A DNA stretch of 32,000 nt, from assembly GCF_000146505.1 (NCBI RefSeq), contig NC_017448.1, positions 1,530,001 to 1,562,000 of the forward strand, written 5' to 3'. A model generated the notes under the pieces. It did not search any database. It had not been told where the DNA came from and saw nothing but the letters and a program-made list of their open reading frames with translations. Positions 1 to 32,000 of this stretch are shown here, piece by piece. The translations under genes and the position numbers were made by a program. How positions within the stretch are numbered: position 1 is the first letter of the stretch; every line of letters begins with the position of its first letter. The stretch comes from Fibrobacter succinogenes subsp. succinogenes S85 (GTDB taxonomy: Bacteria; Fibrobacterota; Fibrobacteria; Fibrobacterales; Fibrobacteraceae).

Positions 1-125
1 TTTTTTTAGAAAAATACAAAATTTCAGTGCTCAAATGTGTAAAAATCTCATTTTTTACATTTTTTTTGTGGACTTTACGTTTTTTTGAACAAAAAAGCTA
101 TGATTTAAATATTAGGAGTTTTTTT

Positions 126-878
126 ATGAATTTACTAGACGTTATTGCCAAAGCAAAAAAAGAAAAAGCAAAGACGCTCGACCTTTCCCAGAAAGGCCTG
201 CGCCTCCTCCCCCCGGAACTTTTTGAAATTGAGTCCCTTGAGGAACTGAACCTCGACCGGAACATGCTTGTCGAAATTCCCGACGACATCGGCCTCCTCA
301 AGAACCTGAAGAGCCTCTCCGTGAGCGAAAACGACCTCATGGAACTGCCGGAATCCATCGGTGAGCTCACCAAGCTTGAAAACCTCTATCTCGGCTACAA
401 CAGCCTTTCGGACCTTCCGGAATCTGTCGGCAAGCTCGTGAACCTCCAGACGGTGAACATTGCCAAAAACCAGCTTCTGGACCTGCCGCTCGAAATCGGC
501 AACTGGCAGAAGGTCGTGAAGCTCTCGCTCCACGACAACATGCTCTCCGAAATTCCGCCGACCATCGGCAAGATGAAGAGCCTCGTGAAGCTCTACCTCG
601 ACAACAATGAACTTTCAACCATCCCGGCAACGCTCTCGCACCTCGAGAACCTCGAAATCCTCATGATTTCCGGAAACCGCCTGGGAGCCATTCCGTCTGA
701 ATTCGGCAACCTGAAGAACCTCCGTGAACAGGTACTCGACGCAAACCAGCTCGCCACGCTCCCGGAAAGCCTCGCCGAATGCGAAAACCTCAAGACCATC
801 TCCATCATCGAAAACCCGATGGAAGAAGGAGTTCCTCGCGTGCTCCTCGACAAGAAGGGCCTGAGCATCGACCAGTAG
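126..878 (+). CDS. Leucine-rich repeat (LRR) protein, about 10 tandem 23-aa repeats, no signal peptide
   Basis: The track ORF 27..878 starts at GTG. The first ATG at 126 is preceded by AGGAG (114-118). The translation shows LxxLxLxxNxLxxLP repeats with a 23-aa (69-nt) period, e.g. LEELNLDRNMLVEIP, LKSLSVSENDLMELP, LENLYLGYNSLSDLP. Confidence 0.85.
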   Translation: MNLLDVIAKAKKEKAKTLDLSQKGLRLLPPELFEIESLEELNLDRNMLVEIPDDIGLLKNLKSLSVSENDLMELPESIGELTKLENLYLGYNSLSDLPESVGKLVNLQTVNIAKNQLLDLPLEIGNWQKVVKLSLHDNMLSEIPPTIGKMKSLVKLYLDNNELSTIPATLSHLENLEILMISGNRLGAIPSEFGNLKNLREQVLDANQLATLPESLAECENLKTISIIENPMEEGVPRVLLDKKGLSIDQ

Positions 879-946
879 TATTTGGCGAAAGAACGCCACT
901 CCGTGGCTACAGACGAGAGACAAAAAAATTAAGGAGGAAATAGAGG

Positions 947-2305
947 ATGAATTCACAAACAAAATTCGTTCGTCACTTCTTTAAATTTTTTTCTCCCGCC
1001 TCTCGTCTGGCATCACTCGTCTTTATTCTCCTATTAGCCGCTTGCTCGGATTTTTTCCATCCAGTCAAGAGCACTCCGAAGCCCAAGTCCGAATACGCAT
1101 TCAATTACTGGCTCCTGCAAAACGTCTACATGTATGAGGACGAACTCCCCAACCTGCAAGAAGACGGGGATTCCGTCCAAATTTTATATACAACGCTCAA
1201 AGACCCCTACACGCGGTACATTCCCCCAGCCAATAGCAACCAAGCCATCACCCAACTCAACACAAGCCTTGTTGAAGGCGATGTCGGAATGCGCTACTTA
1301 TACAACTGGAGCAATGAGTACCCTATCTCCATCGATCGCGTTTATCCCAAAGGCCCAGCCGGCAGGGCCGGAGTTCCGAGACATGGCAACATCCTTAAAG
1401 CAAACGACATAGAGCTCTCTGGAGAAACCGCTGCTACGGTCTACGACTCCATTCTAAATTACAGCAAAAACATCGACATTCTCGTAGCGCATAACGGCGA
1501 TACAACGGCCTACAAACTGGAAAAGGAAACTGTCTACGCACCGACAGTCTTTGTTGATACTCTCTTCGAAAATTCTGACGAAGGATATCCGGGGCTTATA
1601 TTCATTGCCATCGAAGGATTCAAGCTCAATACTGCGGACCAGAAAAAAGGCACTTACGGAGAACTCAAGGCCTACCTGGATTCCACCACTTCGGACAAGC
1701 GAGTCCGCGTCCTGGACCTGAGGGGTAACCCCGGCGGGCATGTAAGCCAGTGCATTTCCATGGCAGATCTCTTTGTTAGCAAAGGAACTCTTTCGACAAA
1801 GCGCTCACGCACGCTGGATGCCGACGGAAAATCAGTCATTCACACCTCAAGTGAAAAAGCCAAAGCCGGAGACATCGGAGAATCAGGGAAATACATCATC
1901 CTAGCCAACCGAGGTTCCGCTAGCGCTTCTGAGATTTTCATATCGGCAGTCACCGAACTGACAGACATCCCTCTCGTCGGCACAAGGACTTACGGCAAAG
2001 GCATTGGACAGACAACGTTCCATACATACGCCGGTGGGCTCGCCATCATTACCAATTATGAATTTTTAACGCCCAAGGGAAATTCCTACCACGGCGAAGG
2101 CATCACTCCCAAATACGAATGCACCAATACCGTTGGAGAAGTCTGCGCATCCAAAATCGCACATGATCTTTATGGCGTCAAAACGCCTTACCAAGAAGTC
2201 AAGGCACTCGCCAAGCCGTACCGAGAAATGAAAGACGACATCAATGAATTTGATGGAGGAGCTATAGAATGGGAAGAAGGCAATTTTGTTCCATATCGTT
2301 TTTAA
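947..2305 (+). CDS. S41-family (C-terminal processing / tail-specific type) serine peptidase, lipoprotein
   Basis: ATG 947 follows AAGGAGG. Lipobox LLAAC. S41-like motifs: DLRGNPGGHV, ANRGSASASEIF (Ser nucleophile region) and TYGKGIGQT (Lys region). Confidence 0.85.
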   Translation: MNSQTKFVRHFFKFFSPASRLASLVFILLLAACSDFFHPVKSTPKPKSEYAFNYWLLQNVYMYEDELPNLQEDGDSVQILYTTLKDPYTRYIPPANSNQAITQLNTSLVEGDVGMRYLYNWSNEYPISIDRVYPKGPAGRAGVPRHGNILKANDIELSGETAATVYDSILNYSKNIDILVAHNGDTTAYKLEKETVYAPTVFVDTLFENSDEGYPGLIFIAIEGFKLNTADQKKGTYGELKAYLDSTTSDKRVRVLDLRGNPGGHVSQCISMADLFVSKGTLSTKRSRTLDADGKSVIHTSSEKAKAGDIGESGKYIILANRGSASASEIFISAVTELTDIPLVGTRTYGKGIGQTTFHTYAGGLAIITNYEFLTPKGNSYHGEGITPKYECTNTVGEVCASKIAHDLYGVKTPYQEVKALAKPYREMKDDINEFDGGAIEWEEGNFVPYRF

Positions 2306-3636
2306 CCATTGCCATTTTAAGCATTGGCCTTTCTGCCTGTTCTTCTGACGACGATTCCGTATCGGCCTGGACTGGGCTAACCCCTACCGCCTTCGGGATG
2401 ACTAAAGAATTTGTCTACAATTACAATTCACTCTACTACCTGTATATAGACAAGGACAAATACCTTGACAGCCCTGAAAGCTATATCGGCAAAGTGAACA
2501 CTCAATTTCTAGTGGATGAAGGATACCCTTGGGATTTCCATGACATTTACTACATGTACGCATTGATGAACGACCCGTTCACCAACTACATGGACCCCAC
2601 AAGGGCGCTTACATACATCAGTTCCTGGATGTCTTCCGAAGAACTGATGGGGGCAGGCTTTGAGCTTGATTCCTTGAAAATGCCCGATAAATACATCATC
2701 GGTCAAATTGACAGAAATTCACCGGCTGACAAAGCGGGACTGAAAGTAGGCGACGAAATTACCGAAATCGAAGGGGTTTCCCTGACAAACGAAACTGTTT
2801 TCAAGAGACTGACCGTTGCCGAGAGAGGCGATACAATCACCTACACCATCAAACGCGACACGACAACATTGACGATTCCCGTAGTCATAGATTCTTACCG
2901 TTCGCCAACTGTAGACATTTCATTCAAGGACTCCATCCCCGTCATCAAGATTAGCGAATTTACCGCATACACTTCTAACGACTCCGGCACTTACGGGGAA
3001 TTTGTCGAATACCTCCGCGAAACAGAAAAATACAAGACAACAATTATCGACTTGCGTTACAACGGAGGTGGGGACCTCGATCAATGCATCGCCATGGCAC
3101 AAACTTTGCTTTCTAAAGGCGATACAACCATAGGCATCATTTCAGCTTACGCTGACACTATTCACAAGAGACAAGCTTTCGATACGACTTTCTATATCAA
3201 CAAAACAGACGGCTTTGCCAAAGACCGCTATTTCGTATTTCTCGCCAACGGAAGGACGGCTAGCTGTTCTGAAGTCATGATTGCAGGAACTGTAGCCAAC
3301 AAGAAATACCCGGTTATCGGAACAGTCACATACGGCAAGGGCATCGGCCAAACACGTTCCGTCACCCCATCCTATTCAATAGCGTCCATCACCAGCATGA
3401 AAGTCATCGACAAGCAAAGGATAAGCTACCACAAGTACGGCATCATGCCGGATTTCACCTTGAGCGATGATGACGAGGCACTTGAAAAAGCGGTGGCACT
3501 CGCCAAAGATCAAAGCTACGTTCGAATTGCCGGGTACGGAACGGTAAATACGGGAAACTTCGCGAAGATGGCAGTAGAACCCGACTCCATGCCGGGATTC
3601 TACCTTTTGCCGAATGAATACCGAAAAAAGTTTTAG
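2269..3636 (+). CDS. S41-family serine peptidase with PDZ domain, lipoprotein (paralog of the upstream gene)
   Basis: ATG 2269 is preceded by GGAGGAG and overlaps the upstream CDS by 37 nt. Signal peptide with lipobox LSAC. PDZ-like NSPADKAGLKVGDEITEIEG. S41 motifs LRYNGGGDLDQC, ANGRTASCSEVM and TYGKGIGQT. Confidence 0.85.
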   Translation: MGRRQFCSISFLTIAILSIGLSACSSDDDSVSAWTGLTPTAFGMTKEFVYNYNSLYYLYIDKDKYLDSPESYIGKVNTQFLVDEGYPWDFHDIYYMYALMNDPFTNYMDPTRALTYISSWMSSEELMGAGFELDSLKMPDKYIIGQIDRNSPADKAGLKVGDEITEIEGVSLTNETVFKRLTVAERGDTITYTIKRDTTTLTIPVVIDSYRSPTVDISFKDSIPVIKISEFTAYTSNDSGTYGEFVEYLRETEKYKTTIIDLRYNGGGDLDQCIAMAQTLLSKGDTTIGIISAYADTIHKRQAFDTTFYINKTDGFAKDRYFVFLANGRTASCSEVMIAGTVANKKYPVIGTVTYGKGIGQTRSVTPSYSIASITSMKVIDKQRISYHKYGIMPDFTLSDDDEALEKAVALAKDQSYVRIAGYGTVNTGNFAKMAVEPDSMPGFYLLPNEYRKKF

Positions 3637-3703
3637 ACGAAAGAGGCTGTAAACAACAAGTAGCGAGCAACCTCTCGTCTCTAGTCTCTCGTCTATTGTC
3701 TAA

Positions 3704-5011
3704 CTACTTCAGCACGCGCATGCGGACCATGACGTCCGTATCGTTGACCTTGACAGCAGGCGATGCAAGCGTAAGCTCGATTTCCTTGCGGATATCGGCC
3801 ACCTGCTTTTTGAGGCGGGCCATACGATTGCCTTCAAGCTTCGGAGTTGCAATCATCGTCTTCTTGGCCGGGTTCATCCAGTTGCCACGATTGTCCTTGA
3901 AACCCAAATGCAAGTGCGGGCCAGTGCTGCGGCCAGTAGAACCCACGCGGCCAATGACCTGACGCGGAGCAACCTTCGTACCGACATTCACACCGCGCAC
4001 GGAAAGGTGCATGTACCAGCTTTCAGTATTATCCCTATGGCGGATGGCAATCTTGTTACCGCTCAAGTCATCGTAACCCGAAACCGTCACGACACCAGCA
4101 GCGACCGCATAGACCGGAGAACCCTTGGGGCTACCGTAGTCAATACCGTGATGCACAGTGCGACGACCCGTAATCGGGTGGATGCGGGCGCCATAAGGGC
4201 TCGTGATATGCAAACGGTCGAGCGGGTAACGGAGACCTTCGAAAATGAGAGCTTCACCCTTTTCAGTGTAATGAGCGTTAAACGTACTCTTCGGATCCGG
4301 ATCTTCATAGCGGAACGCTTCATGATGGCCCACCGTATGGCCGTTAAATTCAGCATAGAGCACCTTGCCACTAATCCAGATGGAATCCTGATAGAACTTT
4401 TCTTCGAGCAAGATGCGGAACTTGTCACCCGGACGAGCCAATTGGAAAGAGACCTTGCACTGCAAAACGGCACTCACAACGCCCACCATACGACCGGGAA
4501 TACCGACCTTGTGCAAAATGCCACTTAGCGTACTCCCATTTTCAAGAGCTCCTTCAAAAACGGACTGACGGATCGTTACCGGCTTATCAATACGGCTATA
4601 GGCAAAACCGGAATCTACCTTGCTCAACATATGGACGGTCGCCGGGTTCGGCGCAAAGCGGAAACGCTGGACATCGCCTGCGGTATCGAGAGCGGCATAA
4701 AACACCTGGCCCACGCGGAGTGCGGCAAGTTCAACAGAGTCCTGCAAGGCAAGCACAATCTTACCGCGTTCCTTTTCGTTGATGTTCATGCGGTAAAGCA
4801 CCTGGAAAAGACCATCCCCCGCACGGACAGTATCATTTTTCACAAGCCACTTCGAAGTTTCGCCCTGAGCTTTAGAAATCAAAGCCTTCAAAGAATCGGC
4901 GGCGGCAACAAGCCTTGCATTTTCTTGAGTCAATGCATCAATTTTTTTCTGTTCGTTACATCCGGTAAGCGCAATCGCTACAACACACAACAAAAGGAAA
5001 ATTCTGGACAT
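3704..5011 (-). CDS. M23-family metallopeptidase (peptidoglycan DD-endopeptidase type), lipoprotein
   Basis: M23 signature: HHGIDYGSPKGSPVYAVAAG ... YMHLS ... GRVGSTGRSTGPHLH. Lipobox LTGC. The track start at 5017 is GTG; the ATG at 5011 (MSRIFLLL...) is preferred. Confidence 0.9.
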   Translation of the reverse strand: MSRIFLLLCVVAIALTGCNEQKKIDALTQENARLVAAADSLKALISKAQGETSKWLVKNDTVRAGDGLFQVLYRMNINEKERGKIVLALQDSVELAALRVGQVFYAALDTAGDVQRFRFAPNPATVHMLSKVDSGFAYSRIDKPVTIRQSVFEGALENGSTLSGILHKVGIPGRMVGVVSAVLQCKVSFQLARPGDKFRILLEEKFYQDSIWISGKVLYAEFNGHTVGHHEAFRYEDPDPKSTFNAHYTEKGEALIFEGLRYPLDRLHITSPYGARIHPITGRRTVHHGIDYGSPKGSPVYAVAAGVVTVSGYDDLSGNKIAIRHRDNTESWYMHLSVRGVNVGTKVAPRQVIGRVGSTGRSTGPHLHLGFKDNRGNWMNPAKKTMIATPKLEGNRMARLKKQVADIRKEIELTLASPAVKVNDTDVMVRMRVLK

Positions 5012-5044
5012 AAACACCCGCTCTTAAAAAATTCAAAAGCAAAG

Positions 5045-5076
5045 ATAAAAAATACCCCGCGCGGATGGGCGCGAGG
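5045..5076 (-). terminator. Rho-independent terminator downstream of the FKBP gene
   Basis: An 8-bp GC-rich stem (plus-strand text CCCCGCGC 5055-5062 / GCGCGAGG 5069-5076, one G-U pair on the minus transcript) with a 6-nt loop. It is followed on the minus strand by a TATTTTTT tail (A-run 5045-5052). Confidence 0.55.
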
Positions 5077-5104
5077 CATTCAATTTCAAGCGGATTGCTT
5101 AAGA

Positions 5105-5920
5105 TTACTGCTGAGCAGCAGCCTTCTTAGCAGCCTTAGCAGGCTTCTTCTGTTCCTGCTTAGCAGGCTTCTGTTCTTCAGCAGGCTTTTCCGGAGCGAT
5201 CACTTCGAGAAGTTCCATTTCGAACTTGAGGACAGAGTTGCCCGGGATAGCACGGTTGCCACGCGGACCGTAAGCGAGATCGCTCGGAATCCATGCGACG
5301 ACCTTTTCGCCAACCTTCATGAGCTTGAGCATTTCAGTCCAGCCAGAGATAACGGCCGTGACCGGGAATTCAAGCGGCTGACCACGGTCGACAGAGCTGT
5401 CGAACTTGGTGCCATCGAGGAGCGTACCGGTGTAGTGTACCTTGACCTTGTCTTCGTCCGTCGGGGTGGCACCCTGACCTTCTTGAATAATCTTGTACTG
5501 GAGACCGCTCTGCGTGGTCACGACACCTTCGGCAGTCTTGTTCTGAGCGAGGAATGCTTCACCATCGGCCTTGTTCTTTTCGGCAGCGAGGCTATCCTTT
5601 CTTGCCTTTTCAGCCTGACGGTCAGCAGAAAGCTTGTTGAGCGTTTCCATAATGACGGAATCGTTCATCAAGAACTTTGCAGAATCGCTATTGTAGCGTT
5701 CCTTGAAAGCCTGAATGAAGAGGTCGAGATCGAGATCGATGGAATCGCGAGTCACGAGCTGGAAGCGAGCCTGGTTACCAAAATGAGCACCGAGAGCGTA
5801 GCTGTACTTGTCCTTTTCAGTCACAAGTGAGGTCTTTTCGGTAGAAGCAGATTTGCACGGTTCACAACCCGTCATAAGCATGGCAAGAGCGCCAGCTGCA
5901 ATAAGCATTTTAGTCTTCAT
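5105..5920 (-). CDS. FKBP-type peptidyl-prolyl cis-trans isomerase (FkpA/Mip-like), lipoprotein
   Basis: ATG preceded by GAGGA. Lipobox MTGC. FKBP C-domain SGLQYKIIQEGQG...VKVHYTGTLLDGTKFDSSVDRGQPLEF...VISGW...AYGPRG. Lys/Ala/Pro-rich C-terminal tail. Confidence 0.9.
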   Translation of the reverse strand: MKTKMLIAAGALAMLMTGCEPCKSASTEKTSLVTEKDKYSYALGAHFGNQARFQLVTRDSIDLDLDLFIQAFKERYNSDSAKFLMNDSVIMETLNKLSADRQAEKARKDSLAAEKNKADGEAFLAQNKTAEGVVTTQSGLQYKIIQEGQGATPTDEDKVKVHYTGTLLDGTKFDSSVDRGQPLEFPVTAVISGWTEMLKLMKVGEKVVAWIPSDLAYGPRGNRAIPGNSVLKFEMELLEVIAPEKPAEEQKPAKQEQKKPAKAAKKAAAQQ

Positions 5921-6049
5921 TTTTATCCTCTATGAAAAAATAGACGTTCTTAAAATAGTAAAACAAACCACATAAAGCTTACAATAATTTTCTTTTTACC
6001 TTTACATTTAGTATATTTTCCGCTATCAATTAAACTATCAGGAAATATT

Positions 6050-7879
6050 ATGTGCGGAATTATCGGATATAATGGAAAAGGGGAAGCTTTACCGGTCCTC
6101 GTCGAAGGACTCAAGAAAATGGAATACCGAGGCTATGATAGCTCAGGTGTTGCCGTCATTGATAACGGTCAAATAAAAGTTGTCCGTGCATCCGGAAAAA
6201 TCAAGGCTCTCGAAGACAAATTAAAGACCACCCCGCTCAAGGGTTCTATTGGCATTGCCCACACGCGCTGGGCCACCCATGGCGCCCCCACCGAAACAAA
6301 CGCACACCCTCATACAAGCTATGACGGAAAGATTTCGATTGTCCACAACGGCATTATCGAAAACTACGCAAGCCTCAAGGCGAAGCTCATCTCCGAAGGT
6401 ATTGAATTCAAGTCTGAGACCGATACCGAAGTCGTAGCCCACCTGATTGCACGCTATTACAATGGCGACCTCAAATCCGCCGTACTCAAGGCTCTCAAGC
6501 AGATTGAAGGTACTTTCGGTCTTGGCGTTGTTTGCAGCGACGAACCGAACGTCTTGATTGGCGCCCGCCGTGGAAGTCCTCTCATTTTGGGTATCGGAAA
6601 CGATGGCGATTTCTACCTCGCGAGTGACGTTTCCGCCATCATCAACCACACGCAGAAAGTCGTTTACCTTGATGACAACGACGTTGTCCAAATCAAGGAT
6701 GGCGGCTATTCCATCGTGAACATGAGCAGCCACGAAGTGCAGCGCGAAGTCCAGGACGTGGAATTCGACGCCGATGCAGTCGCCAAGGGCGGATTCCCGC
6801 ACTTCATGCTCAAGGAAATTTTCGAACAGCCCGAAGTATTGCGCAATACCATGCGCGGTCGTTTGCTCACCGCCGAAGGCAACGCAAAGCTCGCTGGCCT
6901 CGACACGAACATCAAGGAACTCCGTAACATCAACCGCATCATCATCACCGCCTGCGGCACAAGCTACTATGCAGGCATGGTCGGTGAATACATGATTGAA
7001 GACTTGGCTGGCGTCCCGGTCGAAGTCGAATACGCTTCGGAATTCCGCTACAGAAACCCGATTATCAAGCCGGGAACTCTCGTCATTGCCATCAGCCAGT
7101 CCGGCGAAACTGCAGATACGCTCGCCGCTCTCCGCGAAGCCCAGCAGAAAGGCGCAACCGCACTCGCCATCTGTAACGGTGTCGGTTCGACGATCGCTCG
7201 CACAAGCGACGGTGGCGTCTACCTGCACGCCGGTCCGGAAATCGGCGTGGCCAGCACCAAGGCTTTCACAAGCCAGGTGACCGTGCTCGCCATGATTGCC
7301 CTCTTGCTCGGCCGCCAACGCAGACTCAGCTTTGAAACAGGCGCCGACATCGTGAAGGACCTTTTGGAACTTCCGGATCTCGTGACGGAAACGCTCAAGC
7401 TCTCCGACAGCATCGCCGAAATTGCCAAGACGCTCTGCAAGGCAAACAACTTCTTGTACCTCGGTCGCCACTTCTGCTACCCGGTCGCCATGGAAGGCGC
7501 TTTGAAGCTCAAGGAAATCAGCTACATCCACGCCGAAGGCTACCCCGCTGCAGAAATGAAGCACGGTCCGATTGCCCTTATCGACGAAAACATGCCGGTC
7601 GTGGTCATCGCCCCGAAGGATTCGCTCTTCGACAAGATCATCAGCAATATCCGCGAAATCAAGGCTCGCGGAGGCAAGGTCATCGCCGTCACGACGGAAG
7701 ATTGCCACCCACTTGACGAAATCGCTGACCACATCATCACAGTCCCGAAGACCCGCCCGATGCTCATGCCGATTCTCGCCTGCATTCCGCTCCAGTTGCT
7801 CGCCTACCACATCGCCGTGTTGCGCGGAAACGACGTGGACCAGCCGAGAAACCTTGCCAAGAGCGTGACGGTGGAATAA
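6050..7879 (+). CDS. glmS: Glutamine--fructose-6-phosphate aminotransferase (isomerizing)
   Basis: N-terminal MCGIIGY (Ntn Cys), 609 aa, two SIS domains (ACGTSYYAG, SQSGETADT) and the C-terminal ...DQPRNLAKSVTVE typical of GlmS. Confidence 0.98.
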   Translation: MCGIIGYNGKGEALPVLVEGLKKMEYRGYDSSGVAVIDNGQIKVVRASGKIKALEDKLKTTPLKGSIGIAHTRWATHGAPTETNAHPHTSYDGKISIVHNGIIENYASLKAKLISEGIEFKSETDTEVVAHLIARYYNGDLKSAVLKALKQIEGTFGLGVVCSDEPNVLIGARRGSPLILGIGNDGDFYLASDVSAIINHTQKVVYLDDNDVVQIKDGGYSIVNMSSHEVQREVQDVEFDADAVAKGGFPHFMLKEIFEQPEVLRNTMRGRLLTAEGNAKLAGLDTNIKELRNINRIIITACGTSYYAGMVGEYMIEDLAGVPVEVEYASEFRYRNPIIKPGTLVIAISQSGETADTLAALREAQQKGATALAICNGVGSTIARTSDGGVYLHAGPEIGVASTKAFTSQVTVLAMIALLLGRQRRLSFETGADIVKDLLELPDLVTETLKLSDSIAEIAKTLCKANNFLYLGRHFCYPVAMEGALKLKEISYIHAEGYPAAEMKHGPIALIDENMPVVVIAPKDSLFDKIISNIREIKARGGKVIAVTTEDCHPLDEIADHIITVPKTRPMLMPILACIPLQLLAYHIAVLRGNDVDQPRNLAKSVTVE

Positions 7880-7911
7880 GGGTAATTCGGAATTAGGAAT
7901 TTCCAAAGCGC

Positions 7912-7938
7912 AAACCCCTCCCTGACGGGAGGGGCTTT
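7912..7938. terminator. GC-rich hairpin between convergent glmS and the frameshifted gene (possible bidirectional terminator)
   Basis: Stem CCCCTCCC (7915-7922) / GGGAGGGG (7927-7934), loop TGAC, extended by AAA/TTT with one bulged C. The T tracts on both sides are weak. Confidence 0.5.
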
Positions 7939-7970
7939 GTGCTATATACAAGCTCACCAGAAAGTCAGAT

Positions 7971-8562
7971 TCAATACCGAGGCAAGAAAAATCCCTTAAT
8001 ACATTCTTTATTACGAACACACACTTGGATATGATTCTTATCTCCAAATTGAGTTCCCGGATAAGCTGGAGCTCCTTCAGTAAATGCACCGCGAGCAGTA
8101 TCAAAATAAGGAATATTTTCGGCAATATCCCTTAAAGAATGCAAATGTTCTATCAAAAAAACAATCCAAATACCTTAGAACTCCACTAGGATTTGGTTTT
8201 CCTTTTAAATCCGTATTTTGTGGTATAGGCGCCCCCATTCGCTTTAGATCTATGAGAAATTCAGGATAATCTTTAGAAAGCAATTCAACAAAATGCTTGT
8301 CTGTCAAATCAAGACATTTTTCCAGCGTATAGACGACGCCAATTGCAAACGATTCCTTAAATTTCGGATAATGATTACTCGCCCAATCTAAAGCTCTATC
8401 GTAGTTATTTTCCCACACATAGAATCCATGACCAAGCCATTCATAATCATGAGCACTCATGTGAATGCGATTAGGATGAAGAATTAAATCTATCCCCACT
8501 TTTTTTTCGCAACCATGAAATCCAATATATAAATTAGGACGGTCCAAGTAGATATCGTCCAT
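7971..8562 (-). pseudogene. Frameshifted gene for an uncharacterised ~197-aa protein (fragments 8101..8562 and 7971..8156)
   Basis: Two minus-strand ORFs overlap at an A7 run (8155-8161; T7 on the coding strand). Removing one T joins ...GVLRYLDCF to LIEHLHSLRDIAENIPYFDT...HIQVCVRNKECIKGFF in one frame. ATG 8562 sits 8 nt after the stop of the small upstream ORF, with AAGGA upstream. Confidence 0.6.
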
Positions 8563-8570
8563 AAAAAGGT

Positions 8571-8735
8571 CTATCCTTTAGGCGTTTGAGCCTGGATACA
8601 CCTACGATAAAGAGCAGTCATTCTGCCCGTTTTAGTAAGGATACCCGCTCTTTGCAACCGTCGAAGAGCGGCCTCCCTTGAATGATCCATCGTTTCGATG
8701 GCATGTAAAGTGTCTTTTATCAAATTTTCAGTCAT
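8571..8735 (-). CDS. Small 54-aa protein (MTENLIKDTLHAIETMDHSREAALRRLQRAGILTKTGRMTALYRRCIQAQTPKG), antitoxin-like position
   Basis: Hand translation; too short for the ORF track. ATG 8735 is preceded by AGAGG. Its TAG stop at 8571-8573 lies 8 nt upstream of the next gene's ATG, an operonic arrangement. Confidence 0.45.
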   Translation of the reverse strand: MTENLIKDTLHAIETMDHSREAALRRLQRAGILTKTGRMTALYRRCIQAQTPKG

Positions 8736-8910
8736 AATTATACCTCTATACCATAAATATACAATAAGGGAGAATAAGCAGTCAAGAGGGCGTAATTTCG
8801 GGAAAAAGCCCCCTCATACCACCGAAAAAGGCACATTTAGAGAGTTATAGCGAGGTTTTTGTAAAAAAAAGCTATTCCTTTATCCTTAAATTCTTTTATA
8901 TTTCGAAAAA

Positions 8911-11900
8911 ATGGCTGATTTTAGCAAATTCTTATTTTTTGATTTGGAATACAATCCCGAAACACAAAAGGTTCGGGAATACGGCTATATTCTAGGCGAA
9001 GAAGAAGTTCGTGAAAGAAATACTGCAAAACTAGAACAAGCAGCATCAAAAGCAAAATACATCGTAGGGCACAATGTACTTCGTCACGACGCCCCAATAC
9101 TCCGGCAATATTTTTCTATTGATTTTCCAAACATCCATGCGCTCGACACTTTAATGTTGTCATCGTTATTGTTTCCTCGCAAGCCTTACCACAAACTACG
9201 CAAGGAATATCTGCATAATGAAGACGAACCTTCGAACCCGTTGGAAGACACCAAGCTTTGCAAGAAGCTGTTAGAGGACTGCATTAAAAAATGGGATAAT
9301 TATCCGTGGCAGCTCCAATATCTACTATTTCAATTTCTAAAAAACGAGCCTGGTTTTGCGCCATTTTTCGAACTTGTCGATACGCCAAATCCGATAAAAC
9401 TACGTTTAAAGCTGTCAGAAATACAACATTGGTTTACCGAAAACTACGAAAAAACGATATGCCTTCGCCAAAACTTTCAAAACGAATGGGCTGCATATCG
9501 TGCTGAATGGTGTTTTCTTTTAACACTTTTTCATGAAGAAGGGCCTAGCGATTACGTACCACATTGGGTGCGATACCAATATCCGCATCTTGAAAACATT
9601 TTGCATCGCAGGCGACTTGTTCCCTGTGGCAACCCGCAATGTCCTTATTGTTCCGAACAACTAAACTCCACCAAACAGTTAAAGAAATGGTTTGGTTTTG
9701 ACAATTTTCGTTCTTTTAACGGAGAACAAGTTCCTCTGCAACAACAAGTCGTCGAATCGGCAATGCGAGGAGAATCTTTGTTAGCGGTATTCCCGACTGG
9801 TGGCGGAAAATCCATGACGTTCCAGCTACCCGCATTAATTGCAGGAACACAAATAGGAGCGCTTACAGTTGTAATATCTCCTATTGTTGCACTAATGAAA
9901 GACCAAGTTGACGTACTCGAAAAACGAAGACAGATTGGAGACGCGGCCTACATAAACTCAATGCTATCGCCAGCCGAAAGAAAAGATGTCATTGAGAAAG
10001 TCAACAATGGCGAAAAGAATATTCTTTACATTTCACCAGAGTCATTGCGTTCCAATACGACATTCAATTTATTGAAGCACAGACGCGTAGAACGAATCGT
10101 CGTTGACGAGGCACACTGTTTTAGCGGTTGGGGACATGATTTTAGAGTCGACTATCTTTACTTAGCAGATTTTCTAAAAGATTTGCAAAAAGAAAAGAAT
10201 CTTGAAACTCCGATTCCCGTAAGTTGTTTTACGGCTACAGCAAAGCAATCTGTGGTAGACGATATTTGCAACTATTTCAAGGAACGTCTTAATCTTGATT
10301 TAATCAAGTTCATTAGCCCAGCCAAACGAACAAACCTGACATACAAAGTTCTTGAATCTTCGGAATCACCTAACGAACGTCGTAAACAATTAGTAAATGT
10401 TCTTCGTGATTACAATGGTCCTAAAATCATTTACGCATCCAAGGTCAAGACTACAGAATCTCTAGCCGAAGAATTACACAACCGCGGTTTTGCAAGTGCC
10501 TGCTATAATGGCAAAATGGAATCCGAAAAGAAGATGACCATTCAAGACCAATTCCAAAATGGTGAAGTCGACACAATGGTCGCAACAACCGCATTTGGAA
10601 TGGGCGTTGATAAAGACAATGTTGAGTTAGTTGCTCATTACGAAATTTCAAGTACGCTTGAAAATTATGTTCAAGAAGCGGGACGTGCAGGTCGTGATCC
10701 CAAATTGCAAGCAAGCTGTATTGCACTATTCAATCCAAAAGATCTCGACACAAATTTTCAAATTCTTCAGCAATCTAAACTTTCTGCACAAGAAATTTCT
10801 GCTGTTTGGCGAGTACTTAAAAAGGCAGCAGGTAATCAAAATCGTTTGATTATGTCGGCACTTGAAATTGCCGACCAATGCGGATGGACTGAAAAAGAAA
10901 CGGACGCCAGCGTTAACACAACAAAAGTCAAGCTAGCCATTCTCGTTTTGGAAGAACAAGGATTCCTAAAACGTAAACGCAATAGAACCCAAATGTACGG
11001 TTCTTCTATTACAGTAGAATCCGCAGAGCAAGCCCGAGAAGCTATAGGCTCCGATAAAATTGAAATTCTTAATTCGGTAGAAAGCATTGCATACCGAATC
11101 ATTCACCACATCATCAGCAAACGTTGGACACGATCTCCTGAATGCGCTCTTGACGAGCTCACTGTCAATCTAGGCTTAACAAGAGAGCAAGCCAACGACG
11201 GCTTACGTTTGCTGCGTTCATTACACCTTCTTAATGAAGACGATGACTGGAGCGCAAGATTACAAAGAAAAGGGAACGACACACCTCGTTCACTCTTAAA
11301 AGCGGCATACGAACTACAAGAGGAACTATTAAAAGCTTGTGAAGGCAAGGGAATTAACGATCGGTTTGTGTTAGACATGACCAAACTCAATTCCCTGTTG
11401 AACCAAAGAGGCGATGCAGTTGGTGCATCAACATCACGTCGCAATCTTTTCATATTCCGTGGTATTTTACGCTATTGGGCACATGAAAGTGTCGCCGAAA
11501 TTCATCTTGTAGAAGCGGGTCACCAAGTTTATCAAATTGAGTTTCTTGTTCCGCCTGAATCCGTCAAAGAAAATCTCAGAAAGCAATGGAAATTATTTGA
11601 CAAAGTCATTGACACCTTGATAGAAATGCAAAAGGAACAGACTCGCCAAAATGGAAATATTGTCTGGTTCTCTTTGAATGGCTTAATGAAAAGAATGTAC
11701 AAGGAAAAAGGTGAAATAGCTGTCGCTCGCATTGAGAAGCAAAAGCAGCTTGAATATGCACTTCTTTTCTTACATCTTGTTGGTTCTATCACGCTAGATC
11801 ATGGTCTTGTTGTTTTCTATACCGGACTTGTCATGGAATTAAATCCAGAGGCAAAGCAACGGAATTTCACAGCCAAAGATTTTGAAATGCTCAACACTCA

Positions 11901-13878
11901 TTATAAGCACAAGGCTGAAGCTATTCACATTGTTGGCGAATATGCAAAGATGATGCTTATTGATGAAAAAGCGGCACAACAATTGCTAGACGATTACTTC
12001 GTCATGGATATAGCGGATTTCCGTCTAAAATATATGCAAGGCATAGAACAGATGGAATCCGTATCCGATGAATTAAAACGAAAAATAGAAAGTGTCAATG
12101 ACGAACAGCGCAAGATTATCAAAAGCCGTAAAAAGCACATTCTCGTAGGTGCAGGTCCAGGCTCGGGAAAAACGCACTTACTCGTCCATAAAGTAGCCTC
12201 TCTTTTATGGATTGAAGAAGCAAAGCCAGATTCAATCTTGTGTCTAACATATACTCGCGCAGCATGTCGCGAGCTGAAGAAACGTTTATTCGATTTAGCA
12301 GGCCCTTTAGCAGCAAAGGTAAATATCACCACCTTCCATTCGCTCGCCTTTTCAATTTTAGGAGTACAAGGAAACAAAAAAGCGCTTGAAAATGCAGACG
12401 ATGTCGTATCCAAAGCAGCAGAGCTTTTAGAATCAGGCGAAGAAGCCGGTGTAGGAGCACCCACAGTTATCTTGGTCGACGAATTTCAGGACCTATCCGC
12501 AGGAGAATATCGCTTATTACGAGCCCTATATGATTTAGGAGAAAAAGATCCTCGCGTTATCGTAGTTGGCGATGACGATCAAAGTATTTTCGCGTTCCGA
12601 GGAAGTTCCTCCGAATACTTCCAAAAATTTGCCGACGAATTTCCTAATACAGAAAAATTCTATCTAACAACTAATTACCGTTCCGTTGCTGGTCTCGTCC
12701 GAGCAAATGCAAAATTACTCGAATTGATGACAGAACGCGTAAAAGAAGGTTCTCAACAACTCGCTTTAAAGCATAGCCAAGCCGAGCTTGCATTTTACGA
12801 AGAAGGAGACAAGGCAACTGCAGCATTCGGCGCAGCTGAAATTCTTGCACAAAAATTCAAATCAAATCCAACTGAGTCTTACTGCATTTTAACCCGAGAA
12901 AATGCAGAAGCGTTCTTGGCTGCAGCGAAGCTTGAAGAAAAACAAGTTCCATATCGAATGTTAAAAGGCCGAGATAAGGACAAATGCCCCATTGAGAAGA
13001 CTCGAGAAATTTTAGGTTTCTACGCCATTCTTCAAGAAGATCCAAGAGTGGGAAAATTTCCGTGGAGCGCAAAAGAATTTAAACGCATAGCCGAGGACTA
13101 TAAAACAAGCCACCCAACAGAAAGCTCCTTTGAACTTTTAGATGCACTAATAGATGATTTTATCGAAACAGAAACTGCTTGTGGTGAAGATTCTATTACT
13201 CTAGGCGACTTCAATCAATATTTAAGCGAAGTATCTTACAGCGATTTTTCATCAAAAAACATGGGCGCAGTTTCTATTGGAACAATGCATAGTGCAAAAG
13301 GACTTGAATGGGATAATGTTATTCTCGCATTAGGCTCTTGGGTTCTGAAAGATGCCGATGAAAAGAAGGCTCAGGAAAATTATCGCTTGCTATATGTCGC
13401 AGCCACCCGTGCAAAGAAAAGCCTAACTATTATCGGCGATGAGAAAATGCTACCACATGAATGGATTAGCCACTTTGCAAAACAAGGTAAAGTCAATAGT
13501 GTAAAAATTCCGAATGTTTTGCACATTGAAACAGGACTCAGTGATGTCAATCTTGGGCATCTTCTTGAAAATGAAAAAAACAGAAATCGAGTTCGATATA
13601 TTCAAAGCAAACTTGAAACATCATCCCTACAAAGCGATGTCAGCGTAAATTTCAGTCAAGAATTTCACAACTACAATACAAATATTAACGGAAGGCTGAT
13701 TGCGGCATTCTCTAACGACTTTTCAAAAAAATGTATCGCATACCTGCAAAGGTACGGCTATAAACCTACTACTACAGCAACTCTTTCACAAGTTGTTCGC
13801 TGGACATCTGATGATGGTCAAGAAACATGGGTGCCACTATTTAGGGTGGAATTTGCTAAGGATTCTATCAACAAATAG
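8911..13878 (+). CDS. 1655-aa multidomain protein: DnaQ/DEDD exonuclease-like N-terminus + RecQ-family SF2 helicase core + UvrD/PcrA-family SF1 helicase core + unassigned C-terminus
   Basis: Exo-like: FFDLEY (8935-8952), GHNVLRHDAPIL, LDTLML, NPLEDT. RecQ core: FGFDNFRSF..Q, PTGGGKS (Walker A ~9796-9813), ISPIVALMKDQV, VVDEAHCFSGWGHDFR (DEAH 10105-10116), FTATA, TTAFGMGVDKDNV, QEAGRAGRD. UvrD core: GAGPGSGKT (12151-12174), LTYTRAACRELKKR, TFHS, LVDEFQD (12478-12492), VGDDDQSIFAFRGS, TNYRS, TMHSAKGLEWDNV, LLYVAATRAKKSL. No Shine-Dalgarno sequence is visible before the ATG. Confidence 0.9.
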   Translation: MADFSKFLFFDLEYNPETQKVREYGYILGEEEVRERNTAKLEQAASKAKYIVGHNVLRHDAPILRQYFSIDFPNIHALDTLMLSSLLFPRKPYHKLRKEYLHNEDEPSNPLEDTKLCKKLLEDCIKKWDNYPWQLQYLLFQFLKNEPGFAPFFELVDTPNPIKLRLKLSEIQHWFTENYEKTICLRQNFQNEWAAYRAEWCFLLTLFHEEGPSDYVPHWVRYQYPHLENILHRRRLVPCGNPQCPYCSEQLNSTKQLKKWFGFDNFRSFNGEQVPLQQQVVESAMRGESLLAVFPTGGGKSMTFQLPALIAGTQIGALTVVISPIVALMKDQVDVLEKRRQIGDAAYINSMLSPAERKDVIEKVNNGEKNILYISPESLRSNTTFNLLKHRRVERIVVDEAHCFSGWGHDFRVDYLYLADFLKDLQKEKNLETPIPVSCFTATAKQSVVDDICNYFKERLNLDLIKFISPAKRTNLTYKVLESSESPNERRKQLVNVLRDYNGPKIIYASKVKTTESLAEELHNRGFASACYNGKMESEKKMTIQDQFQNGEVDTMVATTAFGMGVDKDNVELVAHYEISSTLENYVQEAGRAGRDPKLQASCIALFNPKDLDTNFQILQQSKLSAQEISAVWRVLKKAAGNQNRLIMSALEIADQCGWTEKETDASVNTTKVKLAILVLEEQGFLKRKRNRTQMYGSSITVESAEQAREAIGSDKIEILNSVESIAYRIIHHIISKRWTRSPECALDELTVNLGLTREQANDGLRLLRSLHLLNEDDDWSARLQRKGNDTPRSLLKAAYELQEELLKACEGKGINDRFVLDMTKLNSLLNQRGDAVGASTSRRNLFIFRGILRYWAHESVAEIHLVEAGHQVYQIEFLVPPESVKENLRKQWKLFDKVIDTLIEMQKEQTRQNGNIVWFSLNGLMKRMYKEKGEIAVARIEKQKQLEYALLFLHLVGSITLDHGLVVFYTGLVMELNPEAKQRNFTAKDFEMLNTHYKHKAEAIHIVGEYAKMMLIDEKAAQQLLDDYFVMDIADFRLKYMQGIEQMESVSDELKRKIESVNDEQRKIIKSRKKHILVGAGPGSGKTHLLVHKVASLLWIEEAKPDSILCLTYTRAACRELKKRLFDLAGPLAAKVNITTFHSLAFSILGVQGNKKALENADDVVSKAAELLESGEEAGVGAPTVILVDEFQDLSAGEYRLLRALYDLGEKDPRVIVVGDDDQSIFAFRGSSSEYFQKFADEFPNTEKFYLTTNYRSVAGLVRANAKLLELMTERVKEGSQQLALKHSQAELAFYEEGDKATAAFGAAEILAQKFKSNPTESYCILTRENAEAFLAAAKLEEKQVPYRMLKGRDKDKCPIEKTREILGFYAILQEDPRVGKFPWSAKEFKRIAEDYKTSHPTESSFELLDALIDDFIETETACGEDSITLGDFNQYLSEVSYSDFSSKNMGAVSIGTMHSAKGLEWDNVILALGSWVLKDADEKKAQENYRLLYVAATRAKKSLTIIGDEKMLPHEWISHFAKQGKVNSVKIPNVLHIETGLSDVNLGHLLENEKNRNRVRYIQSKLETSSLQSDVSVNFSQEFHNYNTNINGRLIAAFSNDFSKKCIAYLQRYGYKPTTTATLSQVVRWTSDDGQETWVPLFRVEFAKDSINK

Positions 13879-13964
13879 CGAAATTTACTCCCCACTTGTT
13901 TTTCCATACCGTGTTTTGTATATTCTCCAATAGTCAAGCTATAGTGGCAGGATAAACCTGCGAC

Positions 13965-14005
13965 AAGCCGTATTTCTTATATCTAAAGGAATACGGCTTT
14001 TTTTG
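13965..14005 (+). terminator. Rho-independent terminator after the giant helicase gene
   Basis: Perfect 10-bp stem AAGCCGTATT (13965-13974) / AATACGGCTT (13990-13999) with a 15-nt loop, followed directly by a T-run (14000-14004). Confidence 0.7.
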
Positions 14006-14019
14006 TTATAAGGAGAAAA

Positions 14020-15009
14020 ATGAACAAAAAGACCGAGAATGCAGATATCATCGTCCAGAATCCACTCGTCAATTCATCCGTGGAAAAGATGATTCAAGTT
14101 ATCCGCGAGAAACAAGTTCTACTAGACCGTGATTTAGCAACGCTTTATGGGGTAGAAACAAAAGCGCTAAACCAAGCGGTTAAGCGAAATCAAGAACGTT
14201 TTCCTGAAAGAAACTGCTTTATGTTGAAAAAAGAAGAAATTCCCGAATCTTTAAAGTCACAATTTGTGACTTTAAACGAGAGTGGGAACAAACGAGGCTT
14301 ACACATCAAAAAAATGCCCTACGCCTTTACAGAACAAGGAGTTGCAATGCTTGCATCAGTATTGCGTAGCGATACTGCCATTCGTGTATCCCTCCAAATC
14401 ATGGACGCATTTGTCGAAATGCGACACACTCTGATGCAAAACGGAGGTTTGGTCCGTCGCCTATCCAATCTCGAGACAACAGTTTTAGACCAAGGCGCCA
14501 AAATCGTCGACCACGACCGTAAACTAGATGAACTCTTCGAGGTAATGGACAGAAGCGAACTCCAGACAAAAGGGCTATACTACAACAACCAGATGTTCGA
14601 CGCCTATGTATTCGTTTGCGGATTGATCCGACAAGCAAAAAAGCGAATTGTCCTTGTAGACCGCTATGTAGACGAAAAAGTGCTCGCCATGATGCTCAAG
14701 CGCAATAAAGGAGTGTCGGTAACAATATACACCTACGACAAAAGCAAGGTATTCGAAGTTGATTTAGCAACATATAACGCTCAGTACATCGATTGTCCTA
14801 TAAAAATACTGCCAAGTTACGGCATGCACGACCGATTTTTGTTTATTGACGACTCTGCTTATCATTTTGGCGCATCCCTGAAAGATTTAGGTGCAAACAC
14901 ATTCTTTTTCAGCAAAGAAGAATTCACATTAGACGAAGTACTGAAAAAATCTGAGGAAAAGCGACATCTACTAGAGCACTTAGCAACCGAACCGTCAAGG
15001 AATACTTGA
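14020..15009 (+). CDS. ORF6N-domain (KilA-N-related DNA-binding) protein with PLD-like C-terminal domain carrying an HxR variant of the HKD motif
   Basis: AAGGAG precedes ATG 14020. The N-terminal half (IQVIREKQVLLDRDLATLYGVETKALNQAVKRNQERFPE..CFMLKKEE...MPYAFTEQGVAMLASVLRSDTAIRVSLQIMDAFVEMR) matches the ORF6N pattern. The C-terminal motif HDRFLFIDDSAYHFGASLKDLG (14827-14892) has the spacing H-x-[K>R]-x4-D-x6-G-[A]S. Confidence 0.8.
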   Translation: MNKKTENADIIVQNPLVNSSVEKMIQVIREKQVLLDRDLATLYGVETKALNQAVKRNQERFPERNCFMLKKEEIPESLKSQFVTLNESGNKRGLHIKKMPYAFTEQGVAMLASVLRSDTAIRVSLQIMDAFVEMRHTLMQNGGLVRRLSNLETTVLDQGAKIVDHDRKLDELFEVMDRSELQTKGLYYNNQMFDAYVFVCGLIRQAKKRIVLVDRYVDEKVLAMMLKRNKGVSVTIYTYDKSKVFEVDLATYNAQYIDCPIKILPSYGMHDRFLFIDDSAYHFGASLKDLGANTFFFSKEEFTLDEVLKKSEEKRHLLEHLATEPSRNT

Positions 15010-15031
15010 CAGTTCAGGCGTTATACAAGAA

Positions 15032-15058
15032 AGTAATAAGCAGTTTTTGCATATTACT
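15032..15058 (+). terminator. Hairpin downstream of the ORF6N gene (weak terminator candidate)
   Basis: AGTAATAAGCA (15032-15042) pairs with TGCATATTACT (15048-15058): an 11-bp stem with one mismatch and a short T-rich loop. The tail is only CTTTC, so this is weak. Confidence 0.35.
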
Positions 15059-15082
15059 CTTTCAAAATTCAATCGGATAAAG

Positions 15083-15177
15083 TCCCAAAAGTGACATTTT
15101 TTACGAGATTTTGGGAAATTATCCATCAAAAATAGCCGATAATTCCCCAAATCTCAAAATTTTAGTAAGATTTGGGA
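15083..15177. repeat. Array of four TTTGGGA(A)-type half-sites in alternating orientation, including an imperfect ~18-bp inverted repeat
   Basis: TCCCAAAA 15083-15090 (-), TTTTGGGA 15109-15116 (+), TCCCCAAA 15144-15151 (-, imperfect), TTTGGGA 15171-15177 (+). GAGATTTTGGGAAATTATC (15105-15123) is an imperfect inverted repeat of GATAATTCCCCAAATCTC (15138-15155). Confidence 0.5.
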
Positions 15178-15246
15178 ATTTATGTATTCAAAAAATGGAA
15201 ATCACAAATTGCGATATCCATGCTTTTTTCCAATTATTTTCGATCT

Positions 15247-15282
15247 TTATTGGACATTTAATGGACATTTTATTGGACATTC
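15247..15282 (+). repeat. Three tandem copies of a 12-13-bp unit TTA(T/A)TGGACATT(T/C) upstream of scpA
   Basis: The core TGGACATT occurs at 15251-15258, 15262-15269 and 15274-15281, spaced 11 and 12 bp (about one helical turn). The last copy ends about 60 bp upstream of the scpA ATG. Confidence 0.6.
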
Positions 15283-15341
15283 CACAATAGCGCATGATAA
15301 TCCGCCTAGCTCCCCCCGTCTAATTTCTATATTATCGTTCA

Positions 15342-17336
15342 ATGGTAGATTCCGAAGCGCTTGAACAAGAAGACTATGAGGTAAAAATCGGTTCATTTAA
15401 CGGGCCGATGGATTTGCTCGTCTATCTCGTTCAAAAAAAGGAAATGACGCTAGACCAGATTCCCATTGCTGAAATCGCAGACGACTTTCTCAAGTGGGTG
15501 AACGAGTATTCCGAAACGGACCTTTCCAAGGCGGGCGACTTCTTGTTCATGGCAAGCCGCTTGATGGCGCTCAAGGTGCAGGAATTGCTCCCGGCCGAAG
15601 AACGCGATCCGGAGATGGAAGAGGAATACAACGAAGACCGCGAAAAGCTCATGAAGGAAATGTTGGAATACCAGCGTTTCAAGCAGGTAGCCAGTGGCCT
15701 CCAGGAAATGGAAGCGAAGAACTTCGGAACGTATTCCCGTGGGCGCCTCGAAAAGACGCAGAGTGACGACGACACACTCGCCGATGCAAACATCTGGCAA
15801 CTTTTCCGCGCTTACCAAAAGAGCTTAAAGACAAAGATTTCCGAGACGATTCACCATATTGAATTGGACTACGTGACGATTCAGGACCGTCAGCAGGCCA
15901 TCAACAACTTCTTGAATGTGCATGGACGTGCGCTTTTTGAAGACTTGCTCGACAACGATTCGCACCCGATTGTCGCAGCGGTAACGTTCATGGCAATGCT
16001 CGAAATGATCAAGACGGACGATATCGTTTTCCGTCAGAGTGAACTTTTCGGACCAATCTGGATTTACCGCAAGAAGAACAACCCCGAGTACGCCGACGAA
16101 ATGGCGCACGAGACCGTGTTTTTCAGCAAGGATCCCGAAGTCAAGGCTGGGCTTGTGGAAACAATCCGCAGCCAGGCAATTGCACGTTCCAAGGAAAAGA
16201 GCGTGGGCGACCTTGCCGCTACGATGCGCGAAGCCGTGCTTTGGACGGAACGCGGCAGAAACGTCACCGAAGAAGACCTCAACGCGATGTTGGAAGGTCG
16301 CGAAGACATTTCCGAAGTGCAGGACAATCCGTTTGCCGACATGATTGCGGAAGCGGACGCCGCCGAAGGCGCACAGCAAGCTGCAAGCGCACCTGTTGGA
16401 GATGCACAACAGGCCGTAGCTCCGGGAAGTGCAGAAACTGCACCGATTCAAGATGTCGCACCTGCAAATGACAACGCTTCGGCCCCAGTCGAAAATACGG
16501 AAGCTGTTCCGGCGCAAGATGCCGCGCAGTCCGCAACTTTGGAAAGTGCAAAAGTATCCGCTAGCGAGGACGAAGCTCCGGTGCTTAGCAAGAGTTCAAT
16601 TCCTGAATTCGGCGCTAACGACGATGACGATTCCGAAGAACGCGCCCACACATTCGAACCGGTAGATGAACTCGTCGAAGAACTTGAAGAAGAAAATCTT
16701 GATGAAGATGAAATTGAATCCGGTGAAGCAGAATCCGTAACGGAAGAAACCACCGAAAGTTCGGACGATTCCAGTGCAGAAAGCACATTCCAAGGTTTGA
16801 ACGAGCAGTCTGTCCAGCAGATGAGCGATGAAGAGTTTGCCGCCTTTATGCAAAAGGCCCAAGAATTCTACAACAACGCAAGTTCCGCGCAGTCTAACAA
16901 CACACAATCCGCCGCAACATCCGCGCAATCAACTACAAGCTCAACGCAGGCAGCATCAACGCAGGCACAAACAAGCGCCACGCAGCCAACCTCCGCGGCA
17001 TCTCGCAGCACGTCCTCTTACGGTTCGGCCGAACCAGAAGAAGACCGTTATTCCTCTTACAGTTTCGGCAACGAAATGACGGACGAGGAATACATCGCCT
17101 ATTTGAACCGCAGCGCCCGCGCAAGCCGCAAGGAAGAATCAAAGTCAGCGGCATCCACATCAAGCGCAGCTCCCGAGAAGTCCACATCATCCGAGAAGCC
17201 CAAGAAAAAGTCGTTCATGCCCGAAGATGAAGAAGGCGGAATGACGGACGAAGAATACCAAGCTTACCTCGCTGAACACGGCGACGACGACGATGACGAA
17301 GAAGGCCCCGTTGTCTACGGAGCCGGTAAAGATTAA
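15342..17336 (+). CDS. scpA: Segregation and condensation protein A (SMC kleisin ScpA) with ~420-aa acidic low-complexity C-terminal extension
   Basis: The first ~245 aa match the ScpA pattern (FNGPMDLLVYLVQKKEMTLDQIPIAEIADDFLKWV ... FLFMASRLMALKVQELLP ... VTFMAMLEMIK...ELFGPIWIY). The remainder is D/E/S/T/A/Q-rich. ATG 15342 is the first start after an in-frame TAA (15321). No SD is visible. Confidence 0.85.
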   Translation: MVDSEALEQEDYEVKIGSFNGPMDLLVYLVQKKEMTLDQIPIAEIADDFLKWVNEYSETDLSKAGDFLFMASRLMALKVQELLPAEERDPEMEEEYNEDREKLMKEMLEYQRFKQVASGLQEMEAKNFGTYSRGRLEKTQSDDDTLADANIWQLFRAYQKSLKTKISETIHHIELDYVTIQDRQQAINNFLNVHGRALFEDLLDNDSHPIVAAVTFMAMLEMIKTDDIVFRQSELFGPIWIYRKKNNPEYADEMAHETVFFSKDPEVKAGLVETIRSQAIARSKEKSVGDLAATMREAVLWTERGRNVTEEDLNAMLEGREDISEVQDNPFADMIAEADAAEGAQQAASAPVGDAQQAVAPGSAETAPIQDVAPANDNASAPVENTEAVPAQDAAQSATLESAKVSASEDEAPVLSKSSIPEFGANDDDDSEERAHTFEPVDELVEELEEENLDEDEIESGEAESVTEETTESSDDSSAESTFQGLNEQSVQQMSDEEFAAFMQKAQEFYNNASSAQSNNTQSAATSAQSTTSSTQAASTQAQTSATQPTSAASRSTSSYGSAEPEEDRYSSYSFGNEMTDEEYIAYLNRSARASRKEESKSAASTSSAAPEKSTSSEKPKKKSFMPEDEEGGMTDEEYQAYLAEHGDDDDDEEGPVVYGAGKD

Positions 17337-17350
17337 TTTTTATTGATGGG

Positions 17351-17983
17351 CTAAAGCGTTTTCTTCACGCTCCAGCTTTTCATTTTCAAGCCATCACGGA
17401 TAGCGATATCGCGTTTATCAAAAACCTCAAATTTGCGATTCTTATAAAACGCAAGATTTTTCTCTGAATTTGTAAACAACGTCAGTTGCTTACCTCCATG
17501 TTCACGAATGTATTCTTCCATGAAGGCAACAAGCTGTGTACCAACACCCTTTCCTTGAAATGGCGAGTCCACCGTCAGCGAACTACAATACCAAATATTT
17601 TCGCCACCATGCTGATAATCGTGACAAGGTTTCCCGGCAGATTCATCCATATTAACCCAAGCATTCACACGTTTTATGCCTGCGCTAAAATAGACATTCC
17701 ACCAGCCATGAAGTAGGAACTGTAAATCCGACGGTCTCTTGTAATGCGGATCTTCGAGCACAGCCAAGCCTACAATTTTTCCGTCAATTTTAACCGTCAA
17801 GAAATGGGACTTTCGCATAATCGCGCGCCACGTTCCGTACAAAACGGACCGTATCACCTTATGCCTCAAGCCCAAATCCGGGAAAAAATTTAAAAAATAC
17901 TCATAGTATTCATAGGCCCGAAACGAAAGTTCCACAGCATCGCTTAGCTCTTCACGTTTCAACGCTCCAAATTCGATTCCCAT
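17351..17983 (-). CDS. GNAT-family N-acetyltransferase
   Basis: Acetyl-CoA binding motif QGKGVGTQLVAFMEEYIREHGGKQLTLFTNSEKNLAFYKNRKFEV. Convergent with scpA, with a 14-nt gap. Confidence 0.85.
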   Translation of the reverse strand: MGIEFGALKREELSDAVELSFRAYEYYEYFLNFFPDLGLRHKVIRSVLYGTWRAIMRKSHFLTVKIDGKIVGLAVLEDPHYKRPSDLQFLLHGWWNVYFSAGIKRVNAWVNMDESAGKPCHDYQHGGENIWYCSSLTVDSPFQGKGVGTQLVAFMEEYIREHGGKQLTLFTNSEKNLAFYKNRKFEVFDKRDIAIRDGLKMKSWSVKKTL

Positions 17984-18074
17984 TACAAAACTCCGTTCTA
18001 TTTATATAAAATGGAAACAATTATTAAAGTTGTGTATTTCAAAACAAATTACGTGCAAAAATATTGAATAAACT

Positions 18075-18923
18075 TTATCCAAACAGTTTGGCGATATACG
18101 GGTAGGCTTCATCCGGCAAAGTGAAATGCTTTGCGATATAGAACATATAAGGAATCTTGACTGCTGCAAACGGCAAAATTCGTTTTGTGGCTTCCGCGAT
18201 TTTCTGCGGGTCCGTCGTTCCCAAATAAGCAGGGAAGAAAATGTTCCAATGAGCCAAAAGTTTTTCTTTATTCATGTGGAAAACAAGATCCGCCTTTTGC
18301 TCATCCATTCTGTTCGTCATGCTCCACAACATTCCCAAATCCCAACCAGGGTCACCATAGCCGAAATCGCCCATATCAATCCAAAGTGTTCGCTTTCCAT
18401 CGGTAATGACATTGCTGATTTGCAAATCACCATGAAGGCAAGTCGGGGTGTTGGGAACCGTATTGATAAAAGCCAAGGCCTTTTGCTTGTAAAAGTCAGG
18501 AACTACAGCCTTTTCAAGATAAAAGCGACGGAATTTTTCCTTTGTTGACACAAGTTTTGACGTATCCGCTTTCGTCGAATGGAGTTTCTTGGCCATTTCA
18601 GCAAATATCAAAGAAAGTTCTTGCAGTCGCCCCGGCTCTTCTGAAATGATTCTTGAAAAAGAACGTTTGTTTCGGATAAGTTCATATTCGGCACCAAAGC
18701 GTTCGCCATCTGTTACCAAACGAATCGGCTTAGGAGTCGGGACACCCAAAGCAAATGCAGTGCAAGAAGTCAAGAAATCCTTTTTAGCACAGTCCGCTTC
18801 GAATCCGGGATGATAAAGTTTTGCAATCGTATCGCGTGTCTTGTGCGTGTACGAGATTGCAGTCGCGCCTTCACCCGTCGCTGCATAATCATCCAAATTG
18901 ATCTTTTCAACTTCTTCAGACAT
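18075..18923 (-). CDS. Phosphotransferase-family (APH / choline-kinase-like) small-molecule kinase
   Basis: Brenner-type catalytic loop LHGDLQISNV and IDMGDFGYGDPGWDL. GAGAGG precedes the ATG. The gene starts 11 nt after the upstream paralog's stop. Confidence 0.8.
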   Translation of the reverse strand: MSEEVEKINLDDYAATGEGATAISYTHKTRDTIAKLYHPGFEADCAKKDFLTSCTAFALGVPTPKPIRLVTDGERFGAEYELIRNKRSFSRIISEEPGRLQELSLIFAEMAKKLHSTKADTSKLVSTKEKFRRFYLEKAVVPDFYKQKALAFINTVPNTPTCLHGDLQISNVITDGKRTLWIDMGDFGYGDPGWDLGMLWSMTNRMDEQKADLVFHMNKEKLLAHWNIFFPAYLGTTDPQKIAEATKRILPFAAVKIPYMFYIAKHFTLPDEAYPYIAKLFG

Positions 18924-18934
18924 AATAGCCTCTC

Positions 18935-19792
18935 TTAATAAAACTTTTCGACCAGGGAATGAACCAATCCTGCAAACAACTTCTTATAAGCTTCAGGAGT
19001 CGGCATCAAGATTGAACGGATACAAGCATCCAAAGGAGCAAACTTGCCAGCAAGAGCAGTGAAGGCGGAAATGTCCTTATTCCCCGTGTAGGCCTCAGCA
19101 AACGCATTCCAGAAGTTTTTCAACTGTTCCTGCGACATGTGGAAAATTTCCTGCGCTGCCGGGAACTGAGAATAAACTTGGCAAGTCATGAAAAAATGCC
19201 CTATATCAAACATTGGCGAACCGTGACTAAACCAGCCAAGATCAATCCAATAAGGTTTACCGTCACCAGAAATAATCAGGTTGCCCATCTGGAAATCACC
19301 ATGCAAGCAGGTTTTCTCGTCTTCTATACTCTGAACAAACGCCCGCATTTTTTCTCTATCATCATCTGCAACAAAATCAGACGCATCGATACCCTTCAGG
19401 GCAAGATCCTTGCGGCTTGGGAAAAAGTCCGTATTGCAAGGCAAGGCGTGCAGTTGCAGGCCCAATGAAGCAAGCAACTTAGCCATTTCACTGATGCGTG
19501 ACGGATCATCGGAGCAAATACGCGAAAGCGATTTCTTCCCCTTAATGATTTCTACAAGCTGACCGTAACCATCCCCCACGCGCACCATATCGAACATACG
19601 AGGAGTCGGGATTCCCAAATCAAAGACATGCTGGGCCGCATCACGTTCTTGCTTTACGGTTGCCTCATCACAACGAGGCGGGTTATTCACTTTCAAGAGG
19701 AAATCAGGATGGCCGGGATGCACATAAGTTTTCCCGTTACCGCCCTCGCCCACCTGCGTCCAGGTACTAATATCAATATTCTGGTATTCCAT
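18935..19792 (-). CDS. Phosphotransferase-family (APH-like) kinase, tandem paralog
   Basis: LHGDFQMGNLII and IDLGWFSHGSPMFDIG. GGGGAG precedes the ATG. Confidence 0.8.
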   Translation of the reverse strand: MEYQNIDISTWTQVGEGGNGKTYVHPGHPDFLLKVNNPPRCDEATVKQERDAAQHVFDLGIPTPRMFDMVRVGDGYGQLVEIIKGKKSLSRICSDDPSRISEMAKLLASLGLQLHALPCNTDFFPSRKDLALKGIDASDFVADDDREKMRAFVQSIEDEKTCLHGDFQMGNLIISGDGKPYWIDLGWFSHGSPMFDIGHFFMTCQVYSQFPAAQEIFHMSQEQLKNFWNAFAEAYTGNKDISAFTALAGKFAPLDACIRSILMPTPEAYKKLFAGLVHSLVEKFY

Positions 19793-19834
19793 TTTTGCTC
19801 CCCAGAAAAAATTTCTCTTTATAAAAATATCGCT

Positions 19835-19848
19835 TTTTCTGCAGAAAA
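19835..19848. promoter_or_regulatory. Perfect 14-bp palindrome TTTTCTGCAGAAAA upstream of the kinase pair (operator candidate)
   Basis: The sequence is self-complementary when read directly. It lies 43-56 bp upstream of ATG 19792. Confidence 0.25.
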
Positions 19849-19913
19849 GAACAAAAAGAATTTAGCTGATACTCCAAATTATTCAATATTGGCGAATTTT
19901 GCCGCAAAATCAA

Positions 19914-19939
19914 CAAAAAAAGCCCCGCCGAAGCGAGGT
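19914..19939 (-). terminator. Rho-independent terminator after the Zn-metallopeptidase gene
   Basis: The minus transcript reads CCUCGC-UUCG-GCGGGG (plus-strand text CCCCGC 19923-19928, loop CGAA, GCGAGG 19933-19938; one G-U pair), followed by CTTTTTTTG (A-run 19914-19921). Confidence 0.6.
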
Positions 19940-19983
19940 TTAAAGGAGATTCCGGCTCGGAGGCCGGAATGACAGATTGATCG

Positions 19984-20700
19984 TTAATCGTCGTTACGAC
20001 CGCCGAGGAGTCCTGCGCGGTATGCCCAGTAGAGCAACTGCAAAATAGACGAAATTGCAGCGGCAACATACGTGAGGCCTGCGGCAAAGAGCACGCCAGA
20101 GACGGTATTGTATTCGCGACCTGCGGCAACGACTTCCATGCGGGCAAGAGCCTTCTTGGCACGTGCCGAAGCGTCAAATTCCACAGGCACGGTCACGAGC
20201 GTAAAGAGTGTCGCAAGCGCAAAGAGCACCACGCCTACAACCGCGAGAGAGTGTCCAAGAGCCTTGCCCATGCCCATAAGCATAATGCCGATAATCACAA
20301 GCCATGGTCCGAGATTAGAACCGATGTTGGCGGCAGGCACAATGGCAGAACGGAGCCACAGCGGGAAGTAGCCTTCAGCATGCTGGATAGCGTGACCGAC
20401 TTCGTGAGCGGCAACGCCTGCGGCACTTGCATTGCGGCCGGAATAGACTTCGGGCGACAAGTTAAGCGTCTTGTTCAGCGGATTGTAATGATCCGAAAGA
20501 AAGCCCTGGTGCTTGAGGATTTTCACATCGGTAATGCCCGCTTCCATAAGGATAGCCTTGGCGACATCGGCTCCGGTGAGGCCGCTAGAAATTGTGACTT
20601 TTTGGCCAGCGGCAAAGCGCTTCTTGACCAACAGGGAAACGGCGCCCGAAAGCACGAGCGTCACCACGAGAATCATCATGTATAAAGGATCGAACATCAT
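19984..20700 (-). CDS. Membrane zinc metallopeptidase (YugP / Zn_peptidase_2-like)
   Basis: N-terminal TM segment, LSDHYNPLNKTLNLS, HExxH motif AAHEVGHAIQH, and C-terminal TM segments. Confidence 0.85.
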   Translation of the reverse strand: MMFDPLYMMILVVTLVLSGAVSLLVKKRFAAGQKVTISSGLTGADVAKAILMEAGITDVKILKHQGFLSDHYNPLNKTLNLSPEVYSGRNASAAGVAAHEVGHAIQHAEGYFPLWLRSAIVPAANIGSNLGPWLVIIGIMLMGMGKALGHSLAVVGVVLFALATLFTLVTVPVEFDASARAKKALARMEVVAAGREYNTVSGVLFAAGLTYVAAAISSILQLLYWAYRAGLLGGRNDD

Positions 20701-20795
20701 AATTTTAGTTCCTTAATTTCACTATCCAATTTACAAAAAGAATGGCGAAAGCGACTGTGATTTCGTCACTCTTTTTTGCTTATTATCGGCGGTTT

Positions 20796-21977
20796 TTACA
20801 TGTCACCGGTGGTGAACTTGCTCTTGTCGCGCAAATGCGTGAGGAACATGCCCAGCACGAAGTAGATGACCGCCTGGATGGCTAGCAGGTAGAGCTTTGG
20901 CGCCACATCGTAAATGTCACCACCCATCTGTTCAATCGAGAGCCATGCGGGTACGGCAAACGTACTCGGCAGAATGTACGAAAGCCCCACCATCCAGCTC
21001 GGCATCAAATAGCTCGGCCAGCTAAAGTTCGCAAGGAACAAGATTGGGATGGAGAGGTTCAGGAACAGCTGCATGCTCGATTCGCGGTGCAAGAAAACTT
21101 GCGAGAGGCACATGCCAAAGTTGATGACCGAAGCAAGGAACACCACCGCAAAAATCGTCATCGGCAAGAGCTCGCCACGACGCGGGAAGTCAAAAATATT
21201 GTAAATCACGCAGTGGTAGAACAGGATAAAGCAGCAGTAGTGCATAAAATACGCCAGCGAACGGCCCAAATAGCGGTACGGCATGCTCTCGTTTTCGACT
21301 TCGGAATAGCGCTGGTTGCGGCGGAAACGGCGATGCCCGCGAGCGCCACCAAGCACGCAAATTCCAATCACAAGGGACTGTTGCAAAATCAGCACGAGCA
21401 CACTAGGAACAACATAATTAGAATAGCTTCCCGTGTTGTTGAACATCGTTTGTATTGATAACGGCATCGGATCTCGCATCGCCATAGCCTTTGCAGAAGG
21501 CACCTTTTTACCTAACGCAATCGCCTTCACCTTGCTCACCGCACCGACCGTCAACGCACATGTCGAGAATGCCGTTCCAATCGTACCATGGAGCATCACG
21601 TAGGCGCCATGCGTAAAGATATCAATCTTGGTCGTTTTCTTGTCGATCAAATTCTTTTCCATGTTCTCGGGAATGACCATAAAGCCGAAAATATCTTCAC
21701 GCGCCATTGCGGTTTCCGCTTCGAGCATGTCGTTAAAGACAGCCTTGACTTCGACCTGTTGCGTTGCAGCAGCCATTCGCGTAAGTTCACGGGATTTTGC
21801 AGAATGGTCCAAATCCACAATTGCTACCGGAACACGAGAGACCGTCTGGTTCATATATGCCGTCGGATAGTAGAACGCATAAAGGATACCAGCAACAACA
21901 AGCAAGAGCACTGCCGCAGGATCAGTGAAGAACAACTTCCATTCCGTCAAGGTCACTTTCAAAAGACGACTAATCAT
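20796..21977 (-). CDS. ABC-2 type transporter permease (YbhS/YbhR/YhhJ-like)
   Basis: An N-terminal TM segment and a large periplasmic loop, followed by about 5 TM segments at the C-terminus. No Walker A motif. Overlaps the upstream paralog by 8 nt. Confidence 0.8.
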   Translation of the reverse strand: MISRLLKVTLTEWKLFFTDPAAVLLLVVAGILYAFYYPTAYMNQTVSRVPVAIVDLDHSAKSRELTRMAAATQQVEVKAVFNDMLEAETAMAREDIFGFMVIPENMEKNLIDKKTTKIDIFTHGAYVMLHGTIGTAFSTCALTVGAVSKVKAIALGKKVPSAKAMAMRDPMPLSIQTMFNNTGSYSNYVVPSVLVLILQQSLVIGICVLGGARGHRRFRRNQRYSEVENESMPYRYLGRSLAYFMHYCCFILFYHCVIYNIFDFPRRGELLPMTIFAVVFLASVINFGMCLSQVFLHRESSMQLFLNLSIPILFLANFSWPSYLMPSWMVGLSYILPSTFAVPAWLSIEQMGGDIYDVAPKLYLLAIQAVIYFVLGMFLTHLRDKSKFTTGDM

Positions 21978-23187
21978 GTTTTCGCCTCCTGATTTTCTCT
22001 AGCACACTTTTAAACAGCGCATCTACGGTAATCTCGCCATCTTCTTCGACAACGACCGGCATTTGAGAATCATGCTTCAAGCGGTACTTCCAACGGAGAA
22101 CCATTGTAAAGCACCCGAACAAGGTCCAGAAGAGCGCCATGCCAGCCATGAGCTTGACAACTTCCCAAGATGCAGCCATGCCGACATCGCCAAGAAGCAT
22201 CATGGACTGCACACGGAGCACGTGAGTCAACGGCAACAAAAACGCAAAGCAACGCACGGCAAACGGCATAGCCATCACGGGGAACGTCTGGCCGGCAAAA
22301 GCAAACGCAGGGCCGCCAATCACGCCCGAAACGCCTGTGGCAATACGCATCACGCCGGTCACGCCTACGAATACCATTCCCGCCCCCACGCAGCAAATCA
22401 CCATCAAGAGTTGCGCCACGGAGACCATCACAAATTCTTCAAAGCCCATCGGCATGAGCATGCGGTGCGTGTACGCATAACAGCCCATGTATTCAAGCCA
22501 GAGAATGATAACGGCAGGAACAAATGAAGCAACACCCAACGTCACCCAAGAACGTTCTGCATACTGGTAAAATTCACGCACGCGCTTGTCACGCAACGGG
22601 AACGAAGCGATATATACCGCCACAAGCATCGCCGCCAAGTGGAACATTGCCGATACAAGTCCAAGCGCCAGGAATCCCTGATAATTGCCTTCGATGTTCC
22701 CGACCGAATGGATTTCTGTTTTTATAGGATCTTCAAACGAAGCCGTAAAAAGTTCAGAACCCACATCGGTGAGCACTGCACGAATTTCCTTTGTTGCAAA
22801 CATGTTCGTGAGGTAATTCTGGCCGCTCGAATAAACAGGAATCACAGGCGCTTCAAGGCGGAGTGCACGGCGTTCCAAATCCGTCGGGAGCACGATAAAC
22901 GTCTGCAAGTCTCCGCGAATCACCGCATGTTCACATTCGCTCATGTCATGGCAATTCACTTTAACATCGAGCACGGGGCTTGACTGGATTGCACGTTCCA
23001 AGCGGTCCGCAAGTTGGCTATGGTCCTGCTTGAGAATGCCCACCGGGATGTGCTGCACGATTTCGCTCGAGAACATTTCCAGCATGAAGACGGAAACGCC
23101 TACGGGAAGCACCGTAAGAATCATCCACAAGACTAGCTTGTGGCCAAAGTAAATCTTCCCGATTGTCTTTAAAAGACCTTTCAGCAC
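21970..23187 (-). CDS. ABC-2 type transporter permease, paralog
   Basis: Same topology as the neighbouring permease. GTG start at 23187 with GAAGG upstream. No nucleotide-binding motifs. Confidence 0.75.
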   Translation of the reverse strand: MLKGLLKTIGKIYFGHKLVLWMILTVLPVGVSVFMLEMFSSEIVQHIPVGILKQDHSQLADRLERAIQSSPVLDVKVNCHDMSECEHAVIRGDLQTFIVLPTDLERRALRLEAPVIPVYSSGQNYLTNMFATKEIRAVLTDVGSELFTASFEDPIKTEIHSVGNIEGNYQGFLALGLVSAMFHLAAMLVAVYIASFPLRDKRVREFYQYAERSWVTLGVASFVPAVIILWLEYMGCYAYTHRMLMPMGFEEFVMVSVAQLLMVICCVGAGMVFVGVTGVMRIATGVSGVIGGPAFAFAGQTFPVMAMPFAVRCFAFLLPLTHVLRVQSMMLLGDVGMAASWEVVKLMAGMALFWTLFGCFTMVLRWKYRLKHDSQMPVVVEEDGEITVDALFKSVLEKIRRRKHD

Positions 23188-23204
23188 GATAACCTTCTAT
23201 CCAA

Positions 23205-24203
23205 TTATTGAATATCGTCGGCAGGGAGCAAAACGCTCATGCCCGGGCGGAGGTTTTCGACCTTGTGCGTCGGGCGCATGCGGACTTCGAACGTCTTGAG
23301 GTCAAAGCCGGAGCTTTCTTTGGAGCTGCGCCATGTAGCATAGTCACCGACAGAAGCGATGTAGCTTACGACCATTTCGATGGTCTTGTCGAGAGCCGGT
23401 ACCTGGAGATAGAACTTTTTGCCTTTAGAAACGTTCTTGAGGTAATCTTCACGGAGGTGGAACACCGCCCAGGAATCATTCAAGTCCGTCACGGCGATAA
23501 TCGGCATACCAGAACCGACAACTTCGCCTTCTTCGGCGAGCTTGAGAGAAACTTCACCGGTAATCGGCGTGCGAATCTTGGTTTCTTCGAGGTAGGCATC
23601 GACTTCGGCATTCGCGCCCTTGGCCTGCATCACGAGAGCGTTTGCAGCGGCCTTGTCTTCGCTACGGGCGCCGGCAACAGCCTGATTGTACTGAGCGCGA
23701 GCGGCATCAGCAGCGGACTGGGTTGCCTTCATCTGCGTTTCAGCTTCATCGCGCTTCTGGAGCGGAAGCACGCCTTCGTTGTAGAGTTTCTGCACGCGGT
23801 TGTAAGTGTTCTTGGCAAGCGTTGCGGCTTCTTGAGCGCGATCGGCCATTGCCTTGAGCGCCGTGATGTCTTCACTGCGAGCGCCATTGCGGGCCTTGCT
23901 GGCCTGAGCCTTGGCAGCACCGAGTGCGCCCTGAGCCTGCATCTTCTTGGCTTCAATTTCCGGACTGCTTATCACAGCAACGAGAGAATCCTTGTAGACC
24001 ACGTCGCCTTCGTGAACGAGCAAACGTTCGATACGGCCCGGGACCTTCCCTGCCACGAGCACGCGGCGGGCTTCCATCTGGCCTTGCAAGAACTGCTCAC
24101 GCGGTTGCGTTGCGAACTGCTGGAGCTGGGAGATGCCCATAATAACGAGCACTATCAAGGCAAGTACGACAACAACTTTTCCAATCATCTTTAATGCGTT
24201 CAT
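23205..24203 (-). CDS. HlyD-family membrane fusion protein (YbhG/YhiI-like periplasmic adaptor)
   Basis: N-terminal TM anchor, lipoyl-like VPGRIERLLVHEGDVVYKDSLVAVI, a long Ala/Gln-rich coiled-coil hairpin, and IRTPITGEV beta-barrel. Its ATG overlaps the TolC stop (TAATG at 24201-24205). Confidence 0.9.
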   Translation of the reverse strand: MNALKMIGKVVVVLALIVLVIMGISQLQQFATQPREQFLQGQMEARRVLVAGKVPGRIERLLVHEGDVVYKDSLVAVISSPEIEAKKMQAQGALGAAKAQASKARNGARSEDITALKAMADRAQEAATLAKNTYNRVQKLYNEGVLPLQKRDEAETQMKATQSAADAARAQYNQAVAGARSEDKAAANALVMQAKGANAEVDAYLEETKIRTPITGEVSLKLAEEGEVVGSGMPIIAVTDLNDSWAVFHLREDYLKNVSKGKKFYLQVPALDKTIEMVVSYIASVGDYATWRSSKESSGFDLKTFEVRMRPTHKVENLRPGMSVLLPADDIQ

Positions 24204-25894
24204 TATTTATTCTCCGTTTCTAAATTCTGTTCAACCGGTTGTGCAGATTCAGTTGCAACAGGCGCTTCAGTTGCGGCCTGCGGTTCTGTTGCGGCAGGTT
24301 CACCGGTTGCTGAGCTTGCCGAAGCTTCAACAGGCTTTTCAACCACAAGCTGTTTAGACACAAGGACTGTACCTGCGGTAGAGACTTCGCCGGCGGCTTC
24401 AAGGAGTCCAAGCCAAGCAATCACAGCATCGTAATGAGCCTTGATGTCCGCGACCTGCAAGCGGGAAAGCGCAAGTTCGGCATCCACAACTTCTAGACCA
24501 GTTGCAAGACCTGCTTCGTAAGCCTTATTCTGGCTACGCAATGCTTCAACCGCAAGCTCACGCGTCTTGACAAGGCTTGCGAGCCTCCCCTTTGCATGTT
24601 CCATTTCACGCCAGCGCTTTTCAACCAAGAGCTTCAAATTGTCAATCGTTTCTTCTTCGAGGCTTCCCAAAGAACGGTCCATCGCCTTTGCAGAGCTCAC
24701 CTTGGCACGGGTATCGCCACCCTTGAAGATATCCCACTGCATCTTGGCGCCAATTGCCCATTCCGGTTCAAGAATCGTCAAGTCCTTGGTGTAAAGTTCC
24801 TTGTAACCAAACAAAGCAATCGTCGGGAAGTAATCGGCGCGGGCAGCCCTAATCGCATTCTGGTTGCGCTTGCGTTCAACGCGAAGCTGGCGGAGTCCCG
24901 GATGCTTTTCAATAGCGAGCGCCTTGAATTCATCCATCGAGCGGATGCCTTCGGGAGATTCAACCGGCGTTGTTGCGGTGAGGCTTGTGTCCGTGTGCAA
25001 CAAGCTTGCAAGAGCCATACGGGCGAGCGACTGGTCGCGGAGGGCATCTTCGTAAGCGTTTTCGGCTTCGGCAAGGGCCACTTCGGCGCGGAGGCGTTCA
25101 GTCTTGCTAATCTGGCCGCCCTCTTCGAGTTTCTTGGAGCGGTTCAGATGTTCTTCGAGGTCCTTCTTGGTCGTTTCACGCATGCCGACAAGTTCTTCGC
25201 ACAAGCGGAGCGTAAAGTACTTGGTCGCCACATCCATGAGCACGGTGTTCTGCGCCATTTCAAATTCAGCCTTGCGGGCGTTCACATTCTCCTTGGCGGC
25301 ATCGTAAGCGGAATAAATCTTGAGACCGGTAAAGATCGGCCAAACGACGGTCAGGCGAGCGTTAAAGAACCAGTCATCCTGTACCTTCATGTTGAAATCG
25401 GCATCGTTGATGTTCTTAGTCGCGGCCGAGCCATACTGTTCCGCAGTCTGCTGAGCGAATGTTTCTGGAGAACTCGTGCCAAGCTTTTCCTTGAGGGCAT
25501 TTTCGGCATAAGCCTTTGCCTGGGCTTCGCTCCCCGTCTTGGCATAGGCGCCTTCGTAAGCCTGCTTATAACCATCGGAAGCTTTGTTGTAGGCCTCGAT
25601 ATAAGCCTTGGAATAAGCGGCAGCACCGGCTATATCGCCAAGCGGCTGCTGGATACGTCCGAGGTCAATATTAATGGGGTCATTGATTTTGGTAATGCCA
25701 GCCGACAGACTCACCGTCGGGAGGAAACGGGCAAAAGCTTCGTCTTCGCCACTTTGGGCAATATCCACTTTCGCCTTTTCAGCCTTGATTTTGGAATTGT
25801 TCGCCATGGCCATATCCAGCGCATCTTGCAAAGAAAGCGCTGTCGCATTAGCAGCCACGCAACCACTGAGAATAAAAGCAAAGTACCGTTTCAT
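24203..25894 (-). CDS. TolC-family outer membrane efflux protein
   Basis: Signal peptide MKRYFAFILSGCVAANA, then LSLQDALDMAMANNSKIKAEKAKV, a typical OEP start, with two coiled-coil repeats. The track start at 25939 is TTG; ATG 25894 gives a proper signal peptide. The C-terminal ~60 aa are P/A/E/T-rich. Confidence 0.85.
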   Translation of the reverse strand: MKRYFAFILSGCVAANATALSLQDALDMAMANNSKIKAEKAKVDIAQSGEDEAFARFLPTVSLSAGITKINDPINIDLGRIQQPLGDIAGAAAYSKAYIEAYNKASDGYKQAYEGAYAKTGSEAQAKAYAENALKEKLGTSSPETFAQQTAEQYGSAATKNINDADFNMKVQDDWFFNARLTVVWPIFTGLKIYSAYDAAKENVNARKAEFEMAQNTVLMDVATKYFTLRLCEELVGMRETTKKDLEEHLNRSKKLEEGGQISKTERLRAEVALAEAENAYEDALRDQSLARMALASLLHTDTSLTATTPVESPEGIRSMDEFKALAIEKHPGLRQLRVERKRNQNAIRAARADYFPTIALFGYKELYTKDLTILEPEWAIGAKMQWDIFKGGDTRAKVSSAKAMDRSLGSLEEETIDNLKLLVEKRWREMEHAKGRLASLVKTRELAVEALRSQNKAYEAGLATGLEVVDAELALSRLQVADIKAHYDAVIAWLGLLEAAGEVSTAGTVLVSKQLVVEKPVEASASSATGEPAATEPQAATEAPVATESAQPVEQNLETENK

Positions 25895-25904
25895 AGCTAC
25901 AATA

Positions 25905-25933
25905 ATAATACAAAAAGATGACAACAGCTGCAA
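25905..25933 (-). promoter_or_regulatory. Sigma70-like promoter candidate for the TolC operon (TTGCAG-N17-TATTAT)
   Basis: On the minus strand, TTGCAG lies at 25933-25928, followed by a 17-nt spacer and TATTAT at 25910-25905. This would leave a very short leader before ATG 25894, and no SD is visible. The promoter consensus for this phylum is unknown to me. Confidence 0.25.
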
Positions 25934-25962
25934 TTCCAAAACGACGCAATCCCTACAAGTAA

Positions 25963-25995
25963 TAAAAAAAGTTCCGACAAAATGTCGGAACTTTT
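25963..25995 (-). terminator. Rho-independent (bidirectional-looking) terminator after the LTD-lipoprotein operon
   Basis: Stem GTTCCGACA (25971-25979) / TGTCGGAAC (25983-25991) with loop AAA. Flanked by A7 (25964-25970) and T4 (25992-25995). On the minus strand the hairpin is followed by TTTTTTTA. Confidence 0.7.
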
Positions 25996-26086
25996 GGCGT
26001 AAAACTCAAAAAGAATAATTGTAGCTGTGAAATGACAGGATCCCCTCCCGCGTTTCACCTGGTCGAGGATGACTGTACGAGTAACT

Positions 26087-27793
26087 TTACTTGCCCGGAG
26101 TCGGGTCTGCTACTGTCCAACTGGTATAGCCATAACCCATCGTAGTAAAATCCTTACGATTGAGGCTCTTGCCCTTACCATCAGCTGCATACATATCCGG
26201 CCAACGGTCACTATAAAGTGTTGCGTCAGAAAGTTCATAGTACCATTGTTTAGAACCATCTGCCTTCGTTACAAACGAATAGGGCTTTTTCACAGCGACT
26301 GTTTCACCGCGGTTAGAAAGCTTACCTGCATAGAAGCGAATTGGCACAGCAGCATCAATACCGTAACGAGTACGGAGCTGAGATTCATAAGCCTTAAGAG
26401 AATCCCCAAAGAGGACCATCTTTCCGCCAGCCGGGATAACATCGGTCGATGCAAATTCCATATTCACACCTTCAATTTTCCAGCCCTGCGGAGTATTATT
26501 GACGCTTTCGACTAAAGTAACAGCTTCAGTTCCTTTATTTACAAGTTCCAAAAATTCAAGGTCCTTGAGGTCCTTTTCATTTTCGTGATAATGGATTTCA
26601 CTGATGAAAATCGGCCCAGCCTTAAGTGCAGAATTTGCAGTACCCGGAGTTTCCGTTGCCATAGCACCCTGAGCTACAGAACCAGCAACTTCAACAATAC
26701 CGCTAGACTGTTTACCAGAGAACACCATCAAGCTCGTTTCCTTACCTGTACGAGCGCCACCAGCAACTTCGTACAGATAAATTTCGTCGCCATTGTCGCT
26801 CAAGTAAAGGCCATCGCCAAATACAGCGGCAGTTGCTTCAAGAAGCAAATATCCATTGGCAGGAACAATCGTATTTGTACCACCGACAGTCCATTTTTTG
26901 CCCTTGAGCTTGGATTCGAGTTCCCAACCGGCAACGTCAACAGGTGCTGCGCCGACATTATAAAGTTCAACCCAGCCGTCTGAAACACCAAGCACGTACG
27001 GCTTGATTTCGTTCAAACGAATTGCAGAGGCATCAAGAACCTGATCGCCACCGGCACACGGATTGCCATTTGCCAAGGCGCTTGCACCCCAAGAAGTCGG
27101 GTCAGCTTCGTTGCCAGAACCGCGATACACGAGCGTATGGCCGTTACCATTGGCAAGGCTCGGCCAAGGCGGATTGTTGCTGAAGGCCGCACTGACGTCA
27201 CCTTCACCTTTAATCTTGACATCGACGACATCACCTTCGTTTGCAAGCTTTGCAACAGCGCTAGTTTTGGGATCAACATCCCAAGGGCCAAACACACGGC
27301 ACCCTGCAGGCAAGCTCGGATATGTCTGCTTAAACAAGGCTACGTCATTCGTTACAATAACATATTCACCTTTTTTCAAAGGTTCGGCCGGGAAGGCAAA
27401 GCTAACGGCACCATCCAAGCGGACGTTATTCAACTGCATGTTAGCAAGATCCGGACCCGACTTAATATAAACTTCGACCCATTCCAAAGCAGATGCATTC
27501 GGCGCATTATACATAATTTCCGAAACACCCATATAGGTCGAATTCGTATCCAAAACAATGTCTTCAGGATTCGAGCTAGAAGATGCCGGAACCTGAGATC
27601 CTGCAGAAGACGAAGAAGATACAGCGACATCCGAAGAAGAGGTCAAAACATCACCGCTGCTATTCGGCTGAACAACAGAGCTGCTCGAAGCATAGCTCGG
27701 CGGTGTTACGGGACTAGAGTCATCGGAGCAGGCAGAGAACATGCCGAGCACCGAGACACAGGTGCCAACAGCAAGCATTTTTTTTGTATTCAT
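26087..27793 (-). CDS. Lipoprotein with Ser-rich linker and three lamin-tail-domain (LTD)-like modules
   Basis: AAGGAAGG precedes the ATG. Lipobox FSAC. About 60 aa of S-rich linker. Three LTD-like signatures: VSEIMYNAP..LEWVEVY, LNEIKPY...DGWVELYNVGAAPVDVAGWEL, ISEIHYHE...EFLELVNKG. Confidence 0.8.
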   Translation of the reverse strand: MNTKKMLAVGTCVSVLGMFSACSDDSSPVTPPSYASSSSVVQPNSSGDVLTSSSDVAVSSSSSAGSQVPASSSSNPEDIVLDTNSTYMGVSEIMYNAPNASALEWVEVYIKSGPDLANMQLNNVRLDGAVSFAFPAEPLKKGEYVIVTNDVALFKQTYPSLPAGCRVFGPWDVDPKTSAVAKLANEGDVVDVKIKGEGDVSAAFSNNPPWPSLANGNGHTLVYRGSGNEADPTSWGASALANGNPCAGGDQVLDASAIRLNEIKPYVLGVSDGWVELYNVGAAPVDVAGWELESKLKGKKWTVGGTNTIVPANGYLLLEATAAVFGDGLYLSDNGDEIYLYEVAGGARTGKETSLMVFSGKQSSGIVEVAGSVAQGAMATETPGTANSALKAGPIFISEIHYHENEKDLKDLEFLELVNKGTEAVTLVESVNNTPQGWKIEGVNMEFASTDVIPAGGKMVLFGDSLKAYESQLRTRYGIDAAVPIRFYAGKLSNRGETVAVKKPYSFVTKADGSKQWYYELSDATLYSDRWPDMYAADGKGKSLNRKDFTTMGYGYTSWTVADPTPGK

Positions 27794-27827
27794 AAGCGCC
27801 TTCCTTATTTAATTGTTTAAATCCATT

Positions 27828-28646
27828 TTAGAAATTTCCCGCAAGTTGAGTCCAGTACGGGCTCTTGAAACGACGCGGATTTTCGTAAACACGTTTCCAT
27901 TCAGCGGCGGCATTTCCAAACTTGGAGAATGCACCGTGTTTTAAATTCAATGCACGAATCAGGTCGAACATCCAGTAAGGCATCTGGGCTGCCGGGCACT
28001 TGAGTTCAAGCACGGCATCGGCACCCGGCTGGAAGAATCGCGGAAGCCCCGTGGAATGCATGTAGTGCGGATCCACAGTATAGTCAAAGCCATTTTCTTC
28101 GCGGAATCGCATGCCGGTATCAATCGTCACGCGAGAATACTCTTCACGCAGTCCGAACCATGCACGACGCTTGTACTGCGTCAACAGACGCGGATGAGCG
28201 CCATGGAGTTCCGTCTTGTACAAGAAATCCTTGAGGTACATGCGGTCTTTATCGCTCTTGCACGGCCATTCCTCGGGCTTCATGTGCCAAACTTCGCCGG
28301 GATTAATTCCCTTGATTGTCGCACGGCTCTTGTAGCAGATGTTACGGATCTTGCGCTTGACCTCGAAATGGAACGTACCGTCCTGAGCGGGGTGTTCACC
28401 GTACGTGCGGATACGCATGTTGAAACGGTCCAAGAGCTGTTTCTTTTTCCAGCCGAGGAACGTCCATGTCGGCGTGTCCAGATAAAGATTCGTAATCCAG
28501 TAGAATCCACCCGGAGTAATCTTGGAATAATAGTCTTCTTCGCAATACGGCGCCAAGAACGCACCAATCCGGTCCGCCCATTCAACGGGGATATGGTACT
28601 TCAGTTCGAAGCGTTCAAGAAGACTAAATCCGCGGGCTTCAGCCAT
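27828..28646 (-). CDS. VTC-domain protein (triphosphate-tunnel-metalloenzyme fold, polyphosphate-polymerase-like)
   Basis: Beta-strand signatures typical of the VTC/TTM tunnel: ERFELKYHIP, NLYLDTP, FNMRIRTY, FHFEVKRK, SRVTIDTGMRF, AVLELKCP. Confidence 0.8.
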   Translation of the reverse strand: MAEARGFSLLERFELKYHIPVEWADRIGAFLAPYCEEDYYSKITPGGFYWITNLYLDTPTWTFLGWKKKQLLDRFNMRIRTYGEHPAQDGTFHFEVKRKIRNICYKSRATIKGINPGEVWHMKPEEWPCKSDKDRMYLKDFLYKTELHGAHPRLLTQYKRRAWFGLREEYSRVTIDTGMRFREENGFDYTVDPHYMHSTGLPRFFQPGADAVLELKCPAAQMPYWMFDLIRALNLKHGAFSKFGNAAAEWKRVYENPRRFKSPYWTQLAGNF

Positions 28647-28649
28647 AAA

Positions 28650-30008
28650 CTACCTGATTCCTTCACGAAGATGGTTCGTTACGTCTTGACGGGCAAGTCC
28701 ACCGGAGTAATCCAGCAACTCCAAATAGCGTGCAAAAATATCGTATTCGAGCTTAGCAGCCTTCAAGTCGCTTTCGAGAGCGCTTTCACGAGCGCGGAGA
28801 AGCAAGAGCGGGTCGGAACCGGCCTTGTGTGCAAACTGTTCCATGAAGCCACTGGCGTTCACTTGTTCGGCATAATCCTTCAAGACTTTCCACTGGTCGA
28901 TGAGCGTAAGGACTTCTTCGGTGAGACGGGCAACCTTCTGGTTCACTTCGCGGACTTCGTCCAAAAACTTGCTTTCGGCATCGAGCTTTTCGACCTGTTC
29001 ACGGAGGGAAGCATCCTTGTTGCTATCGAAGAACGGCAAGCGGAATGCGAGGTTCAAGAAGAACTTATCCGAAGTCTTGCGGTTATCTTCATCAGGAACA
29101 AGTTGACGGGTCGTGTAATAAGGATCAGCAATGCAAGCGTCAATATCGTAGTATTTCTGATACTCCGGTTTCTGCAAGTTTGCACAGTCCAAAGTCTTGT
29201 ACTTTTCCATCAAGGATTCAATCTGGAGCGAGTAGCCAATGCCCACATGCGAGATGTAGTTGCGGTCCTTGCTTGCATCCTGTTGCGCCTTGGAAATATC
29301 GGAATCGCGCTTGCCCTTGGCAAGAGCCACAAGCGGGAAGCTTTCGTCAACAGTCACGCCATTCTTCAAGAATTCGGCAAGTTCTTCCATCGTCGGGAGG
29401 AACGAGGAATCCAAATTGACATTGTCATAATCCGGAGCCCAGCTCAACATCTTGAGTTCGGCATCGCGGAGCGCCGTGCTGTCCGAAAGCAAGTTTGCCT
29501 TGAGCGACGCACTCTTTTCCAGTGAAGTCATCAAGTCTTCGGCATTGAACGAAGCAGAACCGGACTTGAGGTGGAGAACCTCGATACGGTCCTGAATAAC
29601 CTGCAAAAGTTGCTTGTTGATTTCGTTAATCTTCTGGCGAAGTACATAGCGCACGCCGCGTTCGTAACGGTCGTAAAGGAGGATCGAACGTTCAACGGCA
29701 AAAGTAGCCTGCTGGTAATTCTTAACGGCCTCATAGTGTGCCTTGTCGGCAGCGCGTTCACCAAAAGCCTGCGGGGTCACGCGAAGTTCAAAGTCATGCT
29801 TGGCAAAGCTAAAACCGTCCAGCTGATAGCGGAGTTCCACCTTGTCCCAAAGCTTGAGGTTGCGTTCTTTCGATGTCGCCTCGGCGCGTTTTTCAGCAGC
29901 CTCATACCTCGGATCTGCCTTAGCGGATTCGATCAGGCGTTCCCATGTGAGAGGGCTTGCGATTGCCGCCGCAGTCAGTGCAAGCGTTAAAAAGGATACA
30001 GTCTTCAT
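28650..30008 (-). CDS. TolC-like outer membrane factor (putative)
   Basis: Signal peptide MKTVSFLTLALTAAAIA, then LTWERLIESAKADPRYEAAEKRAE, an OEP-like N-terminus. The sequence is long and helical/coiled-coil rich. Its ATG overlaps the upstream stop (TAATG at 30006-30010). Confidence 0.55.
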   Translation of the reverse strand: MKTVSFLTLALTAAAIASPLTWERLIESAKADPRYEAAEKRAEATSKERNLKLWDKVELRYQLDGFSFAKHDFELRVTPQAFGERAADKAHYEAVKNYQQATFAVERSILLYDRYERGVRYVLRQKINEINKQLLQVIQDRIEVLHLKSGSASFNAEDLMTSLEKSASLKANLLSDSTALRDAELKMLSWAPDYDNVNLDSSFLPTMEELAEFLKNGVTVDESFPLVALAKGKRDSDISKAQQDASKDRNYISHVGIGYSLQIESLMEKYKTLDCANLQKPEYQKYYDIDACIADPYYTTRQLVPDEDNRKTSDKFFLNLAFRLPFFDSNKDASLREQVEKLDAESKFLDEVREVNQKVARLTEEVLTLIDQWKVLKDYAEQVNASGFMEQFAHKAGSDPLLLLRARESALESDLKAAKLEYDIFARYLELLDYSGGLARQDVTNHLREGIR

Positions 30009-31117
30009 TACTTCTTAGCCTTCTGTTGCTGCTTTTCCAAGTTGCGCTTGCTCGTTTCGGTGATGGTCACCATTTCGCCAAGCAAGAACTGATTTTCTTC
30101 GGGAATCTTGATGGTCACTTCGCGGCCATAAACCGGGATTTCCGGCATCTTCCACATGCGGGTCGGGAACGGCACGATGCGGCTCGAAAGGCCAACCACT
30201 TCGCCAATCACGGCCTTGCCCTTACCGGTAAGAGAGGTGACCTTCACGGCTTCGCCGAGGTTCGTGTTTTCGTAAATCTGTTCGTTGATATAGCCACGGA
30301 TAAGCGTCGGGGACTTGTGGGCAAGCGTCACGATCGGGGCAAAGCTAGAGACCTTTTCGCCATCGCGCACGTTCACATCACCGACAACCCAGTTTTCCTT
30401 GGCAATCTGAGTGAGTTCCTTCTGCTGTTTGCGGAGTTCGGCAAGTTCCTTGCGGATGTTTGCAGCTTCGGTCTTGCCGCTAGACTTCTGGAGTTTGTTG
30501 CTACCACGGAGGAGGGCAATCTGTTCGTTGGCGCTCCTGGTTGCAACTGCAAGTTCGTTCTTGAGGCTCTTGATGCGCATAGCCATGGCATCGTTGCCAT
30601 CGGCCTTGGACTTGGAGTTCGAGAGGCTCTTGAGCTTGGCAGAAATAGCCTTGTTGCTTTCGTATTCCGCTTCAAGGTTGCGAATTTCAGCCAAAAGTGT
30701 GAGGCGACGAGATTCAAGGTTAGCCTTGACTTCGGCCACCTTCTGGTCGATTTCGGCAGAGCTCAAGTTGCTGCGGCCTTCGAGAGCGTCAAGTTCACGG
30801 GTGAGTTCGGCAACGCGGAGCGTGAGGTCCGGACGGTTGATAACCACGATAGTGTCGCCCGGCTTGACTTCCTGGCCCGGAACCACGTAAATCTTGACGA
30901 TTTCGGTCGGAGACGGAAGGCTGATAATCGTTTCGCTGGATTCGGCAATGCCACGGAACATGGCCGCCTTGCCCTGGTAAATGAAGCCGAGCATCACGGC
31001 AAACACGACGCATGCCACCCAGGCAATAGAAAGCTTGTGGGTATAGACGTAAGCGACACCCGCATTGTTCTTGTGGGTATTCCAGAAATTGTCGAGAAGA
31101 TCTTCGAGCTTATTCAT
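30008..31117 (-). CDS. HlyD-like membrane fusion protein
   Basis: AAGGAGG precedes the ATG. N-terminal TM segment (IAWVACVVFAVMLGFIY), lipoyl-like IVKIYVVPGQEVKPGDTIVVINRPDL, ~150-aa coiled coil, and C-terminal beta-barrel (VVGDVNVRDGEKV..., LIRGYINEQ). Confidence 0.75.
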   Translation of the reverse strand: MNKLEDLLDNFWNTHKNNAGVAYVYTHKLSIAWVACVVFAVMLGFIYQGKAAMFRGIAESSETIISLPSPTEIVKIYVVPGQEVKPGDTIVVINRPDLTLRVAELTRELDALEGRSNLSSAEIDQKVAEVKANLESRRLTLLAEIRNLEAEYESNKAISAKLKSLSNSKSKADGNDAMAMRIKSLKNELAVATRSANEQIALLRGSNKLQKSSGKTEAANIRKELAELRKQQKELTQIAKENWVVGDVNVRDGEKVSSFAPIVTLAHKSPTLIRGYINEQIYENTNLGEAVKVTSLTGKGKAVIGEVVGLSSRIVPFPTRMWKMPEIPVYGREVTIKIPEENQFLLGEMVTITETSKRNLEKQQQKAKK

Positions 31118-31130
31118 TTTTCAAACCTCC

Positions 31131-31814
31131 TTACATTTCCGTCGTAGCGTCTTGCATCATGAACTGGACATCCGAAATGCCTTCAACCTTCGAGAGGAGC
31201 GTGAGGATTTCGGCAGCGGGCTTCGTTGCGCGGAGGCGAATCTGGTAAGCGACGTCCAAGCGAGCACCGCCATCGACTTCACGCATCGTAATCAAAATAA
31301 ACGTCTTTAAATTGCCCTTCATGATATCTTCAACCTGGCCACGGACCTTGGGTTCGTTCGGGAGAGCAAAGCGAAGCATGCCGTCAAAGAAGTGCTTGGT
31401 ACCAAGACCCGTGCGAGAAAGCAGGAATGCTACACAGCTGAAAGCGATTGTACCGCCGACTGCGGCACCCCAAGCGTAAACACCGCAACCGATACCGGCG
31501 CCGAGAGCGGCGAAGATGAACATGATATCGCGCGGGTCCTTGAAGCTCGTACGGAAGCGGACCACCGAGAGAGCACCCATCATACCAAGACCACGACCAA
31601 CGTTATCGCCGATAGCCTGCATCACCATGGCAGCGACCACGGCACTAAGCACAATGCCCTGCACAAAATTTCGCGAGTACGAAAGTCCGAGGAACGTCTT
31701 TTCGTAAGTCCATGCAATCGTCGAAGACAGGACGAACGCGAGAATCAAGGTGTATGCAAGCGTAATAATCGTTGCGTTTGTTGAGCTGGACTGGACAGCA
31801 AGAAGGTCAAGCAT
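31131..31814 (-). CDS. DUF4956-family integral membrane protein
   Basis: TM segments plus the signature SVVRFRTSFKDPRDIMFIFAALGAGIGCG. The track start at 31859 is TTG. ATG 31814 (MLDLLAV...) is preceded by ACGGAG and is preferred. Confidence 0.75.
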   Translation of the reverse strand: MLDLLAVQSSSTNATIITLAYTLILAFVLSSTIAWTYEKTFLGLSYSRNFVQGIVLSAVVAAMVMQAIGDNVGRGLGMMGALSVVRFRTSFKDPRDIMFIFAALGAGIGCGVYAWGAAVGGTIAFSCVAFLLSRTGLGTKHFFDGMLRFALPNEPKVRGQVEDIMKGNLKTFILITMREVDGGARLDVAYQIRLRATKPAAEILTLLSKVEGISDVQFMMQDATTEM

Positions 31815-31914
31815 AATAACTCCGTTAATTAATTCTTTTTTATGGCCCGTTTTTTCCAAAATCTACTTAAAAACAAGCCTATCACACTCGCAATTTTGTA
31901 AATAATGGACTAAC

Positions 31915-31948
31915 AAAAAAATTACAATCCGCTTTTTTATTACGGATT
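31915..31948 (-). terminator. Terminator-like hairpin for a minus-strand gene lying beyond the right edge
   Basis: AATCCG (31926-31931) / CGGATT (31943-31948) with an 11-nt loop. On the minus strand it is followed by GTAA and then T7 (A-run 31915-31921). Confidence 0.35.
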
Positions 31949-32000
31949 TGGGCGAATATCACCCAATTTTTTTATTCCAGGCTGTAGAACCCACGCTAAA

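Follow-up and report, generated by a model that had tools for sequence, protein, structure and literature searches.

A candidate single-protein defence enzyme of Fibrobacter succinogenes combining a DnaQ-like exonuclease fold with RecQ-type and UvrD-type helicase modules

The analysed window, a stretch of 32,000 nucleotides of Fibrobacter succinogenes subsp. succinogenes S85 (contig NC_017448.1), carries at 8911..13878 on the plus strand an open reading frame that starts with ATG, encodes 1655 amino acids according to the ORF list and its translation, and is apparently transcribed as a monocistronic gene. A terminator-like hairpin with a 14-bp stem, followed by a T-run (13965..14009, hairpin 13965-13999, plus strand; a pattern match only, from a consensus scan and an inverted repeat), separates its stop codon from the start of an ORF6N gene at 14020-15009. 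The encoded protein comprises, in order, a DnaQ/DEDD fold, a helical domain with four cysteines, a RecQ-type SF2 helicase, a linker of ~450 aa, a UvrD-type SF1A helicase and a tail of ~145 aa. The preliminary description had presented it as one polypeptide of three modules, and this is genuine, with more than 120 full-length homologue clusters sharing the same set of Pfam domains. All RecQ, UvrD and cysteine-cluster motifs quoted there were located in the 1655-aa translation, and the DEAD, Helicase_C, UvrD-helicase/AAA_19 and UvrD_C/UvrD_C_2 profiles scored above the curated Pfam cut-offs. For the supposed exonuclease part, neither RNase_T nor DNA_pol_A_exo1 was matched at E<=10, and the fold is supported by other means. 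The N-terminus, the linker and the tail gave no credible Pfam match at E<=10 and nothing useful in single-sequence searches of the PDB.

Residues ~1-130 (8911..9300, plus strand) were assigned a DnaQ-like (DEDD) 3'-5' exonuclease fold from an AF2 model (pLDDT 88, pTM 0.87), Foldseek, profile-PDB searches and conservation. The structures matched by the model with a Foldseek probability of 0.98-1.0 include the exonuclease domains of T7 DNA polymerase, Pol I and Pol II, the TREX1 homologue Plex9.1 and Staphylococcus aureus DinG (9ii8_A); the EXO-like domain of Exuperantia is also among the matches. The profile-PDB search returned the ~190-aa exonuclease chains 9l8b_A and 9l85_A (E=0.003), whose deposition title reads 'exodeoxyribonuclease III', and the PHROG family 'DNA polymerase exonuclease subunit' was weakly matched at residues 43-97. 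The carboxylates D11, E13, D60 and D113 are invariant in the family alignment and align with the ExoI, ExoII and ExoIII motifs of the PDB matches. The fifth catalytic residue, a His in H-x4-D or a Tyr in Y-x3-D, is absent: where 9l8b_A has its His, the family shows Ser, Asn, Phe or Pro; Asn, Asp or His, but never Tyr, occupies the -4 position, and across the family the canonical DEDDh/DEDDy position is represented by Ser, Asn, Asp, Phe or Pro. The earlier designation as DEDD exonuclease-like consequently holds for the fold and the four carboxylates, and fails for the canonical His or Tyr. Exonuclease competence is plausible and not assured, because other residues occupy this position; by analogy with the EXO-like domain of Exuperantia, the domain could also be inactive or merely DNA-binding.

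The following all-helical domain (residues ~131-256; 9301..9678, plus strand), delimited by DSSP on the AF2 model and by conservation, contains a putative metal site of C184, C239, C244 and C247, directly preceding RecQ motif 0. C184, C244 and C247 are invariant, while C239 is conserved with variable spacing. The cysteine cluster ahead of motif 0 had been noted before (PCGNPQCPYC, residues 238-247) and is present, although its additional invariant partner C184 had been missed. The site would bind zinc.

The RecQ-family SF2 core (residues 257-611; 9679..10743, plus strand) was defined by Pfam (DEAD at 275-450, Helicase_C at 492-595, both above curated cut-offs), TIGR00614, motif positions and conservation. 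Its score of 287.2 bits against the NCBIfam recQ_fam model TIGR00614 (cut-off 219.8) places it within the RecQ family. Motifs 0, I, Ia, II, III, V and VI were all located and are invariant in 25 sequences; they include FPTGGGKS (294-301), DEAHCFSGWGHDFR (399-412), SCFTATAK (438-445) and QEAGRAGRD (588-596). Neither RecQ_Zn_bind nor RQC nor HRDC was detected by Pfam in the 1655-aa protein, which agrees with the earlier remark that a zinc module after motif VI is not evident. The housekeeping RecQ was rejected as an identity on the same absence and on the scores for TIGR01389 (315 bits vs 640) and PRK11057 (255 vs 1015).

The second motor, a UvrD/PcrA-type SF1A core (residues ~1059-1508; 12085..13434, plus strand), was delimited by Pfam, with UvrD-helicase/AAA_19 starting at 1063 and UvrD_C/UvrD_C_2 ending at 1508, together with motif positions and conservation. 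The scores of 139.6 bits for UvrD-helicase (cut-off 23) and 88 for UvrD_C (cut-off 25.6) assign it to the SF1A family. Its motifs I-VI were located and include AGPGSGKT (1081-1088), VDEFQD (1189-1194), GDDDQSIFAFRG (1220-1231), NYRS (1255-1258) and YVAATRAK (1495-1502). An insert of ~200 aa separates motifs IV and V at the location of the 2B subdomain and, by its spacing, may represent that subdomain. The uvrD, pcrA and rep equivalog models scored far below their cut-offs, and the module is therefore a member of the family and not an orthologue of these helicases. The claim that both motors are catalytically intact is well compatible with the invariance of their motifs across phyla in 25 sequences, from which both appear competent. 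The C-terminal domain (residues ~1509-1655; 13435..13875, plus strand) is conserved in the family alignment, with W1631 and L1643 invariant, and found no match in profile-PDB, single-sequence PDB or Pfam searches.

Between the motors lies a family-specific linker (residues 612-1058; 10744..12084, plus strand), characterised by an AF2 model, Foldseek, profile-PDB and homologue searches. The model (pLDDT 77.7) shows repeated H-H-H-E-E units and is best described as a helical hairpin followed by four to five predicted tandem winged-helix-like units. No match at E<=0.001 was obtained by Foldseek in the PDB or BFVD; the weak matches are mostly to tandem-WH/wHTH proteins, such as TFIIIC tauB, Stn1, p45, ESCRT-II and ORC, and the profile-PDB search pointed to MarR/ArsR wHTH domains (E 0.002-0.06). 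The extent given earlier for an unassigned linker of ~450 aa stands, and the word unassigned is superseded by the modelled winged-helix array.

The homologue search with the linker gave 1026 matches in 729 representative clusters at E<=1e-10. The full-length relatives measure ~1,580-1,760 aa, each with the linker at ~600-1050, and come from Fibrobacterota, Bacteroidota, Campylobacterota and Proteobacteria, isolate chromosomes and plasmids included; Bacteroides, Phocaeicola and Aliarcobacter carry full-length copies on plasmids or secondary replicons. In the records from Thiothrix, Cereibacter, Paracoccus, Microvirga and Croceicoccus 66-78% of the query was matched. Among 25 homologues of several phyla with 33-82% identity, the Walker A, DExx and arginine-finger residues of both motors are invariant, as are the four exonuclease carboxylates. 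Hundreds of bacterial lineages carry this protein of ~1,600 aa, and its database label is 'RecQ family helicase'. A scan of IMG/VR with linker patterns returned no relatives, and tblastn against phage genomes gave partial matches to the RecQ module, with no full-length copy.

The gene lies downstream of glmS in an island of low GC content (0.37-0.44 over 8-16 kb of the window, compared with mostly 0.46-0.57 in the flanks). The setting is accessory and rich in defence genes, which speaks for the preliminary description. The related Fibrobacter loci (L001-L024) were collected with a six-sequence Fibrobacter linker alignment, the reach of which is that clade only. In three of them (L018, L019 and L024) glmS is ~95% identical to that of the window, while the helicase is 59-63% identical and inverted; in L001, conversely, the helicase is 98% identical, and the flanking ScpA, GNAT and APH genes 83-87%. 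A second site of insertion is flanked by a Cys_Met_Meta_PP and a PALP gene, and one copy has AbiE, an integrase and an excisionase-like gene next to it. Around the island itself, a search for att-like direct repeats found only short repeats at chance level. No neighbour is conserved across 29 independent related loci, no neighbour cluster is shared among L001-L024, and the neighbours also differ in four of five Bacteroidota loci and in both plasmid loci. The locus is not a syntenic housekeeping one; the distribution is patchy, and both orientations occur at one hot spot. The helicase gene is a horizontally mobile single gene, found in an accessory, hot-spot and defence-rich context.

By a raw tally, a defence gene or a candidate for one occurs within ~3 genes of the helicase in 17 or more of the 29 independent related loci. 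These neighbours include the PADLOC candidates PDC-S05, PDC-M13, PDC-S34 and PDC-S13, AbiEi/AbiEii, a trio of methyltransferase, HNH and UvrD-Zn-ribbon genes, and McrBC and type I restriction-modification; PLD-like, WYL, reverse transcriptase, type I restriction-modification and GmrSD genes are also found nearby. Several loci have ordinary neighbours only (glycoside hydrolases, MBOAT, Fib_succ_major proteins), and on two plasmids the gene stands beside partition, replication or ssb genes.

The protein shares features with several known systems. As in WRN, an N-terminal DnaQ-fold 3'-5' exonuclease, a RecQ core and then winged-helix elements follow one another in one chain, an order that suggests that the unwound 3' strand is handed to the nuclease. 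However, WRN is a DEDDy enzyme, whereas in the new family the canonical position holds neither Tyr nor His; in WRN a zinc subdomain follows the core and an HRDC domain is present, whereas here the cysteine cluster lies ahead of motif 0 and HRDC was not detected; and WRN has no second motor. The analogy with WRN made earlier is therefore retained for the architecture, without the DEDDy Tyr and HRDC, and orthology is not implied. The exonuclease-bearing DinG of S. aureus and B. subtilis likewise places a bacterial DEDD exonuclease N-terminal to an SF2 helicase, but it is XPD-like and not RecQ-like, of 5'-3' polarity, with one motor, and a conserved repair gene. Nhi, Hna and GajB of Gabija are comparable as large, stand-alone or nearly stand-alone helicase and nuclease proteins in defence islands, yet none of them joins an SF2 to an SF1 motor; in Nhi and Hna a single motor is combined with other nuclease folds. 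The UvrD module matched the PADLOC models of GajB at 1e-30 to 1e-55; Gabija was rejected, since this match covers the UvrD module only and no GajA-like neighbour occurs in the window or in the top neighbour families. In PADLOC, residues ~250-730 were matched best by DpdF (E 1e-96) and PsyrT (RqlH; 5e-77), RecQ-like helicases of defence or toxin systems, both restricted to the RecQ module. The Dpd system was rejected with 231.9 bits for the DpdF equivalog (cut-off 550) and no dpd genes among the examined neighbours, and PsyrTA with a match limited to the RecQ module and no PsyrA-like antitoxin seen adjacent. RecBCD and AddAB, partially matched in the NCBIfam search, are also multi-motor helicase-nucleases, which destroy foreign linear DNA, and RecB and AddA are UvrD-like SF1A helicases; they are, however, multi-subunit and bipolar (SF1A and SF1B) with a PD-(D/E)xK nuclease, whereas the new protein unites in a single chain a DEDD nuclease and two motors, SF2 and SF1A, that nominally share one polarity. 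No PADLOC model covers the full-length helicase, and a literature search for RecQ-UvrD fusions or dual-helicase defence found nothing relevant. The preliminary description had recognised no named system here, and the single-module PADLOC matches and the lack of a paper on the fusion agree with it. We know of no characterised helicase that combines an SF2 RecQ with an SF1A UvrD motor.

The gene moves as a single gene and frequently has anti-phage neighbours; therefore, the protein is most likely a stand-alone enzyme attacking foreign DNA. The genomic context makes an anti-phage or anti-plasmid role probable, and the reading of the protein as a horizontally mobile nuclease-helicase that acts on its own against invading DNA, in defence or in mobile-element conflict, deserves middling confidence. 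The winged-helix array and the C-terminal domain would serve to bind DNA, either duplex or branched; free ends, replication forks, D-loops and bubbles are examples of such sites. Both RecQ-type and UvrD-type families share 3'->5' polarity, and by this family knowledge each motor would hydrolyse ATP and move 3'->5' along single-stranded DNA. Because the motors are tethered, they could engage two antiparallel strands, so that a junction or bubble would be unwound outwards or the DNA reeled in. The DnaQ-fold exonuclease at the N-terminus may then receive the 3' strand from the RecQ motor, in the manner of WRN and the exonuclease-bearing DinG, and foreign replication intermediates would be degraded or disabled. 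It is more tentatively suggested that the family may form a class of single-chain immune enzymes, in which same-polarity SF2 and SF1A motors on opposite strands open foreign replication bubbles or forks in both directions and pass the DNA to a non-canonical DEDD nuclease. The loci with ordinary neighbours only, the exonuclease lacking a His or Tyr general base and the absence of a whole-protein PADLOC model count against a role in defence.

Repair and anti-recombination are the classic tasks of RecQ-type and UvrD-type helicases, and the protein could, with a small but appreciable probability, be an accessory, non-immune helicase of DNA repair or recombination control, WRN-like with a UvrD anti-recombinase; hosts or plasmids would carry it to process forks that have stalled, R-loops or toxic intermediates of recombination. 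The origin of both motors in repair helicase families, the exonuclease-helicase layout parallel to WRN and DinG, the loci adjoining umuDC, nfo and ssb or plasmid rep/par, and the several loci with no defence neighbour are consistent with this. It is opposed by the patchy distribution without synteny, both orientations at one hot spot, allele divergence much greater or much smaller than that of the flanking core genes, the low GC content, the frequently adjacent restriction, Abi and PDC genes, and RecQ, UvrD, PcrA and Rep equivalog scores far under the cut-offs. The plasmid copies beside partition, replication and ssb genes fit plasmid maintenance or DNA repair equally well. A function for the carrier plasmid, ICE or island itself (replication or establishment, conjugative DNA processing, anti-defence or anti-competitor activity) is unlikely. 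Plasmid copies do stand beside parAB, rep and a type IV coupling protein or, in one case, ssb and parA, and others adjoin relaxase/NikA with IS66, IS21, or an integrase with excisionase. However, no mobility gene is consistently linked, the annotated Fibrobacter neighbours include no relaxase or integrase (L004, L009, L010 and L021 being barely annotated), and phage genomes and IMG/VR yielded no full-length copy.

The preliminary description had also linked the helicase functionally to the ORF6N gene and to an upstream TA-like pair. For the pair this is not supported. The ORF6N protein is a full-length match to PDC-S05 (PDLC04869, E=1.9e-105, residues 12-312, model 8-301 of 306), a single-gene PADLOC candidate; cloned with no such helicase, another representative of PDC-S05 gave E. 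coli protection against phage (bioRxiv 10.1101/2024.09.26.614923). The 98%-identical helicase is followed by a PDC-M13-like gene set and not by ORF6N, and in other loci ORF6N varies in distance and orientation or is absent. The link was therefore abandoned, PDC-S05 being a separate unit beyond a terminator-like hairpin, and an obligatory pairing was rejected on the same grounds. A looser two-gene system, in which a variable downstream gene of 200-330 aa serves the helicase as a swappable sensor or effector, is quite improbable: about ten Fibrobacter loci have such a same-strand gene after the helicase, five of these downstream genes carry an ORF6N or Bro-N domain (in the window, L003, L005, L006, as second downstream gene, and L012), and a 253-aa downstream ORF that abuts or overlaps the helicase is conserved between two Pontibacter loci, but the downstream families are unrelated (ORF6N, HAD/PDC-S34, Bro-N/PDC-S13, Fib_succ_major, or none), most gaps between the genes measure 140-340 bp, and in L018 and L019 ORF6N lies ~5 kb away on the opposite strand. 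That two adjacent genes were fused by an assembly chimera or read-through, for which the unusual length is the only argument, deserves practically no credence, because 729 representative clusters match the linker, the full-length ones at the same position, and the uninterrupted architecture recurs in hundreds of clusters, in isolate genomes and on closed replicons (Catalinimonas CP119422.1, Aliarcobacter pACIB CP043858.1).

Summarizing, the region downstream of glmS in Fibrobacter is a defence-gene hot spot. If the helicase encoded there is an immune protein, it would represent a large, easily cloned single-gene system with an unusual mechanism, in which each chain combines two unrelated motors and a nuclease. 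Should it prove to be a repair enzyme, bacteria would have an equivalent of WRN that carries its own UvrD, and this would serve as a tractable model of exonuclease-helicase coupling. In either case, the family constitutes a natural experiment on the cooperation of covalently linked SF1 and SF2 motors.

The helicase gene, at 8911-13878 (+), is a single unbroken ORF of 1655 codons that begins with ATG, as seen in the ORF list and the translation. Pfam matches above the curated thresholds were obtained for DEAD (residues 275-450), Helicase_C (492-595), UvrD-helicase/AAA_19 (from residue 1063) and UvrD_C/UvrD_C_2 (to residue 1508). The first motor scored 287 bits against the RecQ subfamily model TIGR00614 of NCBIfam (cut-off 219.8). 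Scores in NCBIfam were far under the equivalog cut-offs for RecQ, UvrD, PcrA and Rep, and the membership tests thus rejected RecQ or UvrD orthology. The RecQ and UvrD motifs quoted in the preliminary description were all found where it had placed them; its remark that the C-terminal zinc module of RecQ is not evident agrees with Pfam, in which RecQ_Zn_bind, RQC and HRDC were undetected. In an alignment of 25 homologues, 33-82% identical to the window protein, F294-S301 (Walker A), D399-C403, W407, G408, D410, F411, R412, S438-K445 and Q588...R595 of the RecQ module were invariant, as were A1081-T1088, D1190, E1191, Q1193, D1194, G1220-Q1224, R1257, T1458...D1468 and T1499-A1501 of the UvrD module. 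This invariance argues that both motors, which had been described as catalytically intact in appearance, are under selection as ATPases.

The N-terminal region had been called DEDD-like, and this assignment is right, because it is borne out by structure prediction, fold comparison and profile searches. The AF2 model, built from 22 sequences, was confident (pLDDT 88.1, pTM 0.87), with a beta-beta-beta-alpha-beta-alpha core at residues 1-130 and a helical domain at 131-256. All top Foldseek matches in the PDB were DnaQ-fold exonucleases (T7 DNA polymerase, Aquifex Pol I, the TREX1 homologue Plex9.1, E. coli Pol II and S. aureus DinG; probability 0.98-1.0). The sequence profile reached E=0.003 to the ~190-aa exonuclease chains 9l8b_A and 9l85_A, deposited as 'exodeoxyribonuclease III', with ExoI, ExoII and ExoIII aligned, and PHROGs gave weak matches to 'DNA polymerase exonuclease subunit'. 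Residues D11, E13, H54, N55, H59, D60, D79 and D113 were invariant. Metal binding and a predicted exonuclease activity are favoured by the presence of all four carboxylates, although the missing general base makes the activity less certain: the site aligned with the catalytic His of H-x4-D is Ser, Asn, Phe or Pro in this family, and the Y-x3-D site is Asn, Asp or His. The invariant H59 beside D60 is a candidate substitute. The Cys cluster noticed before motif 0 is present (C239-x4-C244-x2-C247), but its description as three cysteines was incomplete, as the invariant C184 is a fourth partner; together they suggest a putative C4 metal site closing the helical domain right before motif 0.

For residues 1-255, ~612-1058 and ~1509-1655, relaxing the Pfam search to E<=10 still gave nothing credible. 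The earlier label 'unassigned' for the linker and the tail stands as far as Pfam is concerned, but the linker can now be modelled. Residues 612-1058 gave an AF2 model (pLDDT 77.7) in which four to five H-H-H-E-E units come after a helical hairpin. The fold search returned no significant match; the weak PDB matches were mostly tandem winged-helix/wHTH proteins (TFIIIC tauB, Stn1, p45, ESCRT-II, ORC, PadR, Lrp), and the sequence profile found MarR/ArsR wHTH chains at E 0.002-0.06. With moderate confidence, the linker may be regarded as a winged-helix array. The tail (~1509-1655) is conserved, with W1631 and L1643 invariant in the alignment, and matched nothing in sequence and profile searches against the PDB.

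The architecture is fixed across a large family, which excludes a chimeric ORF. More than 120 clusters of 1,600-1,700 aa in a word-indexed search covered 91-100% of the query with an identical Pfam set. Homologues are 48% to 98% identical inside Fibrobacter, and at ~35% identity the family extends to Bacteroidota (Pontibacter, Rufibacter, Flavilitoribacter, Catalinimonas), Aminicenantes and Nitrospinales. A profile of the family-specific linker only, scanned against 1.84 billion representatives, matched 1026 proteins at E<=0.001, of which 729 passed E<=1e-10; the linker lies at ~600-1050 in all full-length matches (about 1,580-1,760 aa), and the shorter ones seem to have been cut off at contig ends. 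By tblastn, full-length copies occur on Bacteroides, Phocaeicola and Aliarcobacter replicons, and 66-78% of the query was matched on those of Thiothrix, Cereibacter, Paracoccus, Microvirga and Croceicoccus. Public annotation names the homologues 'RecQ family ATP-dependent DNA helicase'. No characterised protein that combines an SF2 with an SF1 motor in a single polypeptide is known to us. That the arrangement corresponds to no recognised named system was also upheld: membership tests rejected Dpd, Gabija and PsyrTA, and no paper on an exonuclease-RecQ-UvrD fusion was found in the literature searched.

The gene belongs to a region of low GC content (0.37-0.44 vs mostly 0.46-0.57 in the flanks) bounded by glmS (6050-7879, +; TIGR01135, 842 bits) and a ScpA-like gene. 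In three related Fibrobacter loci (L018, L019, L024), glmS is ~95% identical to that of the window, whereas the helicase, convergent with glmS, is only 59-63% identical; in another (L001) the helicase is 98% identical and the flanking ScpA, GNAT and APH genes 83-87%. Such a mismatch is the mark of a hot spot at which the gene was acquired horizontally more than once. Cys_Met_Meta_PP and PALP genes flank a second insertion site. The position directly downstream of glmS and its terminator (7915-7934) is variable in Fibrobacter (window, L003, L018, L019, L024), with differing cargo and the helicase pointing either way. In other bacteria, Tn7-like elements use this position; here neither transposition genes nor att repeats were seen. 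Between glmS and the helicase stands a divergent small gene pair (8101-8562, -, 153 aa; 8571-8735, -, 54 aa). The 153-aa protein had no Pfam match and weakly matched PADLOC PD-T4-9_A (E 6.7e-7) and phrog_14664 (E 7.7e-7); the pair may have been carried along in the island as a toxin-antitoxin-like or defence unit. The ScpA-like protein (15342-17336, +) matches SMC_ScpA over its N-terminal ~245 aa; its C-terminal extension of ~400 aa, which is acidic, rich in Ala/Ser/Gln and of low complexity, overlaps a high AT-skew block at 16-17 kb.

The ORF6N gene directly 3' of the helicase (14020-15009, +) had been named as part of the context of the inferred role; a functional link between the two genes is not supported. 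It is treated here as an independent island passenger, because its whole length matches the single-gene PADLOC candidate PDC-S05 (E 1.9e-105), a terminator-like hairpin (13965-13999) with a T-run separates the two genes, and in L001 its slot is filled by a DUF3791/DUF3990 PDC-M13-like set. A PDC-S05 representative is reported to protect E. coli against T7, T5 and T4 (bioRxiv 10.1101/2024.09.26.614923). In about five other Fibrobacter loci, ORF6N relatives lie close to the helicase, at varying distance and orientation. The L001 set (5080-5986; DUF3791, DUF3990 and a 70-aa gene) matches PDC-M13B/C and recurs in L018 as neighbour clusters c8/c9.

The surroundings were compared across 22 Fibrobacter species-representative, two metagenome, five Bacteroidota and two plasmid loci, or 29 independent related loci with L001 and L002 taken as one. 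Neighbours include AbiEi/AbiEii, PDC-S05 (six proteins, about five loci, at most three genes away), the further candidate defence systems PDC-M13, PDC-S34 and PDC-S13, and a type I R subunit with an AAA_5 protein matching PADLOC type II restriction-enzyme models. At one Bacteroidota locus, the helicase has McrBC and a type I R subunit among its neighbours; single Bacteroidota loci also show PLD-like, WYL, reverse transcriptase, type I RM and GmrSD genes; integrase, an excisionase-like gene and AbiE; relaxase, IS66 and AAA_15/21; or IS21 and umuDC. Defence is given about an even chance. Some loci have ordinary genes only around the helicase, and a role as an accessory repair or anti-recombination enzyme is rated roughly half as probable. 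On two plasmids the gene stands beside partition, replication or ssb genes; full-length copies were found neither in phage genomes (tblastn) nor in IMG/VR, and a service function for mobile elements seems improbable. No neighbour cluster is common to the 29 loci. That the helicase forms a two-gene system with a variable partner is very doubtful.

Several adjoining gene sets were observed. In L018 (3129-8097), L019 (3126-8094) and L024 (417-5388), the helicase is immediately preceded by a conserved cassette of three genes, which encode a SAM methyltransferase (196 aa), an HNH_4 protein (393 aa) and a UvrD-type helicase of 1074 aa that ends in Top1-type zinc ribbons. The cassette resembles an as yet undescribed module of restriction-like or defence type. 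A three-gene cluster (c35, c36, c37) adjoins the helicase in L008 (14703-18365) and L015 (5154-8960); its last protein (~790 aa) has a caspase (Peptidase_C14) domain, and the cluster had no PADLOC match. In two Pontibacter genomes, a 253-aa ORF (L025, 12888-13649; L026, 12889-13650; 85% identical) abuts or overlaps the 3' end of the helicase; it had no Pfam or PADLOC match, does not occur in the Fibrobacter loci and may be an accessory confined to that lineage.

The evidence best fits a stand-alone mobile nuclease-helicase that would act on DNA ends or branched intermediates, most likely those of invading elements. The winged helices of the linker would bind DNA, the two 3'-5' motors would unwind it, and the 3' strand would be handed to the DEDD domain. 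Exonuclease and helicase would thus work together as in WRN, in exonuclease-bearing DinG and in nuclease-helicase defences, and the protein is rated as belonging with the helicase-nuclease conflict or repair enzymes.
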